64,000 nucleotides of DNA, from the NCBI GenBank assembly GCA_965287045.1, contig OZ336876.1, forward strand, positions 51,088,001 through 51,152,000, given 5' to 3'. The stretch comes from Carcharhinus amblyrhynchos. Lineage: Eukaryota. Positions 1-64,000 of this stretch are shown here, piece after piece (within the stretch, counting starts at the first letter, position 1; the number at the start of each line of letters is the position of its first letter). The notes beneath the pieces were generated by a model that worked only from the letters and a program-made list of their open reading frames with translations, did not search any database and was not told the DNA's origin. Made by a program: the position numbers and the translations under genes.

Positions 1-414
1 TCACTGGAGTGGCATATACTGCAACAAAGAAGACGGCTGAGGAGGCTTACACTGTTTTACAAAGCAAATCACCATGAAGTTGCTATTGATATCTCACAAT
101 ATGTTTAACAAGTGTCCGCTGCAGAAGGAAAAACATCAGTTGGTTTATGCCTCCCCAATGATGCACACAAGCATTACTGAACAGCTTCATACTAAATACC
201 AGACAAGACTAACCTCCCATTAGAGACAAGTAACCAAACCATCTCACGAGAATTTTACATTTACATTTAAAACGGGAAATAAGAACAGAATGCAAAGTGT
301 AATAGGAATAGCATTCTGTCATGACAAATTCATAGTTCACACTTGTCCTCTCGCACCCTGTGATTCACTCTCCTGGCTGCCATTCCAGGAACATTCACCA
401 ACCCATTCTAACCT

Positions 415-1143
415 CTTGGCCAGGATTTGTTGGATATTGGGGTTTCCCTTCCTGCCATCTGAGGAATCAATGGGGAACACATCCCCACCAACACTGTCTG
501 CCCCACGGCAATTTCACATTTCAATGAGCGTTCATTGGCTGGAGGTGGAATTTCAGCCCCTCACTCAGGAGGAAATCCCACCAATCAGTGTGGCCAGTAG
601 TTCTCCAGTCCCGGCAGTTCCAGAAGCTGCAGTGGACAAGACTGTGCTTGCAATCAGCCCCCAGTGCCTCAGGGCTGGATTCCTGTGGGAGGGAGTCTTG
701 GGCAGGGAGGATAGGGGAGGCCTGAAAGGTGGGTGGACAGTGGGGGAATGGTGTGCCAGCAGGGTTGGCGGTCCTGCAGCTACCAGATCTGAAGTTTGGA
801 AGTTGTTGTGGGACTCAAGGATTGCTGATGGAGGCACCCCTGACCCCTTCCCACCTCAGATCTGAACCCAATTATTTTCAGGCTCCCCCCACACCCTGGA
901 ATTTCTCCTGCCAATCTAAAAATTGAGGCTGCATGGGAAATAGCCTTTTAAATGGTAAACAATTGGCTACTCAAGGACCTCAACTGAGGCAAGGGCAGGC
1001 GGGCCATCCAAACCCCTGCATGTCCCAGTGTACAATTTGCAGTGGTCCGGAGTGTGTGAGAACGCAATGGGAAGCCCATCTGAGGAATTTATACTCAGCC
1101 CTGCCTACAAAACCACCAGTGAGGGGAGTATAAAATTCAGGTC
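415..1143. mobile_element. GC-rich non-autonomous DNA transposon remnant (Harbinger-type MITE-like)
   Basis: GC-rich block ending in taaaattcaggtc, resembling the gggcNgaattttac-type termini of other elements in this window. The overlapping ORFs (290..865, 565..837) resemble no protein I recognise. Confidence 0.4.
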
Positions 1144-1299
1144 TTCCTTTAGATAAGCTTCACTGGAGGGAAGAAGACCTAATCAATCCCTTTGCTTCCT
1201 GTCCTTGGGGCTAAAATGCACAACACAACAACCACTCAATACTAATTTTATCCAACAGCACCATTGGTATCCCATATAAAACTTTCTTTAGAGACTGAC

Positions 1300-3500
1300 C
1301 TGGGACTGTTGTGTGCATCCTCTCACAGTGCTACTCCAGTGACTGGTGGAAGAATGGGGGTGGCTAGAGATGGTCTCATAGGATGCCCCTGACCTGGAGA
1401 GCCCCAGCTGTGGACTGCACCAGCTTGGCATAGATGACAGGAGTGTTGGGCTGGCTGGCTGAGAAACAACACTAAGCTAACTGGTAAAATGGCAGAGGAC
1501 AGCAAGTTCATGCATCACAAAGTCATTGTCAGCCCCTGGGATTGGTCCCCAGTAATCCCAATAATCTGTTGGACTTCAGTGAGACACCGCAAACTTCCTT
1601 GAGCATTGGTACCCATATCAGCAGCATGTCACCAAATGAGGCTTGCAAGGCAACAAGCAGAGATTTCATGATCTCAGACAAGGTTTTCACTGCAGCACTC
1701 AGACATCGTGTGGTTCCTGCCTCTGCTGCAATGGAAGCTGAGACATCAGTCACCAGATACAATATTACTGTTGCATCTACAAGCATTCTCAAGGAGTTTG
1801 CCACCACTTCCATACTGAAAATGATATGGGCTCCAAGTCCTGTACAAAGCTCTGTATCAAGGTGGAGCTGGGTTCCTCCATGCTGCTTAACAGTGACATG
1901 AGGACCTCTGGCAGACCGGCCACTGTACCAAGCATTTCTATGTGCACCCCCATCAGCATTGCCCTATATACCATCGCAACAACATTCTCATTGCAATGCT
2001 CTGAGGCAGAACAAAGCTGAGCTCATCTTTCAGTGAGCTGGCAAATACGCTTTCTCCCTGGTTGCAGCCCATTTGTGCTCAGTGACTCATAACATGCAGA
2101 ACCTGTCTCCATACTATTTTTAAAAATATGCACAGTGCCAGAGATGCACAGTGCTAGAATCTGAGCTGGTAGCTACAAGTGTCAGATCTAGTAATGGTGT
2201 TTCTTCCTCTGGGCTTTTAGCTTCAAGCACCATGGTCTGTTGGACTTTCGGAAGTGAGAGTTGGGAGAAAGCTGGGAGGTTCATTGTTACACCATCTGCA
2301 GTTATACCTCATAACAGATAGCAGGATGAGGGTGAAGTAGGATTTGAGAAGGTACATGAAATAGGAATGCACATTCTTCCTAAATGGCTTCAGTGATGGC
2401 TACTCCAATTATCTGTCTGCATGCTGTCTCCTCCATGGAGATCAGCACATGCAGTCATGCCTAGCTCGCACCACCAGTTTGCTGCTGCTGTCCTCAATTA
2501 CAGGTCACTTAGTCCTGAAAAAGAGAGAGAAGTTAGTTGTGTAGCACTATTTTTGGGTGATGTGCCTGTCATAACTGAATAGCCGGTATTATATGGAAGC
2601 TGTGTGAAGTGGGCGTGAGGTGCGCAATTGTGGTAAGTGTGGGGGTGAGTTGGAGCTTATAACTGGTTGTCATGAGTCCTGATTTTTAGAGACTGTTGAA
2701 AGGAATGGGGCTTTCAGTAAATTCTTTTACAGGATATGGTTGGCACTGGTTAAGCAGGCATTTGTTGCCCATCTCTAATTGTCTTTGAGAAGATAGTGGA
2801 GAGCCCTTCCTTTAACTGCTGCAATCCATATGTGGTGTACTGCACTGAGCAGTACTTGGGGATGATGCAGCAGTTACTGGGATATGGCATTTGAAGATGC
2901 ATTCACTGACCTTGGCAACTCATATGAGGTCATTGAACATCTATTAACACTGTATTCAGGTCCTTAGAGCCTGACTGCTCACATCAGTCTCTGTGGGTTT
3001 TGTACTTTCATGTCTCTTCCTTATCTCATTGGAGAGCCTTCTGGCTCCCTATGGATAGGTTGCCTTTTCACAGGATATGATTGGCGCTGAGTGTGCTTCT
3101 CAGCCAATAGAATCAGCTGCCGGAGCTAGAATCCACACCCCCCCCGCCCCTTTAAGACATGCATGATGGCTTTAAGAAGATCATGGGAATAGGACTGATT
3201 GGATTGCTCTACAGAGAGCCTACATGGATGGGATGGGCTAAATGGCCTCCTTATGTGGCTGCGACTATATTAAAGCTGAAATTCCACAGGAAGTTAGCTT
3301 CCTGACACACTTCAATTTTTTACTAACGTGTCCTGAGCAGGTGGATCTCTCCTCGATGACCTGACTTAAATGAGTCCTGCTACAGACCTGCTTCAATGCA
3401 CAAGACAACCAAACTGGGAGGATTATTAGCCAGTGCAGTGATCGCTGCAGTTTAAAGCCATGAGGAGGAGCATTCCAAAACCAGGGTTTTAGCTCTAATT
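1300..3500 (-). mobile_element. Decayed Harbinger/PIF element, Myb/SANT-like accessory gene remnant
   Basis: The minus strand at ~2905-2990 reads as a broken RT-IQC...MFNDLI-VAK followed by a gtcagtg donor, like the RTWxQCRKKFNDL motif of Harbinger Myb/SANT proteins. Helical ORF fragments at 1529-1974 fit the C-terminal part. Stops and frameshifts are present. Confidence 0.5.
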
Positions 3501-3929
3501 ACAAATTTATTGAACCCTGCTCAAAATGTCTCAGCTGAGAACAGGATTTGGTGTATACGTCATATCTTATGGCTAAAATATCACAGCAAAGCATATAGCC
3601 AGGCAGTAAATGTTGGTGAGCATCTAAGGAATGAACATTTGGTCACCATTGGACCAATCCCAGTATAAATCTATATCTTCAGCAGAAAGGGTCTATTAAA
3701 AAAAATCAAAGCAAAGGAAAAGGCAGCCAGTTGTGAGGATAATTAGAGAGCTGCTGCAATTTACATTTCTCAGATCTTTGACAAGACTTTTCAACGTTAA
3801 AAGCTTGTGAATGAGGATACTTTCCATTAGCTGTTCAGATCAGAAGAAGGTTGCAGGAATGGTCTTTGTGTCATTGTCAGATGTAAGCAAGGTATCAGTG
3901 ATATTCCTCTATGTCGAAGTTCAAGTGAC

Positions 3930-4200
3930 ATATTCTCTTCCACCTTCTTCTGTTGGGAAAAAGGTACAAAAGTCTGAGGTCACATACCAGCTGACTCAAG
4001 AACAGCTTTTTCCCTGCTGCCAACAGACTTTTGAATGGGTCTACCATATATTAAGCTGATTTTCTCTATGCGCTAACTATGACATTACATTCTGCACCCT
4101 CTCCCCTATGTACTCTATAAACAGTATGTTTTGTCTGTATAGCAAGAAACAATACTTTCCATTGTATCCCAATACATGTGACAATAATAAATCAAATCAA
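3930..4200 (+). mobile_element. Rex1/Babar-type LINE 3' fragment
   Basis: Degenerate LLPSGKRYKSL...LKNSFFPAA-type coding remnant, ending aataataaatcaaatcaaa; clearly similar to the copy at 36670-37240. Confidence 0.65.
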
Positions 4201-4809
4201 AGTTCATATATGAGACATGATCATTTGAGTGACACACTGGAGAGGATACAGCCAACGGCTACCTTCTATGTACCAAGTATTTTCAAGAAAAATGGGCAGA
4301 AAATTGGTGGGGTAAAAGATAATTGTATGAAATGGCAGAATCATTGGAATTGGTGGTGGTTAAATGGTGTAAACCAGCACTCAGGCCCACAGTAATCACA
4401 GCTTCACTCCATGGGACCCTTGATTTGAAAGCACTGATGATTTTCCCTCGGGAGGCTTAGTCAGTGAAGCACGCTCTTCATGACTTGTCAATTTGCTTTA
4501 AATTTCGAGAGTGTCCCCAGCTTGCTCAACAGGAAGCAACTTTCAAAAGGACAAGCCAGTTATTAGATTCTGATGAATGTTCCCAAAATCAAGGGCAAGG
4601 CCCACTGGCATACCGATAACCTGAGAATTGATCAAATCACGGCCTTGCCTATAGCCTATAGTTGCTTGCAATGATGATGTCCACAATAAGTGTTACTGCT
4701 TGCGTGAGCGAGTGGAAGGATAAACAAACATTGGTGAGCCCAGGCAAACAGAAGTTTTGTTAATCAACTTGCCATCCAAAGGGATTAATTGATATTCTAG
4801 AGAACACAT

Positions 4810-5010
4810 GTTCAATCCCACTATGGCAGTTTGGTAATTTGAATTCAGTTTAAAGAAATAGAAGTAAAATGATGGTATCTGTAAAAATGATCATAAAATA
4901 GTAAGATTATTGAAGGATCCAACTGGCTGACTGATGTCCTTTATGGAAGGAAACCCACCATCTTTACTTGATCTCTCCGATACGTGGTTCCAGTTTCACA
5001 CCAATGTGTC
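4810..5010 (+). repeat. Dispersed SINE/LINE-tail-like repeat fragment (related copy ~5900-6130)
   Basis: aactggctgactgatgtcctttatggaaggaaa here resembles ctggttcacttaagtcctttagtaacggacac at ~5998. Confidence 0.4.
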
Positions 5011-8000
5011 CTTTTAAATGCCTAAACAAAATATTCAATTATAAGTAAATGCTGATTCTGCAGGTGACACCAACGTCCAGAGAATGCATGAACAGTCTTC
5101 CTATTAATTATAGCTGAAAAGATATTTCTATTTGGTAAATTTCAATTCTTAGCCTTTCAGTGGAGTTTGTGTCCTCCTGCTTATCAGGAATAGCAGGTTG
5201 TGTGAATTTGAGTCGGATATTTTTCAAAGTGCTGAGTCCTGCACTGCAGGGATATAGGAGGCAAACAGGGATTGCAGATAGCTTCGTATAACCCGACCTT
5301 AAAAATTGAATGTGACTTCACAAAGGCTTGAACAATTGGCCGATTACAAAGACCTCGTTCTATTTTCAAACCTGACCACAGAAAGATCCTTCGGAACAAA
5401 ATATATTCTCAAGTAAAAAAAAAAATTTTATTCAGTACCATTTTTTGGGGAAAAAAAATGTCTTTCTTAGCTGTATTTTTGGATAAACAGTATAATAATG
5501 TATGTCCCTTTATAAAATAGGTTAAGGGTTATCAATTCTAAAAATAGATTAATGATACCGAAGTATGTGGCCTAAACTTCATCCTGCACCAGGCCATGAC
5601 CAAAATCAACCAGTTTAAATTGTGCTATTTAATAGAAGCTAATGATTTGATATACTTAAATAAATGTAAAGCCCTTTATCAGTTTTGGAATTATACCATC
5701 CACTAAAATATTTCTAATTTGTTCTTGCACAGAGCATTTTTTGGCAGCCCTCCTGCAATTGGTATAAATACTGCAATTTTGTATTTTGTGTGGTGAGTTG
5801 AAAGTTGTAGTGTTTTCTAGAAAATCATCGATGGCCAAGTTTTCCTCCATTTGCTAACTGTGATAAAGTATATGCAAGCAAAATAGTAGTCATTTTTCTG
5901 AACTGGTAATCCAAAAGTCTGAACGAATAACGCAGAGGATGAGAGTTTAAATTCCACCTTGACAGAAAAAGTGTTCAGAAAGGTTGTTATAAAAACTCTG
6001 GTTCACTTAAGTCCTTTAGTAACGGACACTTCCCTTCCTTACCTTGCTTGGTTTATTTGTGTCTCAGCCCACAAACATAGTTGATTCTTAACTCTGAAAT
6101 GGCTTTAGCTAGTGAGCTACTCAGCTATGTTTTACACCATCAACTTTGCAACAGCAACCAGTGATGGGCAATGGATGATTGCTTTACCAGTTATGCTCTC
6201 TTTTTTTTTGAAAGGTAGAGGAACACCACGGTCATTAACTAATTACACCATGGAAAATATAGCCACAAATTATTAATTGAGATGTAGACTAAATTAAATG
6301 AAGAAAAATAGCTATTTCCATAACATTGATGCAGTAAACATATCTTACAAGTCATATCTAAAGTAATATTTAAAGAGACAAATACTCAGTCACAAATTTG
6401 CCAATGATATTCTGCTTACAAAAAACTGCTTTAACTTGTAGAATTATTGGGATGCAGTCATTCACTATGACTTACATAATGACCATTACCTTCCTGCAAT
6501 GATTACATGACATTTTTCAGCAAGCTTATCCAAAAGAAAGTTGCACTTTATTGTACCATTTATGGCAATGAATCTTGTAAAGGCCTATAGTAAAGACATG
6601 ATGACCATGAGCAATTGTAGCCTCCATTAATTATCAATTCTTGATCCAACTGTGGAACAATGCCTAAAAAAGATTCAGTTCAGGGGGACACTATTAGAGG
6701 TTTCATTGTTTGATAGTGTCATTAAATTAAGTGATTCATTAGTTTGGTTGTGACTGTAAAAGTCAACCCAATCACTAACTTTCCAACACAAGGTAATTGT
6801 AAAGACCTGCATGAGACACTGAGGCTGAATCCAAGAGTTCGCTTACCTGATTATCCAGAAGGTGGAAAGGTTCATCTAATTTCATAAATTGCAGAAAAAG
6901 TGAGAAACACAAACAGCTTTATGCCATTGTTGGTTTTCCCAGTGTTAGGTGTGGTTATGATCCAAGGTGTTTTGGGGCTTATTAGTAATCTAACAATCCA
7001 TAAATTCTTAAATTTTCTCAATATGTGGATGATGTGAGATACTCAAAAAGGATCCACCACACAAATTGTCCAATTCCAAGGGTCAAGACAGAGCTCAGCA
7101 AATTGTAGGTGCTGATGTTCTTTGAACATACTAACAATCTACATTGGCTCTGCCAGAGAACCACAAACACAATTTAAGACCATAGGTTAGACTTTGCCAA
7201 CAATGTGGAACTTTGCTGAACAGGGAGAGTGGGTCACAAACCTGGACTGATTGTAATCAGCCACTTACCTGCAACGCATGCCCCACTGGACTCTGCAATT
7301 TAGAATACAGCCTTGCAAATTGTATTGTCTTGCCATAGACAGTCCACAGAAAAGCAAACAAGACATGTAACACATTAAAGCAACACAATCTATCACTGAG
7401 TAAACATTTTAATATATCGGTTTTGATGCCTTGGTCACCAGGACGGTGCATACTCCTTTAATACTGCACTTGGGTGTCTGCCGGGATTTCTGTCCTCAAG
7501 TCCTGGAGAAGACAGGGACACAGGGACCATTAACAACTGAGCCCATGGCTGACATTCTAACCTCAAGAATAGATGACACAAACTTGGAGGTAAAGGAAAA
7601 CCTGTAAATTTAACTTTTAGATGCATGAATTAAATTAAATATGCATACATTAAGGATACAGATAAAAGGTCATATCATCCATCCTGAGGTTAGAATGATG
7701 CTCTCCAACAACAGCTTCTCCTATCTGTAAACCAGCTCCAAAGCTGCAGGGCTTGAAAATCAGCCTCACAGCATTATTGAAGTAATTAGGTCGATGCTTT
7801 GATAGATTTTAAGCTCAATCGTGATGAAGTAATTAATTGACAACCCAGGGAATAAGATACAGTTGAAATCTTGTCAGGAGCAATCTAAGTGTTCAGTCTT
7901 AGGTTTGCTGTGAGTTTAAAAACGTTTTGGATAATGTGGAAAGATAATTACACAGTGAACAATTTGCTGTTTCAGACTGTCTTAATGAAATTCTTAAATA

Positions 8001-8529
8001 ACGTTTCCTCTGTTATTTGACTAACGATTCGTTTTACAGTCACCCAAAAACTGCCATGCCAGTGCATTTCTTTTATATGCTCAAATGTTAAGTTTTATGG
8101 AGTCTACAAATTGTATGAAAGCTTGAACAGAGAAATTTAAGTGAGTGCTCTCAATGAAGCATTTCTTTAAAGCCAAAATAAATGTCTATTCAAGCATAAG
8201 TGAAGGAAGACTAATTAATATTCTGGGTGTGGATTCAAACAGAGATATCTGCAGATTGTTCAGTTTTGCACTGGGCTGTATGCTGAGAACCACAGTAATT
8301 GTGTTATCGCATTCCACATTTGAACATGCAGTATGTAATCAATGCAGATATTCAAAATCTATGAAATGATGACTACCCAGCTAATCTACTCTACCTTTGC
8401 AAAACTGTCCATGCTTTCAAATAAAAGTGGTGGCCATCTTGAATGCGGAAAAACAATCTATGTTTGATCAGTTCAAGAGTCACATTTTCTAACTCAGTTC
8501 ACTTATTTTCTTCTGATTTAGTTTTTCCA

Positions 8530-9185
8530 CTGTCTCCCTGTAGCTCTGCAACATCTTTCCCTTCCGGTGCTTTGAAATTCTTGTTTTAAAGCTGCAATCG
8601 AAACTGCCTCTACTAGTCTGTCAGGCAGTGCCAATTACTTTAAATTGGTGTCCACTGATTCTTGGCCTTTCACTCAGGGAAACTGTTTCTCTGTATCTAT
8701 TCTGTCCACATCCCTCCTGGTTTTAAACATTTCTATCAAATCTCTGCTCAGGCTTCTCTTCTCTAACCTATTCACGTCACTGAAGTTCCTCATCCTTGGA
8801 ATAATTTTCGTAGATCTTTTCTGCACTCTATCCTCACATCCTTTCTGAGGTGCGATGCCCAGAAAAGGACACTGTGCTCCAGTTGAGGCTGAACCATCAG
8901 CTTCCTTGCTTTTGTATTCCATGCTGCTATTTATAAAGCTAAGGATCCCATACACCATTTAATGATCTTCTCAACCTGCCCTGACATCTTCAACACATGT
9001 GCATATATATCCCCAGGTGTCTCTGTTCCTGAGCCCCTTTTAGAATTGTACCCTTTTTTTGTTATTGCTTTTCTTCATTCTGTCAACCAAATTGTATCAT
9101 TTCAACTTACCTGCATTAGGTTTCCTCTGCTGCAAGCCCACCAATTCCATCAGTCTAAGTCCTCTTGAAGTCTATGCCTATCCTC
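8530..9185 (-). mobile_element. CR1 LINE fragment (ORF2 C-terminal region)
   Basis: ORF 8674..8958 contains RVQKRSTKIIPRMRNFS and LEKRSLSRDLIEMFK, typical CR1 ORF2 C-terminal motifs. Confidence 0.75.
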
Positions 9186-9189
9186 CACA

Positions 9190-10730
9190 AACACAGAAAC
9201 ATAAGAAACAGGAGCAGGACTAGGCCTTTCAGCCTTCTGAGCCTGTTCCACCATTCAGTATAATATGGCTGATCATCTAACTCAATAGCCTGATCCTGCT
9301 TTTCCCCAATATCCCTTTCGTCCCAACAGCTATATCTAATTCTTTGAAAACCTATAATGTTTGAGCCTCAGCTGCTTTCTGTGGTAGCAAATTCCATAGG
9401 CTTATCACTAGGTGAATAAATTTCTCTTTATCTCAGTCCTAAAGAATTTACCTCGTATCCTTAGACTATGACCCCTCGTTCTGGACTGCCCCATCATCAG
9501 GGACATCCTTCCTGCATCTAATCTATCTAGTCCTGTTACAAATTTACAGGTTTCTAAGAGATTCTCCCTCATTCTTTTGAGCTCCTAACTGACTCAATTG
9601 CTCTTTGTACATCAGTCCAGGAATTAGTCGAGTAAACCTTTGCTGCACTCCCTCTGTAGAACATCCTTCCTCAGATAAGCACACCAAAACTGCACACAAT
9701 ATTCTAGGTCTGACTTCACTATAGTCTTGGATAAGTGCAGCAAGACATCCCTGCTCCTGTACTTGAATCCTGTCACTGTGAAGGCTAACATACCATTTGC
9801 CTTTTTTACTGCCTGCTGCAACCACATGCTTATCTTCAATGACTGGTGTACAAAGACACCTAGTTCTCATTTCACACTCCCCGCTCTCAAATTATAGCCA
9901 TTCAGGTAATAATCCTCCTTTTTGTTTTTGCTACCAAAGTGGATAACCTTACATTTATTCCCATTATAGGGCATTTGTCATGTATTTGCCCACTCACAGC
10001 TTGTCCAAACCACACTGAAGTACTTCTGCATCCTCCTCAAAGCTCCCATCAAGCTTTGTGTAATCTGCAAATTTAGTTCCCTCATCTAAACATTAATATC
10101 TATTGTGAATAGCTGGGGAGCTAGCACCGATCTCCACTAGTCACAACCTGCCATTCGGAAAGAGACCTATTTATTCCTATTCTTTGCTTCCTCTCTGCCA
10201 ACTGGTTTTCTATCAATCTCTATGCACTACCTCTAATCCCATGCGCTTTAATTTTACACACTAATCTTTTATCTGGGACTTTGTCGAAAGCCTGCTGGAA
10301 GTCCAAATCAACCACACTCATCACTCTACTTGTTACACCCTTGAAGAATTCCAGTATATTTGTCAAGCATTATTTCCCTTTTGTAAATCCATGCTGACTC
10401 AGTCTGATTCTGACACTGTTTTCCAAGCACTCTGGTATAAAATCTTTGACAGTGAACTAGAATTGTCCCCACTACCAATGTCAGGCCAAGTCGTCTATAA
10501 TTCCCAATTTTCTTTTACCTCCTTTTTTAAATAGCGGGGGTTACATTAGCTACCCTCAAATCTGTAGGAACTGTTGTAGAGTCTGTAGAATTTTGGAATT
10601 AATGCATCCACGACTTCCGGGACCACTTCCTTAAGAATTCTGGGATATAGATTATCAGGCCCTGGGGATTTATTGACCTTCAATCCCAACAATTTCCCAA
10701 TACTATTTTGTTACTAATATTGATTTCCTT
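9190..10730 (-). mobile_element. CR1 LINE, 5'-truncated and degenerate
   Basis: ORF fragments VQQAVKKANGMLAF...YRSRDVLL...LEYCVQFW and EGVQQRFTRLIPG; CR1-type 3' tail (cctgctcctgtttcttatgtttct on the minus strand) near 9195-9220. Confidence 0.85.
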
Positions 10731-12265
10731 TACTTCCTGACTCTCATTAAACAGTCACAAGGAGTGACCTTGGCAATCTTATTGTGCAGGGGAACCCTTT
10801 CCAGGGTGGTCTGCATTGCAATTGAAGTCACAACAAAAAAATTTTCCTTCTCACAATCTGCACATCCATGCATTTGAGCTTTAATCATGGTTACCTGTTT
10901 CTTGAGCAAAGTATTAAGGGATAACATTTTCAGATTCAAATACATCTCTGAAATCTCAGTTCATTTTTGAACAGTTATCACACCTAAAGATTGAACAAAA
11001 CAGAATTAAACGAAGAGATAAAATTAAAAATCAGGATAGTCTGTGCAATATTTGCATCTTTAAAGCAGTTGCAGGAATCTTAACCAATCAGAAGAAATAG
11101 CTTACAAATTGAAATATTATTTCAATTGGTCATTGCCCAAGGAGACAAGACTGGAATAGGGATCAGGCTGTTGTGTGTAAATTCTCAAGTTTGATGTCTT
11201 TGTCCAGATTGTCGTATTGACAGTGTTTAAGCACGTTATAAGAACATTTTCAATGCTTAAAAGCAATATTCCTACGTGTAATTTTTTGGAAGCGATAAAA
11301 GCATACCATTTGAAATCTGAAATAAAAATGAAAAAACATTTGAAGCATTTATCAAGCTTGTTAGTCAGCATTGAAAAGAAGAAAGACAAATCAATTATGC
11401 TTACTTAATAACCTTGGTCTAAGTGGTATTTGGCCTATAGTGAAAAAACTTGATAAGTTTGCCAACAGAGACAGTTACATTGAATTAACAGCCCATAAAA
11501 TGGCAATACCACTATATCCACCACACCAAACATTTTCATAAGTAGATCTGATCAAATTGGATGAAAATTTACAAGATCAGTTTATTAATCTCAATGAAAT
11601 ATTCTCGCTGCGCAGTGATTGGTTGAGGGGTGGGGATGGTACCTAGATTTGTAACAACCTTCATAGTACTGCTATCCCTCTATTTTAATCCAGTTTTAGC
11701 TGAAAATTCTGAAATACCGTGGAGGACAAAGAGAAATATGAGAATCCCCAAATGCCAGTTGACACTGAGACTTCAGGTATTTTTTCAGGGTAAGCTATAA
11801 CAAAGACAGCATAGGCACCGGTATGTTTCAGCTCTGCATAACATGCTGGTATATGTCCTCATTCATGTCAAAGCTGGCACTAAAAATATGCACGCAGTGC
11901 CTCAGTTAAATTTCTCTCCCATTCTAGACTATCACCAGAAACAAATTAATTTCTGTATTATCCTGCGCTTACACAAAGTGAAATGAAGGGTAGCCAGTGG
12001 GGGAGCATTCCATTTTTCCAATACTAACACTGCTACGTTTTGCATGTATTTGCAGGGAATGAGCATCATTACTGAGAGAACCAGGAAAGCAGGGGAATCA
12101 CACAGCCTTCAATAAGAATGAAGGAAATGTAGAGGGTCCATTGAGGGATTGATGTAAATATAATGTGAACACTTCCAGAACAGTCATCAATATCCCTGCA
12201 GTCAAAGAATGCAATCTGGGAGATTTTGAAATAATATTCTAAACAAATCAATCCTATAATCAATC

Positions 12266-14724
12266 TCATGGGTGAGGTACCAGAAGATTGGAGAGTGGCA
12301 AATGTTGTCCCTTTGTTTAGAAAGGTTGGCAGGGAAAAGCTGAGAAACGACAGGTCAGTGAGCCTCACATCTGTAATGGGTAATTGGTTGGAAGATATTT
12401 TGAGAGACAGGATCTACAGACATTTAGAGATACAAGGACTGATTAGGGACAGTCAGCCTGGCTTTGTGAGTGGAAAATCATGTCTCACAAATTTGATTGA
12501 AATTTTTGAAGGAGTAACCAAGAAGGTAGATGAGGGCAGTGCAGTTGATGATGTCTACATGGACTTTAGCAAGACCTTTGACAAGGTACTGCATGGTAGG
12601 TTGTTGCATAAGGTTAAATCTCACGGGATCCAGGGTGAGGTATCTAAATTGGCTTGTTGATAGAAGCCAGAGGATGGTTGTAGAGGGTTGTTTTTCAAAC
12701 TGGAGGCCTGTGAGCAGCAGTGTGCCTCAGGGATCAGTACAGGGTCCACTATTATTTGTCATTTCTATTAATAATTTGAATCAGAATTTAGGAGGATTGG
12801 TTAGTAAGTTTGCAGATGACACCAAGATTGGTGCCATAGTGGACAGTGAAGAAAGTTATCTCCGATTGCAACAGGATCTTGATCAATTGGGCCAGTGGGC
12901 TGACAAGTGGCAGATGGAGTTTAATTTAGACAAATGCGAAATGATGCATTTTGGTAGACTGAAACAGGGCAGAACTTACTCAGTTAATGATAGGGCACTG
13001 GGGAGAGTTACAAAACAAAGAGATCCAGGGTACATGTTCATAGCTCCTTGAAGTGGAGTCACAGGTGAAGAAGGCATACAGCATGCTTGGTTCATTGGTC
13101 AAAATGTTGAATACAAGAGTTGGGATGTCTTGTTGAAGTTGTACAAGACATTGGCAAGGCCACACTTGGAATACTGTGTACTGTTCTGGTCACTGTATTA
13201 TAGAAAGGATATTATTAAACTAGAAAGACTGCAGAAAAGCTTTACTAGGATACTTGATGATTTGAGTTATAAGGAGAGGCTGGAAAGACAGTGACTTTTT
13301 TCTCTGGAGCGTAGGAGGCTGAGGGGTGATCTTATAGCATCCATAAAATAATGAGGGGAATAGATAAGGTAGATAGTCAATATCTTTTCCCAAAGATAGG
13401 GGAGTCTAAAACTAGAGGGCATAGGTTTAAGGTGAGAGGGGAGAGATATAAAAGTGTCCAGAGAGGCAATTTTTTCACTCAGAGGGTGGTGAGCGTCAGG
13501 AACAAGCTGCCAGAGGTCGTAGTAGAGGCGGGTACAATTTTGTCTTTTAAGAAGCATTTAGACAAGATGGTAATAGATCAGTGGCGTAGCCAGGTTTGAA
13601 GGTTAGGGGGACCGAGCACATAAAAAAGGTGCCACAGAATAAAAAATGACCACCCTCTCATTACTATTCTGCCAATCCCCGCCGTGTCCAGGCCCTGCTC
13701 CACGTTGACATCATCACAGTCTGGTGTCATCACGATGTACGCAAAATAACCGTTCTTTTCTTGGTAATTTACTTTCTTTCCTTTAAAAAGATTTATTTTT
13801 GAAAAGGCGCCACTTCTGAAAAATGACTACTACTGAAGCCCGTCCCACTGACAGAGTGGGACTGAGGAGCCGTGTCTGGATTGGCGGAGCTTGTGGACGC
13901 GCCATGCTGTGATTGGTGAACTCAGTTGTCAGTCACCGCTGAGTGAGGTCCTGTGTACCGGATTGACGGAGCGGCGGGGGGGGGGGAGGTTGGGGTGACG
14001 TATCGTCCTAGGATTGGCTTATCGAGCTGTCAGGCAGGCGGTTGGGTGTGGATCTTTCCAATAAATCACAATATATAACCACATTAAATTTACATTAAAA
14101 ATCAATAATCACAGGTAGACTGTAATTAATGAATTCCGTGCATGAAGTTCAAAAGGCATTCAAAATCTCCTCGCGTGGACACTTGCAGACAGTAGGAAGG
14201 ACAATGAATATTTCTCTCTGACATAAGCATCTCAGGAGTGCTGCGAGATAGTTAATTTCAATAGAGAAAAGGGATATTTCAACTTCATAACTTCTGGCTT
14301 GACTTTGTGACAGAATTAAAAGATACAGTGTAAATAATAAACGAGTATTGGTGTGTTTATCCACTCACCGCACTGCACTTTACATGAGTGTTTCTGCCAT
14401 TCAGTTCCTAGGTTATGTACACTCCCAATACAGGTTTCAGCTTCTCTGTAAACTTGTCAGTTAGTGGATAAGGAGTTGTGCTCGGTTTATCGAGCTGTCA
14501 GTCAGGAGATTGTATGTGGGCGGGAGTTAGTATAAAAGGCGCCACTTCTGAAAAATGTGCTCAGCAGTTGCTCCCCCTGCGCCCACCCTAGCTAAGCTAC
14601 TGGTATAGAGGGGTATGGGTCAAATGTGGGTAATTGGGATTAGCTTAGGGGTTTAAAAAAAAAGTCGGCATGGACAAATTGGTCTGAAGAGCCTGGTTCT
14701 ATGCTGTACACCTCTATGACTCTA
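12266..14724 (+). mobile_element. CR1 LINE (RT domain to 3' tail), interrupted by a ~1 kb DNA transposon at 13579-14602
   Basis: Frameshifted RT fragments VPEDWRVANVVPLF, SCLTNLIE, YMDFSKTFDKV, VPQGSVQGP, SKFADDTK. The 3' tail resumes at 14603 and ends ctatgactcta. Collinear with the uninterrupted sister copy at 44923-46663. Confidence 0.92.
13579..14602. mobile_element. Non-autonomous hAT-like DNA transposon nested in the CR1
   Basis: Terminal inverted repeats cagtggcgtagccagg / cctagctaagctactg (13/16 match). Degenerate ~8 bp target duplication gtaatagat / gtatagag. Subterminal direct repeat aaaaggcgccacttctgaaaaatg at ~13802 and ~14534. No ORF. Confidence 0.8.
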
Positions 14725-14764
14725 ATCTGTCTTTAGCAATCACCAAGAAGGAGAAAGAAGCTAT

Positions 14765-17375
14765 GGGCGGAATCTTGAACACAGACTCTCCGCGAGGCTA
14801 TGGCAGCACACGGGCAAAATCCCCAGAGTTTTGAAAAACATGGTTCTTGCTGGCGAAATCACGTTGAGACATTTTGGAGCAAGCCTGTTGGTGAAGTGAT
14901 GTGGAACATGCCACAAAACATCAGGAACCTTATTTTAATACATTAGCACTTCATAAGTAAGCACTCACTCCAAATATTGAGTCCGAACTGAATATTCAGC
15001 AGAAGCCAACACCAGTGCCTTGTACAACAGCTCGACATAAATGTGGACCTGGTGCCTATACTTCTGAGGTGGGTATCGGAGATAAGCACGCAAGCACCAT
15101 TTCTCCTCAGCCTGTCCAACATTCAAAGGGCACCAGAGAGAACACTAGAGACATAGATAAATACAGCTTGTGGCTGGGGATGTGGGGGTTTCTCTTGCCA
15201 AACAGGGTGGAGGAAATGGATGAGTCAGATGCCATAACAAAATGGAGGCTTAGTGCTATTCACCCGAGTGGTGCACAGAGGAAATAATGTGGGAAATGCC
15301 TACTGTATCAGAGGGGATTTTGGGAAGGAAAGCAGATACGTTAACTGGGAAGCACTTGGATGGAAGTCACAGAGGGGTGGAGGGATGAGTGTCTGGGCTC
15401 TGTTAGGACTCCTCAGCTCTCACTATGGTGCTCTCATTCTTTCAGTGAATGATTGAGGAGAATCATGGAGCCTGTGGAGTTGGTCTTCCTAATCATCATA
15501 ACTGGCCAGCAGCAGAGACAATGACATGCTGCTGCACATGCCCAGGACCAGAGGCCCGCAGCTATCCAGGACCAAACTCAAACACAATAGAAGCCGAGAA
15601 TCTTCAGCCAAGGTGCTCATACCTTCAGATGAACGAGGACCACCTCTATCACATAGTACACGAGATGGCACCTCATGGAACTTTAGGATGCCCAACACAT
15701 GTGGCCCTTAAAGTCATAGCCACACTAAACATTTTCACCAATGGCTCCTTCCAGGACAGCACAGGGGACAACTGCAGCATTTCCCTGTCTGCCACTCAAA
15801 TGTATTAGGAAGGTCACAGCCCTGTCTGCAATAGCAAAATGTTTACTAACTTGGACTAGCATCAGGTGACTCAGGACACCAGGACCAGGAGCTTTGCCCT
15901 CATAGCAGGGATGCCTTAAGTGCAGGGTGTCATTGACTGCACCCACATAGCTCATAAATCACCATTGTGGCAGGCAGCATCACTCATGCACTGCAACGGA
16001 TTCCTCTCCCTCACGTCCAACTTGTCTGCAGCCACAAGATGTTCATTGTGCAGGAGTGTGCCTGTTTCCCGCACAGCACCCAAGACATTTATATCTTGAG
16101 TCGCTGGCAAATACAAGCGGTTTTGAGTGAGAGTGGTGGCTGAAGGGTTGACTTGGAGACGAGGGGTGCCCACTCAGAAGGTGGCTGATGGAACAGGGAA
16201 GAACGACGAGGATGTTGAAAAGGGCCTGACAAAGCCAAGGAGGAGGAAGGCAGGGCTATGGACAGGGACAGAATGGGCCACCAAGCAAGGAAGGCGCTTG
16301 TAACATCTCGTTTTTGGGACGAGTGGGAGTAGCCTGTGTTAAGCTTTCTCCCCTTGGGTCTGTTGGATCAAACAAAGAATGTGGTGCAGGATCATCAAAT
16401 CATAACGTTGCACACATTCATGGGCAAAGGCTGAAACTATTGACAGGACTCTGCAGGAGAATAATGATGACTTGCAGCAAGGGCAAAACAATGATCTTCT
16501 CATCCTCAGCGAGATGTCTGAATTGTGCGTAATAGATGTTCCCTGCCAATGAATGGGCATATGGTGGGCTTCACAACCAGTTTAAAATTAATATAATTTA
16601 CTGCAGGCCCCTTTGGGGTAAGTGCTCAGAATTTCAGATTCAGCTTTCACCTGAGGTGGGCAGTCTTTCAGCATTTTGACAGCCCCTTGTCCTCGAGCAA
16701 ACAGCTGCAATCTTGCAGTGTTGAAATACTCTAACTTTGATAACAAGCAGGGTAGCGGCGGCAGAGAAGGGATGTCCCTTCAATGAATCCGGATGTATGG
16801 GAAGGCTTTCCAGGGGTTTGGAGTGGAGGCATTGCCTGCAGCAGGGTGTCTGCAGTTTCTTCAGTGATGGAGAGACATTGCACAGCAATTCTCACATTCA
16901 TCAGGGGTGGTTCACGTCGCTTTCGGCACCAAATGACATGGTGGAGGCTCTGTGCGTAAGCAAAGTGAATATTTATTCAAGAACTATTTAGTGGTGACCT
17001 TTCTACACTTGTGCCAACTTTCACCCATGCCAACTAGGTGCCTATAACTTTCTACTTTTCCTGACTCTCACACTATGTTAGGTGCTTCTCAGGATCCACA
17101 GTTCAGGTTGAGGAGGCCTGCTTATTTCCACACCCCTATTGCCAGAGATGACCTTGGTGGGCGTCCCCTGGTGGGCTTAGACCTTACAGTTCCTGGCCTG
17201 CTTTGGGCAGCACGAGTATTGCAATGCTACTCTCCTTGGTATGTGGGGATGGACGTGTGTCACTCACAGGGAGGGGAGATTCAGATGGGCTGGACAGCCC
17301 CAAGTTCCCCTGGGTCATGCCCCAGATGATCCTCATCCCTTTGGCGACCCAATTGTCCCAGTAGTCCTCCATAGC
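14765..17375 (+). mobile_element. Decayed PIF/Harbinger transposon (formerly autonomous)
   Basis: Starts gggcggaatctt, contains the transposase remnant below, and continues into a GC-rich convergent region (16.6-17.4 kb) where the second gene is expected. Right boundary uncertain. Confidence 0.65.
15449..16330 (+). pseudogene. Harbinger (HARBI1-like DDE) transposase pseudogene
   Basis: VALKVIATLNIFTNGSFQ...GDNCSIS (ORF 15449..15808), IAGMP*VQGVIDCTHIA (15902-15952), frameshifted GFxSLNVQLVC, and LGDEGCPLRRWLM (~16153). Contains stops and frameshifts. Confidence 0.85.
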
Positions 17376-18879
17376 ATAGAAGGGTATTTCGACTGAAGTC
17401 CTCGTTGCAAATCTTATCTATTTGTCTGATCAAATCTAGTTTGTTTTTCTCTCTTGCTCCCTTTGACCCTGCTCACTCTACACTGCCAGCTATGTATGAA
17501 ATGACAACCACTGACATTTTCTGGAATACATACAGCTAGAGTTGGTAACCTGAGGTGCAAACAATATTCTGCAGCTTTATGCAACCACACAACTTGTTCC
17601 GTCGACTTAATTTCTTGTCCTTTCGTCTGTTTCCCCTGCAAACTGATCCACTCATGAAGATGCTAAGATGCTGTACACAGCGGCAGTATGGCACAGAGAT
17701 ATTTTCAGCTTGAAGCACTTGATAAAAGATGATGGGCCAATGGTACAATCCTGATGTATGGTACAAAATCCCTCTGGCATGTTACCAGTGTTTCCAATAG
17801 TGCACCTATCATTAACCACATATTGAATTTTTCCTCCTATAAGGACCTCCTAAACTAGTGGGGCCAGGCCCAACACCTCAATGCCATAAGAACAACAGGA
17901 GCCATTCACTCTACCTTGTGCAGGTGATATGTCAGATTTATCCCCCTAGGTGGTCTTTAAGTATTAGGACCAAGCTCCAGGTATTGCATAAAGCCAAAGT
18001 GAAGGTAGTAAGAGAGGAACTCAATCTAACTAGCCAATTCCAGACTGCCTTTTGCTGCAGTGCTCAGAGATACCTACAAAGGCTTGCAATGGAATGGAGT
18101 GCATTGCTTAATAGAAGAAGTTCTTCCAGTCCTTTGAGATGTTCACATAACCCTGCAAGGCCTAGCTAAAAGAACCCCCCCACACCCCCTGCAAGACAAC
18201 ATTTAGAAGTATAAAATCACTGAAATGGATGTAAGCTCTGTCACATCATCTGTGGCAGCTCTGTTACAGTGGCCATCTGAAGTGTGGCTCCTAAATATGC
18301 ACATAATCACATATTTAGAACAACAATGTGGTGCAATATAGCTGGTGTGAACCTCACTGACCAAAGTTGCACAGGATTGAATATTATCTTTCAAATACCT
18401 TTGACAATTATTTCAGAATTTACTGAAATAAATGCTTATTAGGCAATGACAAACACACACAGTGCAACAGGTTAATTACTTTAAAAAGCCTATTTCAGCA
18501 CATATTTATCAGTGACAGAGTTACTTACTATTCATTACAATGTCGTGTGGAGGATATGACAAAACAGATATTTGTTAAATTTAGAAAATGACTTTCAGAT
18601 GTATAATTACTGTCCAAGAAACACGTTTATGTTAAGACTTTAAATATAACTTTTATAATCCCATTTATTTTTTGAGGCTCTCAGCTGACTGAACTTTATG
18701 CATTGAGAAGAAGAAAGGGTGTATGAGGGAGAACTGATGTGCACAATTCAATATTTAGGACTCGACAAGATTTTGTCATTGAAGACAATGAGCATATGTG
18801 TAACAGCAGATCAACATCATATTGTCCATTTAATGTAACTTTCTTGTGCAAAAGTGTTTTGGAAATTGTAACATGGTGC

Positions 18880-19420
18880 AAACTTGTTGCAACATTGTGA
18901 GTCTTGTATATTGAGCTGGTGAGAGAACCACGCTGTCCTTTTCTGGGAAGGCCTGTTGTACCACAAGCCAATCAAGCAGTGGCAAGGCCAGCAGTGGGTC
19001 TTCCCCTGGAATCAAGACCTCTGGGGGAGGGGGGACACACACAACTCAGGACTGGTATTAGGGGTTAGGAATAGATGGGAGTTAGCAGTAGGGCAAGGGA
19101 TGTCTATCAGTGGGGCTCCTTGCCCTTCCTGATGTTGAGTCCCTTGATCAGGAATGGAGTGTGTTTGATGGAGTGACTCCTCTTCCTCCTCCACTGCTCC
19201 TTTCTCCCCACCCCCCCCTCCCCCACACAACAGAGGTGACAAGCTGACATGCACACCACATAGCAACAGGCCCACCTGCAGCTGGGGTAACAATAATACT
19301 AGCAGGACGAGGCCCTTGAGCAGTCATTAATTGCTCATTTAAGGGTGGATGGGAAGGTTGATTACAGTCTTCTCACTCAAAACACAAAGTGGTGGGGCTC
19401 AGTACACCACCTTTCTGTTC
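18880..19420. repeat. GC-rich MITE-like interspersed repeat
   Basis: Contains aggcccttgagcagtcattaattg, shared with the element at ~25041 (aggcccttgagtagccaattaatgg). Confidence 0.45.
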
Positions 19421-19901
19421 CATCTGCAAGTGCACCACCAGCGAGAGAACAAGATTCCAATCAAAATCTACTTGTGAGATCTGAACAAAGATATATTGAA
19501 AAGGGCAAAAAGAATCCAAATAGAAATGTTTGTGAGGACATTTATGTATTGTGTAGGATTCAAGTGGGCAACAGCCCAAAACAAATAGATAGTAAATTGT
19601 CCACTATATTACCCCATTTGCTTTTTCAATTGACTTCAGTGGAAAAGTAAGTTGAATGGAATTCACAACAGGCTTTCACCTCTTTCACATTCCATCCAAG
19701 ACGAATTTCACTCCCTACGTATTTAAAATATATTATTCAGTTGAAGGAAAATATACTTGTGATCAGAATATACTCCAGATCTAAAATTGATCTTAGTTGC
19801 TTGCAACCCAGTGCTGCTCAATGATTTACTAAAACAATTCATTGAAATGGTTTTTCAAACCATAAAATGTAGTGCATGCTATCCATTACTACAAACACAA
19901 G

Positions 19902-22240
19902 TGATATAACAGCTATCTTTATTTGCTGTTGATCTGGTGATAAAATACATTTCATACAGGAGCTATATTTTGAATGTACATTCTCCAATATAAGAACAGG
20001 ATTTTAAAATTTTTGAGAGAAAAATATAATCTGTAACAAGAAAGACAATACCAGAAACAAAGATTCTATGTTCTTTACAAGTGGCATTAAGTGGCAAAAA
20101 TTCAATTGCCTCTGTGACAACATAGACCATTTACTGATACAGTTAAGTATTGAGTATTTTCAATGTTATTGACAATGCAACCTTTTATCTGCCATTGGGC
20201 GAATTTATTTGTTTTTTTCCATCAGGAAGTAAATGTGAAATATCTTGCCACTTATTTCCTTTTAACATAAAACATGATGTGCAACCAATATAAAGTAAAA
20301 GAAACATTATCTTTTAAATTCTTTAAAAATTATTTAATTACTTTAAAAATATTGATTTCTATATTGGTATTTCTGAAAAACTTTTTGTTTTAAAACTATA
20401 TATAGGCCTAATTTATTTTTACATATCATTCATTATTAACTCAATAGACCCTCAAAAATTTGCATCAAAAGGCAGAATATTAACACGTTTTCAAAGACAG
20501 TGAGAAGCAGTGAGAAGATATTGTGCTATTTTTACAGCCCTTTTAAAACCAAAACTGACACAAATCAAAAACAAAACTTGGTAAAGCTACTGTCATGGTT
20601 GAGTGACAATTACGGTATGCTGGTGTGCATATTCCCCACCTAAAGACTTCATTGTTTAACAATGTTAAAGGGAAAGGAAATTTAAAAAAAACCTTGCAAT
20701 TATCAACAAATCAGATTATTTTGTTGGCCCCTTGAAAAAAAATGTCCACTGCATGACCCGTCTTTAACCTTTCCAATCTTTTTGTCCCATGCTTCAAAAG
20801 TCATAGGTGCCCTCTAAAATGTACTGAAGTCATATGCAACTGTAATGATCCATTATCAGGTTTCACTTGTGCTCACAATTATTGCTGAAGGAGCATTGTG
20901 GACCACAGGATTATTATTTGGTCTGTGGTAATGGATTAGGGAACACTGGTATGCTAGAACTATGAAGGTAAGCTGCGCTGTTTACAACTGACCTGATCAT
21001 CAGCATGTTGCCTTCCTCAAGGAACTGAGACATCTGTTCTAGATGTTTTGCTGACAGAAAATAAAAGCTTCGCTTTTGTCATTTCGCAGACAGATTTGTC
21101 TGACACACTATTCTCGGGCTTGGATCAATAATTTATCATTTGGGAAAGCTTTTCTATAACAAAAGGGGACACACTGGAACATAATTATTTCAACACATTT
21201 TTAAATATAGTCATTGAAGTATGAAACTAATAATCTGGAAATTCCTCAACACCATTTATCCTATGTTTTTTTTTGGAAAAGGAACAGATTAATATCCTAT
21301 TATATTCTCCTCATTGTTCCTTGCATTAAGATATCAGGAGTTTAGAAATACTGTGAGAAAACATACAATGCAATCATCATGGGGTTTTCCATATCCTTAA
21401 TCATACTGACCATTGGCAAAATTGCACTTTTTTTTACATTATACTCAATTGGGTTTTGCTGACATTCAAATGTAACTGATGGTTAACATTTTTAAAACTT
21501 ACTGCTGGATCCAGCAGGTCAGTAGAATCTTTCCCCATTCAAATTCAGCAATGGTTCAGTTCGTTTTTCAGTAACTTGATGTCAACACATGGCTCTGCAT
21601 TTCGTCACAAATTCTACAGACTCATCAGCCCGACAGTACTTAATTTCACTTGCTGACATTACGATTGCATTAACTGTATTCTAACATTTACCAATCTCAT
21701 AAATTCAAAACCAAGCACAGCAATTAACAAGCAGATTCCGCTTTGTGTTCAGGAGTTATCAGATTCTAACTAACCAGCCACCCATTGTGAAAAGTTGAAA
21801 GTTCATTGCTCAGGCCCCGAGAGTGGATAATATTTACTCACAAATCTTATTTCAGGGTGAGGAAATGATGTCAGCAAATGCAGTGTTTTCTGGCTAAGCA
21901 AATTTCAAATTTGCCTGTTCACGTCAATTTATTTGAGGCCAAAGGTTGGAGGGCAAAAAAGCTAAAATATACTAGGCCTCTGTTAATATGAGCAGGTATT
22001 TAAATAATATATCAAACAAGTCTCTAGTAGTTACCCTGTTCGCTTCTGTTCAAAATTTTGTTTGAAAAAAATAGAATAAAATCTGAACATGATCTTTAGT
22101 GCAAACTCTGTCTCATTTAACACATACCAGCCAAAGAAGCTTAGAAAAAAGGTGCCATTGTTAATAAACTTTTCTTCCTGATTGAATATTTCTCTTGTGC
22201 ATGGCATATGCCAGTCCAGATGAAGGAAACCTTGTTTTAT
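19902..22240 (-). other. ASXL2: Probable ASXL2 3' UTR (~2.3 kb)
   Basis: Repeat-free, U-rich sequence between the TAA at 22241-22243 and the candidate poly(A) site. The true end is not provable from sequence alone. Confidence 0.55.
19918..19923 (-). promoter_or_regulatory. Candidate ASXL2 polyadenylation signal (AATAAA)
   Basis: AATAAA on the minus strand, then a CA ~15 nt downstream (~19902) and a GU-rich element (ttgtgtttgt). It lies at the end of the repeat-free AT-rich block that follows the stop codon. Confidence 0.5.
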
Positions 22241-24802
22241 TTATCGTACCACCAGACAAGAAACACATAATTTAGATGGTCCGATGCAATCATCATGACA
22301 AAATGCCCCGCATCCCTTACACATAATCATGGCTTTAAGCCTGCAATAACATTTAGAAGGTGAATCCTCCACGTTGCCACCTTCAGGAAATGTTTGGGCA
22401 GATTGGCTGCTTGTATTTATTGACTGACCAGCAGGAAGTGTTGTCACAGTAACGGAGAATGACACCATATTTCCAGAGTTGTTTGAGACTTGGCTGTACA
22501 CAGACATTCCTGTGACTGTGGAGCAATGGTTTACAGATGAAACAGAAGGAACATTGATACTGCTACTATGAACAGGTCTAAATGCAAACTGGGAACTTGC
22601 ACGGTTTCCATGAGAAGGAAACTTTTGTTGGTGTTGGGCAGGCTGTTGAAATCCTACAGGCAGGTTGGATATCCTATACGGGTCTTGGTGACTCTGTGTT
22701 AATTTGCCGCCACCAATATGAGCTAAATTTGACTGGATTCCCTGATAGAATTCTTTAGCCACTTGTGTAGGAGACAGTAAAGGAGTGTTCTCCTTTCCAG
22801 TATGTCTATAATCATGTGTGGATGCTTCCACTTTCAAATATCCACTGGATAAATTATCTACTCGAGGGCAGGCAACGGCATCACCCGTTTGGGTGGGATC
22901 CTGTTCTGTTTTAATTAGTACAGATGGAGGATGACAGGGCACTGACCTGTTAATTGATTCTGATGTTACCTGAATGCTACCATCAACTTGTTTTGTTCTG
23001 TCTTCCTTAAGATCCTTCTCAGATGTTTCTATCAGACCATTTATACCAGCAGAAGTCTCAGTGTTCTGAATATGGGCTCTTTTCCAGCTCTCTGAACCTC
23101 TTCCATAGGTAGCTGTATTAAGAAGGTAATGGCCAGATACAGCTGGCTTAAGAGCAGACTTTGTGCCCATCAAACCAAATCGTGATCTTTGACCAACTGA
23201 AATACCTGCAGAGGGAAAAGCTGAACTGTTGACTTCGTGCTGTAAAGACACAGGGACTAAGATTTGACCCTGCACATTGCTCAGTATGGCCTGCTGTATC
23301 CTTTCTTGTGATGTGCTGTTGAGCATTTCTGGTTGACTGCAGTCTTGATCAGTGTCTCTGACTTGCTGCTCTTCATTGGTAGAACTGTGCTGTGTGGCCT
23401 GTTCAAACAACTTCTGTTGTCTGTGTTGATCAATTGATCCAACAACTCGTTCTGCTATTGTTTGAGATTGTCTTCCTTTGATAAGATCAGTAGATACCTC
23501 ATCAGACCCGTGAATCACAGTGGTGGCACTTCCCTCAGTCACAGATATGACTAATGTGCCATCAGGTGATGTCTTCATTTTATCATCAAGTGAAGTTTTA
23601 GGAAACTGAAATACAGGCTTCATCTCAACTTTGGTTAGAGGCTTAGGCAGGAATTGCTCTAGTGGCACTTCTTTCCCTTGCAACAACTGTGTAACCAATG
23701 GGTTATTGGCAGGGATGGAGGAACCAGTTTTTGGCACAGCTCCACAAACAGGTCCTTGTGTTTTAAGGCTAGGTACATTATGTGAAGTGCAAACTGAAGG
23801 TGTAGATGTAGTAGATGCAATGATAGGGCTTTCTACATTTGTAATTGTTTCAGAAACTGGGGAGGCCACTTCCAAAGTTCCAGCTGTGCTTCCAGTTGCC
23901 ACAGAAATAGAACCAGCTGCTGTGACAAACACATTGGCTGAAGTGGAAACCTGATGGCCTCTTTGTGTATCAAAAGAAATGGAGGGCAGCTGAGTATTTG
24001 CAGGCAGTTTTCTGTCCACATTTGATGCTCTAACACGAGAGTCTATCAAAGGCTGGTTATTCATTTCACCTGGTTTATCGTGCACTGCAAAATTTCCTGA
24101 GCTTTGAGTTCCTCCCTTTGTATACTCAGAATTTCTGAAAACAGGTACAGGTTTCAAAACTGCTCTCGAGGTTGGACTGGACATCTGGTTTATAGTTTGT
24201 GTCTGCATTGGTGCAGGAGTGGCTTTTGTTGCAGCATTGCTTGTTGTCACTGAAGTTGTCTGCAAGGATGATAGTGAAGTCACATATGTTGCTGCATGTA
24301 CACTTGATATTGTTAATGCTGGTGTTGTAATTGTGGTTGCGGATTTGCTGGGGTCTGTATTGCTAACTGCAAATACGCACTGCGCCATGGGGGCTTGCTG
24401 TAATTGTGTTCTCGCATCCATACCGGTTGGAGTATTGGCCGTTGCATCTGCACACTTTGTAGGTTGTTGTCCTGGACTATCAAACAAGGGCCCTCCAATA
24501 CCTCGCCTGCCTCCAGTTCTGTCCATGTCCAGTGTGCTCCCCTGTCCTGAGATTCTACTGATCCCAGTCCCAGTCCCTCCTCCCCCTCCACTCCCTCCCC
24601 CCGGACCTGGGCCTGGAACTGCTCCACCTGCAGCTGCGGCTGCTGCTGCACGTTGTGCCTTGGCAAGTTGAGCTTTAGCTTTGATGTCTGCAAGAGTTCT
24701 GGCTCCAGTTCTCCCAGGACTAGGGACGAGCAGTGGGAAAGTGGCCCTTGGAGAGACCTGACCAGTCTGGGTAGGCACAGGTCTAATTCTTGAGACTGGA
24801 AT
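22241..24802 (-). CDS. ASXL2: ASXL2 last coding exon (end of ASXM1, ASXM2, C-terminal PHD finger)
   Basis: Acceptor ccttacag|ATT at 24802. Reads IPVSRI...QVSPRA...[24 protein letters not shown], then [16 protein letters not shown], and ends [44 protein letters not shown] and CYCRLK/CVSCL match ASXL2 rather than ASXL1 or ASXL3. The ORF-track start (24850) is intronic. Confidence 0.97.
24313..24756 (-). CDS. Overlapping +1-frame transframe (TF) ORF of ASXL2, putatively reached by ribosomal frameshifting
   Basis: Stop-free from the AG_GTC_TCT site to the TAA at 24313: [36 protein letters not shown]...[12 protein letters not shown]...QHQH*. The last 126 codons are ORF 24313..24693. Contains EHNY at 24411-24400. 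Confidence 0.75.
24752..24759 (-). promoter_or_regulatory. Putative -2 programmed ribosomal frameshift site AG_GUC_UCU
   Basis: Zero-frame codons CAG GTC TCT (Q-V-S). A -2 slip re-pairs the A-site tRNA perfectly on UCU. Matches the RG_GUC_UCU motif described for vertebrate ASXL2 and arterivirus nsp2TF. Confidence 0.7.
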
Positions 24803-24909
24803 CTGTAAGGGATTTAAAAAGAAGAAAATTAAAAGAGTAATTACATGCATATTGAACTTTATATCTAGTTATAGATAGGAACAATGAGCAAACTTTTACA
24901 GTCCCCTGT

Positions 24910-25558
24910 GGGTGAATTTGTAGGTAAAAGTCTTATAAAACTCTATGGATGCCAATTCTGCCACCTACTACTGCTAATCTGGCAGCGATTTAACAGGTGG
25001 CAGGGAAGTCTCAGGCACGCCACCTGCACTCGTGCCAAATAAGGCCCTTGAGTAGCCAATTAATGGCTATGTCCCACCCAGCTGCCATTTTTCAAGGTTG
25101 GTGATGGACAGTAAACCAGCAGGTAAATCTGCATGGTCTTTTGGCAGGAAAGTGAGTTCAGGGTGCCTCCTTCATGGACCCCTTGTCTGATCAAAAGATC
25201 TCCGCCCAGAGTGTTCCTCCTTATCTCCTCCCCCTCCTGCCTGTACAACCACTGCCCCGGGGTCTCCTATCCTGGCTCTACTGAAAAGTTCTTGCCACCA
25301 CCACTCCACCTGGTTTACATGTCAGCTAGCTCCTGGTTCTTGGTGACTGCGTGCCACTCCCAGTCAGGCTATAGGGACCAGAGAACTACTGGCCAATCTA
25401 ATATGCTGGCAGCTCTTGGATGTGGGGCTTCCTCCACAGATGGGAGTGGAAGGCCTATCTTAAGCCCTTTAATGTCCCTCAGAGCATTAAATGACTGCAG
25501 GGCTTGCAGAGCAAGTCTTATGTCTACTTTTTTGGTGGCCACCCATAAAATCTTGCCC
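24910..25558. mobile_element. Harbinger-type MITE in the last intron of ASXL2
   Basis: Imperfect termini gggtgaatttgtagg / cataaaatcttgccc and a GC-rich body shared with other copies. The 171 aa ORF resembles no protein I recognise. Confidence 0.5.
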
Positions 25559-25739
25559 AACGTTTTGCGGATTTTTGTCTTTAAAGTTGCATATGGTTTT
25601 TTAAACATAAGGCTTTCTAGTCCTTTAATGAAATTTAAAACAAAGTGAAAATATATTGTTCCTGACTGATTTTTTTTTTATAGAATGCAAGATAGAAACT
25701 TAAGGTGCTTGCAGTAAGTGTCTAAAGAGATTCAGAGCC

Positions 25740-26330
25740 CGCTTGTATCATGATGCATTTTCATTCCTAGCTTTATAATTAGAGGCACGGAGTACAAAAG
25801 CAAGGATGTCATGCTGAATCTTCATAAAACACTGATTAGACCCCCAAATGTAGTACTGTGGAAAGTCTGAGTATCACACTTTAGGAATGATATCCAGGCT
25901 ATCAGAGTGGGTGGTGGGGAGATGATACCAGAGAGGAAAGACTTCATTTACATTGGGACACAACATAATTGGGATTGTTCTCCTCAGGGCAGAGTAGTTT
26001 AAGGGGAGGCTTTATAGTAAAATGGCTCATAATTTTGAATACAAATTTCAAGAAATTATTTCCAGTGGCAGAGGGATCAGTAATCAGAGGACACAGATTT
26101 AAGATGATTGGCAAAAAGGACCAGAAGCAACATGAAGGAACAATTTGTATGCAACGAGTTTTTAAGATCTAGAATGCATTCCTAAAAGGAATATGGCCAC
26201 CAGTTACAAAAGGAACCAGATTAGTACTTAGAAAGGAAAAATTTGCTGTGCTATAGTGTAAAGTAGGTAGGTTGGCTAATTGCATAATACAGATGGACTG
26301 AATGATCTCCATTTATCATTCTATGATTCT
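25740..26330 (+). mobile_element. CR1 LINE 3' fragment, old
   Basis: Remnants RGTEYKSKDVMLNLHKTLIRP and LFPVAEGSVIRGHRFK; tail ttctatgattctat. Confidence 0.75.
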
Positions 26331-26439
26331 ATACAAGTAAACATTTCCATTTATTACTGTTTCACCACCTTCTTTTATCCACTATGTCCTCAGATCAATG
26401 TCAGACTCATCAGCTGGAATTTTCCAACTGTGTCCACTG

Positions 26440-27268
26440 GCAGGATCTTAGGTCCCGCCAAAGGCAATGGCTTTGGGCTGGCTTGTTACATCTGCTGTGG
26501 CCAGAAAATCCAGTCGATCTCCAAATACATCCTTTTTTCCAAGTGATGTTTGGTTTAAGCTACATTATGAAGACTAAGGGATCCTCTGGGACATTGGGCT
26601 AGACTCTTGTGGCAGGAGACATGGCAGCCAAGCTCATTTATTGTGCACAGGGTCTGTGTCAGTCTCCTGGCAATGGCAAAAGCCTCCCCAAATTTGGTGG
26701 GTGGAAGGTGCTGACCTCGGATTCTGGCTGCCGGTGAATGTCAGTTGGGTTCATTTATAAACCAACTGACAGCCATTATCAAAGCTCACTACAATCAAAC
26801 ATATTTTCCCATGTCATCAGAAGGTCGCCCAGCAAACCCTATCAGGGCAAGGTCATGGCGGAAATGGTTCCTTGCTAATCGGCACTCTCTATCCGCTTAA
26901 GATTCATGAGATTGGCCTCTCACTGCATTCCCCGCTCCATTTCCCCCCCACCTCCATATGATCCTAACCCCACAATTCCCATCCTGCCATCACTCTTGGG
27001 ACCCATGATGATACTCGGCTTTTGGTGAGTGCATTGCTGCCAGAAGCCACTGCTCCCATTGGTAGCTACGAGTTTCTGATTGGCCAGCGGCCCTGGCAGG
27101 CAGGATTTCCATCGCCGGGGACCCTCATTGCAGGAAAGGTCCAATTGTGGCCACTTAAATGCCTTAAAGGCACTTGATTCTGTCAGGCCACCCTCACGGA
27201 ACTGATGGGGTCCCCTGCTAGTTCTCCGACCAGTGGGAGAGATTCCATTAGACCACAGAATTCTGGCT
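26440..27268. repeat. GC-rich MITE-like DNA transposon remnant
   Basis: Begins ggcaggatctt and ends agaattctggc; GC-rich body with the gattggccagc motif shared with other MITE-like copies. Confidence 0.4.
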
Positions 27269-27314
27269 ATTGCATCTTGCACCTGGAATATATAAAGAAC
27301 AAGACTTGAAGTAC

Positions 27315-28062
27315 CTTAAGAGGTGGGACTTTGAGTTCATGTGGCTCATCTTTGTTTCTGGGAAAGTCCTTTGGTGGGGTCCGAAATAACTGGTGGTCCA
27401 CAATGCGGGGTCTTTTCTCAGGACTGAGCAGAGACTCTCCTTCATTGGTAGATTTCCTCTTCAGACCCTCTGCAGTAACTTCCATTTGTTCAGTGGAATC
27501 TGGGACTTGGTCTTGCTTGGAAGACTCTTTGGTCTTGCTTTCCACTGATTCAGAAAGCTCAGGCTTTTTACATTTAGATGTTTCTGAACTCTCCGACTTC
27601 AGCTGCAGTTTGGGCTCATTTTGGTTTAATTTTGGCTTAGGTACCAAGGCTTTAGCCTCTGGTGAGATGACAGAGCCTATTTTTAAAGTTTGATTATCTT
27701 GTTGCAGCACTGAAGTTACACGGTCTACAGCCACCTTCTTCTTAGACAGGTTACTAATCTCTGAGGATTGATTGTCTTCATGGTTTTTAATAACTGGAGC
27801 TGATTTAGTGACAGATTGTTTTGAAGAGGCTGCAGATTTTGCTGTTTCTTCAACCTTTTCTTCTACTTTCAGCATCACTACTTCTTTGGTCATTGCTTTG
27901 TTGTTGGTTACTCCTTTTGGCTCAACTGGTGTTTCTGCCTTGATGGAAGTGTCTTTTTTGACTGATTGTAGAGGGGCTTGTTTGGATGGAGGGCGTTGAC
28001 GTTCCTCAACAATATTCGATAATGCAGTCAGCTTTTCTGAGTCTTCCAGACTTATACCAGAA
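27315..28062 (-). CDS. ASXL2: ASXL2 penultimate coding exon (748 nt; SGISLEDSEKLTA...SPEKRPRIVDHQLFR...KVPPLK)
   Basis: Acceptor ttttacag|T at 28062 and donor AAG|gtac at 27315. Phase 2 in and phase 0 out, matching both neighbours. KVPPLK joins IPVSRI to form the ASXM1 start. Confidence 0.95.
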
Positions 28063-28819
28063 CTGTAAAATGTTGAAGTTATTTACAAAAAGTGTCAAAA
28101 AACATGCAAAATCTAAAAAAAATTAAACAAGTGTTCAAAAGCATTTACCCTCAAGCTTGTACAGATATGAAATAACTTTATTGCACCTCAATTATTTAAA
28201 AAATAAAAATGATTAACGTTCACAGATTACTTAGGCTTGTCTTAATTTAAAGCTAGTGCCTTAGTCAGTCAAGTGGGTAATTGTACAGCATAAATGGTGA
28301 TTAATTTGATATTCTGATAAATATTATGAGCTACAGCCAATCAATGTGCTTTTTAAACATTACGTTTATTACATGTCCACAACTGAAGGAGTGTTAACAT
28401 TCTGATCGAGTGCCTTTCCTTGTTTATCTGAAAAATCTATTTCTGCTTTCTGCCCTCCATAGAGAGTAAGCCTATGAATTTTGAGGGTATATTTATAGCC
28501 TGCAGATGTGAAACTGGCAGCTGTAACTGTCCTATATCATGTAACAGAAAATATTATAATTAATTATTAGTGACTACATTAAATAGAGGCTTCCTTTTGC
28601 CTTACCACTCAAAAGATGTTTCATTTACACTTGTTAAAAAAAAACACTCTTTAATTAGAACTGCTGGCTCATACCGCAGGTCTGAAACCAGCACCTGCAG
28701 TAGAACAGTGCCATGAATGACTGAATAGGAATTCCTTTGCTAAAAATTGAACACAATATTACCCTCATTGACGGTATACCTCAATAAAACAGAAATCAAC
28801 ATTGAATTAAATTGCTTAC

Positions 28820-28925
28820 TTTTGACCGTAGTAATTCTCAAAAAAGCTTTCCTTCCATTGTTCCACCTTCTTTTCTTTTTCTATCTCTTGTCGTATTCTC
28901 AGCTGCATCTCTGGAGTGAACTCTC
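28820..28925 (-). CDS. ASXL2: ASXL2 coding exon (106 nt; [35 protein letters not shown]), end of the DEUBAD domain
   Basis: Acceptor tctgcag|GA, donor AA|gtaagc; highly conserved ASXH peptide. Not present in the ORF track. Confidence 0.96.
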
Positions 28926-29646
28926 CTGCAGATAGATATGCAGAAAGTTTATGAATATGCTTTACAGTACGCATCGTAGTAGTATGAATGTTCTCATCTC
29001 AGCCATTTTTACAAAAGGATAATAAGAAAACAAATATTCTGATTTGCCAGATTTACCTGACTTAAGTATTCAAATCCATTCTATCACCATTAACTTGAAA
29101 ATAGATACCTATTTTAAGAGCGTTTTTTCTTGAAAAACAGGCTCCAATCTTTTGACACCCGAAACAGATTCGATTGAACATAATGACTGCTGCTTGGCTA
29201 GAATCTGTTAGGTTTGCAAAGAATATTGATGTTCATATTGCCATTTGGAAATTCAAATGTGCTAAAAATAGGGAGGAACTATTTAGTACCAGAGAAATGA
29301 ATATAGTTCTTGCCTCAGGAGGAACTGAGTCAAGTAGAGCTAAACAATCTGTCTATATGTGTGTCATTGAAGAAAGATTTTAAACTAAAGTTTGGATGCT
29401 GTTTCCACGACTACGATCTGCAGTTTGAAAAATTTCGTCTCAAATTATGACGTTTCTTTTTCAGCCCAAATATAAAAACTGGAACCATTTCGCTCTTAGC
29501 AATTCCCTCTACATAAATTGATGTTAAGAATGGAAATGAATAATTCCCCATTCAAACAATTTTGCTGAATTGTTTTATTCTTAACATTGAATGCAGCATA
29601 AACTGACCCACTGAAAGCAAAAAACTTCAGCCATCAATTTAACTTA

Positions 29647-29962
29647 GGGTGGCACAGTAGTTAGCACTGCTGTCTCACAGCACCAAGGACCCGGGTTCGA
29701 TTCTAGCTTTGAGTAACTGTCTGTGTGGAGTTTGCATGCTCTCTCCGTGTCTGTGTAGGTTTCCTCTAGATGCCCCAGTTTCCTCCCACAGTCCAAAGAT
29801 GCAGGTTAGATGGATTGGCCACGCTAAATTGTCCCTTAGTGCCAGGGGGACTAGTAGGGTAAATACGAAGAGTTACAGGATAGGGCCTGGGTAGGATTGT
29901 TGTCAGTGCAGGCTCAATGGGCCAAATGGCCTTCTTATGTACTGTAGGGATTTTATGATTCT
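29647..29962 (+). mobile_element. HE1-like V-SINE
   Basis: tRNA-like head (gttagcactgctgtctcacagcaccaaggacccgggttcgattc), V-domain (tgtgtggagtttgcatgctctctccgtgtctg...tcctcccacagtccaaagatg) and CR1-type tail. Confidence 0.85.
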
Positions 29963-30449
29963 AAATTCAAATTAGCACAGAATATAAATATTTAGGCCTG
30001 AAAAGTCAGGTTTGATGTTTAGCAGACAATGGCTTAACTCATTTGAATGAAATTCATCTCCATACATGCGTTGAGTATCAACCCATTGACTTTGTATGAA
30101 CTCAGAGTTCCTAAAATTGCTGAGGTTGGAATTTCAGAACAGCATATCAAATGTTGGAATGCTGATATTTCATATTGTAATTTCAGGGTGAGATTCTGCT
30201 GAGATTTTGACCAATGTGCATCACTGAGATAACAAAAGACAACTTAGCAAAGGTATTATTTTCTAACTATTTACTGATATCACAAAATGTAAGAAAGAAA
30301 TCTATTCCAATTCTCTACCACAATACTTCCTCATCCTAATTATGAGGGCTGGCTATATAAACTTGTCTTACATTGTCTTGAATTCCAACGGTTAGAGCTG
30401 CTTTGATAAGCAAAATGATTACTGGATTCAACAGGACATATACATAGAT

Positions 30450-30730
30450 AGAGGTGAAGAGAATGGGTAATTTTAACATGAGAGCTAAATTACTTAGGAG
30501 TGAAATAAGAATGCACTCTCTCACATGGAGGCTACTAGAAATCTTACACTCACTCCCTAAAAAGTTTGTAGCTGCTAGGTCAGCTGCAATTTCCAAGACA
30601 GAAATCAATAGATTTTTCTTCTATAAGGGTGTCAGTGTTTTTTGGGCAAGGCAGATAAATAGAGTTGAGGGAGAGATCAGCTATGATGGAACAGTCTGAG
30701 AAACTGAATGGTCAATCCCTGTTCCTGTAA
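30450..30730 (+). mobile_element. CR1 LINE 3' fragment, old
   Basis: Degenerate SLPKKFVAARSAAISKTEINRF and tail cctgttcctgt. Confidence 0.55.
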
Positions 30731-30957
30731 TGAACATAAGTTCATAGGCATACATCGTGGATCATTGATCATTGTTGCGTACATGGGGTGGAACAATAAC
30801 TCTTTTATGGGGCAAACTGGTTTGTAAAGAATGCAAAACTAATTAACTTCAAAATAAATACTGGGATACCTCAATTTTAATAGCACATGATTTCATCTGC
30901 CGAGACGGGGACAATTACTTTGGCCATTTATCAAAAGTTAATGCAACACACATCTGA

Positions 30958-31407
30958 ATATGAGGAGAGGTTGATTAGGTTAGATTGTTTTCACTGGAGT
31001 TCAGATGAACGAGGGGTGGGGATTTCATCGAGACTTATTAAATTCTAACAGGACTAGACAGGGTAGATGCAGGGAGGATGTTCTCAATTGTGGGTGTGTC
31101 CAAAACCAGGGGTCATAGTCTGAGGATTCCGGGTAGACCATTTAGGATGGAGATGAGGAGACATTTCTTCACTCAAAGAGTAGTGAGCCTGTGGAATTCA
31201 TTACCACAGGAAGTAGTTGACGCCAAAACATTGAAGGTATTCAAGAGGCGGCTGGATATAGCACTTGGGGCGAATGGGATCAAAGGTTATGGGGAGAAAG
31301 CAGGACTAGGCTATTGAGTTGGACAATCATCCATGATTGTGATGAATGGTGGAGCAGGCTCAAAGGGTCAAGTGGCCTCCTCCTGCTCCTATCTTCTATG
31401 TTTCTAT
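30958..31407 (+). mobile_element. CR1 LINE 3' fragment
   Basis: ORF 31078..31317 reads SKTRGHSLRI...RRHFFTQRVVSLWNSLPQEVV; tail cctgctcctatcttctatgtttctat. Confidence 0.88.
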
Positions 31408-31590
31408 ATAGCTAAATGTTCTCTATATGAAATAGTATTCTGGCAACATTTTGGTGGAAGCATTACACCAATTGTTTGTATGACCATCCTTGGGATTTGG
31501 GGAAACCTGTCATATTGTATCCCTTTATTTCCAGGTGAAAGTGAGGACTCTTCCGAAAAGGGTGTAATTGGATGGCACGGTGATGTAATA

Positions 31591-31925
31591 GGCAGCACAG
31601 TGGTTAGCACTGCTACCTCACAGTGCTAGGAACCCAGGTTCAATTCCAGCCTCAGGTGACTGTCTGTAGAGCTTGCACATTCTCCCTGTGTCAGAGTGGG
31701 TTTCCTCCAGGTGTTCTGGTTTCCTCCCACAATCCAAAGATGTGTAGGTTAGGTGGATTGGCCATGCTAAATTGTTCCTTAGTGTACCAAGATGAGTAGG
31801 TTAGGGGGATTGGTGAGGTAAATACATGGGGTTGTGGTATAAGGACTGGTTAAGATGCTCTGTCAGAGATTTGGTGCAGACTCGATGGGCCAAATGGCTT
31901 CCTTCTGCACTGTAGGGATTCTATA
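31591..31925 (+). mobile_element. HE1-like V-SINE
   Basis: Same head, V-domain and tail as the copy at 29647. Confidence 0.85.
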
Positions 31926-31985
31926 ACTTCCAAGCAAACACTCCTGAGAAATATCCATGCTACCTGAGGTTGACATAGGGACAAA

Positions 31986-32645
31986 TGTTATAAAGCAAAG
32001 GGTAAATCGACAGTTAATCGGAAGATCAATGAATAGATTGTCTCTGAGCCTGCAGTTCAGAAGAGATCCTACTGAAAAAGCAGGGAGCGAACTCCAAGAA
32101 TAAAGTGGGGGTTGGGCTATTGTGTGTTATACAATTGGATAGGACAGAGATCTGAGAGAGAAGGAATTGATGACTGTGGATGACCACTGCTGTTTAGGTT
32201 TTTCCAGAGCCAACCAGACTATAAAAAGTGATCTGAGAAGGAGTCTCTGGGGATTCCGTGCCATCAAGACTGTTGTGAGTTTAGCTGGAGGAGTTCTGCA
32301 GGGGAATGCCATTTAGGTATCGCCTGAATCTGGGAACTTTGGATGGAATATAGCTGCTGGTGAAAGCGACTCAAGACCAAATCCATTTTGTGTGAAGTGA
32401 GAGATCTTATGTACCAGAAGCTGTTTTGGAAAGACTGAGTTGCACGTGGTGCCATATTTGTGCCAGAAGTGTTGTGCATCTTGGCTGTACTGTCTATTTA
32501 AAGTGAAATTGACCTTCTGAAATATGTTGATTTTTGTTGTTACGATAAAGTTATTGAAAAGTGAAATTTTGCCCATCTGTTTTCTTTCCACTGTCATTCT
32601 GGGGATTTCTTTAAGAAGTTATCAGCCTCTATGGGGATCGTACTG
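31986..32645 (+). mobile_element. Possible solo LTR
   Basis: Begins tgttat, has a TATA-like ctataaaaag (~32219) and ends ggggatcgtac. The terminal CA and a target duplication are not clearly preserved. Confidence 0.3.
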
Positions 32646-35600
32646 TGTGTGTTATTTACTCAAGATTTCATACTCATTTGTCAGAAATGTCCTTGTTTTG
32701 AAAGAACTGTTACATTTAATCTAGCTATTTTTAGAATTGGCATGAACAAACAAAATAGCAATGCACCATTGTATTTGGGACACTTCTTTTGATAAGCACG
32801 AAGCAGTTGAGTTTGAGGAACAGCATTCGAAGAATTAATAAAACTGTTGGCTTTCACAAGTTAGGGGTTCAAAGCAGAAACAAGACAATGGTTTTCTCAA
32901 ATTTTTGTTTCAAAAAGAACGAAAGGCTCCATTCCATTCTCTGTTTGAAGCTAAGTTTGAACAAAAATGAGAGAAATGAAAGCGTCAAAACTTGTCATAC
33001 ATGACTGAACTTGCATATTCAGTCTGAAGTGGTTCTACCAAAACTGATGAATTCCTTAATTGCTATATCTTTGTTTTATAATACTTTTAATATTTACCAT
33101 TACTTGAGCTTGACATCGCTATTTAATTGCAAAAGATTTTAATCATTCTGTTAAACATTGTTCTCTACAGGTGTATTTTAAGGAACTGTCTTTCAATAGT
33201 CTAACAGTCTGGAATGAACTTCATTCTTATGTTGTATGTTTGTAATGGTATATATCCCAAAGGTTAATAATCATCCCACTTGCAGTAATAACAGCCCATG
33301 TTTCTCAGTTAAGTAGTGGCCAGCACTACTGACCTCAAAGAAAGCAGTCCTCAAAGATCTAGCAACCTCCATGACATGAATTTCCCCTTTTCCAGTCAAC
33401 TGAATCTGTGCCAGATCCAAAAAATCTCTAGGCACCCAGCAACACCAATGTCATCAAGCAGGCTCCATAGCCAATCACATTAAAGAATTCTTACAAACAA
33501 CAAATTGGTAAGTAAAATGCAACAATTAAAATTTTACTTCTTATGGATTTTTACAGAAAGCAAATTAAAGATTGGGACATATATATGCGAATAAGTTCTA
33601 AAAAAATATATTTTATGTTACAAATCTATGCAATTATCATAGTATAGAAAAGTAAAGGGCCAGAAAGATTGTCCAGCAATAAATATGATGTAGCATGCTG
33701 TTAAAATCCAAAAGATACAACATTCAACAAGGCAGAATAGTTTCAATTAAAAGAAGTGATAAGATAGCAAAAACAAAGAAGTTCACCTAATTTCAGATGA
33801 TTTATAAAATTGCCATCTATGCACATTTCTACAATATACCCTGTGGAATAGCACAGAAATTACTGATAGTGACTTCTGAATTTCTGTGTGAGGATGTCAG
33901 TAGTTGCTGTTGGTTTCACAGTTGTAATGTTGGCAAGCATTGACTGTTTGTAAACTACTGGGCTGGGGTTGCTAGCAATAACACATCTACTTCAACGCTT
34001 ACATACTTTGGCATCACTTCAAAATGCCACCAATTCAAAATTCTCACACTTGTGTTTAAATCATTTCTCGGCCTCGCTTTTCCCTTTCTCTGCAACTATT
34101 TCTACCCAATGTTGCCTACGACCAACAGAGCTCCTTGCCATCACCCAACTCTCTCGTTCTTTCAGCTCTGGCCTCATGTGAATCTTCATTGTCATCTACT
34201 GCTCCCTGACTTGGCATGGGATCAGGATACTGATCACCACTGATCAGTAGTAAAACAGAGTTGTCCTTGGAAGAAATATTGTGCAACCCCTTGAAATAGC
34301 ACCTTGAAAATCTCAGATATCGTTCTCTATATTTCATTACCTAAAGTCTGAATGCCTCAAGTCAAAGCTGCTGCATTAGAGGTGGTGACATGTTTTATGG
34401 ACTGTAACCTGGATTCCCGTTTCCTCAGAATGCTCTTGAATGCTGAGAAGCTCCCATTGACGTTTCCACAAATAAAGACATGGCACCAAGATTCCTGCTA
34501 TCTGCTGCAATGCCTTCAGGTGAGTTTGATGCTCGAGCAATATCCTTCTTTTCACAGGAGAACACCGAGAGATCATCAACCAAATGCTCCTACCCTCTTT
34601 CAGCAATATCCTCCTCCACTACTCTTCCTTTGTCTCCCTTAGACAGCATGTAACACCCAGTTTGGGTTACATCTTTATATCTCTCTTTCTAGGCTGATGA
34701 GTGCTTAGTTCATATGCTTACACTCTTAGGTTTTTTGCTGTATTTTTAAAGGCAATATTGATCAAGAGCCTGTAAAGTGTAAAAGAAATGGATGAATGGC
34801 AGCTTTCTGCCAACATAGGCTGCTGGATAGGAGTGTAATTGATGGCATGGATAAATTTCTGACAGACTGTCCAGGCTATTGATAGTCCGTTGCCATTGGA
34901 TAAAATCCCCTCTTTGCTTCTTTCTTGTTGCTAATTCCTGTGGAGGAAAAGCAATGGTGAAATGCTAGTCTTCCTTTTCCTTTACTGTTCTACAAATATA
35001 TCATTGGTGTATGGATGTCAGAAAATTGACATCTTTTAAGATCTATGTACATTAGCAGGGTGGTCGGCATAAAATAACTGGATGCAGAATCTCCCAAATT
35101 GGAGTGGGATCCCCACAACGCTACTGCTTTCCGATCACATTAATGGACTAATGATGGCTATTTCTTCTCCTGTAGTTGACAGGCATGCCATTTTTCTATG
35201 ATGGGAATATAATGCATTTTATTTTCAATCATATGCTGATTCATTTTAAAACGATTGGAGATTTCTGTATCACTTCTCCAACAGAGTGCTAATAGGGAAA
35301 GTATACACATGCATTGTAGAATTCTACAGTCATCAAACAAAATTCCGCCAAATTTCGTTTGTTTGTTTATACTCTTATGCTTGTTGCTGTACCTTTAGTG
35401 ATAATATTAATCTACAGCCTGTAAAGTGTATAAAAATGGATGACTGGCAGCTTGCTGCCAACAATAGTTAGTTCTGTTGATCTTATGAGGGTTGGGGGTA
35501 GCTACTCGCTCCCTGTGCCACCTCCTTCCTGCACGGTTTTGTGTATTGGCAGCTCTCTTGCTACTCACTTCCACAATTTCATTTCCAGCTTAAGAATACT

Positions 35601-36669
35601 TGCATCAGCTTCCAAGGGTATTGAGGCTCTCCCTCTTCTGATTCGGCAGAACCGTGGCTTCACCAGCTGTGTGTTTTATGAGCTGTCTAGCTTTGAAAGC
35701 TGCAGCCACACAATCAGTTCCTTCCTCTGGTCCGTCACAACTCCTCAATGTAGATTTTCTTGTCACAAGTAACGAACTGCTGGTGAGACTTGGGTCTGTC
35801 GCTGGTCAGGCAATATTTGCTGACACCAGGTTTGCTGTCCATAACAGCATCAGCGTCAGGTTAGAGATTCTGCACTTAGTGATGCATCATGAGGCTTCTT
35901 GGAGAGACAATGTAAACAAGATTTATATATTTATCTAGCACTACCGATTCTGAATCACTCATAAGTAGGTTTGTTTTAAGCATAGTACAGGAAGGTAGTT
36001 GGTACTGAGGTTGACAGTAAAGATGGCCTGTCCTTTTACCCTGGCACTTGCCTTTGTGATTAATATTAACTACAGATGAAATTTGAAGATGTCAAGTCCT
36101 AATCCAGTTTTTGATGGATTCTAGGGTAGACATCTTTTTGCTTTCCTGTATGTTTTTGGTAAATCCTTTTATTCTTCTGCATTTTTAAATTCTCATTCAC
36201 TTTCACCTCATTATGCACTTCCCCATTGTTCCTCACTGGTGTGCCGCTCAGCTCTTTGCTTTGCTGATTTATTTCACGACCACAAATCAATCTGCAACTT
36301 TTGCTGCTACTCAGAGGATCTCCAAAAACCACAGGAGCTAAAAGGCATTGGGAGTTGAAACATACATTGTCAGCTTAGAAAGAGTAGCAAACAGAAGAAC
36401 GAGGTGAGATTTGAAGAGGTTGATAGATATTTGAGTCCAACTTTCCTACGAGTGGAACAGCAGAGCCTCTTATTAAGCATAGATCACATGGATTAAACAA
36501 TACATTCTCAGACAAGATGAGAAATACATCCCAAGAACAGTCCTGATAAAGCAGCATTGATACTAACGACCTACGAAATGATCATTAAAAAGCTGTTGAA
36601 TAAAAAGTAAATTGAAAATTATGAGTAGAATGTATGCTCATAGCTTTACTCAAAAGCAATGAATTTAAT

Positions 36670-37240
36670 TTGATTCAGAAAGCCCACCAACGCCTGTATT
36701 TTCTCAGGAGGTCAAGAAAATTTGGCATGTCTGCTACTACTCTCACCAACTTTTACAGATGCACCATAGAAAGCTGTATTACAGGTTAGTATGGCTTATT
36801 GTTTTGTCCAAAACTGCAAGAAATTACAACAGGCATGAATGAAGCCTAGTCCATCACTCAAACCAGCAGCCCATCTACTGACTTGATCTGTACTTTCCGC
36901 TGCCTTGGAAAAGCAGCCAGCATAATTAAGGACCCCATACACCCCGAACATTCTCTGTTCCTCCTTCTTCCATCGAGAAACAGATACAAAAGTCTGAAGT
37001 CACGTATCAACCGACTCAAGAACAGCTTCTTACCTGCTGCCATTGGACTTTTGAATGTGGACCTACTATTTATTAAGCTGATCTTGCTCTACACCCTACC
37101 TGTGACTAACCACATTCTGCACCCTCTCTTTACCTGCTCCCTTATGTACTTTGTGAACATTATGCTTTGTCTGCATATTGCGTAAGAAACAATACTTTTC
37201 ACTGTATACCACGTATGAGATTATATATCAAAATCAAATC
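36670..37240 (+). mobile_element. Rex1/Babar-type LINE 3' fragment (second tail copy ~37300-37467)
   Basis: KAHQRLYFLRRSRKFGMS..TLTNFYRCTIES and IIKDPIHPEHSLFLLLPSRNRYKSLKSRINRLKNSFLPAAIGLLN; tail repeats tcaaa. Confidence 0.85.
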
Positions 37241-40017
37241 TTCTGAACTGTGGGTGGAAACCACAGCACCCAGAGGAAACCCACACAGAAATGGGGATAT
37301 CTTATACTAAACTGATCTTTCTATATGCCCTAGCTATGACTATAACACTACATTCTGTACTCTCTCCTTTCCTTCTCTATGTATGGTATGCTTTATTTGT
37401 ATAGCACTCAAGAAATAATATTTTTCACTGTATGCTAACACATGTGATGATAATAAATCAAATCAAAAAGGTGAGCTGCAGACATGAAATGGTTGTCTTA
37501 AGGTTGCTGACCAGTTTTGAGATACAGAAATGCAAGCCAACTAGGACACCAGATGAGGCACATCCTCCTTGAGTGGGGCCTGTGGAAGCACAGTCAGATT
37601 TTAGGTCAGAAGTTTGAAGTATTACCTAGATGTACAACAACATCTCATTTCTTGCTGTTAATAACAACTGCATCTGTGAAACGTATTTAAAATACATTTT
37701 CAGTGAGGGTCTGGATACTTTTGAGGAAGCAAATATGTAATTACATTATCTGGATAAGAATTTGTATTTCATTCAAATGACCACCCCAGAAAAAACCCTC
37801 AAGTCCTCATTCAATCTCAGCTGGTTGATTTGTCAACTATAAAATCCTCCTATCTGCTAAGCAACATTATGGTTGTCAGGGAAAGTTAGAAAAAGTATTT
37901 TTTGTTGAGAAAAATAACAGGCAGATGAAGTGGAACATTTTGATATGAAAAGACTGCGGCCTTTTTTTTCCTTAAACGCACTAACTGACATTCTTGTAAT
38001 AACCATCAATTTGCATCAGCACCTAGTGTGAACAGTGTGAGTTGGCAGTGCCAGGTTTTATCACCCCATTCAGTATCACTTCGTGGTTTCACATGAAAGA
38101 CATTCTGCTCATAGGTGTGCAAAGACTAGTTAAAAAAGAGTCGAACAACAATTAGAAGTTCAAAATTAAGATTCAGTAAGTTTCTAGCCAGGTATGGTTT
38201 AGGCAGGGCAATCCGATTTAAATCCACAGATGGCAGGATCACAGCAGTGGTCCATCAGCCAAGCATATGTATCAAAAGTCTTCTTGTCCTGAGTAAGACT
38301 AGTCTTGCAGTAACACAAGAATCAACAAGGTAAAACTAACCTGGCTCATGATGGTCTAATTCCCACTCACTTCACAATACTTGCAGTTAACTGTAGCAAG
38401 CTACTAGAATTATAGCTTGGTGATTTTACTCTTCAGTTCTCTAGCAACCTCATGCTGAATAAAGGCAAAAACTGCATTACAATTGAGCCAAACAAACCTC
38501 TTGTAAAAAAAATCTGATCCTTGCACAGCACTGATCATGGCAATCAGTGATGCTGCTGTGAGAAATGCTGATTGAAAATGAGGCATCTTTCTACAGGAAT
38601 GATAAAATGTGATAGAAAGTCAACTGCAAATTCCTACAGAACGTCTCCAATCATTGAATCAGAATGACAACAGGAAGACTCTGGGAGCACATTATCTGCC
38701 AAAAAATGGTTTGGCCCACAGAAGAATAAAGGAATTCATATTCTCTCTGGACATAACTTTATGTAAGTAACATAAAATTGTCCAGAGTCAGATGAACACT
38801 GTGTTTCTGAGACTAACCCTTTGCATACCTTATTATTTTATCGTACCTTGGTAGCAAAGGCTTCAGCAGTGTAATACTCTCTCTAAATCTCTCCTTCTCC
38901 CCATTTCCTCTTAGCCTTTAAGAAGCTTCTCCAAACCCATTCTTTAACCAAGCTTTTAGCCCCCCTTTTCTTACATCTTTGGGAAATTCTTTCATTTTCA
39001 TTGCGAATTGTTGTACAATGAGCACTTGTTATGTATAATAATTGGATCCCTATAAGCTCTTCTGATAAAAGAGTCATGTTCACAAAGAAATAACACAGAG
39101 CAATAGGAAATAATAAAAATACTAAAAAGGTGCTATGTATTTCAACAGATTACTTGTGCAAGAAACCTTAATGGGTTTAAATAGTAACTTGACAAATTCT
39201 TGTCAATAAATTGGATTCAGTGTTATTAGAAAATGCACAAATAGAATACTATGAATAGATAGCTTGGATGAACTGATACTACATGAAACTTGAATAATCA
39301 TAGCTCCTGAGTACCTAACACAGGATTCCTATGGTACATTCTCTCCACTAGCTAGCATCCCAAAGGCTTTACTTACTTCTTAATGTTGAAAAACTTGCTC
39401 TAACAATTTCACACTGACCATTTACTACAAATGAACTATTCAAGTACTGAAAACTGCACAAATCTGAGTACAGACAGAACAAACAGTTTTAATAATAAAA
39501 TTCTGCAATTGTGTCACATGCATTTACACACACCATAACATAACTAACTAATAAGAAGCTATCCAGACAGAAAGACTATGACCAATAGTAACATTCTCAT
39601 AATCCTGTCTAGCTGATAAATTGTGACAGGAATGAAAATATAATTAATTTCAGTTGGTAACTTTAGTTAAATAATCCTTGTAAAATAATCCCTTTCTGTG
39701 CTATTGCTAAAAAAAAATGGGATCAACAATTTGAACACAGGTATTTTATGAACTAAAGAGGAACTATAGCTCATCCAAAGGGAAAGCTGCTAGTCTTGAA
39801 ACTAAACATCACTCCAACTGAATATATAGTTTTGGTGGTACGAAAATCAATTATCCTCTAGTTAAAACTTGGATACTCTAATCTGACAGTTGGTATGTCA
39901 TCTTAAAGTTGCATGACTGGTCATGTGTCACAGGCAATGAACCATTGTGTAAACCTACATTTTAAAGATTCCAATTTTCAACTGAGGTTTCAATAACAAG
40001 AAAGCACAGATGAAAAT

Positions 40018-40290
40018 AGATTGAAGGTGAGGGGCAGGAGATTTAGAGAAGGTTTGAGGGAAAACATTTTCACCCAGAGGATGGTGGGAATCTAGAACTC
40101 ATTGCGTGAAAGGGAGATAGAGGCAGGAACCCTCACAACATTTATGGAGCATTGAGATGAGAACCTTAAATGCTGTAGCACACAAGCTGACATACTAAGT
40201 GCTGGAAAATGGGATTAGGATAGATAGGTGCTTGAAGGCCAGTGCATGAGCTGAAGGGCCTCTTTCTCTGCTGTACAACTTTGACTCTAA
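40018..40290 (+). mobile_element. CR1 LINE 3' fragment
   Basis: LKVRGRRFREGLRENIFTQRMVGI remnant; tail gctgaagggcctctttctctgctgtacaactttgactcta. Confidence 0.8.
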
Positions 40291-40369
40291 AAATTAAGTC
40301 CCACAAATTCTTGGAATTATGTTAGTCTTTTGCCAAAAGCGGATTTGGGAACATAGGCTCAAGATGGTT

Positions 40370-41150
40370 TGCTGAAATTCTGCCCAACTAGACTTGGAGT
40401 GGGGGGTGGGGGAAGAGATGCTCCCAGTCCACTGCGTTTCTCTAGCAGCGCAACGGGCCAGGAAACATTTAGCCGGCTTGTCACTGGGTGCTAAGTCCTC
40501 CACGCGTCTCCGGGGCCAGAATGTGTGGCATCTCCAGCTCCATGCCAGAAATCAGTATGGAGCTGATTTAAATATTAACCAAGGGGCACCCTGGCACTGC
40601 GCAGTTCTGTTGGGACAGGGCCAGAGGGGTCGGAACCTACGGGGGTAGACTGGTGGGGGTCCTGTTGCCAGTCTGAAGTTGGGATCAATGCTAGAGGGAG
40701 GGAAAGAGCTGATTGGGGCTGGCCATTGGGGTAGGGAGAAGGGTTGGGACTGCTGGAGGAGAGGGGGGGTGGATTCAGGAATGCTGGGTGGGGTGGTGGG
40801 GTCATCGGGGCTGGCTTGGAGACATCCAGGAGCCCAGCGATCGGGATGGGGAGGATCGGAGGAGCAGTGGTGCAGGGTCACGAGGCTGGCCAGAGATCAG
40901 GGGACCAGTAATGCGGGCTCCCTGTGCATGCGCCAATCTCTGGTATGACAGATTGGCGCATTCGCAGTGGCCTGTTCAGCGCTATGCTGCCAGCCTCTCA
41001 GGCTGGAAAGGCCCCAACCCCAAATTTTCAGCATGAATCTCCCTGAAGCACTCTGTGATGTACAAAGTGTGGGAGATTCATTCTGAAAATTTGGTTAAAG
41101 AAACCAGTGCGAGTTACTCGCGATTTTACACAAATTCAATACCTATAATT
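40370..41150. mobile_element. GC-rich non-autonomous DNA transposon remnant
   Basis: Sharp GC/CpG-rich island inside an AT-rich intron, with an internal inverted segment (tgcgcatgc-type) and non-conserved overlapping ORFs. Confidence 0.45.
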
Positions 41151-41799
41151 TTTTGCCTCCTGGATCTTTAAATTCTGGCTGGAGGTTACCCACGGACAGA
41201 TTCTGTTCCCATTTCAAAGAAATGTTGAAGAAGTTTTTGAACTTCTCTGGAAAATTCTTGCTTTTATGCCTGTGAAAGATCTTGATGGAATTAATGCACT
41301 TGGCCTGAGTCCCTTTGGTATTTTGTGGAGATCCCAAATCTTAACCAGAATAATGCAAACAATCCTAAAGGAGAAAAACTGCCCTTTCTGATTATAGTGG
41401 TTTTAGCATGAGTTGAAAACTTATTTTTAAAAAGGAGAATAATTTTTCTCCAACTCATCTGGACCCATGGAGAGATTTGGAATGGGCTGATTTGGCCTCG
41501 ATTGGACCAGGGGCCGCAGATATTATCATACCAAAGAATTAACTGCTGATTGTGCTCAACCCACAAGTGACCATCCTCAGTGGGAAAGTATACATAGTGC
41601 AAGTTTACTTAAAAGACTGACTTTCATCCACGGTTTAAAGTCTCCGGAGCCAGTGGACGTAATTTTCACATCCCGCAGTAACGTCCCAAAATGCATGATA
41701 TAGTACATTACTTGGAAATGTAATGACTTTTGTCAAGTAGATAGATACAACAGTTATTTTTGTGTGCAAAAATATCACATCTATGGGATGAACGATGAG

Positions 41800-42003
41800 T
41801 AATTTGGGTTTTGCTTTTCTAACGCTGCTATGGCACATTTAACATCCACCTGAATGCGACAGCATCAAAACAGCTCCAACAATATAAAACTCTCTCAGTA
41901 CTGCATTATTCAGGATTATGTGCTCATGGCATTGAGTGGGTCTTCAATTCTCAGCCTTCTGATTCAGAGCTCTGAATCCTGCCAACTGAGTCAAGCTGAC
42001 AAT
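41800..42003 (-). mobile_element. Ancient DeuSINE/SacSINE-like fragment
   Basis: The minus strand has a tRNA-like head (cttgactcagttggcagg...tctgaatcagaagg) followed by gcagtactgagagag...caggtggatgttaaa, resembling the Deu domain. Confidence 0.45.
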
Positions 42004-42495
42004 TGATAGATCTTCTGTGCACAAATATACAATATTTCCATCTCTGATTCACGAAGCATTATGAACGACAGTTATTAGGAAAAGATGGAACTTAGGAAAT
42101 GTGGGGGAGAGAGAGAGTGAGCGAAAGTAAAATTGTGAATGTTGAAGTCCTGAATGTGAATTCATTGAAAGCCTATTTCTCATTTTCAAATGCTACCTAA
42201 CTTATGCTTTGCATTCTAATGAAAACAATAAACAGTACTGTTTCATTCTTATGTGGCTACAGACAAGGATGGGCCGCTAGCAAGGTTTATAGCTCACTTA
42301 CCTCCTATCTGAAAGATTTATGTTCTAAGAAGGAGCTTCATTGCACAGTTGCATATTTTGACTCCCATGGACATACATAGTGCTAGGTTTTGTTCAATTA
42401 GTTGCCACTTGTTGAGTAAGAATTTCACCATAAGGGGTTGGAAGTGTAAAGCTACAACAAACCACAAAAGAGGAGGAGCACATTAACAAAACAGG

Positions 42496-42534
42496 GAGAG
42501 AGAGAGAGAGAGAGAGAGTGAGAGGCAGAGAGAG
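42496..42534. repeat. (GA)n microsatellite
   Basis: Direct reading of the sequence. Confidence 0.95.
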
Positions 42535-43299
42535 AAAAAAAACATAATGCTTATTCATGCAATTGGCATGTTTCTTTCTTTCTCCCTCCCAGTTGTTAAT
42601 AGCTGAAAAGCAAGTTGATCACAAGAGAGAATACATTAGCATGTACCTACCATTACTTAACTCTCACTAGGGGAGAGAGACTTAAAAACCACCTTGTCTT
42701 TTTTATTTTCTAGGCATTCATTATGAAGCTGAACAAGAAAATACAAAAATTATATCCTTGTGTCCTCCATCACAATAAGATGGACTAACAGTGATACATG
42801 TTAAACTGCATGTTCTAACCCAGGATTTTCATGAAGTCAACTATGAAGTCCATTCTGTTACTTTGGTGCAGACTTTGAATGAAATTATATAATTGAAGTC
42901 CTTCTAAGAAGGCAACATCACCTGATTTTAAATCTGGAGATTTCAAAGGTGCAACATAAATTGTAGATCATTTAATATGCATGTGAGGGGTTCTCAGCAT
43001 TTGCTAAGACATTGCAATGTTAAGCTTTGGCTAAGTGTGGAGCTTTGGTGTCATAATCATTCCCTAAATTAGTTCCTTTCCCCATATCCAAACTGTTACC
43101 AAGCCAACCTTTTATCACCTTAGAAATATCATCCAGCCACACCCTTCGTCCTCCCTCAGGGCTGCTGAAATTTAAATCCATACATTTATCAACCCAAGGC
43201 TCCACTTCTTTAATGCTCTTGCTGCTAGCATGCCTACAATCTTGACAATCTACTCATTATTCTCCAAATTATATTAACTCATAACTACCACGTAAAATA

Positions 43300-44280
43300 T
43301 TATTGGGCCCTACTCTCTTCTGCTAAAGCTTCTCATTGTAGGACAATCCTAAAATGCAAACATAACCCCTGGTGTTCTTTTCACTACTTCAACAATTTCC
43401 ACTAGCCCACTGGGCCAACTTTGTCTAAAGCTTTCCACTGCCCCAACTCATTTCTTTCTGTAGTTTCTCTCCCATCTCCCCTCATGTCCTCTCTGAGCTC
43501 ACCTTGTCATGAGACCCATCTCCTGCCTTTCAACTAAACAGCTGACCTAACTTCCTTTCCTGGTCTCTGTGCAAGATGATATTATGAGCAACTCTTTCTG
43601 CTGCTGTTATCCCTCTCTCCTTTCAATCTGCAGTCATCACCGCTAATCTAAAAAAACCCTTGACACTGCATCCTTGCAAACTTCCACCCCATCTCCAACC
43701 TCCCTTCTGTGAACATGTTATCATCTCCCAAATCTGTGTTCATCTTTCCCAGAGCTCCATGTTCAATCCTTCAGATTAGGTTTCCGCCTTGCTACAGTAA
43801 CGAAACAAAGCAGCTAATGTTCTCCCACATGACTATGAAAAGGTAAACTTTCCTTCCTCATCCTTCTCAACTTCAGCCTTTGACGTAGTAGATCACACCA
43901 TCCTCTTCCAATGTCTCTCTACATCCTCCAATTGGATGGGACTTCTCTCATGTGGTTCCATTCTTATCTATCCAATTGTAGCCACGCAATCACTTGCTGT
44001 GACTTCTCTTTCTGTTTCCAAAACATTGCCTCTGGAGTCCCCCAAGGATCTATTCTTGGCCTCCTCTTGCTTCCCACCTCAATGCTGCCGGTTGCAAACA
44101 ACATCCAAAAGCACAGCATTGGTTGTCACATGTACATTGACAACACCTAGCTCCACCTCACCACCATCTTTCTTGACTCTTTTACTGCTGCTAAATTATG
44201 AGAATGCTTCTCCAACATCAAACATTGGATGATCAGAAATTTCCTCCAACTAAATATTGCGAAGACTAAAGCTACTGGCC
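43300..44280 (+). mobile_element. L2-clade LINE RT fragment, degenerate
   Basis: SAFDVVDHTIL, WFHSYLS, SGVPQGSILG, HMYIDNT (YADD-like) and WMIRNFLQLNIAKT motifs. Confidence 0.8.
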
Positions 44281-44922
44281 TTATATCTCCTTATTAGACT
44301 CAGGATCATATTTTGTTTTATAATCTTCTGTGAAGTGCCTTGAGACTATTACAATAAAGGATACAATATAAATATAAATTGCTACCATTCTTTTAGTTGC
44401 TATGTTCCTAGGCCAGAACATTTTTTCCTAAATACCTTTTGTTTCTGCTGCAATTTCTACTTACAAAGCCCTCCTACAATGGTCATTTATTCCAGTGTCT
44501 GGTTCCTTCCTTCCAACATTCACTTTTACTTCTCTTCTACGTGGTGCTACTTTGCATCTCCATTCTGATATCTTTCTATATGCAAGGTATAGTAGAGAAA
44601 TGCAAGCTATTGCTGCTTTAATATAACACAACACTCCTTGCTAATACTGCTGCACAAAAAAAATCAATCGTACTATGGCACAATACAATAGTCCTCGTAG
44701 ATTTTGACAATGCTGGGCTTCATATGCACTACCAGAGTTCTTATGTACTTCCAGGATTCGAGAAGACAACAATCCATTGTATGGCTGTTATGATTCTCAC
44801 AGATTTCTCCCATTTGCTCAGAGGTACATTTCACAGGCAGGACAGCACGTTCTAGCCACTCCAGTGATAATGCTGTTTTTTTTTAAATAACTCCCTCCGA
44901 TTTTTATTTCTTCCAACTTCAC

Positions 44923-46663
44923 AAGAGTAACTAGGGAGTGGGTAGGGCCTCTTAAAGATCAACAAGAGATGGTGAGATCCTAAGTGAATATTTATCATCA
45001 GTATTTACTGTTGAGAAAAGCATGTGTGTTCGGGAATTTGGAGAAATAAATAGTGATGTCTTAAGGAGTGTACATCTAACAGAAAAGGAATTGCTGAAAG
45101 TCTAAAAGCACATCAAGGTAGATGAATCCCCAGGACCTGATGAGGTATATCCCAGGACATTGTGGGAGCCTAGGGAGGAAATTGCAGGTCCCCTAGCAGA
45201 GATATTTGAATCAACAGCCACAGGTGAGGTGCCTGAAGATTGGAGGATAGCAAATGTTGCCCCTTTGTTTAAAAAAGGGCCACAGGGAAAAGCCTGGGAA
45301 TTACAAGCTGGTGAGCCTCACATCTGTGATGGCTAAGTTGTTAGAAGGTATTCTGAGAGACAGGATCTACAGGCATTTAGAGATGCAGGGACTGATTAGG
45401 GACATGGCTTTGTGAGTGAGAAGTCACGTCTCACAAATTTGATTGAGTTTTTTTTGAAGGGATAACAAAGATGATGAGGGCGGTGCAGTTCATGTTGTCT
45501 ACATGGCCTTTGACAAGGTTCCACATGGTAGGTTGTTGCATAAGGTTAAATCTTATGGGATCCAGGGTGAGGTAGCCAAATGGATACAAAATTGGCTCGA
45601 TGACAAAAGACAAAAAGAGTGGTTGTGGAAGGTAATTTTTTTTAAACAGGAGGTCTGTCACCAGCGTTGTGCCTCAGGGATTGGTGCTGAGTCCGCTGTT
45701 ATTTATCATTTATATTAATGATTCGGATCAGAATTTAGGAGGCGTAGTTAGTAAGTTTGCAGATGGCACCAAGATTGGTTGCATAGTGGACAGTGAAGAA
45801 CGTTATCTAGGATTGCAACAATATCTTGATCAATTGGGCCAGTGAGCTGACAAATGGCAGATGGAGTTTAATTTAGATAAATGCAAGGTAATAGATTGAA
45901 CCAGGGCAGGACTTACTCAGTTAATGGTAAGACGTTGGGGAGTGTTATAGGACAAAGAGATCTAGGCATACATGTTCATAGTTCCTTGAAAGTGGAATCA
46001 CAGGTGGACTGAGTGGTGAAGAAGGCATTTGGCACGCATGGTTTCATTGGTCAGGACATTGAATACAGGACATCTTGTTGAAGTTGTATAAGACATTAGT
46101 AAGGCCACACTTGGAGTACTGTGTACAGTTCTGGCCACCCTAATATAGAAAGGACATTATTAAACTTGAAAAAATGCAGTAAAGATTTACTAGATGCTAT
46201 AGGGACTTGATGGTTTGAGTTATAAAGAGAGGCTGGATAGAGTGGGACATTTTCCACCGGAGCATAGGAGGCTTAGGGATGATGTCAGAAAGGTCTACAA
46301 AATAAAGGGGGGGGGGGGGGCATAGATCAACTAAACAGTCAATACTTTCCCTAAATGTAGGAGAGTCTAAAACTAGAGGGTATAGGTTTAACCTGAGAGG
46401 GGAGAGATACAAAAGGGTCCAGAGGGACAATCTTTTCACACAGAGGGTGGTGAGTGTCTGGAACAAGCTGCCAGAGGTAGTAGTAGAGACAGGTACAATT
46501 TTGTCTTTTAAAAAGCACTTATACAGTTACATGGATAAGATGGGTGTAGAGGGATATGGGTCAAACATGGGCAACTGGGACTAACTTAGTGGTTAAAAAA
46601 AAGGGTGGCATGGACAAATTGGGCTGAAGGGTCTGTTTCCATGCCGTAAATGTCTGTGACTCT
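44923..46663 (+). mobile_element. CR1 LINE, 5'-truncated; same subfamily as 12266-14724
   Basis: SPGPDEVYPRTL, VPEDWRIANV, AFDKVPHGRLLHKV, SKFADGTK remnants; tail ctgtgactcta. High visible identity to the 12.3 kb copy. Confidence 0.92.
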
Positions 46664-47734
46664 ACGTCACAAAGGTCCAGCTTTTGAGTTGGGTGATTTG
46701 TCTCAATGCCTATATCAACCTACAGTCAGCTTGACTGTCAACAGTTCTGTATGAAATGACACCAAATTTAGATTTTAATCTCAAGAACAAGCAAATGTTC
46801 CACAATGTTGCTCATAACAAGTTTGAGGGATATATTATTTAGCAAAGACAGAAGGATGATATGGTATAATGAAGAAGGTATTTTTGTGGCTGTTGTTGCT
46901 AAGGGAATGTTGATTACAAAAAAAAGGTTGTGAAGAGTAATATTATACCAGAATTGAAACAAATTTAAATAATTAGAAAATGTGATGAAATTCTACATTG
47001 GAAAAATTGTTTCATGTTACACTCTGAATCATTTGGTCATTTTTTTCCACAGAAAGTTTGAGAAAGGATCACACTGCTTGCATTGCAATCAACAGCTACT
47101 GGTTAGTCGCAGACATCACAATCTCTGCCTGTTTTTGGCAGATGTGCAATTTAGCTCTGCAAGTATGCAAATTAGAATACAATATCTGAAATGATGGGTA
47201 GATAAGGTACTAATAAGCTCACTTTGGTTTCCCTGTGAATTGTAGGTAACGAGATATTCATCATCTTTTCTAGATAATTAATAAATGATTCAAAAGCAGT
47301 GTGTTGGAAGATCATGGATCCCAGATGCTTTAACACAGTAAAAAGTCTGACAACACCAGGTTTGATAACCCTTCCCTTTCTAGCTGAGAGCATCAAGAGG
47401 TAAAAGATAGACACAGAATGTCAGAATTTAGATTTGGATGCTATGAGGCAGTTAGGTAATAATGGTTATGAGAAGGTTGAACTGCAGAAGAGAATAGTGA
47501 GAAATTATTTTATTTCAACTACGTAAGATGACTCAGTCTCATACGGAAGCATGATAAAGGAAGCATTATGTTATTGCATGAAGGTAAGTTTAGTGAATTC
47601 AGCCCATTCTACCTGTTCTTCTAAATATTCAGACTAAAATCAAGTGAGATATTGATTCATATCAATCCCAATTTCACCAAGTGTTTGCTTACTCTGTCTT
47701 CAGGGAAACTGAAGAAAGACATGAGAAGAAAAAT

Positions 47735-47835
47735 CTCGAATGAAGTCACATGAACTTGAAACGTTGACTCTATTTCTCTTGCCACAGATGCTGCCAGACC
47801 TGCCAGTTTTGCCAGCATTTTCCGGTTTTATTTTA
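47735..47835 (+). repeat. Penelope-derived terminal repeat fragment (related remnants ~49640-49760)
   Basis: gaaacgttgactctatttctcttgccacagatgctgccagacctg...cagcatttt, a common shark repeat end. Confidence 0.5.
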
Positions 47836-50800
47836 TATTCAAAAAAGACAAGTATTGTACAGTCAGTTCACATGACAGAGAGTCATCAACATATTACACG
47901 CCCAGGTCACTTTATCACTTATGCAGACATAGACAGTGAGAATCAATTCCCAGAGTCCTCAAAGACTAAAACTGAGCAGGATGTGAAATTACCATCTGCT
48001 GAACCCTTCTTTATCACAATAAGTAGTTTATGTCAGAATTGTACCATATTCTTTCAGTTCAAGAGTTAATACTATGTATCTGTGGCTATGATTCATGTTA
48101 GTGCCAGCTTTCTGGACCATTAACTGAAAAGCAATAAAAGGAAAGGATCGTTCAAATGAGCAGTCCTATACCCGAGGAGGAGGGTAAGGGAATGTCATGC
48201 CGAGAAAACAAGAAAGAAAAAATGAACACATTAATATGGCTACTTTATCAAATTATTTTTAACAAATACAATGGGCAAAGGCTTTAAATTGACTAAAGCC
48301 ATGACTGTCCACGATTCACACAAAAGGAATTTCTAACCTTCAGAAAACCACAACAAAACATGCATTAATGTCTCCCGAAACTGCAAAAATCAAATTGCAA
48401 GAAAATACACTAAGGCCCTTTACATTTCTGAGGCAAAATCCTTGCCAACAGAGTCTGTCTGCAAAGAAACTCCTGTAAAAGTTTTAATGGATGTAACATT
48501 TAACCTTCTCAAGAATCCAGGCCAGAAACATGCATCCTTTGTCTAAACCAAGGGGAAGTAGTGGGGGCTATGTAACATGATCCTGCCCTCCCCACCAAGC
48601 TGATAAAGCCTGTAATATTGCTCAGTGAAGCTAAAAGAGGCAGTCTGCCATCTTCCATCAACAAAACAGCAGCAGAAACAGAGGTCTGTTCATGTGTAAA
48701 TTGCCTGGTTCTCATCCACGTGGAATGTCTGAACTTCTGTTCCAGTGTCTACTACGAGACTAATTCATCTCTGTATGCTTCTCCCAACATGGAAGTCAGC
48801 ATTACTGAAAATATGGATGACCCTGCACCAGCTTCAGCCTGCTAACCTCTCAAGGAATAAACCACTGGACTTTTGATTCTGGGCTCAGGTTAAACAATAA
48901 TTATTATTTAGTCTGTGACCTTTGCAGTGTACATCTTTCTTTTCATTATCCCTCTTTATTTGTATGAATGCAAAAAAGGTGGGAAGCGGGGAGGGAGGTT
49001 GCAAACCCTCTTCCTGTGTGTTGAGTGCATGGAAAATAAACTGACCCTTCATTTTACCCTTTCTGGAGTTTGCTTTCCAGTGTCACCAGGAGTAGCGCCC
49101 AACACTAGTATGCAGGAGACCCATGTTGCAAGATTGTTGCTGGAGCTTGGTGTTAAGCTAAGTAAAGCCAGTTTGCCGGGACAGGTCGTGGAGGCCCCAG
49201 TGAGCAAGGGATTCCTCATTGTAAGGGCAAGCAGAGGTCTTTATCTGTGGACAGCCTTTGCCTTCAGCGGGTTTCTCCATTGGCTGTCCAAGTGGGAGGG
49301 ACCCTCTCCACCAGGCTGCACACATTGCCACATGGAAGCCTTTGCTTGCCAGTGGGAGAAAATCGACAGTAGTGGGATGAGACTTTTCATAGTCCTTAAA
49401 GTGGCTTCCATGGCCTCTGAACAGGAAGGACATTTTCAACGCCCCCCACCCTAAACCTAATTGGAAAGAGGGCTAAGTGATGGGGGATTCCACCTTGTGC
49501 CCTGCCATCTGATTATATGGGTGCTCCATCTTCTATGGATGTCCAGTGGGTTTTGGTGTGAGGGCAGGGGGTGAGGGAAAGGACAGGGGTGGGGGAGATT
49601 GACTTGAAATGCTGGGCAGAAATTAATCATTGATCTATCATCAGAGCTGGCAAAGGGTCATTGAGCTGCAATATTACCTCTCTCTCTCTCTCTCTCAGAT
49701 GCAGTCAGGCCCGCTGAATATTTCCTGCGTTTTCTATACTCAGATTTCCAGCAACATTTTGCTGTCATTTTAACATGGAATAGGTGGCTACAAATTTAAC
49801 AGGTGGAAGGGAATGAGGTAGAATGGAATGGGATGGAAGGGTTGGGGTGGGACTTCAGAGTGGGAAGTCAACAGCTTCATGCCCTAAAATTAATGGCTGG
49901 CAGTGAGGAGTGGGCAATTAAAAAAAAATTGCTGGAGGATCAAGGAGTCCATGTTATGAGCGTCATGCAACTCATCAGTCAGCCAGATTGAAGTTTAACT
50001 GAGTAGTAATTGGAGTACTGCTATACTATCACTGAACTTGCATATTCAGCTCCTAGCTAGTCAGTACTGCATTAAAAGGATTAAGAAAACGGATACAAAC
50101 AGAAACATGACAGAATCGGGTGATATAGTATGACAGACGAAAGTGCTACAGGTAGTATCACACCAAAAAGGAATTGCATGCACATGCAAGGCTTTAAATA
50201 CATTGCTCCTGAATCTCTCATGCCCTGGATCATGGTTAGGAAAAGAAAGTGGCAGGTCCCTCAGCTATGTTTGTTCTATCAGGTAGAAAGACAGTGCAGC
50301 AACCCCATCTGAGCCAAGTAAAGAAAGGCATTCTTGCAGTGTTGTCTGTCATTGATTGCAGTGCCACATTTACAGCCAGAACAAGAGGCATTACTGCTTC
50401 AGTATTATTGAAGGACATAACAGGGTTACCTATTGAAGGAATTTGTTTATATGTTCGGATATCTTTGTACAAGCATGTGTCCTGCACATTGTTTTTTTAA
50501 ACCGGCAAACGTCATTGAGGATATTTCTCAGAATTAGTTACCTCGAGGAAATCTTCTTAATCTATACTTGCTAAAAAAATGAGCAACATCCATGAATATA
50601 CAAATTCTGTCAAACAACATTCAATTAACATGGCTGGGAATATACTCGACTCGAAAAGGACATTATGCGATCTATTTAGCTGCTTATTGCTATATCAGCC
50701 TGCGACTGGAGAAAAAAAGCATAGACAGCAGCACTTTACCAGTAAACCACAGGATACATCTTTGCAATTCATTGCTGAATAATCATGCCATTAACAGCAG

Positions 50801-51554
50801 AGAAATAATGCGTAGGTGCAGCCCATAATTATAGCATTACATCTATGTCCTAGCAAACCAGACAGTGATGAGTATGTTACCAAGACTGAGTGATGTTAAA
50901 AATTTACAAATGTGGCAAGCTACAAAACAACCTGCATTTCACAAATCCTTACAGGGCAGAAGGAAGTCAGTCAACTCATCAAATCTACACTGGTTCTCTG
51001 AAACCTAATCACACTCCCTTATCCTCATAATCTTGCATTTTTTTTCAGATAGCAATCTTTTTGAATCAAACCAGCCTTCACCTGCCTTTCAGGACGCTAA
51101 CCACCCTCTGGGAGAAAATCTTTTTCCTCACATCACTCCTACTCCTTTTGCCTGTTATTTTGAACCTATTGTGTCCTTAAAGTAGGACACAAGCAGCCCT
51201 GATATTCTGAAGCTCAGACTCAATGGTAATACTCCTAGTTGAACGGAGGCCAATGATTTGCTACAGGAAATAGTGAATCTCAAAAGCAAATTGAAGGGGA
51301 TGGTCAGTGCAAGGAGAGTTTCTTTTTCAGTTTTGACAAGATGATTCAAAACCAACTACTTGGATAACCAGATTTTTCCAATCTGACTACCTGTTACAAG
51401 ATGTAACAGCAAGGGCACCTAATTGGAATCCCAGGTTAGTCTGTAATGCAATGTACTCATGTGCATAGCACAAAAGTGGCAGTTCAAGAGTTTCTGGACA
51501 CTGATTTACCAATATAAAGTGAATCATCCAGGTAGGAGCAGATTTGTGCCCAAG

Positions 51555-52262
51555 AAATAGAAGCAGGAGTAGGCCACTAGGCCCTTCAAGCTTGCCCCGC
51601 CATTCAATGCAGTCATGGCTGACTGATGTAGGCCTCAACTCCTTCTCTGTGCCATTTCCCCATTGTCCTCTATTCCTCAATCAATCAAATATTTTTCCAC
51701 CTCCACTTTAAGTACTTCTAATGATTCAGCCTCCACCATTCTTTGGGGCAGAGAATTCTGATGAATCACCACCCTTTGCAAAAAGAAATTTCTACACGCT
51801 TCAGTTTTGAATAACCGAGCCTTTATCTTGTAGCAATGTCCTCTTGTTCAAGACTCTCCCATGAGTGAAAATATCTCACCATCTCCCTGTCAAGCCTCTT
51901 CAGGATCTTACATGTTTAAATAAAGTCATTCCTCACTCTTCTAAACTCTAAGGAATATAGACTCAGGCTATTCAATCCTTTTGATAGGACAACCCTCTCA
52001 TTCCAAAAATTAGCCTGGTGAATCTCCTTTGGATTGCCTCCAACGTTACTCTATCCTTGTTAAGGCAAGGGGACCAAAACTGTATACAGTATTCCGGTGA
52101 AACCTCACCAATGCCTTGTGCAATTGCAACAAAACTTCCCTAGTTCTAAACTCCAACCCTTTTGCAAGAAAGGCCAAAATGTCGTTTGCCTTCTTAACTA
52201 CTTGTTGGACCCGCTTGCTAGTTTTTTGTGAATCATGCACTAGAACACCAAGATCCCTCTGT
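51555..52262 (-). mobile_element. CR1 LINE 3' portion
   Basis: ORF 52046..52282 reads QRDLGVLVHDSQKTSKRVQQVVKKANDILAF...LEFRTREVLLQLHKALVR; tail cctactcctgcttctatttct. Confidence 0.85.
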
Positions 52263-52269
52263 ACAGGAG

Positions 52270-54110
52270 ATGGAGGCCACATTTTGGGATGGGTGGGGGG
52301 AGAGCGAGGAGGCCCTCAAAGAATATCCTCCAAAGGAAGTGGGACTGGTGGCTATGGAGATTGATTCTTGGAATCTGGCCTCAAGGACCTGGCAGCAGTG
52401 CCACAAAGCACACATGAATGCATCTGACATGACATCTCCTAACTTTCATATCAACAACCTCTAACGTCGCTCCATACATCATACCCCATCGCTCAGTCAC
52501 TAGCAGCTGCTAACACTCATGACACACCTAACATTGATATACTTCCCACCTTATCTTCTTAGAGCTTTGACTGATCCCAGCTTCATATATATCTCTCACC
52601 ATTTCCAGTTATTCAATTATGCCAGGAACATCATTTAAACAGCCACTGATATTCCACTCTCTCTCGGTCTCGAAGGACGAGGTATATTCTTCCACTGAGT
52701 CCAATGGAGATGATGATATCTTGAATCATGTGGTTGGCTCAGATAGAGCTTATATCATTCACTGTGACACTGGACATTGATGACAATAGTATTTTACTGC
52801 GTTATGGCCCTTCCCAACTCTCATCTCATCCTCACACAATGTCCAAACTGCAAGAGGTGTAACCGTGGGTCACTTGCTTTACATCCCAACGCTCCTGTCA
52901 CTGTCAGGGAGAGTGGAAGAGCCTGTCTCCAATATGGCACAAGGTATCGCACAGACCTCGATGCCCATCCTTTCCACCTTGGAAATGTTGGTCAATTCCA
53001 CTAGCAGACCCAGTCATGATGCAGTGTTGTTGTGTGACTGCTGTCTCCTGTCTCAGCATCTACTGCACCATAGGCAGAAGTCACCCAATGTCTCAGTGTG
53101 CAGTGAAAGTACACACTCAAGTTAGGAGATCTATACTTGCTGCGTTGCAGGCTCAGCAGATGTCATCATGGGTGCAGACCTCAGTGCTCAAAGTGGCTGT
53201 AGGCCCTTGTGGCAGTCAAGCAATCTGTACACTAACATATTACTTGGATGCTGAGGTGTGTCTCTAAGGATGGGGCAGTGTACCATGAATCTGCTGTCCT
53301 CTCTAAAGGTTAGACCATTTGTGTTCCCACCACTGTTACTCTGCTATTGCCCCTTCCGGTAAGCCAACTCAGATTGCTGTTGCCCATGTTGAGGTCTTAC
53401 AATCCAAAGCCAGGCCCTCAAGGCCTAGGGTTGCTCAAGGTTGGTCTTGTAAGGCCTTCTGCGGCCTCCCTCATACAAAGTCAGTAGCTTTCCACAAATT
53501 ATGCTATGGCCACTGGCACAGTATGGCAAAGATGCACGAGATAATTCACTTCTGTTTGTACAATTGGATCCATTTTTGAATAGGATGTTAATAATATTTT
53601 TGTGGCTGTTCTTTATTGCTGGATGGTAGCCAATGGGTTGTTGTGATGGAATGTTTCAAAAGGATGTAAAGGTGGGAAATGATAGATCTAAGCTTGTCAA
53701 GCGAAGCAGTTTTATTGAAAGCAGAGTCGAACAAAGTGCTCTGCAACACTCTCTCCACAGTAAGGGGATCCATGGTGCATACTTCCTGCCTCTTTCTCCT
53801 CCTACACTGAGGTGGCCTCTGGACTCTGAGAGACAATGCCTGTGCTCTGTTGGTGACAAAATTTTATGGATGGCGATTACAAGCTTTGAAACCCAATTTG
53901 CCCCACCCCACTCATCAGAGTGGATAAGATGGTGGAATCATTAAACAGGTCAGATGTCTGCTTCACAATACTTCTTGGTTGTCATCCTTTTCCCGCTGTC
54001 CTCGTATAATCGAGTGACAGAGGGGTTTATCAGCGAATTTCTGAAAGTCATGTCAAATCAGCTGCTGGAATGAGTGATCTCATGAGAGAATTACGCCTGA
54101 CCTTCTAACA
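52270..54110 (+). mobile_element. Decayed Harbinger-like element (Myb/SANT remnant)
   Basis: AMEIDSWNLASRTWQQCHK in ORF 52228..52464 resembles the Myb/SANT RTWxQC motif. Extent approximate. Confidence 0.45.
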
Positions 54111-55115
54111 CATGCATATCACACAGCATTGGGTGCTGTTCAAGCTATGGCATAAATGGTCAGTGTGCAGCTGAAACCATCTTCCTGTTTTGGCGTTTTG
54201 ACATATAGGACTGGCACCAGCAGCACAGCAGAGCCCTCGTCCACGTCTTTTCTGTACTTTGTTAAATTAAAATTTCCAGCATCTGCAGTATTTTATTTCT
54301 TTTCTGCTAGGTTGCAAAAGATTAAAGTTTATTCATCAAAGAAGTTGCAAGGATGCCACTATAATTTTGCTTTAAAAACTTGTTTCTGCTTCACAATCTG
54401 AATGTTGAAAACCCTCCTCCAAAACTTAAACATGGCTTGGTAAATTTGAAACTAATTTCTTAAAATGCTATTTCAGGGTGATACTAGCAGAGATGAAATA
54501 ATTCAATAGAATTGTAGACATAATTCAATGTTCCTATTATGCATTTAACAACAAGTGTTGTGTGCATTGTTCTGTTTCTCTTCCCGCACCTCGTGGTGCA
54601 CAGGGCAGACTTTCATCTGTTCTCACAGTGAGGTGTTTCCTGAAACAGGTTGCTCTGCGTCAAGCATGGCTGACCAAGAGACTGTCCCATTCTCACTGCC
54701 AGCCATTGGCACGTTGGAAAGATTTTGCAGGTTGATCCTCAATCTGTTCGGCTGTATTATGAACACACCTTCCTTGGCCATCAAGTCCTCAAACCTGGAG
54801 CTTCTGGCTCACAGGCAGGGATGTCACCCACGGTAGCCCTCTTCTGTGTGCATTAGAGATCTTTAAATAAATTCTGTGCGCCCTCTCACGTCAAACCACC
54901 ATTTACAGTTCTGAGCTGAATCATAATGAGCACTGGGAAGGTGAGGTAAGGCAAGGCACAGCACATTAGAACTGTATCTTAACGTTGGTTTCACACCCCA
55001 CTAAGTTTTACATCCCACTGAAATGCGTTCATAATATTTTTAAAATTATTTTGAAAGAAAAAATATGAAGAAACAACATTCAATTCATTACTTTAAAGGT
55101 ACAGGAAAAACACAT

Positions 55116-55724
55116 GGGGCAGAATTTTACACTTCCCTGTCAATGGATTAGAAGGTTGGGGTGGGGAGTGAGAATAAACTTTCTTGAGTGGGCTTCCCGC
55201 CAGACTTCCAGCCTTCTCTTACACCAGTTGAGGCCTCGGGTGACCAATTATTAACCACTTAAGGGCCATTCTCTGCTCTGACTTAACTCTCAGGTTGGCA
55301 GTAAGTGTTCTGGGGTATGGACGAAGCCTGAAAATCACCAGGTTCAGGTTTCAAGCAGGAAGCAGGGTGAGTGGGTCGCCTCCATCAGCAGGTCTCTCTT
55401 TACATCCCATCCTACCTCTGAAGGTCCAATCACCACTAAACCTTTCTTTCTGCCCTAGTCCCTCTGCCACCACCCCAGTCCCCCTCTGCCCAAACTCACA
55501 GGCCTCTCCTACCCTCCCTGTTCCTGACAGTTTGGCTCTGGGGACTAGCAGGCAGTCCCAGTCCGATTCACTGCAACGTCTGTCACTGCACGAGCTAGAG
55601 TTCTGCTGACCAATCTGATTGGCTGGGACATCCCACCCCAGTGATGGGTGGGGATTGGGGGATGTGTTGCTTGCCAACTCTTTGGATGGCAGGATGGGAA
55701 ATCCTTAATCGTAAAAATTCTAGC
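55116..55724. mobile_element. Harbinger-type MITE
   Basis: Terminal inverted repeats gggcagaattttac / gtaaaaattctagc around a GC-rich body. Confidence 0.65.
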
Positions 55725-56579
55725 AATGAATAATCATGAACATTATTCGTCTGTTGCAAACTGAATTGTTTTTGTATCCTGTTACTTGAAATAAATACTT
55801 CCTTCTTTCACTACCTCAAAGCATGCATCCCCACAGAGACCAGTCAATCATCGCCCAAATAACGGTCAATAACAGTTGGACAAATTACTGGATTGCTTGA
55901 GCCCATCACTGCATCCACATGGGGAATTGCTGCATTTCCTTTTGGAATCTTACCATACTAATCCAATGAACAGAAAAACTTGTTTTATTGTTAGGAATTC
56001 ACACAGTCAAGTTCCATGACTTGAACGAAGGAGTCCCATCCCAATGTTGCCACATATTTAGCATTTCAGAAAGAAAAAAGTTGCTTTAACAACTACTTAC
56101 CTTCCACACAGCTCTCTAAGATTAAAAGAATAAAACTGGTTTTCATTCTGGTTTATACCTGATATACGATGCACGGATGGGAGGTTGAGAAGATTTTGGA
56201 GAAAACGGATATTACAATGGGCTAAACATGCAACTTAAAATACATTTTGAAACATATGACACATTTTTCTATATAACAGCATTTCACTGGGTTTTATATC
56301 ACATGTTATTTTGGAAACTTTTGAAATATTTGTCTTTATGTGATTAAAATGGTATCTTACAAGTGATACAAGTACATCACACATTGGTTGGATCTAGGAA
56401 GATACTCATCTCATTGCCAGCTATGACAAATACTACTTAATGTATAAAAGAGTTGCCAAAAAAATTCAATATTTAAGTTGACAACTGCTGTGTGCTTCTT
56501 CTTTTCGGTACAGGAATTCCACTTGGGTGTTTTAATCGCATTATCATTTTGTCTTTGCTAATTGATTTAAGCCACTCAC

Positions 56580-56676
56580 CTTCTGACAGCCGTTCCTTCC
56601 ATCCCTGGGCTGCAGAAGTAAAGAATTCATTATTCAGTGCTGAGGTGCTCAAACGCATCAAACCATCTGTACCCAC
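56580..56676 (-). CDS. ASXL2: ASXL2 coding exon (97 nt; [32 protein letters not shown]), DEUBAD domain with the NEF motif
   Basis: Acceptor ttttcttgtag|GTG, donor G|gtgagt; phase 1 out matches the 106-nt exon. Confidence 0.96.
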
Positions 56677-56782
56677 CTACAAGAAAAATTAAAACACATT
56701 ATTGGGACAAAAGTATCACTGAGGCAGCCACATGCACATTATGGAAGAGCAGCCTTGGTGTCCAACTGCTGCATTTACCCAG

Positions 56783-57125
56783 TAAGAAGTCTCACAACAC
56801 CAGCTTATAGTCCAACAGGTTTATTTGGTAGCACAAGCTTTCAGAGCACTGCTCCTTCATCAGGTGAGTGGGAGTTTTGTTCACAAACAGGGCATATATC
56901 GACACAAACTCAATTTACAAAATAATGGTTGGAATGCGAGTCTGTACAGGTAATCAAGTCTTAAAGGTACAGACAATGTGAGTGGAGAGAGAGTTAAGTA
57001 CAGATTAAAGAGATGTGTATTGTCTCCAACCAGGAAAGTTAGTGAGATTTTGCAAGCCCAGGCAAGTCGTGGGGGTTACAGATAGTGTGACGTGAACCCA
57101 AGTTTCTGATTAAGGCCATCCACAT
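56783..57125 (-). mobile_element. Penelope-like retroelement terminal fragment
   Basis: Minus strand cacctgatgaaggagcagtgctctgaaagcttgtgctaccaaataaacctgttggactataa. Flanked by direct repeats gcatttacccag (56771-56782; 57150-57161, partial copy at 57131). Closely similar to 63510-64000. Confidence 0.75.
56832..56866 (-). ncRNA. Minimal hammerhead-ribozyme-like motif in the Penelope end
   Basis: CAC-CUGAUGA-A-GGAGC-agu-GCUCU-GAAA-GC-UU-GUG: both catalytic core boxes, stem II, short stem I (CAC/GUG) and a palindromic AAGCUU in place of stem III. Confidence 0.55.
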
Positions 57126-59514
57126 CATCTCATTTACCCAGCCTCCCTTGCATTTACCCAGAACAGATACAAAATTAAAATCACAGGAGGTGAACATTGA
57201 CTTTGGTGGCAACATAAAACAGCCAAAAGCGAAAGCCCCGCCAATTTCATACTCCATCTGACTTTATATTTTCCATTGACTTCAAAGGGAAAGAAAATGG
57301 ACATGGTGTAAAACATACTGTTGGTTAAATATTGCTCAAGTTAATGTTTCCTTTCAATTTTTATTTTCAAACCATAAATGGTGTTTTCTGAAAATCAGGC
57401 TCCTCCACCATTACCAGATGTGAAATTGTGCAGCATTTAACCTACTCGGCCAATAGACATCTCAGATATTTACTGCAAACGTTCAATGACTTTGGTGTAG
57501 CTGGCCAGGACACTGAGAATCAAGCCCATAAAGTCCTTTGCCAAACAGAAGAAGAACAATTGTCCAATTTCATGGGCAGTGGCCATAAAACACATCAAAT
57601 AAAATGCTGGATTAAACTGATAGTTAAGCATTCCTGATGATGACCTCAAACTGACATTGGGGCCTTTGCATATGTTAAAGACATCAGAAACTAGGCAATG
57701 AATGCAAAGGGCATGCTCCACTCACTTTTTCTGGTTCCATCTGCTAACAATATGGCAGTAATGGGACAGCAGATGGCCATCAACAGGAAGATAATTATTT
57801 TATTTTAAGCTGAGCTAAATGTGGACCTAAGAGGAGCTGGATTCTTCCTTCCATCCCTACTACACTGCTGTTGGTTCCTGCTGACCCATGATCAGCCCCT
57901 CCTTTCCTCAGACTGAACAGCCAGCCCACAAATGGTTTCGGAGAATCTTGCATGCTGCCTCATGAAACCTGTAAGGCATATTCAGCTCATTGGAATAATT
58001 CAGATAAAGCCCAGGCCCACTGTGATTGCTTTGGAACTGGGAGCTCTTAACTTCAGAACTTACTGAATTTTATTGGCAAGTTTCCTCACAGTTGTTGGTG
58101 TTTATTCTGTGGGTATGGTTGGTGAATCTCTGGAAAAGTTAACAATTAGGTCAGGGATCCTTTGACAGAGCACAGCACTTGAAAAATCTGACAGATCCAC
58201 TGTGTTTGCATGCATTTTTTTCAATTTCGTTTCTGCTGCATCCATTACAAATTTTCCTTTCTTTGTTTCTTTATTTCTCATGCTTTTGATGAACATGGAT
58301 CTCTTGTGCCTTCTTGGTCCAAAATATTTACACTCTTTTATCCATTTATAAATCTCCATTATCTCAACAATTTTCTTTATTACATAAAACTTCTCTATTA
58401 GCAGTTTACAGTCCATCCAAAAGGTTAATTTACTCTGTGGTGAGTGAATCTGTTAGCTCTGGTCCCTCATCATCTTCCTATCACTTTTCTCTCTCTTTCT
58501 GCAACCACCTTATTAAAATGATGGGTCCTAGTCATATCCCTCTTAATAGGTACCAACTCAAAATATCATTTTTCCCTTTATAGATATTGATAACTTGATT
58601 TGTATTTTCAGCAGTTTCTGGTATAAAGTTGCCTCTTTAGTCCAAAGCTATAATGTCTTGACTCATGCCCCAACAAATATAGTAGAAGTTTTCAAATATG
58701 ACAATGCTCCCCAAATTTGCATTTGTCTTGTTTATACTGCAGTTCAGATCTGGAGGCAAAGGCAACAGTGGATGAGCAAATTTGTATGAGTTCTCTTGCT
58801 ACTTTAACTTTGGAGACAGAAATTAAATCATCTCATAAAATGGTGTTCTGTGCTTCTGAAGCTATTTACCCTGACTCCTTCATCCTACTGGGCTGCATCT
58901 GGGGGCAGCACTGTTCTCCAAATATAATGACTTCAATAAGATTGCATTCTGATGATTTGAGGTCAGAGCTGTCCTCAATGCAGTTTGCAGAGTTATTACT
59001 GCTGCCTCAAACACAACTAAAGTTGATCTGTACCTGCTTGGTGGTGTTGTTCAATCTGCCATACATGACAAGTTTCATCAAATGTAGAATTAACAATGTA
59101 GATATGTAAGCCTTGTCAGCCACTCCTGCAGAAAGAAACAGCTGCAAAGAGGCTCAAATCGAGGAAAAGCTTCTTGCTGCATGTTGCTGATTGGTCAGTA
59201 TATCTAACATCTCAGAGGAATCCTTTCAACCAGGGACCAGCCAAACACGACCTACTTTGCAGTGTTCTGCTCATATAAGGATTATGTTGGCCTCTGCAAA
59301 GCCCTTATGCAGAAGTGGGGATAGAGCCAAACAAATTCTGTTGACTGTGACTGTGGAGAGGCATCTCAAGCAATGAAACACCTCCAAGAATGCCCTCTAC
59401 TATCACAGCCTTGAAGATCTGAAGGTCGAGACAGAACCAGCAGGAATAGTGGCGAGGGAAGTTGTAGCAACATTACAGTAGCAGAGGACAAATCAGTTGC
59501 TCATGTGTGTTCTA

Positions 59515-59739
<225 letters not shown>

Positions 59740-61094
59740 TTAAACACAGAAGGAAAATTTATTTCTTACTGTAACTACCTCAGAGCTGTAAGTTAAGAGA
59801 ATTCTCAATTCCTTTCCACTCAATGAAATAAATGAGCTTAGAATTTCAGGAAACCAGTTTAAAGCTTTTAATATCTGAATGCTAGTTTAAGTCAGTGGCC
59901 TGATGTTATGAATTCCTTCTACCTGTGGGCAACCACATTTGTTGTGATTTTATGGCCATCAGCCAGACAAGGCAGTGGGCAATTGTCATATCTCTGTACC
60001 AACTATGTACTAACTATTAATAATTCATTATACATATATATTAAAAATTTCAATATTGTTGGTTGACTGCTATTCCAATTGATTTTTCAACAGTCACATA
60101 TGAAGATTTAACCCAGCAGAATATAACCTAGTATCCCAAATTTTCCAAAATTATAGTAACACAGAAATTGACATTCGATTCTCCTGTTTTCACACACTCT
60201 GCAATTATCCTTTTGAGTACACAACAGATCAACAGTGAATTCAGTGAAACAGAAAATTCTAAGAATAGTACAGAATAGATTTTACCTACAGCGCTAAGCA
60301 CTCACGTTCAACAACTGTGCATTTCATTCTTTCTCTGGCTTCAGGAACCTCTTAAAAACAAATGACTGTGTTTATCATCTCCCCTTTACCTTCTGTTCAG
60401 AATCTGCCGCATAACCTTTGTAAAACTCTGCAACCTCCCTCTAGGCAATGTAAATATAACTGATACTTTTTCAAATCAATATTTTAAGATCAAAATACAT
60501 TAATTAAAACCATTCTTCAGAGGCCAAGTTAATCTTTATCAATGCTATGAAACTGCATGATTAGAAATGTAACTATTCTTGGACTTCTTGTTGCAGTCAG
60601 CAAAGGAAGAAATCAGAATCTTTGTGAGACATCACAAATGTTTAGTTCATAATGTGTTTTTTAAAAATGCATTCATGATATATGGGCATTGCTGGCAAAG
60701 CTAGCAATATTGCCCACTCCTAGTTACCCTTCAGAGTACCATTGTGCTCATGTTCCAATGAATGCCCCCATCTCAATAAACTTAAACTCAATTTATCCAG
60801 TTAACAACTATTAATGGAATATTATTTTCCAACATGTGACTAGTTGCTTTTTTTTTAAAATAGTTTTCAAGACCTTGCACATCATTTATTTAGTATTTAT
60901 TTGTTGAATGTACTTAATAGATAGAAGTCAAGCATTCCTATTTGACTGGCCTGTTTCAGAACTACTGCAAGTTATCTTCTTTCTCAAGGGTCCAAGTTTC
61001 AATACATCATCAGCAATGACTTTCCTTTTGAATAAGTTCCTACAATGACCAAACAGTCTTATCATGCTAACAGCTATTATTAAATACAGAAGTA

Positions 61095-61400
61095 CTCTAT
61101 AAGAATGTCATTGATCCAAGTAGGACAAAGGCAACGAATGCATGGGAATACCACCACCTGAACACTCTCTTCCAAGTCACACCATCATAATTCACAACTA
61201 CATTGCCGTTCCTTCACTGTTGCAAGGTCAAAATCCAAGATCTCTCCCTTGAACCTCACTGTTTGTGTACGTAAACAAAACGGACTGCATTGATTCAAGG
61301 AAGACATTCACCACCACCTTCTCAAGAGCAATTAAGCAAGGGCAAGAAATGATGGCCTTGCCAGCAATACTTGCATCCCAAGATCGAATAAATAATAATA
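61095..61400 (+). mobile_element. LINE 3'-tail fragment (reverse-oriented related pieces ~2730-2830 and ~60670-60735)
   Basis: ccgttccttcactgttgc...aggaagacattcaccaccaccttctcaagagcaatta...ggccttgccagc, with reverse-complement matches elsewhere in the window. Confidence 0.6.
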
Positions 61401-62055
61401 GAAAAGTTTCAGCACTTGATACATCACCCAAAAATTACAAGATAACATCTTTATGGTTTGACAGCTCACTCTGAGTCCATATCAGCAATTCAGGAGGAAC
61501 ATTTTTATATAATACGAACACTTTTTCAAAGCTGGAATAGTCTCAAGTTCCCACAAGGTTACATCCAATACAAATGTCCAATCACTTTTATATCACCTAA
61601 GTTGGAATTTCAGAGTTTTATTATTCTAAATTTCAGTTATTGTCACAATTCAATATTACTTTTGTTTGATCACTGTCCAGTAGGTGTACTTCAGAAACAA
61701 CACTTCAAAGACCAGTTTCCTTCTCCACGTTTATAATTAGGTCAAGTCAGTACGGAACCTCAGACAGTGGAATTGCACTTCCTAGTAATACTGCTGAATC
61801 CCTGAACACTGAAAATTGTGTGCAATGGTTCTGGGAGCATGTAGATCAAAAGGCTGAATCTGATTTTCTTCCTTTTCCGTCATATTGATAGGAGACTGAA
61901 CGTACCACAGACGATGGCAGCTGGGGTTCTTTCACAGCCTGAATGTGAGCAGTCTCCTGAATAAATTACACATTTTTAGTCGTGTTGCTTTCTCCTATAT
62001 TTTCTACATGTAAAGAACTATAAATTATATACATTGAGATTAATTTTAAACTCAC

Positions 62056-62196
62056 TTGCGTTGAGTCTCTCAGATCTCTGAGTGGGCTTCCTGCCCAGTC
62101 CTGGCAGGCTTTGTTCCATTTTACCAGATGATGATGAACTTGAGGTTGAATTCTGAGGACTTATTGGACACCCATCTGATTGTTTCATTTCCCAAC
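62056..62196 (-). CDS. ASXL2: ASXL2 coding exon (141 nt; [46 protein letters not shown]); upstream exons lie outside the window
   Basis: Acceptor cactgcag|GT, donor A|gtgagt; phase matches the 164-nt exon. Resembles mammalian ASXL2 WEGKQSDG...SPQNS...QRSERL. Confidence 0.93.
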
Positions 62197-62411
62197 CTGC
62201 AGTGACAGGTGATATTTTGTTTTTAAATAAAAACGAAAACTGAAGAGAACAAATATATGAAAAGCAATTTAAATAAGACACTGAAGTCAAGCACCAAGAC
62301 AGAAACTTCCATTCAGGTTTATGGATGTGCGTGTGCGTGTGTTCACATGTCTGGGACTGAGCTTTCTTCCCAACCTACATTAACTTTATATACCAATGCC
62401 ATCTCAAGACT

Positions 62412-62675
62412 AGGCTGCGTGGAGTTTGCCCGTTCTTCCCATGTCTGCATGGGTTTCCTCCGGGTGCTCCAGTTTCCTCCCACACGCCAAAGATGTGCAA
62501 GTTAGGTGGATTAGCCATGCTAAATTGTCCCTTAGTGTTCCAAGGTGTGTAGGTTAGGAGGATTGGTAGGGCGAATGCTTGAGGTTACAGAGATAAGGCC
62601 TGGGCAGGATGTTTTCTGTCAGAGTTTGGTGCAGACTCAATGGGCCGCATGGTCACTTTCTGCACAGTCTATGAT
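62412..62675 (+). mobile_element. HE1-like V-SINE, 5'-truncated
   Basis: V-domain gtggagtttgcccgttcttcccatgtctgcatgggtttcctccgggtgctccagtttcctcccaca and the same tail as the other copies. Confidence 0.85.
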
Positions 62676-63509
62676 GCAATACTCTGCACACTTTACATTC
62701 AAAATGTGACAGCTATACATTTTAAATATTTCAGAACAAGTAATTAACGTAAATTCATAAAACATGTTGCACAACTGGTTACAGTTTTATGTGTACACAA
62801 TTGCAACTATTAATTGCCGCTAAAGCAACTTTTCAATTGCTAACATATTTCTGATTCTTTTAATAGTTCCCTTGTTACAGCTTGGTTCAACATTAAGTAT
62901 CAGTTGATAACAACACTTCAAAATTAAATGTTACAATTAGTAACAAAACAGTTAGATTGGATATTGCCAGACCAGTTGAATTGTTTTTTAAGCATTTTAT
63001 GTTATTGTTCCATTCTTAGGTGTAGTCAGCAAATCACCTCCACCGTTCCCATTCCAGCTCCTTCACTGTTACTTCTTGTGGTCACACAAGAATCTATCCA
63101 TGGCTCTGTCCTATTTCTCATCTCCAGGCTGCCCCTCGGGCCAACATGAAAAAAAACAGAGAGGGGAGTTTTACTGCCCTGCTCCCCACCACCAGAATTG
63201 TGGAGAGCGGGACGCGGATCATGCAAAGGCCCATTGAGCTCGGGCGGGATTTTCCGACCTTGGGGGAATGCAGTCAGAAAATTCTGCCCAGAGAATCAGT
63301 TTCCAGACTGCTTGTCCGATATCCTGTACTGGATGGGCAAAAATTTCCTCCAGCTAATTAATGGGAAAATTCAAGCTGTTACCTTTGATCCTCATCACAA
63401 TCTCCGTTCTTGAATCATTTACACCATCATTCTCCATGCAAGCTATCTGAGGGTGAACCACACATATCCTGTGTGTGAAGATGCCGGCATTGGACTGGCA
63501 TCCAAGCAC

Positions 63510-64000
63510 AGTAAAGTCTCACAGCTCCGGGTTAAAGTCCAACAGGTTTATCTGGTAGCACAAGCCGCTAGCTTTCCAAGTGTTGCCCCTTCATCAGGTG
63601 AGTGGGAGTTCTGTACGCAAACAGGGAATATAAAGATACAAACTCAATTTATAAAATAATGATTGGAAAGCGAATCTTTACAGGTAGTCAAGTCTTAAAC
63701 ATACAGACAATGTGAGTGGAGAGAGTGTTAAGCACAGGTTAAAGAGATGTGTATTGTCTCCAGCCAGGACAGCTAGTGAAATTTTTCAAGTCCTGGCAAA
63801 TCATGGGGGTTACCGATTGTGCGACATGAACTCAAGATCCTGGTTGAGGCCGTCCACACGAGGATGGCCTCAACCGGGATCTTGGATTCATGTTGCACTA
63901 TCTGTAACCCCCATGACTTGCCTGGGCTTGCAAAATCTCACTAACTGTTCTGGCTGGAGACGATACACATCTCTTTAACCTGTGCTTAATCCTCTTTCCA
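63510..64000 (-). mobile_element. Penelope-like element end with an inverted duplication running off the window edge
   Basis: Same family as 56783-57125; 63717-63855 is mirrored by 63862-64000; degenerate hammerhead core at ~63566-63600. Confidence 0.8.

Follow-up and report, generated by a model that had tools for sequence, protein, structure and literature searches.

All three ASXL paralogs of the shark Carcharhinus amblyrhynchos contain a homologous UUU_C, followed by an open +1 frame which ends shortly after the same motif. The TF ORF of ASXL2 is confirmed and was already known. What goes beyond the literature that we found, and was observed in this genome, is a UUU_C located upstream in ASXL2 and, in shark ASXL3, the site, the ORF and the motif, all intact; a literature search which covered few subscription papers returned no report of the shark ASXL3 TF frame or of the upstream ASXL2 site, and figures or supplements may bear on this point. 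We infer from the sequence both that the shark TF frames are translated and how they would be entered, and we propose that one ancestral +1 slip on UUU_C may feed TF in all three paralogs, a proposal whose chances we put a little short of even.

Dinan, Atkins and Firth (2017; PMC5644247; this paper and the others are cited here from partial texts) put forward, as a hypothesis, a +1 slip on UCC_UUU_CGU for ASXL1 and a -2 slip on RG_GUC_UCU for ASXL2. They reported the ASXL2 TF ORF in ghostshark, excess synonymous conservation over the TF ORF for tetrapods and the lack of TF in teleost ASXL2; in the available part of that paper, ASXL3 is said to be without a conserved long +1 ORF and without a conserved EHxY, and an influenza-like site is stated to be absent from ASXL2 and ASXL3. 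A 2026 preprint (10.64898/2026.05.28.727796) reports selection on both frames in ASXL1 and ASXL2 as well as an ASXL1 peptide, and prefers alternative splicing; the ASXL1 site is described as not validated in the accessible text of the PLEKHM2 paper (PMC11451614). Conserved frameshifting is very rare in vertebrate nuclear genes, and it has been a puzzle since 2017 that two unrelated slip mechanisms should serve one homologous ASXL1/2 ORF; the paralogs of this shark point to one candidate site of ancestral origin.

The window, i.e. the whole stretch of DNA that was analysed, comprises 64,000 nucleotides of C. amblyrhynchos (GCA_965287045.1, contig OZ336876.1, positions 51,088,001-51,152,000). 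Its minus-strand gene encodes the chromatin regulator ASXL2: the closest match is Mustelus asterias ASXL2 (97% across the exon's first 150 residues), followed by further sharks, rays and a chimaera among the ASXL2 matches listed (best 120 of 356). It has the composition of an ASXL1/2 ortholog, namely DEUBAD exons, an ASXM region and a PHD finger (PHD_3 in Pfam) at the end of the last exon. Exon boundaries were placed from AG/GT splice signals and homologous proteins (Table 1). An intron of ~27.7 kb (window 28926-56579) separates the DEUBAD-coding exons 10 and 11. The paralogs were located by a PHD_3 profile search of the genome, which gave three genes; that on C16 is ASXL1-like and that on C8 is ASXL3, its closest matches being annotated as such (98% to Mustelus over 130 residues; best 120 of 377 ASXL3/ASXL1 matches).

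Table 1. Features of ASXL2 in the window and of its two paralogs elsewhere in the genome
Feature	Position	Strand	Remarks
ASXL2 exon 9 (DEUBAD start)	59569..59732	minus	
ASXL2 exon 10 (DEUBAD)	56580..56676	minus	
ASXL2 exon 11, end of DEUBAD/ASXH domain	28820..28925	minus	phase-2 donor
ASXL2 penultimate coding exon (exon 12, human numbering)	27315..28062	minus	748 nt, phase 2 to phase 0
Upstream part of open +1 frame, 3' end of ASXL2 penultimate exon	27315..27460	minus	49 codons
UUA_UUU_CGG, candidate +1 shift site	27381..27389	minus	24 codons before last junction; homologous to ASXL1 UCC_UUU_CGG and ASXL3 UCC_UUU_CAG
ASXL2 last exon, coding part	22241..24802	minus	zero frame 853 aa; PHD finger 22250-22414
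TF ORF inside ASXL2 last exon, +1 frame	24313..24801	minus	162 codons plus TAA
Second AG, 7 nt inside ASXL2 last exon	24796..24797	minus	use would also enter TF frame; not conserved
AG_GUC_UCU, published candidate -2 shift site	24752..24759	minus	without CCCANCUCC 9-10 nt downstream
+1-frame EHNY	24401..24412	minus	fits HCF-1 binding consensus [DE]HxY; zero frame there RTQLQ
ASXL3	site G000:C8:72753218; last exon from 72744147; TF stop 72743786	minus	UCC_UUU_CAG, EHNY
ASXL1	site G000:C16:22109540; 22105893-22105499	minus	UCC_UUU_CGG, EHSY

A preliminary description of this DNA had the gene, the TF ORF, its motif, the source paper and the predicted domain swap right. It drew the +1 run as 148 codons, from 24759 to the TAA at 24313, and the product of a -2 slip as about 146 new residues; both are as described. 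On the minus strand the 148 codons extend from 24759 to 24316 with the TAA at 24315-24313, and a -2 slip, with UCU re-read, adds 146 residues from LQGP to QHQH, including LEAGE and EHNY. The stretch is indeed open, but it does not start at GUC_UCU: no +1 stop occurs from the exon's first base (24802) onwards or, once the inferred splice is taken into account, from 27460 onwards, giving 211 open codons in the inferred mRNA, whereas no other +1 run of the last two ASXL2 exons is longer than 69. The same description took an intact shark copy to date the system to early jawed vertebrates; the copy is intact, but the dating is not new, because a ghostshark copy was already reported (PMC5644247).

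The shark ASXL2 TF feature is real. The length sought for a TF ORF (~130-160 codons, ending in the last exon) was found, with 146 codons after GUC_UCU and 185 after UUU_C, and both LE[AE]G[EQ] and, near the TF end, EH[N/S]Y are present. The ORF, RG_GUC_UCU and these motifs are shared with published ASXL2-TF (PMC5644247), and the peptide is close to the published ghostshark one, QHQH end included; the difference is that the open frame of the shark extends another 40 codons upstream and takes in a UUU_CGG whose homologue is the ASXL1 site. A Pfam search of the TF peptide returned no family. As for an independent AUG start, three +1-frame AUGs occur within 27315-27460 (minus strand of the window), and the human ASXL2 TF frame is without AUG.

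How often such frames would be open by chance was estimated by recoding the protein of the zero frame with synonymous codons, drawn according to their usage in the three shark ASXL genes (20000 trials). The 148-codon stretch as first drawn was open in 1461 recodings (7%), so that this single sequence goes only weakly beyond chance. The 40 codons between the ASXL2 +1 site and GUC_UCU were open in 896 (4.5%). From UUU_C to the stop, the frame was open in 17 (ASXL1), 69 (ASXL2) and 274 (ASXL3) of 20000 recodings; those that were open and also had a [DE]HxY motif numbered 1, 10 and 21, respectively.

In each of the three shark genes a zero-frame TTT followed by C lies shortly past an EK[RK]PR motif, at TCC TTT CGG in ASXL1 (26 codons before the last junction), TCC TTT CAG in ASXL3 (26) and TTA TTT CGG in ASXL2 (24). 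All three in-frame UUU_C sites are followed by an open +1 frame, and the open runs, which cross the last junction and end with EH[NS]Y and a stop, measure 196 codons in ASXL1 and 194 in ASXL3, besides the 211 of ASXL2. Neither the upstream UUU_CGG of ASXL2 nor the ASXL3 TF ORF had been noticed in the preliminary description. Vertebrate ASXL3 as published has no conserved long +1 ORF or EHxY (in the part of the source available), whereas the ASXL3 of this shark has both, with UCC_UUU_CAG. Given the residues, TTT_C at all three shark sites has a chance probability of ~0.02 (0.72 x 0.24 twice, x 0.72), and this coincidence is modest evidence. The codons of the ASXL2 site are those of two species, this shark and human, all others being known at the protein level. 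In human ASXL2, UUU_C recurs at codons -24 and -17 as in the shark, the site itself being CCA_UUU_CAG, and no stop interrupts the +1 frame from 17 codons upstream onwards (both read by eye, with the junction placed by homology). Shark ASXL2 likewise has a second in-frame UUU_C 7 codons past the first. In shark ASXL1 the site has CGG, as in ghostshark, and a second UUU_CGG occurs 7 codons on.

Among the closest known systems are influenza PA-X and PLEKHM2-FS, with which the ASXL sites share the P-site UUU_C core, independence of a stimulatory structure and a long overlapping +1 ORF; the RNA fold at the ASXL2 +1 site gave z = 0.1. The sites of PA-X and PLEKHM2 have been measured and have the full YCC_UUU_CG context, whereas the ASXL sites are candidates, of which only that of ASXL1 has this context. 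Shark ASXL2 has the UUU_CGG core at the codon homologous to the ASXL1 site (UCC_UUU_CGU/CGG) but UUA in the E site, shark ASXL3 has CAG in the A site, and human CCA_UUU_CAG also departs from the full context. In influenza, UUU_C is the tested core: altering UCC cuts slipping by 40-70% and altering CGG halves it, neither change abolishing it (PMC3498833). Slipping reaches about 1% in influenza PA-X and PLEKHM2, with +1 slipping of about 1.3% on the UCC_UUU_CGG of PLEKHM2.

Conservation of the sites was surveyed among proteins grouped by species name, using the best 120 of 356 matches for ASXL2 and the best 120 of 377 for ASXL3/ASXL1. The ASXL2 set, from which 8 matches without a species name were set aside, includes a single mammal; most of its members are birds, amphibians or cartilaginous fish. 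A +1-frame EH[NS]Y forces [RG][TA]QL in the zero frame; such protein footprints are necessary, not sufficient, for TF. Among these best 120 of 356 ASXL2 matches, the footprint is present in 89/95 non-teleosts versus 0/17 teleosts; several of the six non-teleost misses seem to be due to gaps in the gene models, and the tuatara protein reads RPQL. Phe is found at the upstream site in all 92 anchored non-teleosts (3 of 95 could not be anchored), and the residue that follows it is R or Q in 90, with a single H, a single C and never K. This set of residues suggests CGN codons at the site, even though CG begins no more than 28 of the 115 Arg codons of these shark exons. Among the same matches, F[RQ] occurs in 0/15 anchored teleosts, and Scleropages has Pro in place of Phe in an alignable stretch. 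Phe-[Arg/Gln] may also be kept for a function in the zero frame. Tuatara ASXL2 is without the VS of the -2 site; it retains SFR, and its RPQL would fit DH[NS]Y (protein only).

For the paralogs (best 120 of 377 matches), the strict footprint of ASXL3 is present in 13/16 cartilaginous fish versus 0/56 bony vertebrates, counts which include one and two proteins without a species name, respectively, and F[RQ] in 9/15 cartilaginous fish (8 sharks and a chimaera) versus 1/53 bony vertebrates. Rays and skates have Phe in 0/6 and the strict EHNY footprint in 5/6; that batoid ASXL3 retains the footprint without Phe argues against the +1 reading. In Narcine ASXL3, both Phe and footprint are gone. QSFR and the footprint are present in 48/48 ASXL1 proteins of this set. 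The correlated losses amount to two or three events rather than many independent ones. A loose [DE]HxY footprint was discarded as uninformative, being present in 32/56 bony ASXL3 proteins (best 120 of 377 matches). Dipeptides that force a +1 stop between the two ASXL2 sites were found in 0/86 proteins (9 skipped; best 120 of 356 matches), but this was rejected as evidence for TF: bony ASXL3, which is without TF, also gives 0/53 in the matching region, so that the test does not discriminate. A metagenome scan for relatives of the end of exon 12 gave 593 pattern matches, none of which was confirmed.

In the published model, a -2 slip on G_GUC_UCU early in the last exon adds the 146 residues, and ASXL2 has an entry of its own dating from after the duplication, which possibly replaced, or joined, a decayed +1 site; we consider this doubtful. 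The G_GUC_UCU slip site of arterivirus nsp2TF is present in shark ASXL2, in the zero-frame codons CAG GTC TCT (24760-24752, minus strand), its A-site re-pairing on UCU would be perfect, and simarterivirus reporters show -2 slipping on G_GUC_UCU (PMC6675879). The strongest nucleotide conservation in print is also on the side of this model: RG_GUC_UCU is invariant in sampled ASXL2 except in lizard and teleosts, with varying neighbours, and it lies at the 5' edge of synonymous conservation, which is reported to begin there (PMC5644247); this counts against the +1 reading. At the protein level, xVS is found in 94/95 named non-teleost ASXL2 proteins (best 120 of 356 matches). Most teleosts lose the RG_GUC_UCU codons yet keep QVS (15/17 teleost ASXL2 proteins; best 120 of 356 matches), which ties the site to TF. 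However, the arterivirus slip requires CCCANCUCC 9-10 nt downstream together with viral nsp1beta and PCBP (PMC6675879). This C-rich stimulator was looked for 9-10 nt 3' of the shark GUC_UCU and is absent, no cellular counterpart of nsp1beta is known, and the RNA fold of the 46 nt from GUC_UCU is no better than that of shuffles (z = -0.9). Moreover, Scleropages retains RG_GUC_UCU yet has a TF of only 20 codons (PMC5644247), ASXL3 is left unexplained as there is no such site near its TF, and one homologous ORF would need two unrelated mechanisms. The ASXL2 TF system had been called established in the preliminary description; the ORF and RG_GUC_UCU are in print, but the -2 mechanism is a hypothesis according to its own authors (PMC5644247). 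It cannot be taken as the settled entry, given that the 2026 preprint favours alternative splicing, that the C-rich stimulator is absent and that the frame could be entered upstream, through a +1 slip or exon skipping. The -2 and +1 entries may both operate.

Alternatively, there would be no recoding, and a minor transcript that skips the penultimate exon would encode a far shorter DEUBAD-TF protein, a single mechanism serving all three paralogs; we think this improbable. Skipping would put the last exon in the TF frame because the penultimate exon is entered in phase 2 and left in phase 0; with 748, 751 and 1099 nt, its length is 1 mod 3 in each gene, and in each of them the last exon is open in the +1 frame from its very first base. 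Skipping would also account for the batoid ASXL3 proteins with the EHNY footprint and without Phe, and splicing plus duplication is the most parsimonious course according to the 2026 preprint, which in the part available does not name the event (10.64898/2026.05.28.727796). On the other hand, exon phase is inherited and is no proof, and a splice form that reaches TF, whether annotated or supported by databases, was not found by Dinan et al., as far as the available part of their paper goes (PMC5644247). Skipping also leaves unexplained the invariant QSFR of ASXL1 (48/48; best 120 of 377 matches) and the conserved TF peptide within ASXL1 exon 12. When we looked for proteins of greater length that contain the TF peptide, a weak test, we obtained 0/720 scored candidates. 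By sequence, both exon skipping and use of the acceptor 7 nt inside the last exon would lead into the TF frame. The latter was rejected as a general route, given that human has CCG GUC and that the residues of ghostshark and Carcharodon differ; CAG followed by GUC was likewise rejected as a conserved cryptic acceptor, since R or W precedes VS in 7/95 proteins (best 120 of 356 matches).

That the ASXL2 frame has no useful translation in sharks, being a relic or a by-product of a zero frame rich in Gly, Ala and Pro, is very unlikely: the first-drawn stretch is open in 7% of recodings, and direct ASXL2 translation data were not found in the accessible parts of the ASXL-TF and PLEKHM2 literature, but the longest +1 run is at the same place in three paralogs, each time ending just past EH[NS]Y over differing zero-frame words, the shark TF peptide is near that of ghostshark with a shared QHQH end, and both-frame selection for ASXL1 and ASXL2 and an ASXL1 peptide are reported (10.64898/2026.05.28.727796).

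Under the +1 reading, tRNA-Phe in the P site would shift from UUU to UUC at the UUU_C of the penultimate exon in a small share of ribosomes, perhaps a few tenths of a percent for shark ASXL2, where the codons of the E site (UUA) and the A site (CGG) would lower the rate. HARE-HTH and DEUBAD would be retained in the product, whereas ASXM2 and the PHD finger would be replaced by 185 new residues, a tail predicted to bind HCF-1 via EHNY. The TF transcript should escape nonsense-mediated decay because the TF stop is in the last exon, as argued by Dinan et al. (PMC5644247). The site, ORF and motif would predate the ASXL1-3 duplications and have been lost from ASXL3 in bony vertebrates and from ASXL2 in teleosts; G_GUC_UCU would be a later second entry, or reflect constraint on the +1 peptide ([R/G]-S-L). 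In its fullest form we hold the proposal still more tentatively, at somewhat below an even chance: a pre-duplication slip on UUU_C would still feed TF in shark ASXL1, ASXL2 and ASXL3, ASXL3-TF would persist in sharks and chimaeras, and ribosomes would really enter ASXL2-TF, in human too (CCA_UUU_CAG), in the penultimate exon and not at the arterivirus-like site.

If so, the shark ASXL3 TF would make the system older than the paralog split, and a single switch of ancient origin would probably account for a shortened ASXL form predicted to resemble disease-causing truncations. For human, a longer ASXL2-TF tail would be predicted, with 40 more codons that are possibly dual-coding; pathogenic truncating variants sit in the last two exons, where the extra dual-coding codons fall.

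Two plus-strand frames were also observed in the window. A 187-codon stop-free frame antisense to the TF region (24108-24671) is probably a by-product of codon bias. Downstream of ASXL2, an ORF at 12530-13051 that encodes part of a reverse transcriptase domain (RVT_1, E = 8.6e-13) is likely a retrotransposon fragment.

Follow-up and report, generated by a model that had tools for sequence, protein, structure and literature searches.

A conserved EHNYS-encoding shifted frame in shark ASXL2 and matching frames in ASXL1 and ASXL3 suggest a single origin of the predicted ASXL TF proteins

The minus strand of the window (the whole 64,000-nucleotide stretch of Carcharhinus amblyrhynchos DNA analyzed here) is the 3' part of the shark ASXL2 gene. 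Besides the identity of the gene, we directly observe a slip-like site in register, a 146-codon open +1 frame, and an EHNYS motif in that frame together with its conservation. Our preferred reading, at a probability of roughly 0.6, is that a small share of ribosomes slip by -2 at G_GUC_UCU and produce an ASXL2 protein that lacks the PHD finger and carries an HCF-1 docking tail. The feature is the orthologue of the ASXL2-TF prediction of Dinan, Atkins, and Firth (2017; PMC5644247), and the motif itself was already known. What is new is the corresponding frame in shark ASXL3 and a UUU_C site shared by the three ASXL paralogues, including a second candidate entrance in ASXL2, which suggests a single origin. 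Statements ascribed to PMC5644247, PMC12551717, PMC9601668, 10.64898/2026.05.28.727796, and 10.64898/2026.03.19.712392 pertain to the available portions of those sources.

The window gene was identified as ASXL2 because its last exon encodes a protein 97% identical to Mustelus asterias ASXL2 (87% for Carcharodon and 62% for Callorhinchus), and it contains PHD_3 and ASXH matches (Table 1). Genome-wide, there are exactly three PHD_3 and three ASXH matches, which correspond to ASXL2 in the window, ASXL1 on contig C16, and ASXL3 on contig C8, the last being 80% identical to Pristis ASXL3 over 133 residues. A short repeat family is present in the last ASXL2 intron (window positions ~25780-26120). 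In the splice-junction region, contigs from 4 of 22 listed sequencing runs cover these intron repeats only and no exon; none of the runs is recorded as RNA, and this coverage says nothing about splice choice or expression.

Table 1. Features of the ASXL2 gene in the window (minus-strand features, given in forward-strand positions)
Feature	Positions	Strand	Basis
ASXL2 last exon, zero-frame coding part, with the PHD finger at its end (PF13922, PHD_3, E 2e-23)	22241..24802	-	domain match
TF frame entered by the predicted -2 shift (146 codons, then TAA at 24315-24313)	24313..24753	-	orthologous to chimaera TF (Dinan supplement, available part)
EHNYS in the +1 frame, predicted to bind HCF-1 (H-4 is W, x is N, Y+1 is S, and Y+2 is K)	24397..24411	-	sequence
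Second conserved TF block (ELEAGEV; LE[A/E]G[E/Q] motif of Dinan et al.)	24496..24531	-	sequence, chimaera comparison
RG_GUC_UCU, predicted -2 frameshift site, zero-frame register CAG GUC UCU	24752..24759	-	site as published
AG at +7 of the last exon, which as a splice acceptor would lead into the TF frame	24796..24797	-	sequence
Phase-0 GT-AG intron	24803..27314	-	inferred from splice signals and orthologue alignment
ASXL2 penultimate exon (approximate start)	27315..28070	-	tblastn
Second UUU_C (GAC_UUU_CCC), 21 nt downstream of the first, matching the tandem site of shark ASXL1	27360..27368	-	sequence
UUA_UUU_CGG at the position of the ASXL1 +1 site UCC_UUU_CGN; +1 frame open across the junction into TF, 185 codons	27381..27389	-	sequence
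Last upstream +1-frame stop, TGA; open +1 run on the spliced message, 211 codons	27461..27463	-	sequence
Exon with the C-terminal part of the BAP1-binding ASXH/DEUBAD domain (approximate ends)	28822..28935	-	tblastn
Three more ASXL2 exons (~56572-56676, 59566-59730, 62045-62197), including the first ASXH part	56572..62197	-	tblastn and ASXH match

The features published for ASXL2-TF (PMC5644247) recur in the same gene and exon of the shark: an RG_GUC_UCU site early in the last exon and in register with the zero frame (24759-24752), an open +1 frame of about 140 to 160 codons ending in that exon (146 codons and TAA), and EH[N/S]Y, followed by S and later by P, near the C terminus with an LE[A/E]GE block upstream. 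TF has 146 codons in shark ASXL2, the mammalian median being 161 and the chimaera having 138; the chimaera is the only cartilaginous fish in the available text of that paper, and shark ASXL2 is an elasmobranch member. A sequence-only reading of this DNA had placed EHNYS in the shifted frame over zero-frame RTQLQ and had called EH[N/S]Y the reported hallmark of ASXL TF. Both placements hold, since the reverse complement of 24397-24411 reads GAA CAC AAT TAC AGC and lies one base out of register with AGA ACA CAA TTA CAG, and the hallmark is indeed the one in print (PMC5644247). The zero frame of the ASXL2 last exon contains no [DE]HxY.

The TF protein matched no Pfam family and no solved structure at E values up to 10. 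Two database relatives were found among 20 candidates, and a search restricted to longer proteins returned only ASXL1. Human TF is predicted to be largely disordered (PMC5644247). The second TF block could be another docking motif. When it was compared with the ARS2-recruitment motif [ED][ED]GE[ILV], shark EAGEV fit four of five positions and failed at position 2, so it was rejected as such a motif; gar EEGEL fits that consensus at all five.

Conservation of the motif was examined at the protein level in database ASXL2 records (120 listed, of which 114 showed the anchor and 6 were dropped). EHNYSKPP is common to shark ASXL2, the chimaera TF, and the mammal-type TF proteins (two compared). The zero-frame residues beneath the motif vary (GAQL in 42, RAQL in 41, RTQL in 20, and GTQL in 1 of the 114 records) while the motif is constant; therefore, it is the +1 frame and not the zero frame that holds the motif. 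Zero-frame residues compatible with EH[N/S]Y were found in 104/114 records, and the 10 incompatible ones comprise two teleosts, the tuatara, a kiwi model that is itself in the TF frame, and six models that seem to contain gaps. The compatible residues are absent from all four teleost ASXL2 records, and teleost ASXL2 is reported to lack TF (PMC5644247). The sequence-only reading had further proposed that flanking TF residues should diverge around a conserved motif, and this is borne out by eye: only 1 of the 12 residues that follow the upstream motif block agrees with the chimaera, and identical runs of 20 and 10 residues surround the two motifs.

Several individual records merit mention. Tuatara ASXL2 has RPQL, which is compatible with +1 DHxY at the protein level and could be a gene-model error; it lacks the VS of the -2 site and has SFR at the upstream site. 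Kiwi ASXL2, an ASXL1 record, and agamid lizard ASXL1 are database proteins whose reading changes over to the TF frame and so includes EH[N/S]Y, probably as a result of assembly gaps or indels.

The [D/E]HxY core is widespread, and of 347 human D/EHxY peptides in a display screen, just 66 were HCF-1 binders and 281 were not (10.64898/2026.03.19.712392). Deep mutational scanning in the same study indicated that binders favor a hydrophobic residue at H-4, a small residue at x, an uncharged Y+1, and no Pro at Y+2. We coded these preferences as residue sets from the available text (with Q, L, and W also disallowed at Y+1). EHNYS has the core, and among the 14 stop-free [DE]HxY matches in the six frames of the window, the ASXL2 TF motif is the one that fits the extended rules; so do the motifs of shark ASXL1 and ASXL3, a fish-type metagenome ASXL1 locus, and eight database TF proteins. 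The proposal that the motif supports a functional overlapping frame agrees with these results. The bare four-letter motif is common, few such peptides bind, and it is hence weak support alone; conservation together with the flanks makes strong evidence.

The acidic-H-small-Y core with a hydrophobic H-4 is common to the HCF-1 motifs of DIDO1, SETD1A, VP16/UL48, and BAP1 (bioRxiv 2026.03.19.712392), and that of DIDO1 has W at H-4 and N at x, as in shark ASXL2 TF. Those four motifs lie in ordinary reading frames and are demonstrated binders, whereas the shark TF motif is predicted; ASXL is mentioned zero times in the available main text of that study. That BAP1 itself carries a related HCF-1-binding motif, as the sequence-only reading had stated, agrees with NHNY in print (PMC9601668) and with the BAP1 gene of this genome. 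Shark BAP1 (G000:C3, minus strand) reads NHNYAKSP, a tail that resembles the ASXL2 TF motif region and EHSYSKPA. The first locus probed as BAP1 is one that we take to be the BAP1 relative UCHL5.

According to the preferred reading, a few percent of ribosomes or fewer would slip at G_GUC_UCU, the P-site tRNA moving from GUC to AGG and the A-site tRNA staying on UCU. The product would be ~750 residues long (Mustelus numbering), would keep the BAP1-binding DEUBAD domain, and would lose the PHD finger. The TF stop lies in the last exon, and the product should therefore escape NMD. WMREHNYS would occupy the Kelch pocket of HCF-1, either competing with BAP1 NHNY or binding alongside it, which would yield a PHD-less form of PR-DUB; competition of TF with BAP1 for HCF-1 was already proposed as a hypothesis by Dinan et al. 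(PMC5644247), to whom the rewiring of PR-DUB/HCF-1 complexes put forward in the sequence-only reading also goes back. These authors report the ASXL2 TF frame, the -2 site, and EH[N/S]Y in all vertebrate groups except teleosts, with lizard ASXL2 lacking the -2 site, and note that the arterivirus -2 site requires a protein stimulator; the shark site is not known to have one. Selection in both frames has been reported for ASXL1 and ASXL2, with peptide support for ASXL1 (10.64898/2026.05.28.727796). RNA folding gave no stable stem after the -2 site (z +1.7) or after the two UUU_C sites (z -0.6 and +1.4). Because teleost ASXL2 keeps zero-frame QVS although it lacks TF, the amino acids encoded across the -2 site provide no support for it.

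As in the chimaera, shark ASXL1 (G000:C16) has UCC_UUU_CGG, a 156-codon tail, and EHSY, in agreement with published ASXL1-TF (PMC5644247). Its predicted entry is a +1 site of the penultimate exon, followed after 21 nt by a second UUU_CGG in tandem, unlike the predicted -2 entry of ASXL2. At the place of the ASXL1 site, shark ASXL3 has UCC_UUU_CAG (G000:C8:72753221-72753213), and its +1 frame has 194 open codons across the last junction, 145 of them after the slip-like site. At the matching place, IWQEHNYC is encoded over zero-frame RTQLL, with EHNY at G000:C8:72743843-72743832. Shark ASXL3 thus has the long +1 frame and the EH[N/S]Y of ASXL-TF, and it departs from the YCC_UUU_CG +1 site in that UUU_C is kept with CAG rather than CGN as the A-site codon. 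The place tested was fixed beforehand by homology, and frame plus motif occurred in 0.08-0.13% of synonymous draws (P ~0.001), while YCC_UUU_C occurred in 9-10%. In the available text of PMC5644247, ASXL3 is described as lacking both a conserved long +1 frame and a +1 EHxY; shark ASXL3, with site, frame, and motif, contradicts that statement for this lineage. We found no paper on an ASXL3 TF in a search limited to open-licence PMC and bioRxiv.

Slow shark evolution was rejected as the cause of the ASXL3 frame because four-fold identity between the paralogues outside TF is low. Four-fold sites were identical at 18/38, 14/37, and 19/37 inside TF versus 10/35, 9/33, and 11/34 outside, differences that are not significant (p 0.08-0.25; 0.08 and 0.25 for the ASXL2-TF comparisons), and silent sites between paralogues look saturated. 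ASXL3 DNA came from one genome, and the other ASXL3 records were compared as proteins: RTQL is present in one of nine (Pristis), and the other eight, seven of them bony vertebrates, have RAHL, RAHS, RPHS, or RPQV. The sawfish Pristis keeps RTQL and has lost the Phe of the upstream site, and rays may have lost or moved TF entry in ASXL3. Whether the shark ASXL3-TF is still made we regard as evenly balanced.

Among the alternatives to slippage at G_GUC_UCU, one is that zero-frame residues and codon bias produce the motif incidentally, or that TF is translated from an internal start of its own. When zero-frame residues were held fixed in 20,000 synonymous-codon draws, RTQL gave the motif at this site in 7-9%, and among 1,000 draws the motif appeared somewhere in the +1 frame of the last two ASXL2 exons in 14%; +1 AUGs are also present upstream of the motif in shark ASXL2. 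However, 0.2% of draws reached the observed +1 run length of 211 codons, and 0.03-0.05% of 20,000 had both the motif and a frame open between the upstream Phe codon at 27386 and the motif (P of 0.0003-0.0005). The zero-frame variation under a fixed motif also speaks against a by-product, as does the second TF block, which is likewise fixed, and human ASXL2 has no TF-frame AUG according to the available supplement of PMC5644247. This reading is already largely refuted, and we consider it very improbable. TF might instead be reached by alternative splicing without slippage. Use of the AG at +7 of the last exon (24797-24796), for example, would bring TF into frame, and splicing plus gene duplication has been called the most parsimonious route, with two unrelated slip mechanisms deemed unlikely (10.64898/2026.05.28.727796). 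Yet this AG is absent in human (AUC CCG GUC), impossible in the chimaera (I-P-F), and absent in shark ASXL1 and ASXL3. The available text of PMC5644247 records no TF-entering spliced form among annotated transcripts, and splicing leaves the conserved slip-like codons unexplained; we judge this route improbable.

It is also conceivable, though in our estimation unlikely, that some or all entry of ASXL2 into TF occurs by a +1 slip at the penultimate-exon UUU_C, the ancestral site used by ASXL1, giving a 185-residue tail, and that the -2 site came later. Shark ASXL2 has retained UUU_CGG at the position of the ASXL1 site, and the frame is open from that point onward; we found no discussion of this in the available text of PMC5644247. 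UUU_C occupies this position in each of the three shark paralogues (UCC_UUU_CGG, UUA_UUU_CGG, and UCC_UUU_CAG), and in each the +1 frame stays open as far as EH[N/S]Y; the open +1 stretch from this site to the -2 site has a shuffle P of ~0.05. Both places also carry UUU_C in human ASXL2 (CCA_UUU_CAG and CCC_UUU_CUC) within the open +1 region (PMC5644247 supplement). Phe followed by R, Q, H, P, or L occurs in 98 of the 102 ASXL2 records showing the segment (12 further records did not match the pattern, and the bichir was counted via its second Phe only). The four records without it are two teleosts, a tinamou, and the tailed frog; two further teleost records also lack it, so that it is absent from 4/4 teleosts, and the tuatara, without VS, has SFR. 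Of 99 ASXL2 records that have the first Phe, 86 have another five or seven residues further along. On the other side, the ASXL2 E-site codon is UUA and not the YCC of the validated motif (PMC12551717), and UUU is the common Phe codon here (73/102). The Phe test on proteins addresses what the site requires and not what would suffice for it, and its outcome may be due to zero-frame selection. The tinamou (no Phe) and the tailed frog (F-C) both keep motif-compatible residues, and published synonymous conservation begins at G_GUC_UCU (PMC5644247). PLEKHM2, a different gene, is the demonstrated case of +1 slippage on UCC_UUU_CGG in a study that calls ASXL1 unvalidated (PMC12551717); PLEKHM2-FS and influenza PA-X share the UCC_UUU_CG core and yield a truncated protein with a new tail, as shown experimentally, and the shark ASXL2 and ASXL3 sites are each one codon off that motif.

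The TF frame of the ASXL genes very probably shares common ancestry. Because the matching frame is found in shark ASXL1, ASXL2, and ASXL3, the likely history of TF is one origin that preceded the division into three paralogues, with later loss from bony-vertebrate ASXL3 and teleost ASXL2. A more far-reaching reading, which we hold to be less likely than not, is that the tail arose behind a single UUU_C +1 site before the tripling, that sharks still make it from all three genes, and that ASXL2 has two entrances. If so, shark ASXL2 would combine an old +1 site with a newer -2 site and give two tail lengths, and a single origin would remove the objection that two unrelated frameshifts were invented in ASXL1 and ASXL2. 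The presence of frame, motif, and slip-like site in all three shark paralogues would date the feature before their split, and the three natural sites in one genome (CGG, CGG with a UUA E-site, and CAG) make a clean set for separating slippage from splicing. ASXL-TF is among the very few proposed frameshift products of vertebrate cellular genes and has been suggested to be the natural counterpart of the truncated ASXL forms known from myeloid cancer and Bohring-Opitz syndrome.

Sixty metagenome loci were searched for an invertebrate origin of TF; three of the loci lack the PHD pattern and most do not show the region. Three non-vertebrate-type Asx loci have RTLA repeats in the PHD frame and no [DE]HxY there, and four other loci have DHxY in the +2 frame and none in the +1 frame. 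These loci give evidence neither for nor against a pre-vertebrate origin of TF. One fish-type ASXL1 locus among the metagenomes has UCC_UUU_CGU together with a +1 EHNY.

Follow-up and report, generated by a model that had tools for sequence, protein, structure and literature searches.

The window analyzed here is a stretch of 64,000 nucleotides from the shark Carcharhinus amblyrhynchos (assembly GCA_965287045.1, contig OZ336876.1, positions 51,088,001 to 51,152,000 of the forward strand), and the shark ASXL2 gene is encoded on its minus strand. A +1 frameshift at UCC_UUU_CGU has been predicted to give ASXL1-TF, and a -2 frameshift at RG_GUC_UCU to give ASXL2-TF (Dinan, Atkins and Firth 2017, PMC5644247); the parts of that paper drawn on here report no influenza-like +1 sequence in either ASXL2 or ASXL3. 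The question raised by this locus is whether shark ASXL2 also carries, upstream of its -2 site, a +1 site of the ASXL1 kind that feeds the same TF frame across a splice junction.

Six ASXL2 exons were placed in the window by tblastn, and proteins named ASXL2 from two shark species match a 51-residue stretch at the end of the penultimate exon with 100% identity. A dystrobrevin-family match lies 0.26 Mb away, and DTNB is the neighbor of human ASXL2 (Katoh 2013); by sequence identity and dystrobrevin neighbor, the gene is ASXL2. Elsewhere in the window, an ORF on the plus strand (12530-13051) has a partial reverse transcriptase match (PF00078) and is probably a retroelement fragment. The features of ASXL2 used below are:

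27315..28062, minus strand: penultimate coding exon, 748 nt, one base at its entry completing the upstream codon
27386..27460, minus strand: +1 frame open upstream of the candidate site, after TGA at 27463-27461, its length chance-sized (P 0.41)
27390..27392, minus strand: CAG (Gln) codon directly before the candidate site, common to all three paralogs
27381..27389, minus strand: candidate +1 shift site UUA_UUU_CGG (L-F-R), homolog of ASXL1 UCC_UUU_CGN, from zero-frame codons and alignment
27386-27383, minus strand: proposed P-site slip from UUU to UUC
27315..27385, minus strand: 5' extension of the TF frame within the penultimate exon, FGPHQ...SHLLR
24803..27314, minus strand: GT-AG intron separating the two candidate shift sites
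24794..27320, minus strand: zero-frame L-K/I-P-V spanning the junction, matching the ASXL1 572-576 BRD4 ET-binding core
22241..24802, minus strand: last exon, zero-frame ASXL2 C-terminal region up to the PHD
24313..24802, minus strand: last-exon part of the TF (+1) frame, ending with the stop at 24315-24313
24795..24798, minus strand: further CAG, 7 nt past the start of the last exon and possibly usable as an alternative acceptor into the TF frame
24752..24759, minus strand: AG_GUC_UCU, the -2 site proposed for ASXL2 (Dinan 2017), 39 codons past the UUU
24400..24411, minus strand: +1-frame EHNY, fitting the HCF-1 binding motif consensus [DE]HxY; the zero frame reads RTQLQ

The codons TTA TTT CGG at 27389-27381, which the first-pass annotation had placed in the peptide RIVDHQLFRT, read in the zero frame just as it had them, and the +1 frame that it had carried over the 27315/24802 junction into the TF ORF is indeed open, from 27460 to the stop at 24315-24313. 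The predicted junction is supported by its GT/AG consensus (donor AAG/GT at 27315, acceptor CAG/ATT at 24802) and by the contiguous KVPPLK-IPVSRI of annotated shark ASXL2 proteins; no RNA dataset was listed as containing the exon. The length given for the shifted segment, 561 nt or 186 codons plus a stop, is arithmetically correct (71 + 490 = 561), but its first codon is the re-paired Phe, so 185 new residues are predicted from a +1 slip at UUA_UUU_CGG; a -2 slip at AG_GUC_UCU would yield 146. The site contains the in-frame UUU_C tetranucleotide, has CGN (as CGG) in its A site, and is followed directly by a long +1 ORF (185 new codons, including EHNY). Its E-site codon is UUA and not YCC, and it is therefore a degenerate variant rather than a canonical member of the YCC_UUU_CG class, one that a published YCC_UUU_CG screen (Loughran et al. 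2025, PMC12551717) would miss.

How much of this could be chance was judged by synonymous resampling (20,000 draws), using the codon usage of 3,391 codons from the three ASXL genes of this genome outside their TF regions. Given Phe-Arg, UUU_CGN is expected with P = 0.20. The lack of a +1 stop in the 39 codons from TTT to GTC_TCT has P = 0.044, rising to 0.15 when the Leu-Lys codons at the exon end are held constant, which is fair because two ASXL2-like exons without F-R also read CTC AAG. With the position preset by homology, UUU_CGN and the open inter-site frame jointly come to about 0.01-0.03, which is modestly beyond chance and not decisive; the open +1 stretch upstream of the site is unremarkable. 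For the ASXL2 TF open frame together with its motif, P was 0.0004. A 3' RNA stimulator was sought and rejected: the 65 nt downstream within the exon fold at -6.8 kcal/mol (z -0.57), nothing stands out, and the same folding in the paralogs gave z values of 1.61 and -0.17. Such structure is not required for PA-X type sites. Internal initiation at the +1 AUG at 27445 was also discarded, as the open stretch there is chance-sized and, by the part of the Dinan 2017 supplement used here, human has no TF-frame AUG. Neither the +1 peptide of the penultimate exon nor the 3' part of TF had a match in the protein database search, which is weak evidence, and Pfam matched no domain on the TF frames.

This genome has three PHD-bearing ASXL genes. 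At the matching position, the ASXL1-like gene on C16 (C16:22109543, minus strand) reads CAT CAG TCC TTT CGG ACC and the window ASXL2 reads CAC CAG TTA TTT CGG ACC. The alignment of the two is gap-free from PEK until well beyond the site, with the shared pattern PEK[KR]PR-x-x-D-H-Q-[SL]-F-R-T, and the window peptide Q-L-F-R falls in the same register as Q-S-F-R of human ASXL1 (PDB chain). The match to the ASXL1 +1 site, as first proposed, is thus borne out, and UUA_UUU_CGG is, by alignment, the positional homolog of that site. Shark ASXL1 itself has a 157-codon +1 frame with EHSY in place of EHNY (P 0.0003 for open frame and motif by resampling), and harbors a second in-frame AGC_UUU_CGG seven codons downstream of UCC_UUU_CGG. 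The identity of TTT CGG between paralogs was rejected as strong evidence because even control exons share 42-50% of codons at identical residues; the overlap region, at 54-60%, is not significantly higher, with Fisher p values of 0.14-0.70 against those exons (paralogs only).

The third paralog, on C8 (C8:72753221, last exon from 72744147, minus strand), reads GAC CAG TCC TTT CAG ACT. No stop interrupts its +1 frame over 146 codons that span its own junction, and the +1 ORF of its last exon, like that of ASXL2, contains EHNY, where ASXL1 has EHSY; at the position of ASXL2 GTC TCT it has ATC TGT, and hence no GUC_UCU. In this one genome, resampling produced the open frame with P = 0.012, the motif with P = 0.075 and the two together with P = 0.00125. 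We take this gene to be ASXL3 by elimination, by its best atlas match (ASXL3 at 0.94, of low recognition and a lead only) and by dystrobrevin synteny: a dystrobrevin-family match lies 0.7 Mb from it and none was found on C16. Such synteny is described for human, and ASXL3 is the outgroup among the ASXL genes (Katoh 2013). ASXL3 has been stated to have neither a conserved TF ORF nor EHxY (Dinan 2017, PMC5644247). The TF arrangement in shark ASXL3, albeit from a single genome, runs against that statement and is the strongest new fact of the analysis.

Two protein searches yielded 123 ASXL2 proteins; one of the two supplied the best 120 of 557 matches to a query that itself contains S-F-R. Two proteins without ARTLADIK, reading L-F-R and S-F-R, were dropped, and the remaining 121 were aligned; 78 of these are from birds and none is by name from a teleost or gar. 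Among the matches listed, the Phe of the site is present in 121/121 and is followed by Arg (103), Gln (17) or His (1), all of which can begin with C, and never by Lys, although nearby basic columns of the same proteins do exchange Lys and Arg (85/33, 81/40 and 112/7). An A-site CGN is not general, Gln or His occupying it in 18/121 of the listed proteins and CAG in human. V-S was kept in 119/121 listed proteins, and the spacing from F to V is 39 codons in 27 of the 41 proteins listed, the others having 37-40 except for one mis-anchored row. The E-site residue varies freely: among the matches listed it is Ala in 73, Leu in 21, Ser in 12, Pro in 10, Ile in two, and Val, Gly and Gln in one each. 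Ser occurs in chimaera, turtle, tuatara, two ratites, three salamanders, two frogs and two skinks, and because of this spread the shark Leu is probably derived. That no forced M-[KNTIM] +1 stop occurs in the 4,609 residues compared from between the sites was discarded as evidence, the rows being related.

Codon-level UUU_C comes from the shark, two near-identical relatives and human only. The two relatives, from two of four sequencing runs compared (the other two gave no contig over 27300-27760), are ~99% alike there and have the site unchanged, with one change at 27340 that makes no +1 stop; at such closeness this says little about conservation. Human ASXL2 reads CCA_UUU_CAG 39 codons before GUC_UCU with an open +1 frame, and its last +1 stop lies 17 codons upstream of UUU_CAG (Dinan 2017 Suppl. 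Fig. S4); a rough P(open) of 0.04-0.14 was computed for it from codon fractions. Tuatara ASXL2, a single record (P0022), retains S-F-R at the site and has H-P-S instead of Q-V-S, and GUC_UCU is therefore impossible there; its zero frame at the motif, R-P-Q-L, excludes EH[NS]Y and would permit DHxY. If the record is right, tuatara is a natural test of which site matters. A kiwi ASXL2 prediction (P0054) runs into TF-frame EHNYSK soon after ARTLADIK and is probably a gap-driven misprediction of the sort Dinan describes.

A pattern scan of metagenomes gave 147 matches, with none confirmed, and the viral contigs scanned gave no match. A degenerate DNA pattern found six metagenome loci, four of them not recognizable and two of them ASXL2-like vertebrate exons (L008:316-440 and L011:420-547) in which SSVS repeats replace F-R and VPPLK is kept; an atlas search with one of these exons gave no usable match. 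Our guess is that both are from teleosts, in which case the loss of F-R accompanies the published loss of TF (Dinan 2017).

Taken together, we read UUA_UUU_CGG as descending, in ASXL2, from a single +1 shift site ancestral to the ASXL family, and as one that may still slip a few ribosomes, with a probability of roughly 0.45. The parts of this reading differ in strength. Common ancestry of the +1 site and TF frame across the family is, in our judgment, highly probable; UCC_UUU_C, the TF frame and the motif likely predate all three paralogs, and the GUC_UCU -2 site is likely a later addition in ASXL2, an ancestral +1 site with a later GUC_UCU being the simplest reading because ASXL3 is the outgroup. 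Present-day shifting and selection at the ASXL2 site, which we infer, stand at about even odds. Mechanistically, tRNA-Phe in the P site would move its pairing from UUU to UUC, the mechanism of PA-X and PLEKHM2, at a level probably far below 1%, since the E-site UCC that stimulates shifting has been lost. When UCC is replaced at the PA-X site, shifting persists at a level 40-70% lower (Firth et al. 2012, PMC3498833), and a validated +1 shift at UCC_UUU_CGG in PLEKHM2 reaches ~1.3% without other elements (PMC12551717); by analogy, these make low-level slippage plausible in shark ASXL2. The +1 product would comprise ASXN-DEUBAD followed by 185 TF residues and would carry the HCF-1 motif but neither the BRD4 ET motif nor the PHD, and the -2 product would retain the ET motif.

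The inherited-site reading draws its support from the gap-free homology, the ASXL3 arrangement, the invariant Phe followed by Arg, Gln or His, human CCA_UUU_CAG with its open frame and, from one record, tuatara S-F-R where GUC_UCU is not possible. Several facts pull the other way. The E-site residue is free in ASXL2, against a near-invariant UCC in ASXL1 (PMC5644247); UUU_CGN is expected by chance in 20% of F-R pairs, and shark ASXL1 has its second TTT CGG seven codons downstream; decay of CpG alone could yield Arg to Gln or His without Lys. The A site is CAR in mammals, squamates and shark ASXL3, whereas viral sites prefer CGN (PMC3498833), and shifting in ASXL1 is itself described as only predicted (PMC12551717).

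A second account is that the sequence is a vestige: it would descend from the ancestral +1 signal but have lost selection in ASXL2, with TF reached only through the -2 site, F-R/Q kept for the sake of the zero-frame protein, and the open inter-site frame due to luck. An E-site codon free to vary is what a vestige would show, and few dipeptides between the sites are at risk of a +1 stop, so P(open) may be as high as 0.15. In the passages cited of PMC5644247, GUC_UCU is fully conserved amid variable neighbors and is the 5' edge at which the synonymous conservation of ASXL2 begins, downstream of the UUU, and V-S persists in all but two of the 121 listed proteins. However, both distant ASXL2 genes resolved to codons, shark and human, have UUU_C and an open frame, Lys follows Phe in 0/121 of the listed proteins, and the two metagenome exons without F-R still keep VPPLK. 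We regard the vestige as somewhat unlikely.

That the TF frame is entered by splicing rather than slipping, through an alternative 3' splice site, is considerably less probable. Candidate acceptors are the CAG before the site, that within UUU_CAG (mammals and ASXL3), and, in the shark, the second CAG of the last exon, 7 nt in. They are in phase for TF, as is any zero-frame NAG of the penultimate exon, and CAG at 24798-24795 would join the TF frame directly for 160 codons; alternative splicing plus duplication has also been called the most parsimonious origin (2026 preprint, 10.64898/2026.05.28.727796). Against this, no splice form in support was found in the parts consulted of that preprint and of PMC5644247, ASXL1 and ASXL3 lack the +7 acceptor, 27389 is preceded by a weak pyrimidine tract (0.56 vs 0.81 for the real acceptor), no database protein contains the shark +1 peptide or TF tail (weak evidence), and the conservation of UCC_UUU_CGN in ASXL1 would be left unexplained. 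No better placed is the proposal that the upstream UUU_C is the main TF entry in ASXL2, as in ASXL1 and ASXL3, with GUC_UCU conserved for some other reason such as dual coding: one mechanism would then suffice for three paralogs, shark ASXL3 keeps TF without GUC_UCU, the tuatara record has no Val, and the arterivirus -2 site depends on a viral protein stimulator, but GUC_UCU is conspicuously conserved among variable neighbors (PMC5644247), the upstream E-site codon is degenerate, and tuatara is one database entry whose R-P-Q-L cannot give EH[NS]Y.

The suggestion of two TF isoforms, with or without a segment, is supported at the level of prediction: the predicted products differ in the segment containing LKIPV, which matches a tested BRD4 ET-binding motif. 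In published work, BRD4 ET binding depends on the ASXL1 572-576 core, and the ET domain is also bound by a fragment of ASXL2 that covers this region. The Burgess 2021 preprint was a further source. If both ASXL2 sites work, there would be a cellular gene with +1 and -2 shifts into one overlapping frame, its two short forms set apart by a BRD4-binding motif that cancer-type ASXL1 truncations expose. The first-pass annotation had also seen a possible ancestral or intermediate state. Its ancestral half is strengthened by ASXL3, but the shark as a special intermediate is not supported: the ASXL2 proteins compared generally have F-[RQH] at a distance of about 39 codons from V-S, the human frame is likewise open at UUU_CAG, and the E-site Ser of other lineages is nearer to ASXL1 than the shark Leu. 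The dual-site arrangement is thus plausible, and would be a property of ASXL2 broadly and not of this shark alone. More speculatively, and in our view unlikely, a single pre-duplication +1 shift at UUU_C would make an HCF-1-binding short form from all three shark ASXL genes, human CCA_UUU_CAG would slip, and the -2 site would decide whether the BRD4 motif is retained.

As had been supposed, no description of the dual arrangement was found in the literature searched, most subscription journals lying outside its scope; within the same scope, neither an upstream +1 site in ASXL2 nor a TF frame in ASXL3 was found, and the passages used of the 2026 preprint contain no mention of ASXL3. The published model, of two unrelated virus-like shift mechanisms arising separately in sister genes, has been called unparsimonious (10.64898/2026.05.28.727796). 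The homology of the +1 core in ASXL2, together with the TF frame of shark ASXL3, would point to a single origin and later elaboration. The finding names the codons involved and points to a candidate site in human ASXL2.

Of known systems, influenza A PA-X resembles the shark ASXL2 site in its P-site re-pairing on UUU_C and in CGN in the A site. The PA-X optimum, however, is UCC and CGU, whereas the shark has UUA and CGG; CGG halves PA-X shifting, and UUA is absent from the E-site codons tested (PMC3498833). PLEKHM2 has identical P- and A-site codons and needs no 3' structure, but it keeps YCC in the E site and shark ASXL2 does not. The closest likeness is to the ASXL1-TF site, in its position before KVPP, its UUU_CG core and a +1 frame that ends after EH[NS]Y, and UCC_UUU_CGG in ASXL1 of this genome is as reported for ghostshark (PMC5644247); shark ASXL2 differs in a non-conserved E site, UUA instead of UCC, and in the extra candidate site 39 codons downstream. 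That extra site, the ASXL2-TF -2 site of Dinan 2017, is present in the shark at 24759-24752 with the same TF frame and EHNY, and to the Dinan 2017 scheme this genome adds an ASXL2 +1 core of degenerate form and, in ASXL3, the complete TF arrangement.
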